A DNA stretch of 64,000 nt from Paraspadella gotoi (Eukaryota; Animalia; Chaetognatha), in assembly GCA_051294375.1 (NCBI GenBank), contig CM119263.1, positions 14,680,421-14,744,420 of the forward strand. The letters are read 5' to 3'. Position numbers and translations under genes: made by a program. Below, piece by piece: positions 1 to 64,000 of this stretch; within the stretch, counting starts at the first letter, position 1; every line of letters begins with the position of its first letter. The notes under the pieces are model-generated. The model was not told the origin of the DNA. It searched no databases and saw only the letters and a list, made by a program, of their open reading frames with translations.

Positions 1-790
1 TAAACCAGTTTTAACCTCTATAGCAGGCTTTCTCAGTGTACGGCGATTGTGGGTTACGGAGAAGAGCGGGAGTTTAACCTGGATGTCTCTCTATACAAGA
101 CTTTCTCAGATGTAGGCACATTGGTAGGTCTGGAGAAGAGCGGGAGTTTAACACTGAAAGGTCCTCTCTATAACAAGATTTCTCAGTGGTAGGCGATTGG
201 TGGGTCGCGTAGAAGAGTAGGAGTTTAACCTGGAGGTCCTCTGCTATACAAGCTTCTCAGTGAGACGATTGGTTGGCTCTGAGAGAAGAGCGGGAGTTTA
301 AACGCTGGGAGGTCTCTCTATACAAGCTTTCTCAGTGTGGACTAATTGGTGGGTCCGGAGAAGGAAGTGGGAGTTTAACCGCGGAGGTTCTCTCTATACA
401 CAGCTTTGCTGAGTGTAGGCGTAATTGGTGGGTCTGGAAAAGAGCGGGAGGTTTAACCTGGAGGTCTTCTAATACAAGCTTTCCTCAGGTGTAGGCCAGA
501 TTGGTGGGTCTGGAAGAAGAGCGGGGAGTTTAAAAACCTGAAAGGTCTTCTTTATACAAGCTTTCTCAGTGTAAGAGCGATTTAGTAGAGTCGCGGAGAA
601 GAGTGGGAGTGTAAACCTGGAGGTGCTTCTAATAGCAAGCTTTCTCACAGTGTATGGCGATTAGTGGGGTCGCGGAGAAGAGCGGGAGTTTAACCTCGGA
701 GGTCTCTCTATACTAGCTTTCTCAGTGTAGAGCTATTGGTGGGTCGGAGAAGAGCGGGTGTTTAACCCTGGAGGTCTCTCTATACACAAG
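1..790. repeat. 71-bp minisatellite, indel-rich copy
   Basis: Tandem units of GTGTAGGCGATTGGTGGGTCCGGAGAAGAGCGGGAGTTTAACCTGGAGGTCTCTCTATACAAGCTTTCTCA with many indels; same unit as 5253-6003. Confidence 0.9.
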
Positions 791-2293
791 TTATACGAAG
801 CTTTTCTCGTGGGGGAGGGGGAAGGGAGGTCATAAAACAGGTGGGATGTTTGCAAAGGATAAAATCCGGCGAGGAGGGAGAAGAGAGAGAGAGAGAATTA
901 ATAAGTCTTAAAAATAGTAACTACTTTTTGTCGAATAAGCCCTCGGGGTTTGGTTTTAAAATGAAACCCGGGATAAACTTTCGTAATAAATAAATTTTTA
1001 AATGATACGGCTAGGCCTACGGGAGAGGGATCTTGAAATGAAGTTCGTGATAATACTATTTAAATAAAATAAAAATTAGGAGATTATGCTAGGTTTTAAC
1101 ATTGTTATCATTTCGTGACTCATTTTAAAAATTAAACACGATTTTGTCGCGTTCGATTCGGAGAAATCTGAATAGAGACGACGACGCGAGATCGTCATGA
1201 TGCTGAAGATTTTTTGACTTAAAATGGATTCGAATTCTTCGTTCCGAATTGAAACGAAAATTGAATTCGGTACGCATCCGACAGGTCGACGCGTATTTTC
1301 GGCGTTGGCGTAATGTCGCCGTTCTCTTCCGAAGGGAATAGGCCGACGAAAAGAGGGCGATGGGAGCAAAAATGGCGGTGTGGTCGTGGGAGGCGTCTGG
1401 GGGAACACTCGTCGGTGAAACTTTCTTTCGCCTTGGATGGGTTGTGAACGTTGTCGGCTGCGGAGTGGTGGGATGAGACATCGCGGCTGTGCCGGCGGTG
1501 GTAAGCCGCGGCGGGCGCTGGCGGCGGTGCTGGCGGCACTCGTCATGCGAATCAAACATCGAATGACTGATGCGCCATCGGGATTCACCCAGCGCTTCAT
1601 CGTCTCTTCCCGGGGAGGGAGGGGTCGAAAGGGACAAGGAATAAAAGAGAAAGAGGGGGGAAAGAATATTAGGGAAAGGAAATAAGGAAAAGAGAAGAAA
1701 GAAAGGCGGGTGAGATTCTAAGAAAATAGATACATGATTGCTAAAAGAGGATTTGATGGGAACATTTCTGACTGAAAAAGTAAATGTAGAAAATGTGAGT
1801 AGAATAATAGAAAGAGAATAAGATGAAAGAATTGAAAAATGTTGTAAAAGAAATAAAAGAAAGAAAGAAAGAAAGTAAATAAATTAATAAATAAATAGAT
1901 TAAATAAATAAATAAAAAGAGACAATATATAAAATATAATAAAAATGAGACATGAAGAAAGTTTCTTATTGAAAATAATGAAAATAGTAAGTAGGAAAAT
2001 ACATAAATGATAAATAGAAAAAGTAAAAAAAAGAGAATTGTGGAACGAGAAAGGAAAGGAAGAAGGACTTTGCAATCAAACCCCTTCTCTCCCATTTCCA
2101 GCGAGAATCACATTCCGTGAAAACTCTCACGCTCGTTCGCTCGTTTAATGAATCGCGCGACGCAAAAGGCGAAGCGTCGCGAACGAAAGGAGAAAAACAG
2201 AGAAGACGTGAAAATTTTAATGACGACGAAAAAAGAAAGTTTAAAAAAATGGGCGCCGGGTGTGGGAGAAAAATGCCGGGAAAGCGTTGGGGG

Positions 2294-2345
<52 letters not shown>

Positions 2346-2348
2346 AGA

Positions 2349-2383
<35 letters not shown>

Positions 2384-2603
2384 GAGTTGGACGAAAAACA
2401 CGGAGAGAAGAAAGAAATGGAAAGGAGTGTGAGGGAGATACAGAAGAGAGAGAGAGAGAGAAGATTGATTTCGCGCGAGGGATGGAAGAAATAAATAGGG
2501 CCCAAGAAGAAGAAGTATCAAGGTCGTCATCTCTCTCCTCTTCTCCTCTTGCTCATCAACTCACGTCACTCTCCTCTCTCTCTCTCTTCGTCATCTCTCG
2601 GTC

Positions 2604-2640
<37 letters not shown>

Positions 2641-4586
2641 TTCTCTCTCTCTCTCCTCTCTCTTTTCTGCTTCCCCTCCCTCCCTCTCACTCGCCATTAA
2701 AGGATAGAGAAGAGGGAGAATCTGGAAAGAAGGGAGTAGAGAGACAATAATGGGCGTTGCCTTTCGTCCTTGGCTTCGTATTCTCGAAATAATGTGGAGA
2801 CGCGAAGTAACAAGATGCAAACATTCGCTCGTGAGGACGATCGTCGTTCAAGGAGCGAAAAGAGAGAGAGAGAAAGTGATAAAGAGAGACAGAGACAGAG
2901 ACAGAGAAGGAGAAAAAAGCCGCATGGTGGTAGGACGGGGAAATGGATTGGGCTGTCTGAAAGGCGCTTGTGGTCAGAGGGTGAAGTCGAATGGCGGTGA
3001 TGGTGAAGATTGGCAAAAAAGGGCGTTTCCCTGGGTCGCCTCAAAGAACAATAGGCGATAAAGTCGTTGTGGATGGATGCGGAGCTGAGACTAGGGAAGA
3101 AAGGCGGGTTGGTAACGGCTATAAATGGCAAAGCATTTGGTTGGGCTTCGCGCACGAAATATTCGGTTGGGTTTAATTACTTTCAAATACGTGTTGGTTG
3201 AAATTGCGAGTCAAGAGTTTCAACAAAACGAAAAGAATTAAAACAGAGTCCTAAGAAAAATTTTTAGACAATATTAAAAGCTTTTGTCTGTTCTGTCTGT
3301 TCGTGACCGATCATTGAGCATTACATTTTAACGAAACGGAACAACTTTTCAAATCTTCATATAATTTTTTTCCTTTGCAAAGGATGATTGCGCCCCCCCG
3401 AAAAGACGGGAGATCGCGACCTTCCGAAAATGTTTGTGGATAATGATGAAAAAAACCTCGATTCTATTATTCGGGTTCCTGCCGTCGCCTCCGAAACAAG
3501 AAATCAATCTTGAAAAAGACGTTTTACTTCGCTGCCGCGGGCGAATAAGATGGCGCGGAGGGTATGAAAAGAAAAAGAAGGTTCGGGGAGGCGGAGCACG
3601 GGGCGTGGCGGAGCACGGAATAAACAAAGAAGAAAATATCGGGGAATTTCGATAGCGCGACGAAAAGCGACATCGTTTCTCCGTTTAATATTCGCGTTCG
3701 AACTCCCTTCCCATTCTCCGATTCTCCGCTTCTTCTCCTTTTAATTCCTCAAGACGCGTTTTTACCGTCTTTTTGTTTCGTTCAGAACGCCGGGGCAGAG
3801 GGAGCGGAAGTGTGAGAAGTTGGGGGGATGGGTGAGAGAGTAATGGGGTCGAATGGTCTGCAAGGCAGCTTTGGTGTGCAGCACTGTAGTAGCACATATG
3901 TGTACAGAGTACAGAGTACAGTAAGAAAGGACAGGCCCCCGCGAGCCCATAACTAAGCTTTCTGCTTCATCATGACCTGGGCGAAAAATTCGAACCAACT
4001 TGGCCATGTCGCCCTTGTCCTTGATTAATTTTTTGTTCATAGTCCGAGGCCGAATCTCTCCGTGGAATGCTGTTCTTGTGAGCTTTTCGATTATGGGTCA
4101 ACAGCGCACCCTACGTTGACATTTCGAATTTCGGAGATTAATGAGGTGTATTTTAGACACGAAGGTTTTTGGTGGGACCTCATCGACGGAGAATGCGCAA
4201 AAAGGTTTGACTGGATTTGCGACCGGAGAGCGACCTCTGCTTGGATACCAAAGTTTTGCCGTAGGTTTTCTTCTTGTTTTCGTTGGTGACCGTCAAAGCC
4301 AAGAACGATTGACCCCATTCTTTGACCTTGTTATACCATGGCATTCATAATGTCTTGATAGTAATTTGTCTTTCGTATTTTGCCCTTGCTGTTTCGTGCG
4401 TTGGCGTAGAACTTTTGCAGCCGAGTCGGCTTAGCAGCGCCTTACTTTCAGCGTTCAGCATCCGGTAATTCGATTCTCGTATATGTCGAGAGGAGTGCGC
4501 TGTGCGCGCTGACACATTGAAATTACTTACGGAGTGAAGCGAGAGATGGAGTGAGGTAAAGAGGCGAGTAAAGGGTAAAGTGGAAT

Positions 4587-4618
<32 letters not shown>

Positions 4619-4630
4619 GAGAGAGAGAGA

Positions 4631-4662
<32 letters not shown>

Positions 4663-5252
4663 AAAGAGAGAGAGAGACACTAGGAAAGCTTCAACAGGAG
4701 AAGCACAACAACATCATAGACCCGGAAAAATTACTGGACGATGAGGTGGACGGTCAAGAAAATGATTATGGATGTAAGCAAAAATATAGAGCAGAATTAG
4801 AAAAAAGGGCAAGAAGAAAAACAGGTTAATGTTAGAAAGTAAAAAAGGTTTAAAAGGTTAGAAGGTTAACAAGGTTAAAAAGGCTTAAAGTATTAAAAGG
4901 TGTACAAGATTAAATTGAGAGATATTTTGTTTTTTTTAGAGATATGAGAGATTGAATTAGACTGAAATGAATTCAGTTTTTTCTTAAGGAATATTTTTAA
5001 TTTTAATNNNNNNNNNNNNNNNNNNNNNNNNNTCTCCGCAGAAATACCAAGAGCAGGAAGACGCTCCTCCTCCTCCACCAAATCCTCTCATTGCTGCCGG
5101 AATTCCATCAACGAGTCAAACCAACATCAACATCATTCCGCCGACCACCGGGTAAATTGGGAAAGGGATTTGACTGCGGGGCTTTCGGGGGAGTCGAAAC
5201 GGGTAATTTGGAAGTGCATGGGGGGGATTTGAATATGGGTATGTGGAGGGGG

Positions 5253-6003
5253 GATAGGCGATTGGTGGGTCCGGAGAAGAGCGGGAGTTTAACCTGGAGG
5301 TCTCTCTATACAAGCTTTCTCAGTGTAGGCGATTGGTGGGTCTGGAGAAGAGCGGGAGTTTAACCAGTTTAACCTCTATACAAGCTTTCTCAGTGTAGGC
5401 GATTGGTGGGTTCGGAGAAGAGCGGGAGTTTAACCTGGATGTCTCTCTATACAAGCTTTCTCAGTGTAGGCAATTGGTAGGTCTGGAGAAGAGCGGGAGT
5501 TTAACCTGAAGGTCTCTCTATACAAGATTTCTCAGTGTAGGCGATTGGTGGGTCCGTAGAAGAGTAGGAGTTTAACCTGGAGGTCTCTCTATACAAGCTT
5601 TCTCAGTGTAGGCGATTGGTGGTCCGGAGAAGAGCGGGAGTTTAACCTGGAGGTCTCTCTATACAAGCTTTCTCAGTGTAGGCGATTGGTGGGTCCGGAG
5701 AAGAGCGGGAGTTTAACCTGGAGGTCTCTCTATACAAGCTTTCTCAGTGTAGGCGATGTGGGTCCGGAGAGAGAGGCGGGAGTTTAACGCTGGAGGTCTC
5801 TCTATACAAGCTTTCTCAGTGTAGGCGATTGGTGGGTCCGGAGAAGAGCGGGAGTTTAACCTGGGAGGTCTCTCTATACAAGCTTTCTCAGTGTAGGCGA
5901 TTGGTGGGTCCGGAGAAGAGCGGGAGTTTAACCTGGAGGTCTCTCTATACAAGCTTTCTCAGTGAGGCGATTGGTGGGTCCGGAGAAAGAGCGGGAGTTT
6001 AAC
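5253..6003. repeat. 71-bp minisatellite (about 10 units, runs into an N gap)
   Basis: CAGTGTAGG recurs at about 5321, 5391, 5462, 5533 and onward, a period of 70-71 bp. Confidence 0.95.
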
Positions 6004-9000
6004 CAAAAACACTGNNNNNNNNNNNNNNNNNNNNNNNNNNNNNNNNNNNNNNNNNNNNNNNNNNNNNNNNNNNNNNNNNNNNNNNNNNNNNNNNNNNNNN
6101 NNNNNNNNNNNNNNNNNNNNNNNNNNNNNNNNNNNNNNNNNNNNNNNNNNNNNNNNNNNNNNNNNNNNNNNNNNNNNNNNNNNNNNNNNNNNNNNNNNNN
6201 NNNNNNNNNNNNNNNNNNNNNNNNNNNNNNNNNNNNNNNNNNNNNNNNNNNNNNNNNNNNNNNNNNNNNNNNNNNNNNNNNNNNNNNNNNNNNNNNNNNN
6301 NNNNNNNNNNNNNNNNNNNNNNNNNNNNNNNNNNNNNNNNNNNNNNNNNNNNNNNNNNNNNNNNNNNNNNNNNNNNNNNNNNNNNNNNNNNNNNNNNNNN
6401 NNNNNNNNNNNNNNNNNNNNNNNNNNNNNNNNNNNNNNNNNNNNNNNNNNNNNNNNNNCCGCGGCGGCGCTGGCGGCGGTGCTGGCGGCACTCGTCATCG
6501 GATCAACTCGAATGACTGATCGCCATCGGGATTCACCCGCGCTCTCGTCTCTCCCGGGGAGGGAGGGTCGAAAGGGACAGGATAAAGAGAAGAGGGGGGA
6601 AAGAATATAGGGAAAGGAAATAAGGAAAAGAGAAGAAAGAAAGGCGGGTGAGATTCTAAGAAAATAGGAATACATGATTGCTAAAAGAGGATTTGATGGG
6701 AACCTTTCTGACATGAAAGTAAATGTAGAAAATGTGAGTAGAATAATAGAAAGAAATAAGATGAAAAGAATTGAAAATGTTGTAAAAGAAAATAAAAGAA
6801 AGAAAGAAATAAATAAATAATAAATAAATAATTAAATAAATAAATAAAAAAAGAGACAATATATAAAATATATAAAAATGAGACATGAGAAAAGTTTTTA
6901 TTGAAAATAAATGAAAATAGTAGTAGGAAAATACATAAATGATAATAGAAAAAAGTAAAAAAAGAGAAAATTGTGGAACGAAAGGAAAGGAGAAGGGACT
7001 TTGCAATCAAACCCCCTCTCTCTCATTTCCCAGCGAGAATCAACATTCCGTGAAACTCTCACGCTCTTCGCTCGTTTAATGAATCGCCGACGCAAAAGGC
7101 GAAGCGTCGCGACGAAAGGCGAAAACAGAGAAGACGTGAAAATTTTATGACGACGAAAACGAAAAGTTTAAAAATGGCGCCGGGTNNNNNNNNNNNNNNN
7201 NNNNNNNNNNNNNNNNNNNNNNNNNNNNNNNNNNNNNNNNNNNNNNNNNNNNNNNNNNNNNNNNNNNNNNNNNNNNNNNNNNNNNNNNNNNNNNNNNNNN
7301 NNNNNNNNNNNNNNNNNNNNNNNNNNNNNNNNNNNNNNNNNNNNNNNNNNNNNNNNNNNNNNNNNNNNNNNNNNNNNNNNNNNNNNNNNNNNNNNNNNNN
7401 NNNNNNNNNNNNNNNNNNNNNNNNNNNNNNNNNNNNNNNNNNNNNNNNNNNNNNNNNNNNNNNNNNNNNNNNNNNNNNNNNNNNNNNNNNNNNNNNNNNN
7501 NNNNNNNNNNNNNNNNNNNNNNNNNNNNNNNNNNNNNNNNNNNNNNNNNNNNNNNNNNNNNNNNNNNNNNNNNNNNNNNNNNNNNNNNNNNNNNNNNNNN
7601 NNNNNNNNNNNNNNNNNNNNNNNNNNNNNNNNNNNNNNNNNNNNNNNNNNNNNNNNNNNNNNNNNNNNNNNNNNNNNNNNNNNNNNNNNNNNNNNNNNNN
7701 NNNNNNNNNNNNNNNNNNNNNNNNNNNNNNNNNNNNNNNNNNNNNNNNNNNNNNNNNNNNNNNNNNNNNNNNNNNNNNNNNNNNNNNNNNNNNNNNNNNN
7801 NNNNNNNNNNNNNNNNNNNNNNNNNNNNNNNNNNNNNNNNNNNNNNNNNNNNNNNNNNNNNNNNNNNNNNNNNNNNNNNTCGCCATTAAAGGATAGAGAG
7901 AGGGAGAATCTGGAAAGAGAGGGAGAGAGAGACAATATGGGCGTTGCCTTCGTCCTTGGCTTCGTATTCTCGAATATGTGGAGACGCGAAGTAAACAAGG
8001 CAAACATTCGCTCGTGACGATCGGTCGTCAAGGAGCGAAAGAGAGAGAGAGAAAGTGAAAGAGAGACAGAGACAGAGACAGAGAAGGAGAAAAAAGCCGA
8101 TGGTGGTAGGCGGAATGGATTGGCTGTCTGAAAGGCGCTTGTGGTCAGAGGGTGAAGTCGAATGGCGATGATGGTGAAGATTGGCAAAGGGGCGTTTCCC
8201 TGGGTCGCCTCAAAGAACAATAGGCGATAAAGTCGTTGTGGATGGATCGGAGCTGAGACGAGGAAGAAAAGGCGGTTGGTACGGCTATAAATGGCAAAGC
8301 ATTTGTTGGGCTTCGCGCACGAAATATTCGTTGGGTTTTAATACTTTCAAATACGTGTTGGTTGAAATTGCGAGTCAAGAGTCAACAAAACGAAAGAATT
8401 AAAACAGAGTCCTAAGAAAAATTTTTAGACAATATTAAGCTTTTTGTCTGTCTGTCTGTCGTCCGATCATTGAGCATTACATTTTACGAAACGAACAACT
8501 TTTCAATCTTCATATAAATTTTTTCCTTTAGCAAGGATGAATTCCGCCCCCCCGAAAAGACGGGGAGATCCGACCTTCCGAAAATGTTGTGGATAATGTG
8601 AGAAAAACCTCGATTCTATATTCGGGTTCTCGTCGCCTCCGAAACAAGAATCAATCTTGAAAAAGACGTTTTACTCGCTCCGCGGGCGATAGATGGCGCG
8701 GAGGGTATGAAAGAAAAGAGGGGTTCGGGGAGGCGGAGCACGGGGCGTGGCGGAGACGGAATAACAAAGAAGAAAATATCGGGGAATTTCGAAGCGCGAC
8801 GAAAACGACATCGTTTCTCCGTTTATATTCGCGTTCGAACCTCCCTTCCCATTCTCCGATTCTCCGCTTCTCCTTTTAATTCCTCAAACGCGTTTTTCCG
8901 TCTTTTGTTTCGTTCAGGCGGCAGAGGGAGCGGAAGTGTGAGAAGTTGGGGGGATGGGTGAGAGAGATGGGTCGAATGGTCTGCAGCAGCTTTGGTGTAC

Positions 9001-9727
9001 ACACTGTACAGAGTACAGAGTACAGTAAGAAAGGACAGGCCCGCGCGAGCCTACAGCTTTCTCTTCATCATGACTGGCTAAAAATTCGAACCAACCTTGG
9101 CCATGTCGCTTGTCCTTGATTAATTTTTTGTTCATCCGAGGCGAATCTCCGTGGAATGCTGTCTTGTGAGGCTTTTCGATTATGGGCTCAACGCCCACCT
9201 AGTTGACATTTCGATTTCGGAGATTATGAGGTGTTTTTAGACACAAGGTTTGTGGGCCTCTCGNNNNNNNNNNNNNGATTATGAGGTGTTTTTAGACACG
9301 AGGTTTGTGGGCCTCTCGACCGGAGATGCGCAAAAGGTTTGACTGGATTTGCGATCCGGAGAGCGACCTCCCTTGGATCCAAAGTTTTGCCGTAGGTTTT
9401 CTCTTGTTTCGTTGGTGACGTCAAAGCCAAGACGTTGACATTCTTGGACCTTGTTATACCAATGTATTCATTGTCTTGATAGTATTTGTCTTTCGTATTT
9501 TGCCTGCGACTGTAGCAAGTGTTGCATTCGTGATTGCTGTTCCAGCTGTTTCGTCGTTGGCGGTAGACTTTTGCAGCCGAGTCGGCTGCAGCGCCTTCTT
9601 TCAGCGTTCACATCCGGTATTCGATTCTCGTAATGTCGGAGAGGAGTGCGCTCGTGCGGCGCGACACATTGAAAACACGGAGTGAGAGCGAGAGATGGAG
9701 TGGGTAGAGCGAGTAAAAGGGTAAGTG

Positions 9728-9779
<52 letters not shown>

Positions 9780-10197
9780 AAGCTTCAACAGGAGACACAC
9801 ACATCATGACCCGGAAAAATTACTGGACGATGAGGTGGACGTCAAGAAATGATTCCTTGATAAGAAAAATAATAGAGCAGAATTAGAAAAGGGCAAGAAG
9901 AAAACAGGTTAATGTTAAGAAAGTAAAAAGGTTTAAAAGGTTAGAAGGTTACAAGATTAAAATTGAGAATATTTTGTTTTTTTAGAAGATATAGAATTGA
10001 TTAACTGAATTGATTCCGTTTTTTCATAGAATTTTTTTAATTTTATTTTTATGAAACCGATAAAAAGACTTAACTTTAAAATCATAAAGTTTGGCCAGAA
10101 TCATGGGAGTCTTTTAAAGTTCAGATGGAGCATGGGGTCTTAAGAGAGAGATTTTCATGTTTGAGGAAGTGAGGGAAAGTGAGAGAGAACGAGAAAT

Positions 10198-10249
<52 letters not shown>

Positions 10250-13200
10250 AAGAACGATGAGAGACAGAAAATGGAAACAGGGCATAAATTAAAAAGCCGA
10301 GGAAGAAAAACAATTAGCCGGAAAGCCGGGATAGCAGCGGACAAAAAGTTGGATGTTAACGAACGACGATAGGAATGAGAGCGGAAGGATTCAAAAGTTT
10401 TTTTAAAAAATGTTGAGAAGAAATGGGAGAAAAAAAGAGAGGGAGATAAATATGCAGTTTTCTCAAAATTAGTCGATGAGGCGTTGCCAAGTTGATGGAG
10501 GAAGTGCAAGTGCAAGTCTCGAAAGAATTAATTAAAATTATTGTACATGATGATATAATGTATCTTTTAACTTAATAATTCTCTCCCTATCAGACCGACG
10601 CGACCGACCGAAAAAAATATTTAAATGAGACGCGTTTTCTCTCGAATAAAAAAAATTGTTATGAAAAGAGACTCTCGTCTGTAAGAATCGGAGGAAAGGA
10701 AGGAAAGGTGAGACTCGGTTAGAGGAGAGAGAAATGGAGGAGACGGAGAAGGAAAGAAATAAAGAGGCGGAAGAAAAGGCAGAGAGAAGGAGAAGTTGGA
10801 AAAACTCGAATGAAGAAATCGTGGAATCTTTCCAGGAGGGAGAAAACAAATTAAAGAAACGGTAATTGATGTTTTCCTCGGAAAAGTGATTCTGCCAGAA
10901 AAACCGGAGGAAAAAAAATCTTTCTCGTCTTTCGTCTCTCTCTCTCCCTCTCTCTCTCAACATATCGGATGAGATTTTATGTCTTTCGTGAGGTTTCTTT
11001 TCTTTTTTTTTTAAATCTGGCGTCATTAACGGAGTAGCTAAAGTATACTACTATTACTTAAACCTTGTAAGAAGAATATAAATGACAGGAAATCATTTTT
11101 TACATTATATATAATATAGTTAAGTATCAATGACGCCTGCTGCTGACTTTTTTAAACGTTTCGTTGCGTTTGAAATTAAGGAAATTTTGTTTTGTTTACA
11201 AAAAATCAAGATGAAAAGAGTTTGACGACGACGACGTCAACGAAAGCAAAACTGTTTATCTCCCGGAAAAATAATTGATGACGGAATAATATTTTCAGAG
11301 GGTTGCGAGTGAAGAATGGAGTTTAAAAGAAGTTTAATAATAAAAGAAAGGTATAAATTTTGTACTAATAAAGTCAGGTAATTATATTTTTTGAAAATTT
11401 TCTCTTGATTTGCAGTTTTGTAAAGAAAAAACAAAATTGTGTAAATGTTGTAGTTAAAAAGTCAGATTGCCTAAACTGAAAAAAAAAAATCAAAACACGG
11501 AACAAAAATGGAGTCACCTCATGAAACTTGATGGATTTCAGTCCTTAGAAGGGAGAGTACCAGTGAAAGTGAACATTAAGAGAGTGAAAAGGGAACCAAG
11601 ATAGCAAGCTAGCGAGCGAAGAAGAAAGAAAGCAAACGAGCGAACAAGCAAGATTGGGTTTGGGAAAGATTTTCCGACGACGACATCTCGGTCAACTCTG
11701 TTCCGTCCATCGAACCGAGAAAGTCAAGTCGTCGTCTTCGTTGACTCGGAGGAGGAAGAAAGTCCACGTCACATTCGGTTGTTGTAACAATAACATAAGA
11801 TCCGGGGCGATATGTTGCGTCGAATTGCGTGAAGCGGTTCGAGATTGCCTCATTCCGAGTCATTCGGGAAGACGGGATGATAAAAGACGACGAACAACGG
11901 AACTCCCAGATGGGCTATCCTAAAATTATAACATAAGAAACGCGATCGTCGTTCAAGCATGCAAAAACAAACGTAAAACAAACACAACTAAAAAAAAAAC
12001 GAGGATCGGCCGCGAAAATTCGCTACGTAGCGACGCGTCTCCGTTTGATTAGTTGACATTTCGATTTCGCAGACCTGATTTGGATTTCTAATACCAGGAT
12101 TAGCGAATGGAGACGCGACCGAGAGGATCTAATCCTTCCCTCGTTACGTCTGGAATCTCGGCTCGATTTCCGGGTCATCGTGACGTTAGCGAAAGCCTCT
12201 CGTAATTTCCTTTGTCTTGTCAACGTTAAATGGTCCGTCGCATTGTGACAATGAGCGCGGCGTCTCTCTGGTACCGGCCTCGATCGCCGCGTAGTTTATC
12301 GCGTATTCCCGATGCTTATCGAAAACGTTGCGCCGTTTCTCGCCATGTTCGCCCGGGCGAAAGGCTCGGGGAATCCAACCGCGGGAGGCCCGGGGAGGGG
12401 GTTATTCAGCGGGAGAGGCGATGCGTCGAAGCCGGATGGCGGGGTCGTTTCCGTCGCCGAGGCGCTCGGGAAATATTCGTCGTTAATGGCGCTCGTTGGA
12501 CCGAGAGAACATCGCCAATCGGACCGGAGTCGGCGCCGTTTCATGGCCCCGTTCGCGGTTTATGACGGCGAAGGTAGTTGCGGCGTTTATCGCGGGGACC
12601 GCGCGGGGGTAACTGCCGCGATTGTGTTTACGATCGTAACCGTTGACTGAGGGCGACTATCGACGAGGGGTAATTTTATTAGTTAAGTTTTAAATCCAGT
12701 TGATGAAATTATGCTATTAACGGTTTGTTTTCCACATTAAACGGAATGGTCTGACCGTGAAACGGGGGTAATTTTTATCGAAGATGACGAGCCGTATCTT
12801 TCTGTGAAGCATGGACTGACTCGCTCCTCCGATTTCGGTTATCATTTTTGGTCGTAGCTTCAGTCGTGCCATGTACCGCCTCCTTAATTTCGGTGATGAG
12901 GTATTTGTCATTTACATTCCTCCGCCGCGGACGAGACGCTGTCACGGTCGCCGTCGTTCGGCGTTAGATTCCGCCCCGTCGTCCGTTGTCCCGCGTTGAC
13001 GTCCGGCGGAACCGGAGGCGAGAACAGTTACGCTTCCCTCCCGCGGAGATTCCCCCGCGGATCGAAAACGCCGCGCATAAAATGGGAATAAAAGCGTTTG
13101 AGGGGAGGAAGAGAGAGGAAATAGGAAATGATGAAAGAAAGAAAAAAAAGAAAAGAAAAGAGCCAGCCAACGAGCCAACCAACGAGCCAACCAGATAAAC

Positions 13201-15179
13201 AAATAAAAACCCAAGAAAGAAAATAAGCGAAAAAAGAAGAGAACAAAACAAAAAATTCGAAAGAAATGAGTGGCTTTTCTCGAAAAGAATAAAAAAANNN
13301 NNNNNNNNNNNNNNNNNNNNNNGAGAGTAGAGTATTTATTTTAATTAATAATTAAATTAAAAATATGAAAGATAAATGGCTAATATACTTGTCAAGTTTT
13401 TTTTAGTATAATTTAGTATTATTTAGCATTTGTAGTAGCTGCATATTTTGGCACATCTAAGTGCATTGCCCTGAAAACAAAAATGAATTATGTAATTAGG
13501 GAAAAGGGGCACAGGAAGAAGGACAAAAGAAGGTTTAAAGGGAAAAAAAAGATAGAACAGACCGACCAATAAGAGAGACTGATCAATAGAATTAAATTAA
13601 AGAATTAATAGTTTTAAATAATAATAATCAGCCAGTGCAAACCCAAAAGTCATTCTATGATACCTGAATTTTCTAAATCTTTTTTTCTTTATTTTAATGT
13701 CTGTTTTATTTTAATTTTATTTATTTTTTCTTGCGTTTAGAAGAGTTATTTTTTTAGCTGGTCTAGGCTTATAAGCAATCTGGACTTTATACATTCACTT
13801 AAATTTTTGGTCCATCTTATCCCAGCCCTAAAAGTACTTAAAAATTATAAACAAAATCTTTAAAATTCATGTTAGAAAACAATTTGCTTGAATCATAATT
13901 TTTTGACTTCAAATACAGTGTTAGTAAAGTATTTTTTTTGTGTTTCAAAAATGTTGTTAAAATTTTTATTTTTCTTTAATTTATGGGGATATTTCATAGG
14001 AGTACCGTATAGGAAGTCAGGGGACAGGTATTTTTGCCGCCATTCTCAAAAATTAATGTCTTTAGTGTGAATATTATTCATAATATGCTTACTACAACCG
14101 AAAATTTATAATAGCCGATTTTTAGTATAATAATATTCATAGTACGAGTTGTTAATATTATTCCTTCTACTTTTAGAATTTTATTAAAGTCTAAATTAAA
14201 ATTTTTACTTATTCTTTTTAAGGACAAAGAGATTAGAGTGAAATAAAAAGAAATGAAAGAAAGTCATATAAGAAAAATCTTGTCCTTATTCTCAGCTGTC
14301 CCTTATTCTCAATAATATTCTTTTCCTAAGTATTTTTTTTGAAGCTTTAATTCTTTCTCTCTCTTATTTCTTTTTTTTCTTCATTATAAAAATTGGTTTA
14401 AAAATATACTGTTTTGGTTAAAAAATCATGTAGAGAAACAGTCCTATTATTAGTTTTCAACGAATTTGTTTATTACTCCTAGGAGAAACAGACATAGTTT
14501 CCGGCTTTGGTTTTTAAGCCATTCTTCAGTGACAAACCCAAAGCGGCGAAACAGTGTCTGTTTTTCCAAACAGACAACTTCGTTGAGGAACTATAAACAA
14601 CTTTTGTTTTTTCATCCAATAAATCATTTACAACGTAAAAGAAATGGATTTATCTTCATAATTCGGTTTAACAAATATTTAAAAAAAGTTAAAACATTTA
14701 CATTTAAAAATAAAAAAAACTTATTTTATTTATTCATCATTTAAACATACAAATTGAAAGTTTTTTCATGATCCTTGATCTGATTAAAAAAAAAATAATA
14801 TCAATTACAAAAAATATAAATATATTTATTAATACTAAACAGCCGGCATTGCGTTAAAAGATGGCGAACAGCGGAGGCGATCCGGCCTAAAAATGAGAGG
14901 CGAACGCAATACCGGTAAGGCGAGGGGGGTCTCCCGGAGGCCGGGGACGTGGAGTAGGCGGGCGAATTTTAGCGCCTCCAGCCTATTATGCCCTGGTGAG
15001 TACTATGTACTAATATGGGATTGGATTTTGCGTATGCAGAGAGAATTGAAAAATATTAAATTTTATTTTTGATGGGATTGGTAAAAATATTCACCCTGTT
15101 TGTGATCTACTATTCAAATTTTGATTCTATCTTAATTTTTAATATTTTTTGCTACGCTTTTACTAGTCAGCTTCATTAC

Positions 15180-15810
15180 TGCACCAAATCCTTTCTGGCT
15201 CAGATTTGGCCATGAGGACAAGTTGCTGCAAACGTTTTCCAATCAGTACAAGTGTTCAGAACGTGATTGATCTGAATTTAGGTCTGACCACTAATAGTAA
15301 ATGAGGATGCCCGTCTCACCTTTTATCGAATAAGCAGGGAGCAAATCTAAATTACCAAGTCCATTTGGCCTGCTAATTCTGGCTCCAATGGACTGACAAA
15401 GATTCTTATAATAGTCAGCACGAGTAAAGGTATAAATCGAGCTACCTACTAAGCCGCACAACGGACCTGGGACAAGATTCTCTTTAAATCTTCGACACAA
15501 AATAAGAAAATCAAGTAAGTTAAATGGTGCAACATCAATAGAATCCGTTATTAAGGTAGAATGCTCCATAGGATCCATGCTACAGAGAGTTTTGTGGATA
15601 CCAAAGACATCTCCACACCGCTACAAAGTAAATACTATAAGATGTGGATGGAAATTTCTTTCTGTAAAAACAGATTTAAAACTCCTGCTTTTTTCATTAA
15701 CAAGGACGTTCTGATGCCATTTAAGCGCCTTAACCGGATCAAAAGAATAACCAAGAATCTGCCTTCCCTCGGGTGGCACACTGCATTTAAGAATTAATTG
15801 TAATCTCATT
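15180..15810 (-). mobile_element. Degraded non-LTR retrotransposon (RT C-terminal region) fragment
   Basis: Frameshifted minus-strand peptides (ILGYSFD..LKWHQNV, KKAG, RRFK, LVGS, RRHPHLLLVVRPK) follow the order of the post-RT region of CR1/L2/Jockey-type ORF2 as I recall it. No intact ORF. Confidence 0.4.
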
Positions 15811-16074
15811 AGTCATTCAAGAATTAATTTCTCTAATGGTATATTTGGTAGAAATAAGCAATAACAACAACAATACTATGTCTGGTCTTATTATTTAAAC
15901 AAATATTAGGACAGTGACACATGCAACACTATTGTTAATCATGAAATTGTTGGTTTGGCAAGGGACGTATAGACTAATTTAAAACCAAAACCCTTTTTTT
16001 ACCATTCTTTCTTTCATCTCACCAATCTTTTTTGCCTCGTAATTTTTGTTAGGAGACTGTCCTGGTCTCCTCTA

Positions 16075-16333
16075 TTTCGTGTCTCTTCATATCTTGGAGT
16101 AAACACTGAAGAGACAGTAATTTTATTTATGGTTAGTGCGGAAGAGAATTCCGTTTCAAAAATTATTGAAAAGCAGTTCCCTTTTGAGTCTAATCGGATC
16201 AGGCTGTAAACACCTGCTAGGCAGATCCACGCGGGGTGAACCCCCAGACCTTTGGGTTGGGAGGCGAATCGACTTGCCTCCGGCACCAATGGTCGCAATG
16301 AGTCGGTGTGGCTAGGATTTTTTAGTCGCACAT
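16075..16333 (-). mobile_element. tRNA-derived SINE-like element, family A, internally deleted copy
   Basis: The reverse complement shares CCATTGGTGCCGGAGGCAAGTC..TTCGCCTCCCAACCCAAAGGTC, GCCTAGCAG, TTACAGCCTGATCCGA and TTACTGTCTCTTCA with 25811-26044. The ribozyme cleavage-site segment is missing. Confidence 0.75.
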
Positions 16334-19300
16334 CTAACCAACCCAATTGGTATAGAGTTGATCAATTAAAAATATCTACTTTGGTATCTTCCCTGGACTT
16401 TTTAGATTTCAAATTGCTTTACCTTATATAAGTTCTTATGCAATGAAACATTCCAGTAAATCAATCAATGAGACTCATTCATCTAGCCCTTCCCTCCAGG
16501 CAAATACAAATTTAGGGAGCACACTCGGGATCACCAATTCTTTTTGTTGCGTTTGTAGTCGGGCATCTAGCCTGGTTTCACGCTCAGCCTATAAGCCATG
16601 AGATTTCAATATAAACAGTCCTGCACCCCGTGGCTCATTGAGTAAGTGCAATTCATGCTTTCAATCCGACCACTAGTTACCAAAAATTGAAAATCCTTAC
16701 AAAACCGACAGAATTAAGCACATTTGCAGTGACGCCACGAAATTTATGGCAAAAATTTGAGAGGGGCTAATTGGACATTTAAGGCGTAGAAATTTCAAAA
16801 TTTTACTTTAATTAAAAGATTTAAACGTGAGAACGAACATATTACTAACTATGGGTATCACAATCCTGACCACACGGTACTTTAATTGTTAATTTTAATT
16901 AATTAATTTTATTAATTAACTTGTTTTTTTCTCTAATTTATTTTTTTTTACCTTAGACATTATCTAATCTTTGTTTGTTTGTTTTTGATGATATGTACTG
17001 ATCACATACCGACTGCGGGAAGCGTGAGGACGGCCGTAAAGCTGCTTTGGCGGCAATGGCAAACACTGCAAGCCCAGGGACCGTCCATGGCTGCTAGAGG
17101 GGTTATAGAAGTTACGTGACAGTCCATCTTCAGCCCATGTAGGCTCTTATCCACTAGTCTTAAACCTAAAAAATATTTTAAACATTTTGAGGTTAAACCC
17201 ATCTGTCATATGTCAAATATATATTTCCATCTCTCTTTGCTTCTATTCGGCTTTCTTTCTCGTGGCGTTCAAGTATCAACAGAGTTGTGGTACCTCTTTC
17301 TAGACTATTTCAGTGCATGAAAATTTAATAGGAACCCAAGTAAGCAATGAACATTTCGTATTACCATCAGAAAAATGGACAGCAAGAACAGATATTCTCA
17401 CCTCAAGATACAGATCTGTCACTAATTTAATTTACATTTTGCCTTCTGTTTTTGATATTGATTGAATTATCACAAATTATTAATTTATTTTTTTATTTGT
17501 CAAATACTCTATATATATAATGATATAACATAATCTCCATTTAGTTATTAAAAAAACATTTTTGGGAAAAAAACTTTCAAAATACTGGTATGCAAGCATA
17601 TTGATTAAAAGAGAACCAAAATTTTTTTCAAAACTATAAAAAACACGGTAAATCCAAAATAGTAAAATATAAAAAATAAAATCCAATTGCGGATCCCAGA
17701 TTTACTTTTCCTAAAATTTCGTTTGTTTCCAAATTTTATCGTTTTTTGGCACTTTTTTTTCATGGGCAGCTTCTCAAAAAATGTTCTGAGAGTGGATCCT
17801 TGTCACGAAAGCTCATTGCCGAAATTTTAAGAAAATTTTAAAAATTTGCATTCAGAAGAAATCCTCTCCTGAGGTAAAGTAAAAGACCAAAAACTCAAGT
17901 TAATGCATTCAACCCGTCATTCCATATACTTAGCATGACATTTGCGAGTATCCATTTTGCAATCAGTTTTGTTTTCATAGGAAAATAAAACCTTTAACAA
18001 GATTGAATATTTTTTTTCTAAATTTTAATTGACTTAAATTCACAAACGATTTGTAGAATAGGAGAAAAAAGCATACTACCAATTGTAGATCCAATGATTA
18101 AAATTATCTAATACCAAGTCTTACAAGCCTAATCTTTATTGTTGAGAAGAGACGACCTTTTTTGAAAATTTTCACCTTTAGAAGGCTATATCTCAAAAAG
18201 TTGATATCTAGAAAAATTTTGGATTGGTGCATCTTGTACCCCGGAAGAATGGAATCAATGACCATCGGGACGAACATTCTTTTCTTTTTAAATTTTTTTT
18301 TCAAGATCCCATGAACAGACTCACCGTTAAATTAACGTGTTTCATATGCTAATGAGATTAAATTATTCCTCTTTAATAAAAAATTTAGGAAAGTGGATAG
18401 AGAAATGTAGGTTGAAGAAATGAGAAAGGGGAAAATCGGGGAAGAGAAAAGTGGGAGAAGAGATACAGTCAAAAAAGAACAGGTGTCAAAAGTTAACTTT
18501 TATTACTCTAAATATAATATATAATATATATAATATTATATAGTATTTCCCGCATCTAATACTTAAGGGAGTGTCTTTTCATACATTGATACACAATTCT
18601 TTGAAACATTATACCACTTCACTTGATAAGGAAGCCAGGTACTCTGGAGTGAATAAACGAGACTGGAGAGAGTCTTGAATTGAAAGCTTGCAGGGACTTT
18701 GCTATGTCATAACATCTGTAAGAGTGATGGAGGCCTTAAACCACAGAAACCTGTCCAAAGTCATGGGCAAAATAGCTTATTTATTAAATGAATGGATAAT
18801 TTTTATATCGTTGTACCAATTTCATATAAATCACCAAGAAATTCAACTTCCGCTCTTACCTTAATTTTTAATACCAAAAAGAAAAATGAGGGCGATTGAA
18901 CTCTTTGCTTTTTGAATATTTGATCAAAGCAAGCAAAAATAGACTGGTTTTAAATCTTTGAAAAGGAATCAAGTGACTAAACGAGAAAGCGTGTGTCACT
19001 TTTTTTGTGCACTTAGGGGGCGGCAGGTGTTCGTGCGGTGGCGGGCGGTGGCAGCGAGCGGTAGAGGCGGTGGCGGCGGAAGTCGGCGAGGTGGCGACCC
19101 CAGAACAATCCATCATGCAAAGGGCCCACATAGTTTGCCAATCTTTTAATTCGTAAGTTTAGGTTGTTGCGGGTTTCTCAACACCCCAAGTTGTTCCAGG
19201 TTCATCCAAGCGATCGACCCGACTCGTAGCAGAAGGAGTCTCTTCCCTTCTTATTTTTATTTTTTTTTTAATACTTTGCGCTTAAATATTAAATAATTAC

Positions 19301-19390
19301 GTACTATTGAACTCAGCCTACGTCTTTTTCATTTCGTCGTATATTGTGTTATTATATTGGGGAACCCCACACCTTCTTTCCTCGCCTTAC

Positions 19391-19651
19391 ATCGGCGTAA
19401 AGTAGGAACGCTCGTTAGCCGAATGCCTTTCCGTAGAACATGTAGCACCCGTTGTAGATCTTGTCGTTTTGATACTGCTTGGGGATGGCGTGTTTGAGGA
19501 AGCAGATCTCCAGATTCCCGTGTTGGTCACCGTGTTCCCGGAGAGCTCCCGTCGCTGGATTCCAGTAAGGCGAGGCCATGGCCAAGCAGGCGCTGAAGAT
19601 GGCAATGACGAGACGACGGCGATGGCGACGCCCAATGGTTGTCGTCGTCTT
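19391..19651 (-). pseudogene. Inverted, frameshifted copy of claudin-1 coding exon 1 (probably an artefact)
   Basis: Same sequence as 25184-25451 split across frames (AVKTTT.., VIAIFSACLAMASPYW, QRRELSGNTVTNTGIW, EICFLKHAIPKQYQNDKIYNGCYMFYGKAF, ANERSYFTP). No downstream exons on this strand. Confidence 0.6.
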
Positions 19652-20667
19652 GACCGCATGTCGTCGGGAATTGAATGGGATGAGATAGCGGAGACCGGAT
19701 CGAGGTCGTGGCAACGATGCAGCTTTTTCGCCAGGTGCGAGTTGGCGTCGTGAATGTCGCCGCGAGACACGACACACTCCCGAGACGTACGAGCGAGAGT
19801 GAAGAGACGGAATGAAAAGAGCGAGAGGAATTCGCTCGGGATGGAATCTTCGTGGAACCAAGTTTGGATTACGAGGCAGACAAATCGGGGAAGAAGCGAT
19901 CGCGTGTCTAAAAATACCTTTTTATTTTTTTATGGAGTACAGTTGAATGAAAAACTGGATTCTCTTCTCTCGATATCCAGAAGTTGCCAGGAGGTGACTC
20001 ACCTTCTTTTCCGTTGTCGTTGCCGCAGCGGACTGACACTTACCTGCGACAGCAGCAATCTCTCGCAGTCGCAGCGGCTGTCGGCTTTTGCAGCAGCTCC
20101 TTGGGTGAGGCCAATGTGTTGAAACAGGTAGTTGACGGATTAAGAGAGAGAGGAAGAACGAAACAAAAGATCTTTGCGATGATGATATTGCATTAAAGTT
20201 TAGCGGTTTAAAGAACAGGTATTTTTCATATTCATTTAATTCCACTAGGTTAGAATAATTGACTAATTCTTTCAAAAAATCATATTCATTTCAGCTTCAA
20301 TTGATCCCTCAAAGACGAAAAAAAATTACGTCGTTTACTATCCATTGTACAATATACATCATTACATGAACCATGATTAAAAAAAAAACAATTTAAAGAA
20401 TCATTTATTCATAAAGTCATTATTGTTATCAATTTATTATTTCAGCCAGGTAATAATAGATAGAAAGAACTATGTATTGACATGGATAAAGAAAATGGAG
20501 AGAGAGAGAGAGATAGAGAGAGACAGAGAAGAGAAAAGAATTAGAGAGACAGATAAATAAAGAAAAAAATCTGTATAATTTTTTTTTTAAAAATCCATAT
20601 ACTACAATCCAGAAAATGACAAATACTCGGGAACACTCCCTCCCAACCAACAGCGGTCCAGCGTCCA

Positions 20668-20863
20668 TCACTTCTTGGGCTTCTTCCCGTCGGATTTTTT
20701 GGTTTGATACTGCGCCTGCGTCCCAGTACCGGCGGCCCCGGATGTGCTGCCCATGTCTCGCTTCACTATGCCCTTCATCACTTTGTGGCGCAACTCGCCG
20801 GAAGTGAGGGGACGTGCGAAGTCGTCCAGTTGCTCCGCTTCCTCGTCCGAGGCGTATTCGTCC
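20668..20863 (-). CDS. Inverted duplicate of the CCDC63/ODAD1-like terminal exon
   Basis: Reverse complement of 23984-24179 with the same TTTGCAG acceptor and TGA stop; part of the inverted duplication. Confidence 0.4.
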
Positions 20864-21023
20864 CTGCAAAGGGAAAGGGGGGAGCGGGAGATGGCAGAAA
20901 AGAGGGTGGAATAAGAAGGAGTCGATAGGGGGGAAGGCCGAAGAACGGGTACAGATGGGGATAAGGAATACGAAGGATAAATAAAAGTTTTTTCCCAGCG
21001 ACAGTTCGGAAAATTATAGCTGC

Positions 21024-21077
<54 letters not shown>

Positions 21078-21382
21078 ATATCATATAACTTATAACTAAC
21101 CTTAACGGAATACAAACTTCCGACCGACCAATTGGGGACGAACCTTCTTTCCCCTATTTTCCCCTAAAAAAAAAAGAAATTTTAAAAAGAAGGCATTTAA
21201 ACTTGAAACGAGTCCTTGAGATTTCCCGACTCTTTTTTTATTATTAAATAAGAAAAAACGCAGGTTTCTTTCCAATTTTTTTTTCTGGTGAGAGAAACCA
21301 GAGAGTCACATCTGCTGCCGCGCGCCGATTCCCTTCGCGAAACATCAAGCACAGAGGTTTTTTTCAAATGATATTTGAAGGC

Positions 21383-21472
<90 letters not shown>

Positions 21473-22375
21473 CTGGATAGGGGATATAAATAGGGAAAGG
21501 TCGAGAAAGGAGGAAATACTAGAGAAATCAAGAAAAATGAAAGTAGGAAGAAAGAAAGCGAGAAAGGAAGTGAGGGAAGGACTTTAGGAATGGAAGGAAG
21601 AAAATTGAAGAGAAAGAAAAAAAAGAAAGAAGGAAGGAAGTAAGGAGGAAAGGAAGTGAGTAAAATACTGAAGGAATTTAATAAAAAATAGAGAAAGAAA
21701 GACAGAGAATACAAGGGAGAAAAGACATCTTCTTTTTTTTCAAAGCTCAGTAGGTGAAGGGAAAAAAATAATGAAGAGTCATAGTGCATGAAGCGTGGCT
21801 AAGGACGTGGAAAGGCTAAAAAAAGGAAGATTATGGGGTCGGGTGGTTATGAGGAAAATGAGGAAAAACGTGAAAGCGAGAGAGCGAGAGAGCGAGAGAG
21901 ACGAAGAGAATGAATGATGAATTGTCCGCGTTCCTTTTCCCCCCTCAAAAACAAAAAAATAAAAAATTCCGGGACCACGTCTGAGAAATAACCTTCGCTT
22001 CGTTAGGCTCCATACAACTTATAGGACCGTTTAAAAGGACCGAAAATGCTGAGCGGAATGGGTGAGGGCTCAGGAATCAATTTTCACCGAATAAATACTC
22101 AATATTCATTTTCATGCAATAAGAAATACTGTGCAAGATATCCATTTTATAGGAACGCACCAAAAAAAATTAAACAAAAAACAAAACAAAAAATACTAAA
22201 AAAAACGCAACCAAACGAGGAAACTAAGCCGCAAAATTGCAATGCTTCTCTTAAAAGCCTCTCGAAATAGAACAAAATAAAACCCAGCGTCTTTCTTTTT
22301 TTTTTTTCTCTCTTCTTTTGTTCTTCTCTCCTCCCGCTCCGAAACACGTTCGAATCTATTGATTTCTCGACTGAA

Positions 22376-22474
<99 letters not shown>

Positions 22475-23631
22475 CCCGTGATTCTTTTTTATTGCGCCAT
22501 TCGCTCCGCGCATCGTGGTCGCGCGCACGTTTTCCGCTTAAAAAAAAGAAAGACGCTGGGTATTTATGTTCTATTTCGAGAGGCTTTAAGAGAAGCATTG
22601 CAATTTGCGCTTATTTCCTCGTTTGGTTGCGTTTTTTTTTAGTATTTTTTGTTTTGTTTTTTGTTTAATTTTTTTTGGTGCGTTCCTATAAAATGGATAT
22701 CTTGCACAGTATTTCTTATTGCATGAAAATGAATATTGAGTATTTATTCGGTGAAAATTGATTCCCTGAGCCCTCACCCATTCCGCTCAGCATTTTCGGT
22801 CCTTTTAAACGGTCCTAAAAGTTGTATGGGAGCCTAACGAAGCGAAGGTTATTTCTCAGACGTGGTCCCGGAATTTTTTTTTTTTTCTTGTTTGAGGGGG
22901 GAAAAAGGAACGCGGACAATTCATCATTCATTCTCTTCTGTCTCTCTCGCTCTCTCGCTCTCTCGCTTTCACGTTTTTCCTCACTTTTCCTCATAACCAC
23001 CCGACCCCATAATCTTCCCTTTTTTAGCCTTTCCACGTCCTTAGCCACGCTTCATGCACTATGACTCTTCATTATTTTTTCCCCTTCACCTACTGAGCTT
23101 TGAAAAAAAAAGAAGATGTCTTTTCTCCCTTGTATTCTCTGTCTTTCTTTCTCTATTCTTTTTATTAAATTCCTTCAGTATTTACTCACTTCCTTTCCTC
23201 CTTACTTCCTTCCTTTCTTTCTTTTTTTTCCTTTCTCTTCATTTTTCTTCCTTCCATTCCTAAAGTCCTTCCTTCCNNNNNNNNNNNNNNNNNNNNNNNN
23301 NNNNNNNNNNNNNNNNNNNNNNNNNNNNNNNNNNNNNNNNNNNNNNNNNNNNNNNNNNNNNNNNNNNNNNNNNNNNNNNNNNNNNNNNNNNNNNNNNNNN
23401 NNNNNNNNNNNNNNNNNNNNNNNNNNNNNNNNNNNNNNNNNNNNNNNNNNNNNNNNNNNNNNNNNNNNNNNNNNNNNNNNNNNNNNNNNNNNNNNNNNNN
23501 NNNNNNNNGGCAGCAGATGTGACTCTCTGGTTTCTCTCACCAGAAAAAAAAATTGGAAAGAAACCTGCGTTTTTTTTCTTATTTAATAATAAAAAAGGCG
23601 GAAGTTCATATATAGTTAGAACAGTGATGAT

Positions 23632-23716
<85 letters not shown>

Positions 23717-23983
23717 AGCTATAATTTTCCGAAACTGCTCGCTGGGAAAAAACTTTTTTATAAGTCCTATCCATATCTCTTATCGATTAATCTGTCCGTT
23801 CTCGGGCCTTCCCCCGGCTATCCGACTCCTTCTAATTCCACCNNNNNNNNNNNNNNNNNNNNNNNNNNNNNNNNNNNNNNNNNNNNNNNNNNNNNNNNNN
23901 NNNNNNNNNNNNNNNNNNNNNNNNNNNNNNNNNNNNNNNNCCTCTTTTCTGCCATCTCCCGCTCCCCCCTTTCCCCTTTGCAG

Positions 23984-24179
23984 GGACGAATACGCCTCGG
24001 ACGAGGAAGCGGAGCAACTGGACGACTTCGCACGTCCCCTCACTTCCGGCGAGTTGCGCCACAAAGTGATGAAGGGCATAGTGAAGCGAGACATGGGCAG
24101 CACATCCGGGGCCGCCGGTACTGGGACGCAGGCGCAGTATCAAACCAAAAAATCCGACGGGAAGAAGCCCAAGAAGTGA
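23984..24179 (+). CDS. Terminal coding exon, CCDC63/ODAD1 (outer dynein arm docking complex DC2)-like
   Basis: Pyrimidine tract plus TTTGCAG acceptor, phase 2. Reads DEYASDEEAEQLDDFARPLTSGELRHKVMKGIVKRDMGSTSGAAGTGTQAQYQTKKSDGKKPKK*. The acidic stretch plus RPLTxxEL++K+MKG matches my recollection of DC2-family C-termini. AATAAA at about 24437. Confidence 0.6.
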
Positions 24180-24719
24180 TGGACGCTGGACCGCTGTTGG
24201 TTGGGAGGGAGTGTTCCCGAGTATTTGTCATTTTCTGGATTGTAGTATATGGATTTTTAAAAAAAAATTATACAGATTTTTTTCTTTATTTATCTGTCTC
24301 TCTAATTCTTTCTCTCTCTCTGTCTCTCTCTATCTCTCTCTCTCTCTCCATTTTCTTTATCCATGTCAATACTATAGTTCTTTCTATCTATTAATTACCT
24401 GGCTGAAATAATAATTGATAACAATATGACTTTATGAATAAATGATTCATTTAAATTGTTTTTTTTTAATCATGGTTCATGTAATGATGTATATTGTATA
24501 ATGGATAGTTAACGACGTAATTTTTTTTTCGTCTTTGAGGGATCAATTGAAGCTGAAATGAAAATATGGTTTTTGAAAGAATTAGTCAGTTATTCTAAAC
24601 CTAGTGGAATTAAATTAATATGAAAAATACCTGTTCTTTAAATCCGCTAAACTTTTAATGCAATATCATCATCGCAAAGATCTTTTGTTCGTTCTCCTCT
24701 CTCTCTTAATCCGTCAACT

Positions 24720-24803
24720 ACCTGTTTCAACACATTGGCCTCACCCAAGGAGCTGCTGCAAACCCGACAGCCGCTGCGACTGCGGAGATCGCTGCTGTCG
24801 CAG
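24720..24803 (+). other. Candidate 5' non-coding exon of claudin 1
   Basis: GC-richer stretch ending in a consensus donor CAG|GTAAGT (24804), with an alternative AAG|GTGAGT at 24844, about 380 bp upstream of the ATG. The start is approximate. Confidence 0.35.
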
Positions 24804-25183
24804 GTAAGTGTCAGTCCGCTGCGCAACGACAACGGAAAAGAAGGTGAGTCACCTCCTGGCAACTTCTGGATATCGAGAGAAGAGAATCCAGTTTTTCATT
24901 CAACTGTACTCCATAAAAAAATAAAAAGGTATTTTTAGACACGCGATCGCATTCTTCCCCGATTTTCTGCCTCGTAATCCAAACTTGGTTCCACGAAGAT
25001 TCCATCCCGAGCGAATTCCTCTCGCTCTTTTCATTCCGTCTTCTTCTACGCTCGCGTACGTCTCGGGAGTGTGTCGTGTCTCGCGGCGACATTCACGACG
25101 CCACTCGCACCTGGCGAAAAAGCTCATCGTTGCCCGACCTCGATCCGGTCTCCCGCTACTCATCCCATTCAATTCCCGACGAC

Positions 25184-25451
25184 ATGGCGGTCAAGACGAC
25201 GACAACCATGGGCGTCGCCATCGCCGTCGTCGTCGTCATTGCCATCTTCAGCGCCTGCTTGGCCATGGCCTCGCCCTACTGGATCCAGCGACGGGAGCTC
25301 TCCGGGAACACGGTGACCAACACGGGAATCTGGGAGATCTGCTTCCTCAAACACGCCATCCCCAAGCAGTATCAAAACGACAAGATCTACAACGGGTGCT
25401 ACATGTTCTACGGAAAGGCATTCGCTAACGAGCGTTCCTACTTTACGCCGT
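25184..25451 (+). CDS. Invertebrate claudin 1 (PMP22/claudin family), coding exon 1: TM1 and ECL1
   Basis: MAVKTTTTMGVAIAVVVVIAIFSACLAMASPYWIQRRELSGNTVTNTGIWEICFLKHAIPKQYQNDKIYNGCYMFYGKAFANERSYFTP carries the W-GIW-C-C claudin signature. Phase-1 donor GTAAGG at 25452. Confidence 0.9.
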
Positions 25452-25590
25452 GTAAGGGCGAGGGAAAGAGAGTGGGTGGATAATACGGTTGGATTAATGG
25501 AGTCATTCTCCCAATCTATATTTACATAGAATTAAACGAAAGTTTGATGTCACAACTTAAATAAACAACCCCCTCTCGCTCTCTGGACAG

Positions 25591-25740
25591 GGTGGCTCAT
25601 CGGCTGTCAGGTTGCCATGACAATGGGATTTTTGGGAACGATCCTCTCCGGCATCCTTCTCCTGGTCTACTTTCTCTGCATCGCCAAGAAGAATTATTGG
25701 CACGTTCTCACCGCACTCGCCATTGTGCTTTTCCCGACTG
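25591..25740 (+). CDS. Claudin 1 exon 2: TM2 to the start of TM3
   Basis: CAG acceptor, 150 nt, phase 1-1: (W)WLIGCQVAMTMGFLGTILSGILLLVYFLCIAKKNYWHVLTALAIVLFPT(G). Donor GTAAGT. Confidence 0.9.
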
Positions 25741-25810
25741 GTAAGTAAAAAATTTCTCTGCAACTGCAGCTGTGACAGCTACCTAATTTTTTTGTTATTA
25801 AATCGGTAAG

Positions 25811-26044
25811 TATGGTGGACTAAAATCCACCAACCGTTCATCAGTGGCCATTGGTGCCGGAGGCAAGTCATTCGCCTCCCAACCCAAAGGTCCAAGGTTC
25901 TAACCCGGTGGCCGCCTAGCAGTTAAGAGGGATGGGGCTCTTAACCCACCTTTAACATGGTGTTACAGCCTGATCCGAAGCTCAGGGACTGCTTATATTG
26001 AACTGTTCTGTCACTAACTCTTAACATTAATTACTGTCTCTTCA
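25811..26044 (+). mobile_element. tRNA-derived SINE-like element, family A, in claudin-1 intron 2
   Basis: A-box-like TGGCCATTGG at 25845-25854 and B-box-like GGTTCTAACCC at 25896-25906. Homologous to 58174-58367 and 16075-16333. Confidence 0.8.
25918..25993 (+). ncRNA. Twister ribozyme type P5, decayed copy
   Basis: AGCAGUU..GAGG GA UGG ggcucu UAA CCC AC..CCUGA UCCGAAGC UCAGG GACUGCU. The T2 dinucleotide is AC instead of GC and P3 has a mismatch. Confidence 0.55.
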
Positions 26045-27194
26045 TAAGTTTTAAATATGAGGAACGCGACCCCTCGCTCTTACCTCCTTCGGGTGAGTTA
26101 ATATAACACATTAGCTTTTTTCTTTTCCTCGTAAGTTACTCGACCTTTTAACTTTTCCCGCCATTTCTTCAATCTTCCTTTTCCTCATTTCGCCTCGAAC
26201 TCCCATTACAATGTCCCCCCCCGACCCAACCAGCGCCATTTTCCCATCCGCCATCGTCTCCGTTTAAAAGTCGCCATTGTCCTCTTCGTCGAAATACATA
26301 ATCCTCGAGGGACGTTGCCCATAGTTCTCGGGATCGTTACCCTTCCATTCCCTCAAGACGAGTTTCCCCGGGTCATCGACATTGTTCTCGTTCCCGAGGG
26401 GCGCGTCGTTCAATTAAGGTCGAGACCCCTTAAGACTGGGAAGGGCGTCGCGAACGAGAGACCCCGACAGTAAAGTTCGGAATTCGGTCGGAGGCGACGG
26501 CGAGTGAGCGGCAATAACGGTGGCCGAATGGCGAAAAACCTTTTTTTTTTGGTGGGGGGGTTGGAGAAATGTTTTTGAGGTGATCGCAGATTAGCAGAGG
26601 CCTTCTAGGGGTTGTACCTTAACAGTTAACTATATTTCTATTGTAATATAGAGGAATGACCAATGCCCAAAATATTTTCTTTTGAAAAAATCCTCGATTC
26701 TTTTCAATCGTCAACATTTTATACATCCTATTCAATACTATACAGATACGAATCCGGCTCTCAAATTTTAGCATGTTTTTCTTTTGCTCTTTTCATGATC
26801 CGTCGATTGGCCAATGGTCATCGTTGGCGCCGTTAAGAGATGGCCAACAGTCATTGGCTATTCCTGGCGTCATTTGGCCGCAGACATCCGCCTTTTGATC
26901 TCTCTCCATTTTCCATTCCGAGACTTTCTTAGCGATAATCGTTATTAGGGTCGAAAATTATTCGGAAGTTATTTTTCTGTTGGGAAACATTTGGGCGGAA
27001 CACACTTTTTCCTGAACTACCTCGTCAAAAGACGAACCTCTCTCACCTCAAGATCCCCTTAGTTCAAGAAGAGAGCATTCGTGCTTCGGTTCATGGTCGA
27101 AATATTCGCATATAATAAAACTGAAGGCGAAAATACTAGGAAAGGATAATGAAAATAGATCGCGAAAGAAAGAATGAAGAAAGAAGAAAAAGAA

Positions 27195-27244
<50 letters not shown>

Positions 27245-29147
27245 CAAAATAAAAGAAAATGAGCGAGAAGGTACATACATACGTTGGAGAGAGAAGAGAA
27301 GAGAGAGTGTCGAGCCAGAGCCCCCATCAATCAGCGAAAACAAAGAAAGTTGAGAGGAAAGAAAGAAGAGAAAAGAAAAGAAAACGAAAACGATTTTTTG
27401 TGTTCAAAATGAAAACAATAACAAAACAACAACGTCGACTTGAACTTTATGAGACGGGAAAACAAACGGATGGGGCTCCAGTTCCATCATGCAGACAAAG
27501 AAGGAAGACACTCGCCTGTCTATTTNNNNNNNNNNNNNNNNNNNNNNNNNNNNNNNNNNNNNNNNNNNNNNNNNNNNNNNNNNNNNNNNNNNNNNNNNNN
27601 NNNNNNNNNNNNNNNNNNNNNNNNNNNNNNNNNNNNNNNNNNNNNNNGCCGCCGCCGACAACGTCGCGACAGCTGTCCTTTCGAATCAATTTTTCTCTTT
27701 TATTCTGATTTCCCACAGGCTATGATTCCATATCAATTTTTCTTTTTTCTCTCCAGATCTTTTTTTCTTTCTGTTCTCAACCCTTTCTGCCCTTTCTTCT
27801 TTTTTTCGGGGACGAGGTGAGGAGGAGAAGGCGGAAAGGTGAGGCGCAGGAGGATAAGGTGAAGGAGGATTGATGTGCTGCGGCGAAGGGTAGAAGTAGG
27901 TTACGTGAGGAAGGAAAGGATAAAGAAAATGGAAAGGTAAGGAGATTAGGAGTGAAAGAGTAAAAGAGTATAAGAGAAACAGGTTTTGGGAAAGGTTGAG
28001 AATAGAGGAGTAAAATGCCGAAGGAACAAATTGAAAAAAAAAAGAGGTGTGAGGTGAGAAAAGGAAAATCAGTTGAGGCGAGGCAAGAAGGAGAGGGCCG
28101 AAGAAAGGTGAGTTGAAGGAAAGGGCAAAGGTGAGAATTTTGTGACCTTCGTTTTCTTTTCTTCGCTCAACTAAAACGTGAAAAAAAAGGATTTTTATAA
28201 TTCGTTGTCGACGCGTATTTAATATTGATGAGAACCTATTTAAATTCAATAAGAGGAAAGGAAAGAAAGGGGAAAAAAAAAAAAAAAACTGATTTCGTTA
28301 AATCTGAGTCTCTTATGCAGATGCATTTAAATGGCCGAGTGGCACCATCTAACGCCTTGTTCATTTCTCCCCGAATCTGAAAAAAAAAAGTTGGCGAGCC
28401 ATCAAAAAAAGAAGGTCCCATCAATGGAATTAAGAAAAAAACACGGAAAGACAGGAAAACGTACCCAAGGTCGCATCCAAAAACGGGTTGAAAGATGAGG
28501 AAAGCTGCCTTTGCAAAGCCTTTTTCACCTTCGCGCAGTCTTGCAGACTCTCTCTCTCTCTCGCTCTTCTCTCTCTCTTCTCTCTCTCTCCTCTACTCTC
28601 TCTCTCCCTCTCTCTCATTCTCTCTCCTTTCTCATCTTCTCTCTCTCTCTTTCTCTCTCTTTCTCTCCTCTTGGTCGAGCGAGAGGTTGCGAAAGAATTG
28701 CTTGGCCGCCTCTTTCTCTTGCTTGGCTGCGTCACGGGTATGCGCATAGTCTGCCTTGGGTGCGGCCTTGGAGGAATTTGGCGAAGAGTGGGTTTTCGGG
28801 TAAGGCGGGTAATGGTAGGTGTCTAGTGTCTACCGTCTACCTACCCGTCTACCGTCTACCTGTCTGCCGTCCATCGTTTGAGCGAATGTGGTTTTTGTGA
28901 AAAATGATTTTGCGTAAATGTTCATCTGCTCGTCGTTTTAGAAGACCTTTATCAGACATGATCTTGGAATGGGAGGCGTCGCAATGAATTAAATGAACCG
29001 AAATCCAAAAATCCAATGATTGATGCTGCAATTGCCGCATTTCAATCTGATATTTTTCTCAAATGGACCAAGAATCAAACTAAGAAAATAAAAATACCAA
29101 CAAACCGACAATGAAACTAATATCTCACCTCCCATTTCTCTTCCCAG

Positions 29148-29162
29148 GCGGCCTCATCCTCG
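29148..29162 (+). CDS. Start of claudin-1 exon 3, first copy, truncated by a 25-N gap
   Basis: TTCCCAG|GC GGC CTC ATC CTC G continues exon 2 in phase 1 as (G)GLIL. Confidence 0.6.
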
Positions 29163-29318
29163 NNNNNNNNNNNNNNNNNNNNNNNNNGGGGCTAATAATA
29201 TTTACCCACGGGACTTCTCGGGGCTCTCGGCTTCCGCTTCTCGGCTTCTACAACACTTCTAGCGGCATACATTCTCGGGGAACCTCCGGGTAGAAAAATT
29301 GGGAACAATGGGAAAGAC

Positions 29319-29370
<52 letters not shown>

Positions 29371-32300
29371 AGAGGAGAAAGAGCAGAGAAGAAGAGAGAG
29401 AGAGAGAAGTCAAAGAGAGAAAAGGAGAAGAATGAAAAAGAAAAAAAGGAGCATGCTTTTCATTTATCCTTCTCTTCGACGACCGACGGAAAGGGGGAGA
29501 ATGTAGGAATGTTGAAGATAATGGAGGCAGAATTAAATTGACCACCTTGTATCGCAAATAAAGCAAAAAGCAAAACCGGGGATGGATTGGAATGAAGCTC
29601 TTATTTGATTCCCGGGGAAACCCGCGTCTTTGTGTAACGAAGCCAAAATCGAAGTGTTTCGGAACGAGAAAATTTCTCATAATTTTTCACCATAAACACT
29701 CGGTTGCTTACAACTTAGAAAAAAGAAATTGATGAGCTTTTCGTCTTAAGTCATCCGCTCAAGTAGGTAAGAGAAGGCAGGGCGATCCATTACTGGCGTG
29801 AATAAAAAAAAATAAGATTCTTAAATTCACTTTTCGCTGGACTACACTTATGGTTTTAGATATGTCGCTCATCGGCGCGCTTAAGAAAAAATCCGGAAAG
29901 AACAAGCGGTTTCTGATCAATTTTGGTCTTCTCGCAATTGTTTGCCAACAAGACCAGAGCGACAAGTCCAATATACGATCAGCAAAACCATGGGAAATGT
30001 TAAAAACGTCGGGGCAAGGGTTTGGGAGACTAGCTCAAAGACGGCCCGGGCGGAAACACAGAGAAAGTCGCAATATAACAGCGGTCTGTGGGACTAGAAA
30101 AAATCTGAAAATAAAACCGACGTTGAGGCGGGGAAAAACTGCGAGGCGCTTAGTGCCTGAATCCTTTTGTAATTTTTTCTTTAAATTTTGCGATAGTTTT
30201 ACTGTAGTGAGTCAAAATAAATATCCAGCAGTGTCACTCGGCACTGATCCGATCTGTAGGGTCTGTACCAATAACCTTCAGAGCACATTAACTGAAAAGA
30301 AATAATTACTCATAGTAAGAAATAATAGACAATTAAATCCATGTTTTCTAAAAATTATTTAATTGTCATTTTTGTTCTACTTGTTTTGCTCCACCAGATG
30401 GGCCTTTTAAAAAATTAATAAAAATAAAAGATTAGCTTAATGCTACAATGTCTTGGTACAATTTCGTTGCGTAAACACAAAGAAATTCATTTATAGATCA
30501 TGAGTATCATTAATTGAGTCTTGAAATAACTTTTTCTGTGCATTTATACGAACCAGCCTTTTACCATTGTAAAGATCTTGTATTATAATAAAAAAATAAA
30601 AAACAACAATTTTTACCATAAACAGCTACATGCATTAAGCGTGGGTTATTAAAAGAGTGTGTGGCTTTTTAATAAAAAAAAACTGTTAATATTAATTATA
30701 GAAAGCTTAAACGCGGGCCCCAATTTTGTAAAGGGTTTTATTTGTAACCTGGAAGATTAGAACAAGAATTTAAAAAAATCGATAATTATAACCTTTTAGC
30801 CCTCCTAAGTCAGTAAAAAGTTTTTTAAAATCACCCGGAACAAAAGTTTGGAAACTCAGCTAAATTTTTTTATTATTTAAAGTCACATGTTTTTTTTAAC
30901 GTTTCTACATGAATTTTTATTTTTTTTTTGGTTTTCAAGCAAAAGACAAAAAATGATAAATTTAATTACTCCTTGAGTAATTAATATAAACATTGAGGTA
31001 ATAGGAAAGTTTTTGTTTATATCAGAAACATAATTCACTTCTCTTTCATATCTATATTGTATTTATTTTTTTTTTTAAATAGCCAGACACCAAGTGTGTT
31101 TAATTTAATTTCAAAGTTGTTATACTTTGACTAATAGGAATTCCGATCACAGTAAGTTTTAAAAATCGTTGTAAAAGAAATAATTTAAGAAAAATTATAT
31201 GAAAAAGAAGCCAAACACCATAATATGGCTTTAAAATACTGTGATAACCATTCACGAGAAGTCATTTTTGGTTCAAAAGTATCAAAAGAGAAAAAAACAT
31301 TTTTTTATTAACCACAATAATTTAAGTCAGCTCGGCCGAAAGCTAAAATTTAAAGTGGAAACCAAAAAGAAAAATATATTAAAACGAACGCAGATTGTTT
31401 AGAAAAAAATTGGGCGGGAAATGACCATGTTTTTGTAGATATTATTTTTTACAAACGCGTGGGGTCAATGTGAATTTGAAATGTTTAACATAAGCAATAA
31501 ATATTGACAGATCATTTCCTATCAGTAAATGTAAATATTAAAGAACATTAATAAATGACCAGATAACTTGTCCTATCTACATGGTTTATATGAAAAAAAA
31601 ATTTAAAGGCAAGTAAGGTGCCGGAACTCTAAGCAAGAAAATTAAGGGTCTCGGGTTTTCAACAACTCGACATGTATGTCTACCGCACACCTCAGCATTT
31701 AAATATTTTTTTTTTGTTTTATTTTTTCGTTTCCGTTTCTAATATGTCCCTTTTTTATCCCCCGGCTTACGGAAAGAAAAATAATGCGAAGCGAGGGAGG
31801 AACCCGAAGCCCTCCAACGAGAATACATGAAATGCGGCCCATCGCAACCCCACGAAGTGAAACTTCTGCCTTCGGAAGTGAACCGAGAATGCCCTGAAGT
31901 TGAGCAGCGCCGGGATCTATTCGGAAGGTCTAGAAAACCGGCGAAAGAATAATCGGCCTCTTTTCTCTAACTGTATCCCCCATGATTGAAGGCAATCCTT
32001 TTTGTTATCGAGACACGGGACACTATTAACGTAATGTTGTTTTCAAGGAGGCAGTTTATCTTTGGAACGAGAGGGATAGAGAGCGAGTGAGTGGGAAGAA
32101 ATAAAGGACGGGGGAGAAATTGAGGGGGGAGCTGGAGAGATTAGCCCCGGCTTTCTCCCTCATTCGCCCACATCAACACCGACTACCCCTCTTGAACAGA
32201 GAGAGAGAGAGAGAGAGAGAGAGANNNNNNNNNNNNNNNNNNNNNNNNNNNNNNNNNNNNNNNNNNNNNNNNNNNNNNNNNNNNNNNNNNNNNNNNNNNN

Positions 32301-32413
32301 NNNNNNNNNNNNNNNNNNNNNNNNNNNNNNNNNNNNNNNNNNNNNNNNNNNNNNNNNNNNNNNNNNNNNNNNNNNNNNNNNNNNNNNNNNNNNNNNNNNN
32401 NNNNNNNNNNNNN

Positions 32414-32445
<32 letters not shown>

Positions 32446-34245
32446 GCACGAGTCGTTATGAATTGTTTAAATTGAAAATAAATAGCCAATAATATATTGA
32501 TAAATTGCTAATTTAATTTGAATCTCTTTCAATTCTCATTGTCATTTTTAATTGACTTCCACCTCTTGGAGCCTGTGTTAGTCGAGCCGAGTCNNNNNNN
32601 NNNNNNNNNNNNNNNNNNNNNNNNNNNNNNNNNNNNNNNNNNNNNNNNNNNNNNNNNNNNNNNNNNNNNNNNNNNNNNNNNNNNNNNNNNNNNNNNNNNN
32701 NNNNNNNNNNNNNNNNNNNNNNNNNNNNNNNNNNNNNNNNNNNNNNNNNNNNNNNNNNNNNNNNNNNNNNNNNNNNNNNNNNNNNNNNNNNNNNNNNNNN
32801 NNNNNNNNNNNNNNNNNNNNNNNNNNNNNNNNNNNNNNNNCGCCGCCGAAGCCGGCGACGCCACCGCCACCGCCGCCGCTGCCGCTTTTTCCCCGAGGTC
32901 GCGCGCGCTTTTCCCGCTCCGGCGATTCGGCCTTCGACCAAAAAGAAAAAAACCTCACCCCTCACCTTACCCTTTACTCGTCGTTGTTGTAGAGAGTCCC
33001 CCCTCACAGAACTCTTAAAACCTCACTCCCCGCTTCCCTCCTACTCTTCCCATTCTTCATATTATTACTCAACTATTGGCGACGCTTTCCTCCGAGGGCC
33101 ACGCCTCATAAAAAAACTTACGATTACCCTCACGTTTTCCCCAAATCCTAATAAAACATCGTTCTTCGCACGATTCCGCTCAACATGACTTGCATGAACT
33201 TACCTGTAAACTAAACTGGTCCTCCTTTATCTCGCTTGTCTCCTTACCTCAACCACAACCACTATTTCCNNNNNNNNNNNNNNNNNNNNNNNNNNNNNNN
33301 NNNNNNNNNNNNNNNNNNNNNNNNNNNNNNNNNNNNNNNNNNNNNNNNNNNNNNNNNNNNNNNNNNNNNNNNNNNNNNNNNNNNNNNNNNNNNNNNNNNN
33401 NNNNNNNNNNNNNNNNNNNNNNNNNNNNNNNNNNNNNNNNNNNNNNNNNNNNNNNNNNNNNNNNNNNNNNNNNNNNNNNNNNNNNNNNNNNNNNNNNNNN
33501 NNNNNNNNNNNNNNNNNNNNNNNNNNNNNNNNNNNNNNNNNNNNNNNNNNNNNNNNNNCGGGGAAAGGGGGCCGATGGGGAAAAGGGGCTTTCATTCATA
33601 AATTCATTCGCCGCCAATTTATTATCGTCTAATTTCGGGGCGGGAAGAGAAGATCAAGCCTTCTAAAGGGGTTGTACCTTAACAAGGTTTAAACGGGATA
33701 TATTCTATTGTAAATATAGAGGAATGAGCCAACTGCCCAAAATATTTTCTTTTGAAAAAATCTCGATTCTTTTCAATCGTCAACATTTTATACATCCTAT
33801 TAATACTATACAGATACGAATCCGCCTCTCAAAATTTTAGCATAGTTTTTCTTTTGCTCTTTTTCATGATCGCGTAGCATTGGCCAATGGTCATAGTATG
33901 GCGCCCGTTAAGGAGATAGGCCAACAGCCATTGCTATCCTGGCAGTCATTTGGCCGACAGACATTCCGCACTGTTGATCTCTCTCCATTTTCCATTCCGA
34001 GACTTTCTTAGCGATAATCGTTATTGGGTCGAAAATTATTCGAGAAGTTATTTTCCTGTTGGGCAAACATTTGGGCGAACACACTTATTGCTGACTACCT
34101 CTCAAAGACGAACCTCTCTCACCTCAAGATCCCTTAGTTCAAGAGAGAGCATTCGTGCTTCGGTTCATGGTCGAAATATTCGCATATAATAAAACTGAAG
34201 GCGAAATAATACTACGGAAAGGATAATAAACTCAGATCGGAAAGA

Positions 34246-34277
<32 letters not shown>

Positions 34278-34294
34278 AGAGAGGAGAGAGAGAG

Positions 34295-34345
<51 letters not shown>

Positions 34346-36482
34346 CAAATAAAAGAAATGAGCGAGAATGGTACATACATACGTTGGGAGAGAAGAGAAG
34401 AGAGAGTGTCGAGCCTAGACCCCCATCATCGCGAAAACAAGAAAGTTGAGCGGAAAGAAGAAGAGAAAAGAAAAGAAAACGAAAACGATTTTTTGTGTTC
34501 AAAATGAAACAATAAAAACAACGTCGACTTGAATTATGAGACCGGGAAAACAAAGGATGGGCTCATTCGCATCATGAGACAAAGAAGGAAGACACTCGCT
34601 GTCATTTGCCTGGCATTAGTGGCTAATTGTACATGGTAATCGTTGTCTAGAAAGGATCGAAATTTAGTTGCACCGAGTAGGAAAGAATCGCAAAAACGTT
34701 GGGTCAAAAACTTTGGTTTAGGAAGACCGCTTCTTTATTGGCTTTCATGGCTTGTCTGTCCCTCTAATAACCAGGCGATTCTTTAGTTTCGAAAACTTTA
34801 AGTAGTAATTGAAAAAAAAATATTTATAAATACAAGAATCGTTGAAGGAATAATTTTCTACTTTTTCCGAGCTGACAGAACTACCGGAAAAAAAGGGAAA
34901 TAATACTGAAGAGGAGTCAAGGAAAAGAAAGCTTAAAAAGGGCGGCTTTCCGATATCGCACCCCTCAAACGGTCGGCGAGACCGCTTCGCCGCCATGACA
35001 CCCGCCTCTCAGTTGCCGCCGCCGCCGGCGCCGCCGCCGACAACGTCGCGAACAGCTGTCCTTTCGAATCAATTTTTCTTTTTATTCGTGATTTCCACAG
35101 GCTATGATTCATATCAATTTTTTCTTTTTTTCTGCCAGATCTTTTTTCTTTCTGTTTCTCAACACCTTTCTGCCCTTTCTTCTTTTTTTCAGGGACGAGG
35201 TGAGGAGGAGAAGAGCGGTAAAGGGTGATTTTGCGGCAGGAGGATAAGGTGGAAGGAGGATGATGTGCTGCGGCTAAGGGTGAAGTAGGTTTAACGTGAG
35301 GAAGGAAAGGATAAAAGAAAATGGAAAGGTAAGGAGAATTAGGAGTGAAAGAGTAAAAGAGTATAAGAGAAACGGTTTTTGGGAAAGGTTGAGATAGAGG
35401 AGTAAAATGCGAAGGAACAAATTGAAAAAAAAAGAGGTGTGAGTGAGAAAAGGAAAATCAGTTGAGGCGAGGCAAGAAGGAGAGGGCCGAAGAAAAGGTG
35501 AGTTGAAGGAAAGGGCAAAGGTGAGACTTTGTGACCTCGTTTTTTTCTCGCTCAAAGCTAAAACGTGAAAAAAAAGGATTTTTTATAATTCGTTTGATGA
35601 GACCTATTTAAATTCAATAAGAGGAGAGAAAGAACAGGGGAAAAAAAAAAAAAAAAAACGATTTCGTTAAAATCTGAGTCTCTTATGCAGATGCATTTAA
35701 ATGGCCGAGTGGCACCATCTAACGCCTTTTCTTCTTTCCCGATTCTGAAAAAAAAGTGGCGAGCACAAAAGAAAGGGTGTCAATGGGAATAAGAAAAAAA
35801 AAAAACGAAAGGAAAAAGTCCCAAGGTCGCCATCCTCAAAAACGGTTGTAAAGATGAGGGAAGCTGCTTTGCAAAAGCCTTTTTCACTTCGCTGGTTTTT
35901 AGGAATCTCTCTCTCTCTCTCTCTTCTCCTCTCTCTCTTCTCTCTTCGTCATCTTCCTCTCTCTCTCTTTCTCTCCCTCTGGTCGAGCGAGAGGTTGCGA
36001 AAGAATTGCTTGGCGCGCCCCTCTTTCTCTGCTGGCTGCGTCACGGGTATGGGGCATAGTCTGCCTTTGGGTGGCGGCTTGGAGGAATTTGGGGGCCGCC
36101 GGAAAAAAAAGAAAAAAAAAGTGGGTTTTCGGGTAAGGGCGGGTAATGGTAGGTGTCTAGTGTTCTACGTCTACCTACCGTCTAACCGTCTACCTGTCCT
36201 GCCGTCCATCGTTGAGCGAATGTGGTTTTTGTGAAAAATGAATTTTGCGTAAATGTTCATATCTGCTTCGTCGTTTAGAAGACTTTATCAGACAAGGATC
36301 TTGAATGGGAGGCGTCGCAATGATTTTAATGAACCGAAATTCCAAAAATCCAATGATTGATGCTGTGCAATTGCCGATTTCAATCTGATATTTTTCTCAA
36401 ATGGCCAAGAATCAACTAGAAAATAAAAAATACCAACAAACCGACAATGAAACTAATATCTCACCTCCGCATTTTCTTCCAG

Positions 36483-36625
36483 GGGCCTCATCCTCGGCGC
36501 TTTGGCATCACCTTGGCATTACTGCGGTTCACTCGAGGCCAGAAGTTCACGTCGTGGTTCGATGGCGATTTCATGTATTTCTCGTGGGGTCTTCGGATTC
36601 GCGTCCTCGCTTCGCATTCTCTTTC
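36483..36625 (+). CDS. Claudin 1 exon 3: TM3, ECL2 and TM4 (full copy with indel errors)
   Basis: TTCCAG acceptor. Spliced across frames it reads GLILG..FGITL..RGQKFTSWFDGDFMYFSW.FGFA.LAS.FSF, the Y.SW.F motif preceding TM4 in invertebrate claudins. Donor GTAAG at 36626, phase 0. Confidence 0.75.
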
Positions 36626-37697
36626 GTAAGCCGGGGATAAAAAAGAGGGAAAAACATAAGAACGGAAAAAACGAAAAAACAAACCAAAAAAAAATATTTA
36701 AATGTGAGGTGTGGGTAAGACATACTAGACATACAGAATACATGTCGGGGCAGTGCAACGAGACCTAATTTTTTCTGGCTTAAAGGTTTGGCACCTTACT
36801 GCTCAAAATTTTATTAAACCATATGTGTGTCAGGAAAAAGTTAATTTAAGAATTTATTTTTTTTAAATTCACCAGTAATGATCGCCTTTCTACCTCTGAG
36901 GCGAAAGAGAAAAGTATTTTTTTTCTAGCAGTAAGCAAACGTTTTATGGTGAAAAAATTATGAAAATCGTTTTTTTTCGCCTTACATTCGACCTTTTGGT
37001 TCGTACCCAAAGAGCGCGGGTTTCCCCGACATCAAATAAGAGTTCAATTCCATCCTCCGGTTTTTTCTTTGCTTTGCAAGGAAGTGGTCCATTTATTCTG
37101 CCTCCATCTTTCAAATCTCCCTACAATTCCTCCCTTTCCGGTCTCAGAAGAAATAAATGCAAAAAGCTGCTTCCTTTTTTCAATTCTCTCTCTCTATCTT
37201 CTTCTCTCTCTCATCTCTTCTTCTCTCTCTTCTCTCTCTCTTCTCTCTCTCTCTCTATGCTCTCTCTCTCTCTCTCAACAAGTCTTCCATTGTTTCCATT
37301 TTTCTCCGGAGTTTTCGAAGTAGTATGCGTGAGAAGTGAGAAGTGAAGAAGCGAGAAGCGGAAGCGAGAAGCGAGAAGCGTGTAAATTTATTAGCGAAGA
37401 AAAGAACAAAAAAATGGGAGAAAATTGAGTCTCGGTTATTGGCGAGCAAGGGCGAGCGGTTCGGGGCGACGCCGGGCGCGGGCGTGGTGCGGGCAAGGCT
37501 CAGCGCGTAGGGCAGCAGAGGCGCCAACCGTCGCCTGCGGTCGGAAGCACGTTGGAGCGCACTTCCGACGAAAAAAGTATGAGAGTAATTAAAATTAGAA
37601 ATGGGAAAGCGTGGTTGACGCAGAAAAAGGGAGCGAGGCCACTGAGGGGAGAGGAAGAGAGAGAGATAGAGATAGAGAGAGAGAGAGCGAGAGAGAG

Positions 37698-37745
<48 letters not shown>

Positions 37746-38094
37746 CGCGAGAGCGAGCCGATAGTCAGAGCGAAATTCTCAGATCACGAGAGAAGGGGAA
37801 ACTATTCGGAAGGTCTAGAAAACCGGCGAAAGATATAATCGGCCTCTTTTCTCTAACTGTATCCGCATGATTGAAGCGAATCTTTTGTATCGAGACACGG
37901 GAGCACTAATTAACGTAAATGTTGTTATTCAAGGAAGGCAGTTTATCCTTTGGAACGAGAGGGATAGAGAGCGAGTGAGTGGGAAGAAATAAAGGACGGG
38001 GGAGAAATTGAGGGGGGAGCTGGAAGAGATTAGCCCCGGCTTTCTCTCCTCATTCGCCACACTCAACAACCGGACTACCCTCTTGAACAGAGAG

Positions 38095-38156
<62 letters not shown>

Positions 38157-38273
38157 TTTTTTGCAATAGAAATCGAGAATTAGTTTTATGGCGTCGATTC
38201 CAAGAGCTTGGGGTTCTCGAACCGTGAAAAACCGCAAAAACCGGTGAAACCGGTTTCGGCCACCCGGAGGAGA

Positions 38274-38314
<41 letters not shown>

Positions 38315-39599
38315 GTGAGAGAGAGAGAGAGAGAGAAGAGAGAGAGAGGAAAGGAAAGCAACGAGTCTTATGATTGTTTAAATTGAAAATAAATAGCCAT
38401 AATATATTGAATATTGCTAATTTAATTTGAATCTCTTTCAATTTCTGCATTGTCATTTTAAATTGACTTCGCACCTCTGGAGCCTGTGTTTAGTCGAGCC
38501 GAGTCTCATACCCTTTTTGCCAGCGACAAACGAAAAGAGGGAGTTTTGCCTAAATGGGAAGAAGGGTGTTGGGCCAGGGTGCTCTCGTCTCTTCTCTCTC
38601 TCTCTCTCTCTCTTCCTCTCTCTCTCTTCTCTCTCTCTCCTCTTTCTCTCTCTCTCTCTCTCCATCGCTCTCGTCGCTCTTTCATCCTCTCTTTCTCTTT
38701 TCTCTGAACGCAACTCCGAGTTTTTCTCCGCGAAAGGGGGTCACAGCCGCCGAAGCCGGCGACGCCTGCGCCACCGCCGCCGCTGCCAGGCTTTTTCCCC
38801 GAGGTCGCGCGCCGCTTTTCCGCGCTCCGGCGATTCGCCTTCGACAAAAAGAAAAAAACCATCACCCCTCACCCTTTTTAACCCTTTTTACTCGTCGTTG
38901 TGGTTGAGAGTCCCGCCCTCAACAAGACTCTAAAACGCACACCTGCCCGCCCCCCTTTTTTGTTCCCTCCTTCTGCTTCGCCATTCTTCACATATTATTA
39001 CTCAACTATTGGCGACGCTTTCCTTCGCAACGGATCGCCACCGAGGGCCACGCCTGCATAAAAAAACTACGATTACGCCTCAGTTTCGCCAAATCAATAA
39101 AACATCGTTTCTTACGCACGATTCCGCTCAACATGACTTGCATGAACTTACTGTAAACTAACACACCCCCCCCCCAATGGTCCTCCTTTTATCTCGCTAA
39201 AGGTCTCCTTACCTCAACCAGCAACCACTATTTCCAACGGCCACCCTACAACACTTCGCGCCCGCCCTTCCCCCCCGAGGAAAAAGAGGGCCCGCGCTCG
39301 CTTGTTTACAAAGGCTAAACCCTGGCTCGATCACGAGGGTCATTACCCGCCCCAATTTTTTTTATTCCCGTTTTCCATAACCGTCGCTCCGAATGGGCAA
39401 GGGAGGGGGGCCTTCAAGGGAGGGGGCCTTCAAAGGCAGGGGGGCCTTCAAGGGAGGGAAAGGAGCGGGGAAAGGGGGCCGATGGGGAAAAGGGGCTTTC
39501 ATTCATAAATTCATTCGCCGCAATTTAATTATCGTCTAATTCGGGGCGGGCAACCCGAATCGAGGAGCTTGTCCGATCATTTTTTTATTCCCGATGAGG

Positions 39600-39678
<79 letters not shown>

Positions 39679-40556
39679 NNNNNNNNNNNNNNNNNNNNNN
39701 NNNAGAGAGAGAGAGAGAGAGAGAAGAAAGAATGAGGGACACCACGCTTTTTCCCGCTTTAATCTCTGCTTACCACGCGCGAAACCACTTCTGAGAAATG
39801 AGACCTCTCTTCTGGTGAAATGAGTGAGAATCGTTATTTTTTTTTTTCAATAACATTAAAAAAGAAAATGGGGAGAAAAAAAAATCACATTTTATTTTCG
39901 TTTTCGCTGAAAAAGAATTTTTTGCGATACGTAAAAAGCGAGACTCAATATTGATTCTCAATTGTTAAAACTTTTTTATAAACCCTAGTTGACACTTGAG
40001 AGTACCCACTACTAACTAGACCTGGCCCTAAATCACCATAGTTTTCCTGCAAGTAGCGACGTTGGACGTTTTCTTTGCCAGATCTCAAATTTCTTGCTTA
40101 ATGAGCGAATTGTCCAACCGAGCGAAAATGAAGCTATTGTTGCCTCTCTCTCTCTCTCTCTCTCTCCCTATTCTGTAGCTGGATAAATAAAAATCAAAAA
40201 TGGATACAGAAAAGGAAACTAGAATTTGCACTTTGCTATCGTTAAAGGGAAAGGAAAGCTCAACAGGTAAGTAAAATTGGAAAAAGACGTCATTTTCTCT
40301 TCCACGTTTTTTTCTAACTCGTTTTCAACTGCTTTTTCGAATCATTAGAGTTAGAAGCGAAATTCAAAAAACCGCAGAAAATGTTTGAAAACCAAAAAAG
40401 GGTAAAAAAAAAACCACACAAACAAACTTCAGATATTAGATTTCGACCATTACGACCGTTTTGATATCCTAAAAAGTCTTAAAAAGTCTTAAAAAGCCCA
40501 ATTATTCTGTAATGTAGAATGAAAAACTACACGAGAGTACATTTCATCTTTTGCAG

Positions 40557-40670
40557 GTGGGGTTCGTTCTCGCGGCGGTGGAAGCGATGCACAAAAAACG
40601 CAATGTCGACATCTGGCTCCGCAATTCACAGATGTCAATGGCCATGTCCGAAAAATCTCTCATTTCTAAG
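40557..40670 (+). CDS. Claudin 1 exon 4: end of TM4 and proximal tail
   Basis: TTTTGCAG acceptor, phase 0: VGFVLAAVEAMHKKRNVDIWLRNSQMSMAMSEKSLISK. Donor AAG|GTTGGT; read-through would add VGKG* and end at 40685. Confidence 0.75.
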
Positions 40671-40807
40671 GTTGGTAAAGGATAATTGAACTATGACTTT
40701 GAGTACATAATACATACTGATCCGTGTTGATTACGAGGAAAATTAAATATTTCCTTGTCGAAAATCGATAATTAAAGAGATGATACTTAAGTGTCGAACT
40801 AAAAAAG

Positions 40808-41017
40808 AAAAAGATGTTTTATGGCCACCATGTGTGAGGCATCTCCTGACAGCTGGCGCTCAGGGCTTTGGACCTGCAGTGACCACCCCATGTCACTGGC
40901 GTGTTTATGCCAAGACCATCACACTTAACCAGCGTGACCGTGAGAGGATTGAACACGGAACTCACGGTTGTTTAAGCCAATGAGACGAGCTAAGTATCAC
41001 CAAGCTATACGGGAGGC
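40808..41017 (-). mobile_element. tRNA-derived SINE-like / Pol III unit, family B, antisense in claudin-1 intron 4
   Basis: Minus strand: A-box-like TAGCTTGGTG (41007-40998), B box GTTCAATCC (40954-40946), the ribozyme, then T5/T6 runs at 40812-40801. Only one copy in this window. Confidence 0.6.
40852..40933 (-). ncRNA. Twister self-cleaving ribozyme, type P5
   Basis: 5'-GCUGGU uaa GUGU GA UGG ucuuggca UAA ACAC GC CAGUGAC auggggug GUCACUG CAGG UCCAAAGC CCUG agc GCCAGC-3'. P5, P2, P3, P4, loop U-NNN-AAGC, T1 (CCA/UGG), T2 (GC/GC), the conserved GA and the U^AA site are all present. Confidence 0.85.
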
Positions 41018-41269
41018 TAATTTAGGATTCGCCACAGTTTCTTCAATCAGTGACTACAATTTTTTGTCTTTTTTTTTTTTGTGATTAAACTTTCTTAAAA
41101 ATCCAAGGAAAATTCCCATTGTGATAAAAGGGCAGCGACCGAAGACTTAGAATTTGAGTCGTGATTTTCCATTCGCCTTTGCCCACTCGTTAAATCTATT
41201 CATTTTTCTAATTTTCTTTTCTCCCCTCCCCCTCGCTCCTCCCTCCCTCCTTCCGCTCCAACTCTGCAG

Positions 41270-41512
41270 AGCGGCAAGAGCGCGACGCCGTCCGTCATTT
41301 CCGGCGCGCCCTCTCAACCCCCGGCGTATTCCGCGTCCCGCCCGGCGTCGGAAGCGTCCCATCCGGCGTCGGAAGCGTCTCATATGCCGCCGGAGCGGAA
41401 AATCTCCGGCGCCTCGCAGCCGTCGCTGGCGCCGTCGAACGGGCGGCCCGCCGGGGGCATTCGGTCTTCCATGGGCAAGGCGATGAGCAGAAGCAACAAA
41501 CGTCGATACTGA
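41270..41512 (+). CDS. Claudin 1 exon 5 (terminal): long low-complexity cytoplasmic tail
   Basis: Long pyrimidine tract plus CTGCAG acceptor, phase 0: SGKSATPSVISGAPSQPPAYSASRPASEASHPASEASHMPPERKISGASQPSLAPSNGRPAGGIRSSMGKAMSRSNKRRY*. Confidence 0.65.
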   Translation, partial: SGKSATPSVISGAPSQPPAYSASRPASEASHPASEASHMPPERKISGASQPSLAPSNGRPAGGIRSSMGKAMSRSNKRRY

Positions 41513-44152
41513 GGAAGACGAGGTAGTCGGGCTTCTTCGATGACTCTGGCTGCTTCCTTGAGACAAGTCTCCATCGATCGTTAAAGATGGATGCTTATAT
41601 TTCAATTTTAATATGTATAAAAACATTTCTGTATGAAAATTTCGTGTGGGCGAAGAGTGTTAATCCCATGCTGACTGGATGTTTGTTTGTTATCAAATCT
41701 AGAAATATCGATAAACAGTACATTCCATAGTTCATAATATGGTTTTTTACGTAGTTGTTGTTCACCTAAAAATACTTAAATGAGAGTTTTAACCCATTCT
41801 AAGCTAACTACATTGGCCTTTGCTCTCCGTAGTTTGACTTCCAAGCTATTCTATTAACTGGAAAAGATTTCTTCCCTTCTTCGATAACTGTTTTTCGTTC
41901 ACCCTAATCCTTCTACCAACTTTCACTTCCCTTGCATCCCTAATCCCAGCTCACCATCGTCGCCTATCAGAAAATCCTCTATTTCGAGTTTAGTTCCATT
42001 TTCTCCCCTTTTTTCTCCCTCTTTTTCCATTTTTTCTCCCTTTTTTCCTTTCCAATTTTTTCAGTTCCATCTTTTCTCCTTTCCTTTGCCGTCATATTCC
42101 GCTGCCGGCTCTTTCCGCCCCAGCAACGCCATGTCCACTTTTTTTTTTAAAAATGGCGCTGCGCCAAGTGCCCCGAGCCATATGTTGGGTCGTAACGTCA
42201 CCTCCGAGCGGTTTATCTTTTTTTTCATTGGCGTAGCGCCACTGTGTCTACGCCTTTGCGTGATGGCGTAGCGCCACATCCGCCACTCACGCTCGGTGCC
42301 GCGAGGACGGTTTCCTCCATCGCCATCTTATTTTCATATCGGTGTCTAAACTCTCTCTNNNNNNNNNNNNNNNNNNNNNNNNNNNNNNNNNNNNNNNNNN
42401 NNNNNNNNNNNNNNNNNNNNNNNNNNNNNNNNNNNNNNNNNNNNNNNNNNNNNNNNNNNNNNNNNNNNNNNNNNNNNNNNNNNNNNNNNNNNNNNNNNNN
42501 NNNNNNNNNNNNNNNNNNNNNNNNNNNNNNNNNNNNNNNNNNNNNNNNNNNNNNNNNNNNNNNNNNNNNNNNNNNNNNNNNNNNNNNNNNNNNNNNNNNN
42601 NNNNNNNNNNNNNNNNNNNNNNNNNNNNNNNNNNNNNNNNNNNNNNNNNNNNNNNNNNNNNNNNNNNNNNNNNNNNNNNNNNNNNNNNNNNNNNNNNNNN
42701 NNNNNNNNNNNNNNNNNNNNNNNNNNNNNNNNNNNNNNNNNNNNNNNNNNNNNNNNNNNNNNNNNNNNNNNNNNNNNNNNNNNNNNNNNNNNNNNNNNNN
42801 NNNNNNNNNNNNNNNNNNNNNNNNNNNNNNNNNNNNNNNNNNNNNNNNNNNNNNNNNNNNNNNNNNNNNNNNNNNNNNNNNGAGAGAGAGAAAAGGAGGG
42901 GGGCTTCGCCTGTTCCGCTCTGCTAAATTTAGTTTCACAGTAAATCCTAAAAAATGCTGAAAAATTCAATCCTAGGAAGGCCTTATTGCTTTCGTTTATG
43001 CACGGACTCAAAATCATCCGATTTTAGATCTCGACCTATAAAATCCGAATTCGCAGAAGTTCACCCTGCTTATCGCAGTGTAGAAAATGTTTATTATTTT
43101 CTATGCCACGAGTCACAAAATCTTTCACGCAGTCAATTTCAGATCACAGCTATCGCATGTTCAGTGTACAGTGTACATTGTACACAGCGATCGAAAATGC
43201 GACATAAACAAAACGCAACGAACGAATTTGTTTAATTAAGATTTCAAATTCCAGGAAAAAAAACCTAAATTTGTCGAAATCGCTTTCCATTTGGAATCAC
43301 TGAGTCGGAATCAAGAGTCTGTCTGGCAAGATCGACCTTTTAGTATTTGAAGATTCGCGGTAAAAAAATTATTCACACATTCGCGTCCCTCTTGTGGATG
43401 AAATGGAAACAACCTGCAACAAATGAGCTTAATTATTATTAAATTGTTACTTTTTTACTGTTGTTGTTGTAGTACGTGATGGTTGTTTAAAGAGAAATCG
43501 AATGGAATCGACTAATTTATGACTTCGTATCCATATTATGATTCCTCTATGGTTTTCAAACGCGAATCTCAAAGTCGTTGACGTCCGTTTGGTCACATTG
43601 AATTCTCGTGAAATCGGGGAAAACAACGACGCCGTGACGCCGCGAGAGCGACGGCGCCGCCGACGGTTCCACCAACGGCGCCGGCATAAAAGTCAATAAA
43701 CATACAAAATCGATAATAAAAATCGCAATAAAAAACGGTAACGACTTTTGCGACTCCCCNNNNNNNNNNNNNNNNNNNNNNNNNNNNNNNNNNNNNNNNN
43801 NNNNNNNNNNNNNNNNNNNNNNNNNNNNNNNNNNNNNNNNNNNNNNNNNNNNNNNNNNNNNNNNNNNNNNNNNNNNNNNNNNNNNNNNNNNNNNNNNNNN
43901 NNNNNNNNNNNNNNNNNNNNNNNNNNNNNNNNNNNNNNNNNNNNNNNNNNNNNNNNNNNNNNNNNNNNNNNNNNNNNNNNNNNNNNNNNNNNNNNNNNNN
44001 NNNNNNNNNNNNNNNNNNNNNNNNNNNNNNNNNNNNNNNNNNNNNNNNNNNNNNNNNNNNNNNNNNNNNNNNNNNNNNNNNNNNNNNNNNNNNNNNNNNN
44101 NNNNNNNNNNNNNNNNNNNNNNNNNNNNNNNNNNNNNNNNNNNNNNNNNNNN

Positions 44153-44841
44153 TTTTTTTAGATTCTTCGCTTCGGTGGAGACTGTTGCATCTGCTGTCAC
44201 CGGGTTGCATCTGTCGCACCTGAAGTTGAAGTTGCTGCTTCGGTGATTTCGCTTTTTTTCTTTTTCTTCTTCTTCTTGTTTGTCGTCGTTGTCGTCGTCG
44301 CGTCTTGTTGATTCGACGGAAGGTGGTTAATCCCTTCGCGAATCAACTTTCGCTTCGGGAGGAATCGCTAAGGTTTCTCCTGATTCACTGTTTCTTTATT
44401 ATTTGTTGATAAAGTTATAAGTGACACTCCCATCAAACGTCTCTCTCTCTCTCTCNNNNNNNNNNNNNNNNNNNNNNNNNNNNNNNNNNNNNNNNNNNNN
44501 NNNNNNNNNNNNNNNNNNNNNNNNNNNNNNNNNNNNNNNNNNNNNNNNNNNNNNNNNNNNNNNNNNNNNNNNNNNNNNNNNNNNNNNNNNNNNNNNNNNN
44601 NNNNNNNNNNNNNNNNNNNNNNNNNNNNNNNNNNNNNNNNNNNNNNNNNNNNNNNNNNNNNNNNNNNNNNNNNNNNNNNNNNNNNNNNNNNNNNNNNNNN
44701 NNNNNNNNNNNNNNNNNNNNNNNNNNNNNNNNNNNNNNNNNNNCTGTCCAATATTTCGTAGTTCATATCCCGTTTGATATTTTTGTTGTCTTCATATTAT
44801 CCATTCTACATTACTTCTCGTTTTTTTGTCGATTCGACCGA

Positions 44842-44881
<40 letters not shown>

Positions 44882-46330
44882 GGGGAACGCCCGCAAGGAG
44901 AATAAAGGGCCCAAAACATGAAGCGGCGCCGCGAACCACTTAGACAAAAAATTGAAGGGGGTAATAATTATATGCCAACACAGTGCGGGCGCCGACGCAG
45001 TGGCGATATATGATATTATATAAGTCAAACAATTAAACATACCAAAATCGATAATTAAAACAAAATCGCAATAAAAAATTTGAGAAATGATGGGTTTTTA
45101 ACCACGACTTTGGGCGGACTTTTCCCCTGGTGTTGGACGGATACGATTCGCGACAGAAGAGGCATCCGGAATCCGATATGGGGATTACTTAAATTCTAGA
45201 AACATAGGGGCATACACATCAATGAAGACGAATCTGAAGACGAAATCGGAAAGATGAGAGAGTAAATGAGCGTGAGAACGAAAGAGTATTGGGAGAGCGA
45301 AGAGGGTTAGAAGGAAAGTGGAGAGGAAGAGAGCGAGAGAGGTAGAGACACGAAAGACGGAGTTACCGGACGAGGAGCGGAAGAGGGACATAAAGAACGA
45401 GAGGAGAGGAGTGAGAGAGAGACGAGAAAGAGAGATACGAGAGAGAGAGATAGCAGAGAGAAACAGTTGATAGAAAAGAGGTAACAGAGGAAAAATACTG
45501 AAAAAGCAGATAGGTGTGAGCGGGGTGAGAATTGTTTAAAGACTTTAAAAAAAAAAAAGAGGTGATTAGCCGAACGTTTGCTCCTTACTTCAAACATTTC
45601 GCCCTTTCTTTTTTTTTATTTTTTTTTTTTAGACTTCTTCATTCGCATTCGGTGGAAAACTCAGTTTGTTGCACAGTGCGATCTGCTGTCACCGTTTGCA
45701 TTCTGTCATACGCCACCTGAAGATATGAAGTTGCTGCTATAATACTGTCCAGAGTTATTTCGCTTTTTTCTTTTTTTTCTTTTTTCTTGTTCTTTTCTTG
45801 TTGTGTCTTAGTGCTGTCGTCGATCGCGTCATTGTTGATTGACCTCGGAAAGATGCGGTAATCCTTCTGCGATAAATACAACTTTTCGCATTCGCGCAGC
45901 GGGAGAAGCCGCTTAAGGCTTTTTTTCACTCCTGAATTCACCTGTTCTTAATTGATTTTGAGATAAAAGTTATTAAGTGACACTACCCATACAAACCGTT
46001 CTGCCTACTCTCTTCATCCTTCATCCTCCTCTCCTCTCTTTCTCTCTCTCTCTCTCCTTAGCTTCGTCTTCTCTCTCTCTCATCTCTCATCTACGATGGG
46101 TTTCTGCTCTTGGTAGAGTTGGCGTAAATTCGGATAAAAAATGGAACGAAGATACAAGGAAATTTACTATATTTCGTTATTTACGTATTTTCCACAATTA
46201 CTTGTCCAATATTTTCGTATAGTTCATCCCGTTATGATTATTTTTTGTTGTCTTCCATATTATGCCATTTCATACGTTTATACTTCTCGTGTTTTTATTG
46301 TCGATTGCGTAACACAATACTTCGATACTG
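44153..46330. repeat. Noisy direct duplication (about 44153-44850 vs 45625-46330)
   Basis: Collinear matches such as CTGCTGTCACCG..TGAAGTTGCTGCT, GATAAAGTTATAAGTGACACT and TGTCCAATATTT..GTAGTTCAT, with many insertions in the second copy. Confidence 0.7.
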
Positions 46331-47091
46331 TCTCTCTCTCTCTCCTCTCTCTCCTCTCTCTCTCTCGCTCCTCATCATCTCATCTCTCTTCTTTCTCTCT
46401 CGTCTTTCATCTTCTCCGTGTGCTCCCTCTAACTCTCTCTATGCTTACTACTCTTCTCTCTTTCTCCTCTCTAANNNNNNNNNNNNNNNNNNNNNNNNNC
46501 TCTCTCTCTCTCTCTCTCTCTCTCTTCCTTTCCTTATCTGGCTCTCCTCCTCTCCTTCTTTCTCTCAGATCGTCTCTGTCTCTATCTCTGCCGAGTTGGC
46601 CGGATTTAACAGTTGATCTACGCCGACGTCTTTCCATTTCCGGTCTTCGGTTTCGGGCGGTGAATTTGAGCGGAACGAAACTCATATTCTGGGCTTTGGG
46701 TTCGAGCGAGGACGCGAAAATAAACTCTACTTAAATTCAGTGCGCGAATGTTTTTCCTATTATTCTTTTTTTACCGGTTTTCTTCGAGGTCTTTCTTCAT
46801 TGGACCATTTTCATTTTTCCATTCGCCTCCACCTTCACAATCCCATCGTTTATCGGTTTCCAAGAGACTCTCCCACTTTGTGTCCCTTTTATCCAACTTC
46901 TTTTCCTCGTCCTCACCATCGTTTCTTCTTGTCCTGAACGTCAATCCCACTTGTCCGCGTTTCTCTATCATCTATTTCCTTTTTTTTCCTTATTTTTTTT
47001 TCCCTTTTTACTCCTGTTCTTTTCTTTCCGTCGCCTTGCCTCTCTGTCGTTCATCTCCTTTTTCTTTCTTTTTTGCCTCCAAAGACTTTTT

Positions 47092-47174
<83 letters not shown>

Positions 47175-47588
47175 TCCACCCTTTCAATCCCCATCGTATC
47201 GACATGTGCTAACCTCTTTTCTCTTCCTCGCTAACTTTCCGTTTTTTTCCTCACCTTACCCCAGGACGAAAAAATAAATTCCCTCTTCTCCTTCTCTTTA
47301 ACTTACTTCTCTCGATTTCCTGGGATTCGGATGGTGAGCTTCTCGCCCACCTCTCACCCCCTCCCGTCCCCATTATCCCCTCTCCGCCTCCGCCCCCCAC
47401 CAGCTTTTCACCCATAGACCCAAGGCCCAGGTTGGTCCCTCCATTCTTCGTCTCATTGCAGAAGCAATTTCCTTTTTGCTCTTTTCTTCTCTCAATCCTC
47501 GCGTGCTTTCGACACTACGCGTTCTCTGCCGGATAACCAAAATATTAAAGGGTGAGAGAGAGAGAGAGATGAGGAAGAGAGGAGAGAG

Positions 47589-47624
<36 letters not shown>

Positions 47625-48038
47625 AAAGAGGAGAGAGAGAGAGGAGAGAGAGAGAGGAGAGAAAAGAGAGGAGAGAAAGGGAGAGTATAAATAAATATAA
47701 TTAGGCAAAGTTATAAATTGGCAGTAGAAGTAAGTGTTTTGGCCGAGAGAAATAAAAATAAGGTAAAAAGAAGAAGTGAAATAAAGGGTGATAGAAAAGA
47801 TATGAGATTTAAAAGAATAATGATTATTAGCAAAACCACAATAACAAAGTCGAGAGAAAGAACTATCAAAGGGAATAAATAAAATGAAAAGAAAAAAAAA
47901 CATGACCTCAAAGAAAGGAAATCTTCGGCTGAGCGATAAAGAAGTGAAAAAAAATTAAAACTCCTTTTTTTCTCTAATTGATTTGTTGTAGTGAGGCTTA
48001 AGTTAATTGTGCTNNNNNNNNNNNNNNNNNNNNNNNNN

Positions 48039-48072
<34 letters not shown>

Positions 48073-48597
48073 AATAAATAAATAATAGCAAAATATAATT
48101 GCAGTAAAAGTTTGCCGAGAATAAAAGGAAAAAGAAAAGGAAAAAAGGGAAGAAAAATGAGATTTAAAAGAAATTTACAAAACACAAAGTCGAAGAAAAT
48201 GAAAAACTAAAAGGAAATCTGAGCGAAAGAGAGAGAGGGAGGAGGAGAAGAGCAGAAGAGAGAGAAGGAGAGAGACGAGAGAGAGCTGCAGCTTTGTATG
48301 GGTATACGCGACACGTAACGCTGCGCCGCTGTGGGCAGACTTGCTGTCTGTGACGGCTAGAGGTCGNNNNNNNNNNNNNNNNNNNNNNNNNNNNNNNNNN
48401 NNNNNNNNNNNNNNNNNNNNNNNNNNNNNNNNNNNNNNNNNNNNNNNNNNNNNNNNNNNNNNNNNNNNNNNNCAGAATCTTTGCTGCCGATTTGTGACTC
48501 GATCGTGGCGCTCCTGCGGTGGCGCGGCGCAATAAAGGCTTCGGTCTTCGCTTTCGCTTCGACAGTGGGAGGGCCTTTGACGCTTGACGTTCGCGGT

Positions 48598-49122
48598 TTA
48601 GCAGTTAGTGAGATTGCGAGGAAAGGAGTGGCCGGCGAGCGACTGGAAAGGGGGCGTGGCAGTAGCGCGACGTGAGGGGGAAGGGAACGACGAAGTGAAA
48701 GAGGCGTCGGTAAATGGCGTCGCTCGTTTCTTTGTTGCGTTTCCCGGCGCGATGGCCGTTTGAGGCGCCGGATGAGGGCGTTGTTTCTTCTCGGCGCAGG
48801 CGGCGTCAACGAAAAACTTAGTGGAACTCGCCGGATATTTATGGCGTCGAGGTTTTTTTTTCGACGCCGGGGCGATTCGCGAGGTTTCGCGTCGATAGAT
48901 GGCGCCGCAAATGTGGATCGTTCGTCGAGTGGAAAGAGTCGGTCCAGTTTTTAGACGCTTAAACCAAATTGACCCTTTTCCACTGATGGAAACTCTTCTT
49001 TCTGGTCCCATTTTTGGCGGTTCCTCGTCTGGCACCTTCTCATTTTTGGCATAAAGAACCTGCTCGAGTTTTGGCCTTAATTCGTCGTCGCTGACTTCCT
49101 TTTTCGTCCTATGCCTCTTCAT
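48598..49122 (-). CDS. Candidate coding exon/ORF of unknown function (174 aa)
   Basis: ATG-initiated non-microsatellite ORF MKRHRTKKEVSDDELRPKLEQVLYAKNEKVPDEEPPKMGPERR... No recognisable domain. Confidence 0.25.
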   Translation of the reverse strand: MKRHRTKKEVSDDELRPKLEQVLYAKNEKVPDEEPPKMGPERRVSISGKGSIWFKRLKTGPTLSTRRTIHICGAIYRRETSRIAPASKKKPRRHKYPASSTKFFVDAACAEKKQRPHPAPQTAIAPGNATKKRATPFTDASFTSSFPSPSRRATATPPFQSLAGHSFPRNLTNC

Positions 49123-49130
49123 GATTGGGC

Positions 49131-49181
49131 CTTATCCGATCGCCTTATCCGATCGCCTTATCCGATCGCCTTATCCGATCG
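49131..49181. repeat. 13-bp tandem repeat (CTTATCCGATCGC) x4
   Basis: Directly visible just upstream of the minus-strand ORF start. Confidence 0.85.
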
Positions 49182-49824
49182 GCCCACACTTAAACTGACT
49201 CCCGCCCCTTTTCTCACCCAAATTCGATTGTTCGATGGTCCGCGTGTGGAGTCGCTAAAGACAACGAAGAAGAGAAGCGCCTCTTTTCAGGCGCCATCTT
49301 TGACGCGGCGTGGCGTCTGTTGGCGCGAAAAACAGAGATTGTTTTTTTTTAACCATGAAATACGAGATCTAAACGCGATCATGGATGCATCAATGGTTTT
49401 TTTTTTTAAGTATTGTTTTAAAATGATACGGTCTTAAGGTCCCTTTGTTTCATCTCTGTCACTGTGTTCATTATTAGCTATTAGTTTTCCAAATTTGCTT
49501 CAAAAAAGTCTTGCGACCTCCTTCAAATTGTCGTCACGTGCTTCGATTGCTTCGATCATCCTCGATTTTTTTTTACGCCACTTTAAACTTTTTTTGGGGT
49601 AACATTGACGCAGCTTTGACGCAGTTCTCTCAGGGTCACGTGGCGTTTCCGTCGAAGAAACTGGAAATTCGGAAACAATTCGGGACGAACGAGTCTCCGG
49701 AGGCGCGAGGAGGAAGAACAGAATGAAATTGTCTGCAATTGCTGAAAGAGAAAAGGAAAAAAAGAAGGAAAGAAGGGAGGAAAGAAAAGAGGAAAAGTAA
49801 TTGAATTTTCTGATTCACGATGCA

Positions 49825-49881
<57 letters not shown>

Positions 49882-50849
49882 TTTCTCCTTTTCTTTCCCT
49901 TTCCCTTTCCCCTTTCCTCTCTGGTTAGCAAAACTTGATTTTCCATCCATTTCAATACGTTTTCGATACCGTTGCTTGTCATAATATTATTTAATTGATT
50001 CTAATTATAACTCTGATTACATTCGCATTCGATATCTTGTGAACTTTGTACTTTAACGAACAAAAGAAATAAAAACAAAACAATTGAAATTTTAAATTTT
50101 TTAAATTAAATTTAGGTTAAATTTTATTCAAACTGATATACGAATTCCAAGTCAAAATATAATAAACAAAAATATGTATATATAATTAACCAAATCTTGT
50201 CTTGTTAACGTACTTTGCACTCAAGAGCTTCAGTATTTTCTCGAATGTAATCATTTCGTTTATTTTTTTGATACTTTGATACTTAATGAACTATTTTTTA
50301 AAACGTACTTGTTACATTTTACTTGCACTCTGTATATGTACATGGTTCATGATTATGTTTTTTAGCTTTCCATTGTACAATAAAGTGTTCAATGTATATA
50401 TAATGTAAATGGTTCCTTGGCTGTTTGTCTCATGTTACGTGAATATACGATATTTTTGAAGAAAAAAAATGTTTTTGTTCGAAAAAGTTGCTGATTACAC
50501 ATCATTGCTTTTCGGTGAAGTTCTTTCTCTCGCCTCTCTTCATCTCTCATCTCTCTCTGATCTCTCTGCCTCTCTCGGATCTGCTCTTCTCTCGTCTCTC
50601 TCTCTTCTCTTTTCCCCGCATCCTCTCATTATTTAAAAATTAGATTTCGTTCGATAAACCTAAAGAAAAAAAAGTTTAATTTCCTTTTTTTCCTCTTTTT
50701 TACTTTTTTTCTTTTTATTCTTATCGACGACCCGGCGATTCGAAGTCGGTTAAGACCTAAGCGAGCGCGAGAGACTGAGAGAATGGAGCACACCGGAGAA
50801 AGAGAGAAGAGAAGAGAGGAGAGAGAGAAGAGAGAGAGAGACGAGAGAG

Positions 50850-50881
<32 letters not shown>

Positions 50882-52742
50882 AATCAATTTAATCCAAAAA
50901 GATTAATTTGGGCAACTTTGAAATCCTTTTTCCATTTAAAGCAACTTTTTAAACCTCGCTCTCGCGAGGCGCGGGGGAGACAGAGAGAGGCTCAGCTGCC
51001 GGCGAAGAGGGAGGAACGACAAACTAAATTCAAATTCTTCGCCGCGGCGTCGGGGTGGCCGGGTTGAACAGGAGTGAATGTTCCGAGTGAACTGGAGCGA
51101 ATGGCCGTGGTGAACTGGTGCGGAAATCCGAGGTTGCTATAGAGCGAAGGGCCAAAGGAAACGAGCGTGCTGGATTGTCGGTTGGTCGGTAGTGTTAATG
51201 AAGTTGATTAAGGCTGTGAAAAATTTAACTCGACTTGATAAGGTTGGAAGAAGATCAACGAGGAGTTAAGTTTTAAAGAAGACGACTTCGACGATTGCGG
51301 GAAAAAGCGATCCTTCAATTTCGGAGGAGAGATGACAATTGACAATTTGACATGAATATGAAATGATGGAAGAGATCAGCGGACGCTTTGTTTACGTGAG
51401 TCTCCCTGGAGCTGACGGTGATTGTTCGTATCTTTGAAAGATAGTGAATATATTTTGAAATATTGGTGGTACTTTAGTTTTTGGTCACATTGAAACAAAC
51501 ACCGGTTTTCTATCGCGCCACCCAAAGCAGCCTGTCTCTCCAACGACGATCGCTCGGCTTTGCCAGGCGCCATCCTTGGCTCAGTCAGGCGCCCGAAATG
51601 GAGAGAAAAGTCGTTAGGATAATTAGAAGGGAATCGGATCAACTTGAGACGGGCCGCTCGGGTGAGGTTTGGGTGAAGAAACGTGGCGGTTTAGAAGGAA
51701 TGATAGGTGGCCGGTGAGTTAAGTTTTTTAAAGAATATCACAAGTTTTATCAATTGGGAGCTTCAGTAGAATAAAAAAGCGGTGAAAATATCTATTGATC
51801 ATTATTTTACTTCAATTATTACCATTATTAACTTTATTTTCATTTAGTTAAAAAATCAGCGGCTCTTCTTAAAAATTAAGAACCGACCCGATTTTTTTTC
51901 TTCCAAGTTTGTCAAAATTATAATATCACGTCCTCCAGAAGACGCCAAGAGACGCCATTTTCGTTTGACAGAAAATGCGCGACATTTTTTTTTGAGTTCT
52001 CAACTTCATCGCAATTGACCTGACAAAAACCGTCGAAAGAAAAAAAAAACTCGATTGAAACGGAATTCAATTTTCCATGAGTTAAAAAGGCGGAAAAATT
52101 CTGTCTAAATATTGACTAAAAATTCGTTAAAAAATTAAAGTTGGTCGACATCGAAATTTTTTTTTTCGGGCGAGAATGAAGGGAGAAATCGAAAGGCGGC
52201 GAGATTTTTTTCGGGTTAATGAAGGAATTGAAAAATTAAAAATAGAAAAGGCGACATCATTCATGCGACATCATCACGATGCTATGAGAAACGAGGAGCG
52301 CTGAACCGAAACCTTTTAAGTGTTGAAACATGTAAATTTTGAAATCAGGTCCATATTAATTTTATGCGGTCTATGCTTAAACGTGGTATCTCAGAGAAGT
52401 TGTCCCACTACTCTTTTTGTATCCTACCTTTTTCCTCAATATTTTTGTAGCCATGTACAAAAATATTTAGATGTAAGGTTATGCGCTTTAAAAATAAATC
52501 GAAGGAACGCAATGAAATGTCTCAGCTTGAATCAAGTCTCGCGATCTCGGTTCCGTTCCCCTCCGTTTTTCTTACTCTCCCTTCCGCCTATGCTAAGTTT
52601 TTCCTTATTTTCCATCACCTCTGTCATGAACCGCTCTCCTTTGCTTTCTCCTCTCTCCCCCATCTATCCGCGTCGCCTTCCCTTAGACGGTTAATCCGCG
52701 TAAAGTAGCTTATCTTGCCTCTAGGAAAACTTGACTGGCAGA

Positions 52743-52871
<129 letters not shown>

Positions 52872-53204
52872 TGAAAGAAAGAATTAAAAATTAATTTTAT
52901 TAGACGGTGTCTCGACTCGTCTCGTCTCTTGGCGCCGAAAGAGACCATCGAAGCTGCAGACTTTTCATCGAGATTTTAATTCGATTTCGCGACGATTTAG
53001 TTCAACTTCATCCTCAATAGTAATTAACAGTCGTTGCAATTGCAACGTCGTTTCGATCTTCTCAGGTCACCAGCAAAAACTAAGAAACTGTGTTCAACCT
53101 CGTAAGTAAAGAGTCTGGCGCCAAAACAGCGTCACGTGATGCCAAACGGGTCACGTGGGGCGTTATAAGATTTTTTTTTCTCTTTGCCGTTGTCGCTGTC
53201 CTGG

Positions 53205-54765
53205 TTGCTTCCATCGTCTCTGTCATCGTCGCTACTATCCTCTCTGTCGTCGTCGCTACCATCGTCTCTGTCGTCGTCGCTACCATCGTCTCTGTTGTCG
53301 TCGCTTCCATCGTCTCTGTCATCATTGCTACTATCGTCTCTGTCGTCGTCGCTACCATCGTCTCTGTTTCTCGTCGCTACCATCGTCTCTGTCATCGTCG
53401 TCACTACCATCGTCTCTGTTGTCGTCGCTACCATCGTCTCTGTTTATCGTCACTACCATCGTCTCTGTCGTCGTCGCTACCATCGTCTCTGTCANNNNNN
53501 NNNNNNNNNNNNNNNNNNNAAGAGCAGAGGATCTACCATCGGTCTCTGTTTATCGTCACTACCATCGACTCTGTCATCGTGCCGTCGACGTACCATCAGT
53601 CGTCTGTTGTGCGTCGGCTACATCGGTCTGCTGTTTATATCGTCACTATACATCGTCTCTGTCATCGTCGTACAGACCTGACCGAATCGTCTCTAGTATG
53701 TCGTGCGGCTTACACATCGTGTCTCTGTTTATCGTGCAGCTCACCCATCGTCTCTGTCGTCGTCGCTACACAAGAATCGTCCTTCTGTCGTGTTGCTACC
53801 ATCGTCTCTGTCGTCAGTTGCTCACATATAGTGCTTCTGTCATCGTCGCTACCATCATCTCTGTCGTTGTTGCTACCGATCGTAACTGTCGTCGTCCGCT
53901 AACCCATCGGGCTCTAATCGTCTCGTCTACCATCGTCTTGTCATCGTCGCTACCTATCATTCTGTCGTTGTCGCTACGATTGTAACTGTGCGTGCGTCGA
54001 CCATGGTCTCTATCGTCGTCACTACCATCATCTCTGTTGTTCGTCGCTACCATCGTCTCTGTTTATTGTCACTACCATCGTCTCTGTCATCGTCGCTACC
54101 CAATCGTCTCTGTCGTGGTTGCTACCATCGTCTCTGTGTCGGTCGCTACCATCGTCTTGTTGTCGTCGCTACCATCTGTCTCTGTTTATCGTCACTACAT
54201 CGTCTCTGTCGTCGTCGCTACATCGTCTCTTATCGTCGTCACTACCATCGTCTCTGTTGTCGTCGCTACATCGTCTCTGTTTATCGTCACTAACCATCGT
54301 CTCTATCGTCGTCACTACCTCGTCTCTGTTGTCTGTCGCTACATCGTGTTTCGTTAAGCGTGCACTGACATCGTCTCTTGTCGTCCTACCATCGTCTCGT
54401 GATCGTCGTGCACTACCATCGTCCTCTGTTTTCGTTCCGCTACCATCGTCTCTGTTTATCGTCACTACATGTCTCCGTCGTCACTACCATCGTTCTGTTG
54501 TCGTCGCTAACCATTCGTCTCTGTTTATCGTCACTACATCGTCTCTGTCGTCGTCGCTACAATCGTCTCTGTCATCGTCGCTACCATCATCTCTATCGTC
54601 CGTCGCTACCATCGTCTCTGTCATCGTCGCTACCATCGTCTCTGTCGTCGTCGCTACCATCGTTCTCTGTCATCGTCGCTACCATCATCTCTATCGTCGT
54701 CGCTACCATCGTCTCTGTCATCGTCGCTACCATCAATCTCTATCGTCGTCGCTACCATCGTCGCT
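53205..54765. repeat. 24-bp minisatellite (CTACCATCGTCTCTGTCGTCGTCG)n, possibly coding
   Basis: Clean units at 53205-53494, a 25-N gap, then indel-rich units. Minus-strand translations are RDDGSDDD or TTETMVAT. Confidence 0.9.
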
Positions 54766-56237
54766 ACGCATCTGTCTTCTGTCGTCGGTCTGCTCTCGCT
54801 CGTTGTCGACGATCGTCGCTCTATTGGTCGTCGTCGTTACTCACGATTTACGTGATTGTAACGTCAATTGCCTTCATTAGGCGTCTCTTTAGGAGCGACG
54901 CCTAGGAGAAGGTCGTTGCAGGGTCGCCTTGGCAGGTGGCGGTGAGGTAGTCGGATAAGGGATATTGGGGTGGGAGCTCGCCTTATCCATTAAAAGGGGA
55001 CACCTTCATGAATGAGCATTTTAAATAATTTAATAAATTTGTTTTCTTTTTTTCTCATACATTGATTAATCATGTTCTTAATCATGTATTAATCATGTAT
55101 GCCGTTAGGTTAAAATATTTAACATTAGAGGACATTGAAAAGATGATATTAAATAGTTACATTTAACCGTGACGACGCTATCCCCAATCCGTCGTGGAAT
55201 CCGTCTCTCTCTCTCTCTTTCTCTCTCTCTCCCCCTCCCTCCCGAGCGCCGAGCAATCTCCCGTTGCCCGGCCGCCGACCGCTCGCCCCTAAGCGGCGCC
55301 CGCCCCCTTGAGCCCCGCCTAAATCTTCGGGCGAAAACTCGTGTTTGTGACAGGAACTCGATTCGGAGTCGATTACGAAAACAACAACTTGACGAGATTG
55401 AAACAGATTTACAAGACGCGCGCGTTGCTAAGCGACGAAGACGCCGACAACTTCGGCGACAGAGGGGGGGAGAGGCGAAAAAAAAAGCACAGTCTCCTTC
55501 TCCCTCGACAAAATTCTATCAACAAGCGCAACGATTTCATTTCGAAAACAACAACAGCAACTAGAACATAAAAACCGAGGACGGAAAAGAACCAAAACAA
55601 AAGACGGCCTTTTGACTGCAGTTGCCGATCCGAAACGAAATTACAGACGAGATCGGCCAACACAGGTTCAATGTTGCAACGACAGCGACGACGACGACGA
55701 CGACGATAACGATGACGGCGACGACGATGATTATGATAACGACGACATGACTCTGCCAAGAGAGTGAAAGGAAAAGCGGAAAGCGTGATGAAAAGCCTTT
55801 CAAGATCTCACGAGATCGCGGAAGAAGGGGGAGGAGGAGGTAGGAGGGGCGACAGAGAGGAGGTTCGACGTCGGGTTTTAAAACTCGAAGGTCGAAAAGA
55901 AATCGTCGGTTGTCACCCGCACGGAAGCCGTGAATGCGTGAAGCCGGATTTTGAATCTTGTTCATCGCTTCGCTGGATCGACCAGTGAATGTAGTAGAGG
56001 CGTAAGGTTGACAAGGCGGATTATGGAACGGGCGGTACCGAGCTATGTCAACCTCGCTGCTTGTGAAATAGGTTCGCGCTGTATTCACTTCTTTATCCCC
56101 CAACGAGAGAACCGACAAAGCCGACAGATCGAAAGGTTGGACAAGGAGCCGACTCGTATGGCATTGACGTTTCGCGATTAGCTCCCGATCAAAACCGGAG
56201 AAGTTGGGGAGAGGATGGTGCTGAGATCTCTCTCTCT

Positions 56238-56305
<68 letters not shown>

Positions 56306-58173
56306 AGAGGGAGAATAGAAGGACCCGAAAGACAGACAAAGAAAAAGGGAGGGAGAAAGAGACCGAAGTGTAAAAGAAATCGGGAAAATTGAAAATTTGT
56401 TGGGAAAAAGACTACGGAATTGGAAAACGTATAAAAACTCGTTGCTTTGAATTATGGAACAATTTTTTTTTATTTTGCGGGTCCTCTTTCTTCCGCCGCC
56501 GCCGCCGCCGCCGCCGTCGTCGTCGTCGTCGTTTTTAAACTCAATCGGAGAGATTAAATTCGAAACTTCGACTTCATCGTTTTGTGAAAATAAAAAAAAA
56601 GGAGAGACGCCCTTCGCCTTCACGCACGACTTCCTTCTCCTGAGCCCGTGTACTTTCAGTTAGTTTTTCTGCACCCATAACTTAACTTGGGATTTGCCAA
56701 CGCCCTTACCACACGCACAGCTTTTAAGTTCACTTTAATGACTTTTTGATTAAAGCCTTGGGCTTGGGTTTTATATTTCCTAAACAAATGACTTAACGTT
56801 CACTTTTTCTATTAGTTTCTCTTCAATGAAAAAAACTTTTTATATTTTTATTCTTGACTTCACAATTTTAAAACAATTGAATTTTTTCTTTTATCGACAA
56901 AAAGTCATGACAGTCTTGGCATAATTTTCTCACAAGTTCACCCACGAGTTCACAACGAGTTCTCGCACGACTCATACTTTACACAACTACGCGCGCACTT
57001 TGCGCTCTCTTTCCTCAACCCCCCCATCCCTCCGCCGAGGACAACGCCATCTTCCTTATCTCTCAAGGGAATTCCTTCGTCATCGTCGCCTGATCGTTTC
57101 ACCGAATTCTCTCTACGCCGTCACGTGATCGAAGAAATACGGAATTCACGTGACGACCGCGTGATCGGAGTCTAACGACGTTCTCGGATTTTTTTTTGGG
57201 ACGCGAAACGAAGTGGGATTCTTCGAAAATGTCGGTCAAAATTGTCTCCTCGACCGACGACGATCACGTGACCCAGTTTTCTCGATCGGAAATGGACGGC
57301 GCGAAGATCGTTTGATCGATCCAATCCCCGTTCGTCCCATCTCTATAGAAAATTAAAACTAATGATGATTTGAAGTGAGATTTAAAGCAGAAAGAATAAG
57401 GTGNNNNNNNNNNTCTATAGAAAATTAAAACTAATGATGATTTGAAGCGAGATTTAAAGCAGAAAGAATAAGGTGACTTTTATACGAAGGACAATCGTCG
57501 AGTTGTCTAGCCATAGATGGAAGAGAGAAAAATACGCGTGCGAGGTCGTAATCTTATCGAACGTCATAATTTTTTCAAGCGTCGATGTTGTAAAGTTCAC
57601 CTATGGTTGCGATGAGACGGTCTCATCGTCGTAAAATGGATGAGTCAGTGAGTTGAGTAATGAGTATGGAATTACTGAGGGATAAACATTGGCGAGTTAA
57701 GTTTTGAATCATGAGCGTTACAAATAACCACCACTAGCTAGTAACTAAGCAATTCGCAATTACGCCTGGATTATTTAAGTTCTTAAAGTTACTAATAAAG
57801 TTAGTAAAGTTGCTGTTCTGTTACGGGAAGAAACCCGAGTGAGGAGTGGCTCAGCTCGCACGCGCGTGGCACGTGACGAGGAGACTCGACGCGGCGAGAT
57901 TGCGTGACAGGTGAGGGGAAATGGAAGAAGGAAGGGATTTTCCTGGATTTAGTCGGATCATTCGCGGTTATAAATGACTGTCAAAATGAGTTTCGTGACG
58001 CACGCCGTGGAAAAAAAAAAGGGGCGGAAATGGCGCGCGAGGGGCGAAAGAACAAAGACGGCGAAAGGGATTAAATGAGCTAGGAAAAATAAGACGAGAT
58101 TGGCGCCAAATAATAATTTAAAACGAGAAAGGGAAATGGCGTAGAGGATTGGATTGGCGCAAAAGAATACTGC

Positions 58174-58367
58174 TATGGTGGACTAAAATCTACCAACCGT
58201 TCATCACCAAAGGTCCGGGGTTCTAGCCCGGTGGCCGCCTAGCAGTTAAGAGGGACGGGGCGCTTAACCCGCCTGTAACATGGTGTTACAGCCTGATCCG
58301 AAGCTCAGGGACTGCTTATATTGAACGGTTCTGTCATTAACACCTAACAATTATCACTGTCTCCTCA
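58174..58367 (+). mobile_element. SINE-like element, family A, with a deletion of about 40 bp removing the A box
   Basis: Aligns with 25811-26044 from TATGGTGGACTAAAATC to ACTGTCTC; keeps B-box-like GGTTCTAGCCC. Confidence 0.8.
58241..58316 (+). ncRNA. Twister ribozyme type P5, family A, best copy
   Basis: AGCAGUU aa GAGG GA CGG ggcgcu UAA CCC GC CUGUAACA ugg UGUUACAG CCUGA UCCGAAGC UCAGG GACUGCU. T1 CCG/CGG, T2 GC/GC, P3, P4 and P5 are intact; P2 is short (2-3 bp) and P1 is minimal. Confidence 0.7.
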
Positions 58368-59168
58368 CTGCAATGATAGTGATACTGATAGTCAAATACT
58401 AGGAAATTATTTATATCTAGTTTTATTGCTTACGTAAAAAAAAAAGTTTTTTAAAAAGTTGCGAAAGGCAAGAATAATAGTGCAGCTATTTAAAAATATA
58501 TATATTTTTAAATGTTTTTTATCTTGGCTTATTGCGGGGTTGTCTTTCTTATTTTTGATAGCTGGTTTCCTTATCTCGTGCTATCATAACGGTACTTAAA
58601 CCATTAAAAATTTAAACACCACATCACGCTATCAAATAACACATAACAGAATACATACATATTATTTACATAATAAAATCTTTTGTTTTCAAGTTCCAAA
58701 GTAAGTTTACCTCATCGACCACCTTTCATTGCGTACGTATCGTTGTAGCGACGATGAATCGGTCGATGTCGATGCAACCAACAGGTAAGTTGCTCCAGCT
58801 CCTCGGGTGAGAAATAAATGCCATTTATTTCTACGAGACAAGGAAGAGTGTCGAAAGGAAGAGGAAAAGCAGCGGCGGCCTTTTAAAAATTACCGACGAA
58901 CGACGACTCCGAGGACGACGATAATGTCGTCGTTCCAGCGTTCGGACGAGGCAACTGCTGCGTAACTTACCTGTCCAGCTTTTTAGCCGCCTCGCGGAGA
59001 AGGCAGAAGGTAAGGAAAAAAACCTGTTTTGAAAATCCAAACCCACTGCGACAGCGCGGTTTAATAACATGGCGGATCTGAATTCCACTGGAAATAAACC
59101 TAAATATTGAATTAACTTTTTTGATTAAATAAAATAATTCGTTTCGCTGAGAGGGAATATCGATAAAA

Positions 59169-59223
59169 ATGGCGAAGCTTTGCCGATTGTCGATAATGTT
59201 GCTGGGATCCCTCATTTTTACGG
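59169..59223 (+). CDS. Claudin 2, coding exon 1
   Basis: AAAATGG start context, MAKLCRLSIMLLGSLIFT, phase-1 donor G|GTAAGT. Joins in frame to 60337 to complete TM1. Confidence 0.75.
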
Positions 59224-59941
59224 GTAAGTTAAAAGTCGGATAAAAGAAGAGAAATAAAACACACAAACCAAGAAAAAACAAATTCAATTAATTTTTATAA
59301 TTAGCCTAAGTGTTTATTTCAAAAAAGAAATTTAAAATGAAGGCACTTTTATACGCGTTCGTTTTTTAAACCAGCTTTGTCACTAATTTGTTATTTAAAC
59401 TTCAAACGAATCTGATAAATTAATCTTTGTCACTCGCTTATTATCGCGTAACGTGATCATGACGCGACGAGCTTCGGTTAATGAATTTAATAATTCACTT
59501 TCGTTCACGTGAAGTCGCAGCTTTTTGTAACTAGTAAAAAATGGAAAAAATTTAAACGCATTAAATATCAAATTAGGATTTCACTCGCAGCAATAATTGA
59601 CTTAATCCCTGAAAAACCCTAATTAAATAAATCCGTGAATCTAAATCTAGTAATTTTGCAAGTTTCATGAATCTGTATGAGTGATAGGATTGAGAAAGAA
59701 TGTGCTTGCTAAAATAACGATCGTTGAAAAAAGTATGCGCGGGGAAATTCCTTCTTTCAAGTTTCAAATTACGACGCTTGTGATTAAATTTCACGACGCA
59801 GTCGCCTAATGAGAGATCTGTTCATAAGCAGATTATGTTCATAAGTTATGAATAGAAAATATTTACGAGAGAGGGAGAGAGGTGAGGCAGAGAAAAAGAG
59901 AGTGAGAGAGAGAGAGAGTGTTAGAGAAAGAGAGAGAGTGT

Positions 59942-59973
<32 letters not shown>

Positions 59974-59974
59974 A

Positions 59975-60023
<49 letters not shown>

Positions 60024-60336
60024 TAGAGAGAGAGAGAGTGTGTGAGAGAGAGTGAGAGAGAAAGAGCGAGATAGAGAAAGAAACACAGGGAGAGAAGCAC
60101 AATATTTGTTCGTTTTAAATAAATTATACAAGTCTTTCGGCGATGGAAATCTGGTTAGGTTTCCGCCCTTTTTTCCGATGTCGATGCCGAAGCCGAGATC
60201 GAATTTCGTTATTCCGAATTTCGTTAAGGCCCCCCCCCCTTCGCCCCTCTCTAAAAAAAACGTTTCCTTCGACTAAACTTTCCCCCCTTTCTCCGATTCA
60301 CCCTTCACCCCTCCACCCGACTCCCTTCCGCCACAG

Positions 60337-60560
60337 TCCTCTCCACCTTCTTCTTCCTCCTCTCCTTCTCCACGAGCTCCTGGATCGAGGTGGACGACGA
60401 CTTCCGCGACAACCCCCTCTGCCAGCTCCTCAACATGGGCCTCTGGAGCTTCTGCTTCAAGAACTTCCGCTACCCCAACGCCTACTACGATCGGGTCTAC
60501 AACAAGTGCTACTGGATCTTCAGCCCGGAACTATGGGACCTTCAGGATTATTTATTGCCA

Positions 60561-60561
<1 letters not shown>
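60337..60561 (+). CDS. Claudin 2 (Megatrachea/Pickel- or Kune-like), exon 2: TM1 and ECL1
   Basis: CCACAG acceptor: (V)LSTFFFLLSFSTSSWIEVDDDFRDNPLCQLLNMGLWSFCFKNFRYPNAYYDRVYNKCYWIFSPELWDLQDYLLP. Has W-GLW-C-C and the YLLP motif of arthropod septate-junction claudins. Donor GTGAGA, phase 1. I found no later exons in the window. Confidence 0.9.
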
Positions 60562-60647
<86 letters not shown>

Positions 60648-62577
60648 CGTAAGGCTGCCAATAAAACTGGGGAAAAGCGCCGGCCGGTGAGGACGGCAGC
60701 GGCTGGGTGGGAGATGGTGTTGTGTCCCATTTTCATATGCGCTGTGAGATAGAGAGGCAGTGATAGATAGAGAGCGTGAGAGAGTGGGAGAGAGAGAGAG
60801 ATAAAGAAAGAGAGAGAGAGAGAGATAGAGAGGGAGTTGTACTGGTACATCCACTTTCTGGTCGGACTGAAAAGAAACCGAAAAAAATTGATAAAAAATA
60901 AATTCCATTTACGAAAGCAAGAAGAGAGAATGATAGAAAGAACAGGGAAAGAAAGAAAGAAAAAGAAAGAAAGAAAGAGACAAAAATAATAAAAGAAAGA
61001 AAAGATCTGCAGAAGTGTCCTGTCGAGGTGCGGGGACTCCTGGGAGGTAATTAACTGGTGACAACGTTGGTAATGTGTTGTTATTTTAATTGTCTTTTTA
61101 TTCCGTTTTGAAAAGCGCAGGTACTTCTGCGCCGAGTAAACAAAGAAACGATTTGATTTTACGTTCTAAACGTGAAGTTAAAAAAATCATGTCATATTAA
61201 ACAAGGAAGTGGCTTAAAATGGCGCGACGTTGAGATCTCACGATCGAGTGGTGAGAGAAGGGTGAAGAGTGGGTGAGTAATTGGTGAGGAAAGAGACGAG
61301 ATTCTCCTTTTTGAAGCAGAAGACAATATTGACACGAGGAGGAAGAAGATGAGGAGGAGGAGGCAAGAGAGGAGCTCGAACCATGGGCGTTATACAATCC
61401 CCCTGAAATCCTCAAAAAAGAAATAAAGGCGAATATCTTGTTGAAGATAAGAGAAATTGTAAAAAGACGAAGCTAATTTCAAACAAACAAAAAAGATATT
61501 AAAATTACCTACAGGTGAGGCGTTTTCAGATGGTATCTACATCGGTGATATAATTTTTTTTTCTCCAGAATTTCATAAATAAATTTATAAAAGGTTTCGA
61601 ATGAAAGGGAGAAAAAAATTGAAAGAAACTCACTTACTAAGCGCTCAGAAGAAAAAGTAAAAAAAAAGTGAAATGAAAGGACGGAGAGAGAGAGAGATAG
61701 GGAGAGAGAGACAGAAAGATAAGAGTCGGAGCATTGAATGAAATCCCGGGGAAAATATTTAAGTCAGCGCGGGAAATTATTTTTGCATTAGCGTCTCGTT
61801 GAGGTTTCATGCAGTGGCGCTACATTATCTTCTGCGCCATTTGCAAAAAAAGAAAAAAAAAAGAAGATAACCGCGAGAGGAAGAGAGGGAGAAGAGAGTC
61901 TCGCTGTGGGAGGAGAGATGAGGAGACGTGAAGCCCCGGGTGGGATCGAGGCGAGTGGGTTTAGGGACCTGGGGGGTGAGGGATGGGTTCGAAGGTCCTC
62001 GGCGGGGTGGGTAACTTTTGCTCGGTCGCATAAAAAAGACGGGGAGGATATGAAAGTCGCGCCTCATGAAAATCTATGAATCGCGAAGAAATATGAGGGA
62101 ATTAATAGTTTGGGCGATTTTTCACGGGGAACGTGAAAAAGGGGGAAAGAAAATTCATCCTAAAATCATATGATGTAAATTTATTAATTTAATTTATTAA
62201 TTTAATTTATGTAAAAAGATAGTGGTTTATAAACTTCAAATTACATTAGTACTGAAATCGTACAAGAAATCTTTGAAATTTTTGTTGTTTTATTGTTTTT
62301 TTTATTCAATGTTAGGAAAACTGATTAACAAATGTATCAACTTTATTTTCTTCACATGTATTAAAGAAAAAAATTCCGAGCAGAAAATGATAGTTACACT
62401 TATAACTGCAATGGAGATGCCGGCGGTAATAACGATGTTAAAACTAATCCTGAGCCCTTACCCACTTACCCATTGCCCAGTCAGTCCGCGACGACCTCGA
62501 AACTTACCCGCAATTATATTTTCAAAGAGTCGCAAATGCTCTTTCACGTTCCTGAATTCTCAGGTTTCACGTATCAG

Positions 62578-62875
62578 TTAAACGGCGAAACCTTGAGAAG
62601 TACAAAGCCCAAGGGCAGAGCCAATGCCGCCGATCAGCCAACCAGAGCCAGACGCTTCGAGTTGCGAACTACCGTTGTGTCTCGCGCCGAGAAGACAGGC
62701 CACGCCCATGACGTCGCGCGTGTCGCCCATGAGTATCGAATTGTAAAGTGAAGATTCCATTCCGTTCACGGCGTCGGTCGTGAAGTGAAACCCCGGTTCT
62801 CTGGTCTCTCTTGTGAGATAACTTGAGCCAGGTGTGAGAGAGAAGATGGAGTCGAAGGAAAAGTCTTTTTCGAAT
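62578..62875 (-). CDS. Candidate terminal exon of an antisense gene, with a hydrophobic (GPI-signal-like) C-terminus
   Basis: Minus-strand acceptor ATTTCATTTTTCCAG and an open frame FEKDFSFDSIFSLTPGSSYLTRETREPGFHFTTDAVNGMESSLYNSILMGDTRDVMGVACLLGARHNGSSQLEASGSGWLIGGIGSALGLCTSQGFAV*. AATAAA downstream on the minus strand at about 62300-62347. Confidence 0.4.
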
Positions 62876-63251
62876 CTGGAAAAATGAAATTCTTTCCATT
62901 TCTTGTGATAAAGTTGGAGAATAAATTTTATTTTTTTATAGAATTACTTTTTAGTTTGTTTTTTTTTCTAAAGTAAATTTTGAAAATTATCGAACGATGG
63001 TCAAAGTTTGAAATTAAAAATCGTTTTTATGCTTTTCCTCCTTTATCGTTTTAGTAATACATGAAGAAATGTTTTACGTTCGTTTTTGCCTCATGCATAT
63101 TTATAATTCTGTTTTTCGCTCCCAACTTTTCTTCTCACCACCATCAAAAAATTATCGCTCTAACGTTTTAAGAATCAAATTAGAAAGGAGAGGCAGATAG
63201 GGAGAGAGGGGGAGATAAAGAATGAGAGAGAAATTGTACGACGATCGAGAA

Positions 63252-63296
<45 letters not shown>

Positions 63297-64000
63297 AGAA
63301 CGTGAGATCGCGATATCTCGAGATAAAAAGGTGAGATAATAAAAGATGAAATAATAAAAATGAGTCTGTAGAAGGAGTAAGGAACGGCAGCTGAAAGATT
63401 GACTGAGAAAGAAGAGGCGCGAAAAAAAGGAGGAGGAAAATCTCCCTCCTTTCCCCCCTTCAATCCCCTCTTACCTCTTACCCCCCCTTAACTCGCCCCC
63501 TCCCTCAATCCTTCCCCATCTTCGCAAAGTAAGGAACACGCCGTGGCGAAGAAAATATTTGACAAGTGCAAAAAAAGAAAAGAGCAACTGAGCGAGATTT
63601 GACGAGAGGAAATTCATGAAAAATGGAATAAAGAAAAAAACAGGAGATTTTAAGAGAGAAAAAAAAGGGAGGAAAAAAAAATCATCGCTTCAGAATTCGA
63701 GGGAAAAATAAACGAAACCGAAAAAGGCAAATGGAAATGAAAAGACAGAGGGCGTGGGGTAGAGGGTGCAGGGGGGAGGAAAAAGGAGGAGAGAAAGTCA
63801 GGGTTGACAAAGAGCGAGATAGAGAGAGAGAGAGTTTTTTAGTTCCGTTAAATTCGAAAGGGGAGAAAGGGAAGGGGATAATGTGGAAATGATTGTTGAG
63901 GGACTCAGCCCATAATTAATAATTCAGCGACTCTTGGGTAAACATTCGAGAAGAGAGCGGCCCGATTCCTGAATTTTTTTTTTTCTCTTCTCTCTCTCTC

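Follow-up and report, generated by a model that had tools for sequence, protein, structure and literature searches.

Two abundant families of short repeats in the window, the 64-kb stretch of DNA analysed here, are best read as solo LTRs of short non-coding TRIMs, in which the LTR would combine a tRNA-like, probably Pol III, promoter with a predicted twister-P5 ribozyme lying behind it. We place the probability of this combined reading at about 0.62; that families A and B are LTRs, taken by itself, is quite likely. The original prediction was right about two dissimilar high-copy families, each with a twister-P5 fold behind a tRNA-like part and with different stem sequences. Its assignment of these families to the SINEs is not supported: target-site duplications (TSDs) of a fixed 4 bp, ends that are LTR-like in part, the absence of a tail and the leader that precedes the tRNA-like part speak for solo LTRs.

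Copies, ends and abundance of the two families

Family A is present in the window in three dispersed, related copies, as had been noted before, and family B in one. They are named below by position (58k, 25k, 16k and, for family B, 40.9k):

58174..58367 (+), family A copy, likely a solo LTR, starting TA and ending CA, placed by contig loose ends at 58174 and 58367
between 58206 and 58207 (+), 40-base deletion in the head of the 58k copy, placed by contig loose ends at 58206/58207
58170..58173 (+), left TSD of the 58k copy, 4 bp, identical to 58368-58371, the longest flanking duplication being exactly 4
58368..58371 (+), right TSD of the 58k copy
58176..58195 (+), 5' leader hairpin upstream of the tRNA-like part, which would be U3, with a 7-bp stem in the predicted folds of the 58k and 25k copies
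58322..58330 (+), nine-base strand complementary to 58195-58203, predicted from sequence and fold to close a long stem around the tRNA-like part and the ribozyme
25811..26044 (+), family A copy with full head, exact 4-bp duplication 25807-10 / 26045-48, twister damaged in T2 and P3
about 16107..16340 (-), diverged family A relative, starting TG and ending CA, flanks matching at three of four bases, ribozyme core deleted
40820..41036 (-), family B copy, likely a solo LTR, TGTGGC...GCCATA, exact 4-bp duplication 41037-40 / 40816-19

The 58k and 25k copies are identical at 178 of 194 aligned bases, and the 40 bases missing from the former, which include the A box, are present in the family as seen in public run contigs. 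Exact 4-bp TSDs flank all three copies with a measured duplication: 58k and 25k, whose ends were set by contig loose ends independently of the duplication, and 40.9k, whose 5' end comes from contig loose ends and whose 3' end was set with the help of the inverted end and, in part, of the duplication. The fourth copy, 16k, whose 5' end was placed via the leader hairpin, agrees at three of four bases, and the chance of a 4-mer match between two sites 200 bases apart is 0.007 per pair. In family B the inverted end is short and imperfect; family A lacks terminal inverted repeats and begins with TA in place of TG, which counts against the LTR reading. The 3' end of family A is fixed in CA and is followed by AT-rich flanks in which contigs agree at only 0.41-0.46, so that there is no common tail. 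None of the 58k, 25k and 40.9k copies contains a run of four T.

Contigs, not reads, from 4 of 11 listed runs per family were placed on each family. Family A collected 9056, 2029, 755 and 1 contigs in four runs, in line with the high copy number suggested at the outset, and family B 1879, 1083, 170 and 1. In run X3, summed depth reaches 0.7 to 2.9 million across most of family A compared with about 80 in the flank, a ratio that gives an order of magnitude and is not a copy number. Taken with the presence of three copies within 60 kb, this depth suggests that family A numbers from thousands to about ten thousand copies. Its ends are sharp in the same run: among the loose-end positions listed, breaks fall at 58174/58173 in 73+18 contigs and at 58367/58368 in 93+25, with at least 418 weaker entries besides. 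In six of nine multi-contig rows for families A and B, the flank consensus beside the element end is ATAT, at low agreement and in a single organism, the other three rows differing and none of the three window TSDs being ATAT. In excerpts of the relevant paper, Gypsy elements are described as having 4-bp TSDs enriched for ATAT, and TG...TA ends are known among them (PMC10965091).

Run contigs contain no insertion or deletion in family A at 3% of depth or above and no depth step at its cut site. One head-to-tail joint for each family is found among the joints listed, the letters in between being unread in the contigs. Neither the 64-kb window nor the run contigs showed a two-LTR copy, a primer-binding site or a polypurine tract, and a 17-base match at 16605-16621 (E 0.15), inspected as a possible second LTR beside the 16k copy, is not an LTR.

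A single low-depth contig of organism B (run X10) covers the final 61 bases of family A and stops at the 3' base where the family stops, and a single low-depth contig from a biofilm metagenome (X11) matches 72 bases of family B together with the continuation of that family. A metagenome scan with an 18-base motif returned 63 stretches, none of them related to family A beyond the motif, and neither the family A nor the family B motifs occur in viral contigs (0 and 0).

The window holds further repeated sequence. Claudin-like exons occur in several copies, at 24917-25483 (+), 19387-19929 (-) and 60277-60565 (+), with Pfam Claudin_2 at E 0.0013, below the cut-off, and a borderline top match to an arthropod-rich cluster at 0.90 in a protein atlas. 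Positions 19375-20905 and 23941-25469 form an inverted duplicate of 96.7% identity, a number of further long duplications could represent paralogs or redundancy in the assembly, and tandem arrays of a unit of about 71 bases occupy 16-790 and 5255-6004.

The tRNA-like part and the predicted ribozyme

The head of family A is, judged from its sequence, a degenerate tRNA-like part, preserved to different extents in two copies:

25845..25916 (+), degenerate tRNA-like part of the 25k copy, A box at 25852 and B box at 25897, 45 apart, one mismatch each
58207..58239 (+), remnant tRNA-like part of the 58k copy, with variable loop, T arm including the B box (58219-58229, one mismatch) and acceptor-like 3' strand, A box deleted

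Setting the 25k copy in register with a tRNA layout, we take 25876-82 to be a CU-CCC-AA loop and 25888-92 an AGGUC variable loop, with a closing acceptor-like stem. The tRNA head that had been predicted thus stands as a degenerate part with A and B boxes at 25k; at 58k the A box is deleted, ARAGORN reports no tRNA and Rfam no tRNA head. Loose A/B box pairs number 74 in the 64-kb window. In the 25k copy, the tRNA-like part starts 34 bases inside the element, behind the leader hairpin, and its A box lies 41 bases from the 5' end. The majority sequence of family B, taken from run contigs, has a perfect B box. None of the three family A copies in the window retains both promoter and ribozyme intact.

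Behind the head of the 58k copy lies a twister-P5-type fold, made up as follows:

58241..58316 (+), twister-P5-type fold (predicted ribozyme), cut expected at 58265/58266
58241-47/58310-16 (+), P5, 7 of 7 pairs
58252-53/58268-69 (+), P2, two direct pairs, a third only with a bulged A
G58254 and A58255 (+), catalytic bases
58256-58/58298-300 (+), T1, 3 of 3 pairs
58k copy (+), P1, at most one G-U pair
58271-72/58303-04 (+), T2, 2 of 2 pairs
58273-79/58285-91 (+), P3, 7 of 7 pairs
58292-96/58305-09 (+), P4, 5 of 5 pairs
40852..40933 (-), twister-P5-type fold of family B, 4-bp P2 (4 of 4 pairs), T1 CCA/UGG, cut expected at 40907/40906

P5, P3, P4, T1 and T2, among them the stems compared in the original prediction, are fully paired in the 58k copy, with UAA, GC, GA and AAGC in type-P5 twister order and the T1 and T2 pseudoknots able to pair. 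The shortness of P2 was likewise foreseen. The claim that these four motifs are unchanged holds for one of the three copies, as the 25k copy has a G>A change in T2 (AC for GC) and one P3 mismatch, and thereby fails the descriptor, and in the 16k copy everything from P2 to the cleavage site, the whole core, is missing. With a strict descriptor, two sites were found in the window, 58265 (+) and the family B site at 40907 (-), the shuffled control giving one match of any type in 30 block-shuffled windows. The U/AA cleavage site, the catalytic G and GA, and the L4 AAGC occur in P5 order only at 58k and 40.9k.

Compared with the Rfam twister-P5 model (RF02684), strand order, conserved bases and both pseudoknots are alike. 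The model has a long P1, no P3 and a 4-bp P2, whereas in family A P1 is nearly absent, P2 is short and P3 measures 7 bp. Family A receives no score, an Rfam search giving no twister call at 58k up to E 10. Family B reaches 25 bits (E 0.0026) with twister-P1, below the gathering score of 67.2, and its majority letters allow a P1 of 2 bp, which is interrupted by a mismatch in the window copy. Elsewhere, four repeated P1-type twister-like motifs on one metagenome contig (L003, L005, L006) share the P4 stem of family A, with a loop differing by one base, and one of these motifs has an Rfam twister-P1 E value of 0.00046.

In run contigs, the 5' strand of P2 has three bases throughout family A, with no indel at 3% of depth; a fourth base in the family A majority, considered as a candidate, is ruled out by the same lack of insertions. 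Five variable sites are listed in the 76-base ribozyme, two of them in the P3 loop and two with changes that keep G-U pairing. At 58300, a G>A change that breaks a T1 pair amounts to 11% of depth in X3 and 3-4% in X5 and X9, the change of its partner to only 3%. The catalytic and pseudoknot positions are all intact in the majority sequences of families A and B.

The differences between the stems of the two families had been taken as covariation within one selected class. Selection for the fold is apparent in each family, but no sequence homology between A and B is detectable; a comparison of two such sequences is no covariation test and does not demonstrate common descent. T1 as CCG/CGG in one and CCA/UGG in the other is also the expected outcome of CpG decay on both strands.

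Competing structures bear on how well the ribozyme may work. The GUUAAG/CUUAAC hairpin proposed earlier can be drawn with six of six pairs and has a predicted probability of 0.0, and a different hairpin, between 58253-59 and 58268-73, is the predicted competitor; it would sequester T1, P2 and T2 of family A. In a folding model without pseudoknots, the predicted minimum at 58k is 7.7 kcal/mol more stable than the twister-compatible fold; the corresponding gap is 5.8 in family B and 1.9-4.1 in six distinct P5 twisters from phages. P2 of the 58k copy has a predicted probability of 0.0. The two ribozymes have folding z-scores of -1.9 and -1.1, which are unremarkable.

Short P2 stems occur among phage P5 twisters as well. 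The descriptor was passed by 8 of 304 fetched loci, four of which have a 3-base P2 strand, three of these four scoring above the Rfam twister-P5 cut-off; 13 further loci added one more distinct 3-base-P2 example. The phage twister-P5 motifs with a 3-bp P2 are L201, L214, L216 and L313, the first two on contigs that also carry twisters with a 4-bp P2 (L075, L094). The 3-base-P2 phage loci above the cut-off have three direct pairs and the locus with two pairs fails, while family A has two.

As far as the available text of a survey of natural twisters goes, about 94% are active, P1 is dispensable and flaws in P2 are tolerated, and the pseudoknots and catalytic bases are the sensitive parts (PMC11662667). 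These sensitive parts are intact at 58k, which counts for activity. On balance, the 58k ribozyme would probably cleave in vitro, and cleavage by the family B ribozyme is predicted with higher likelihood. The family A ribozyme is probably the slower of the two, slow cleavage being possible because of its short P2 and the predicted competing hairpin.

Class of the elements and a possible route of spread

In the LTR reading, a full element would have two LTRs, with a primer site and then a polypurine tract between them. Transcription by Pol III would begin in the tRNA-like part of the left LTR and, there being no T-run, continue into the right one. A single twister cut in each LTR would release one unit RNA, the ends of which would be kept together by P5, P2 and T1 and probably ligated into a circle. 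A Gypsy-type reverse transcriptase and integrase, acting in trans, would copy and insert this unit and rebuild the leader upstream of the promoter. Solo LTRs would then arise by recombination between LTRs or by short copying of the circle. The P5 permutation suits such a route because the whole ribozyme lies in one LTR and the cut falls in the middle of it, so that the two halves at the ends of the released RNA could pair with each other. Furthermore, with cleavage in both LTRs, the leader upstream of the promoter would be inherited and copies would not be truncated at the cut.

The main alternative is a SINE of tRNA origin that has a twister in the body and relies on a LINE for its copying by target-primed reverse transcription. 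Its ribozyme would act slowly or be blocked, or would separate the monomers of tandem transcripts, as in the schistosome hammerhead SINE. The size of the repeats, their tRNA-like head, their dispersal as single copies with no internal region seen and the predicted competing hairpin would all suit a SINE, as would P3 of family A, which starts CUGUA like most of the Schistosoma twisters tabulated in a study that finds variant twisters at an RTE element's 5' end (PMC8501958). The ends of the repeats speak for a different origin. In the portion of the literature consulted, TSD length is fixed in LTR families and variable in LINEs, the SINE promoter begins 10-15 nt from the 5' end, and a short repeat is assigned to the solo LTRs if its TSD measures 4-6 bp and its ends are TGA/TCA or of the TGT...CA type (PMC8969392). 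In place of a poly(A) or short-repeat tail and a variable TSD, the repeats have a fixed end without a tail, in CA in family A, and a TSD of exactly 4 bp in all three measured copies, and the A box of family A, 41 bases in, lies beyond the 10-15 nt offset of a SINE promoter. The 34-base leader would not normally form part of a SINE transcript, and an active ribozyme behind a SINE head would cut off the promoter or truncate the 5' end, as excerpts of two papers indicate (PMC5786205; PMC6765202). We regard a SINE as improbable.

It is also unlikely that the repeats come from an ordinary Helenus-type TRIM as its solo LTRs, with a twister that is merely carried along or left over and that cleaves too slowly, or folds too badly, to matter; replication would then be by normal strand transfer through a repeated R region. 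The family-wide 3-base P2 strand of family A, its near lack of P1 and a competitor 7.7 kcal/mol lower would agree with this reading, and in published Helenus sequences motif searches turned up no twister and just two hammerheads. In one X3 contig, a joint lacking the ribozyme core (58244 to 58282) reaches a depth of 760, roughly ninefold that of a single copy; it is not among the joints listed for X5 and X9. The deletion of the 16k copy lies at nearly the same place, and the depth of the joint suggests that ribozyme-less copies may have spread. However, the catalytic and pseudoknot positions are kept in the majority of two unrelated families, and the common variants fall in a loop or preserve pairing. 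Additionally, the family B majority restores a 2-bp P1 over the mismatch of the window copy, and, as read by eye, a different class of ribozyme occupies the same position in wasp Helenus elements. A MITE (non-autonomous DNA transposon) with a 4-bp TSD that captured a tRNA-twister cassette is very improbable. Fixed ends, a fixed TSD length and the short imperfect inverted end of family B would also fit cut-and-paste movement, but family A has no terminal inverted repeat and a DNA element would have no reason to keep promoter and ribozyme in two separate families.

Relation to known elements and significance

Solo LTRs with a tRNA-like promoter and a twister would be closest to two described systems, compared here by what parts of the published texts report. 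Helenus TRIMs (TRIMp3) have a tRNA part inside the LTR, 4-bp TSDs in animals, Gypsy-like primer sites and many solo LTRs (PMC10886601). They resemble families A and B, by description rather than sequence alignment, in the tRNA-like part within a short LTR, tens of bases from its start, in the 4-bp TSD, in LTRs some of which start TAT, and in a pyrimidine-rich end in CA; families A and B differ in the twister-P5 and in having no T-run after the tRNA part. The accessible text of the Helenus paper does not contain the word twister and mentions ribozymes only in citing retrozymes, and 12 short twister loop motifs searched in its supplement stood in no twister context among the places shown, although line breaks in the FASTA file can hide matches (PMC10886601). 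A hammerhead motif search of the same supplement gave eight places, two of which, in the LTRs of Helenus-2_SyJa and Helenus-2_SyUm, were read by eye as type III hammerheads (PMC10886601). Each would lie just 3' of the B box and comprise a helix I of 7 bp, then CUGAUGA, helix II, GAAA and helix III, loops 1 and 2 being complementary. The two elements, from wasps, have an internal part with a primer site and a purine tract, and their hammerheads pass unremarked in the text available (PMC10886601 DataS1). On this by-eye reading, the wasp elements would be an outside example of the layout proposed for families A and B.

Plant LTR retrozymes, in the sections of the paper at hand, carry a ribozyme in each LTR, have a 4-bp TSD and circular RNA, may give rise to solo LTRs from the circle, and show their ribozyme in a blocked predicted fold (PMC4918200). 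A ribozyme, predicted here inside a single putative LTR, the 4-bp TSD, the likely solo LTRs, the blocked predicted fold and the lack of coding sequence would be shared with families A and B. The plant elements have type III hammerheads in LTRs of 300-400 bp, with no tRNA-like part described in those sections, whereas families A and B are animal repeats of 217-234 bp with a twister-P5 and have no hammerhead core in their window copies.

Other small animal repeats with self-cleaving ribozymes are the metazoan non-LTR retrozymes and the schistosome hammerhead SINE, the latter with a tRNA part and Pol III (PMC7229834; PMC6765202). As excerpted, they differ from families A and B in being arranged in tandem, in having a hammerhead of type I and TSDs that exceed 4 bp, and in lacking LTR features. 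The twister variants of Perere-3, an RTE element, are likewise found in an animal retroelement, with a similar start of P3 and a reduced P1, and are of the P1 type at the 5' end of a coding LINE, in contrast to the P5 type in the middle of a non-coding unit in families A and B (PMC8501958, in part). In the papers covered, again in excerpt, twisters are reported in an RTE LINE (PMC8501958) and hammerheads in plant LTR and animal non-LTR retrozymes (PMC7761336; PMC7229834; PMC6765202). A literature search of openly accessible papers found no twister in a TRIM, solo LTR or SINE.

It is conceivable, if still somewhat against the odds, that these elements belong to an unrecognised class of animal LTR retrozymes, mobilised by Gypsy elements, with a Pol III promoter and an interchangeable ribozyme in the LTR and with a small circular RNA; a twister-P5 would fill the ribozyme position in the two abundant families described here, and a type III hammerhead in the two wasp Helenus elements. 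Among the papers cited, LTR-type retrozymes are described only in plants and only with hammerheads, and animal retrozymes lack LTR features.

A twister in a Pol III-driven LTR would unite the Helenus TRIMs with the LTR retrozymes, and the LTR reading would explain how the repeat spreads at full length despite an internal cut. Read as an LTR retrozyme, the element predicts an abundant small circular RNA. The finding also carries the warning that some repeats filed as SINEs may be solo LTRs. Most genomic twisters are without an assigned role; if such a class of animal LTR retrozymes is real, it would give a role to a share of the genomic twisters of animals.
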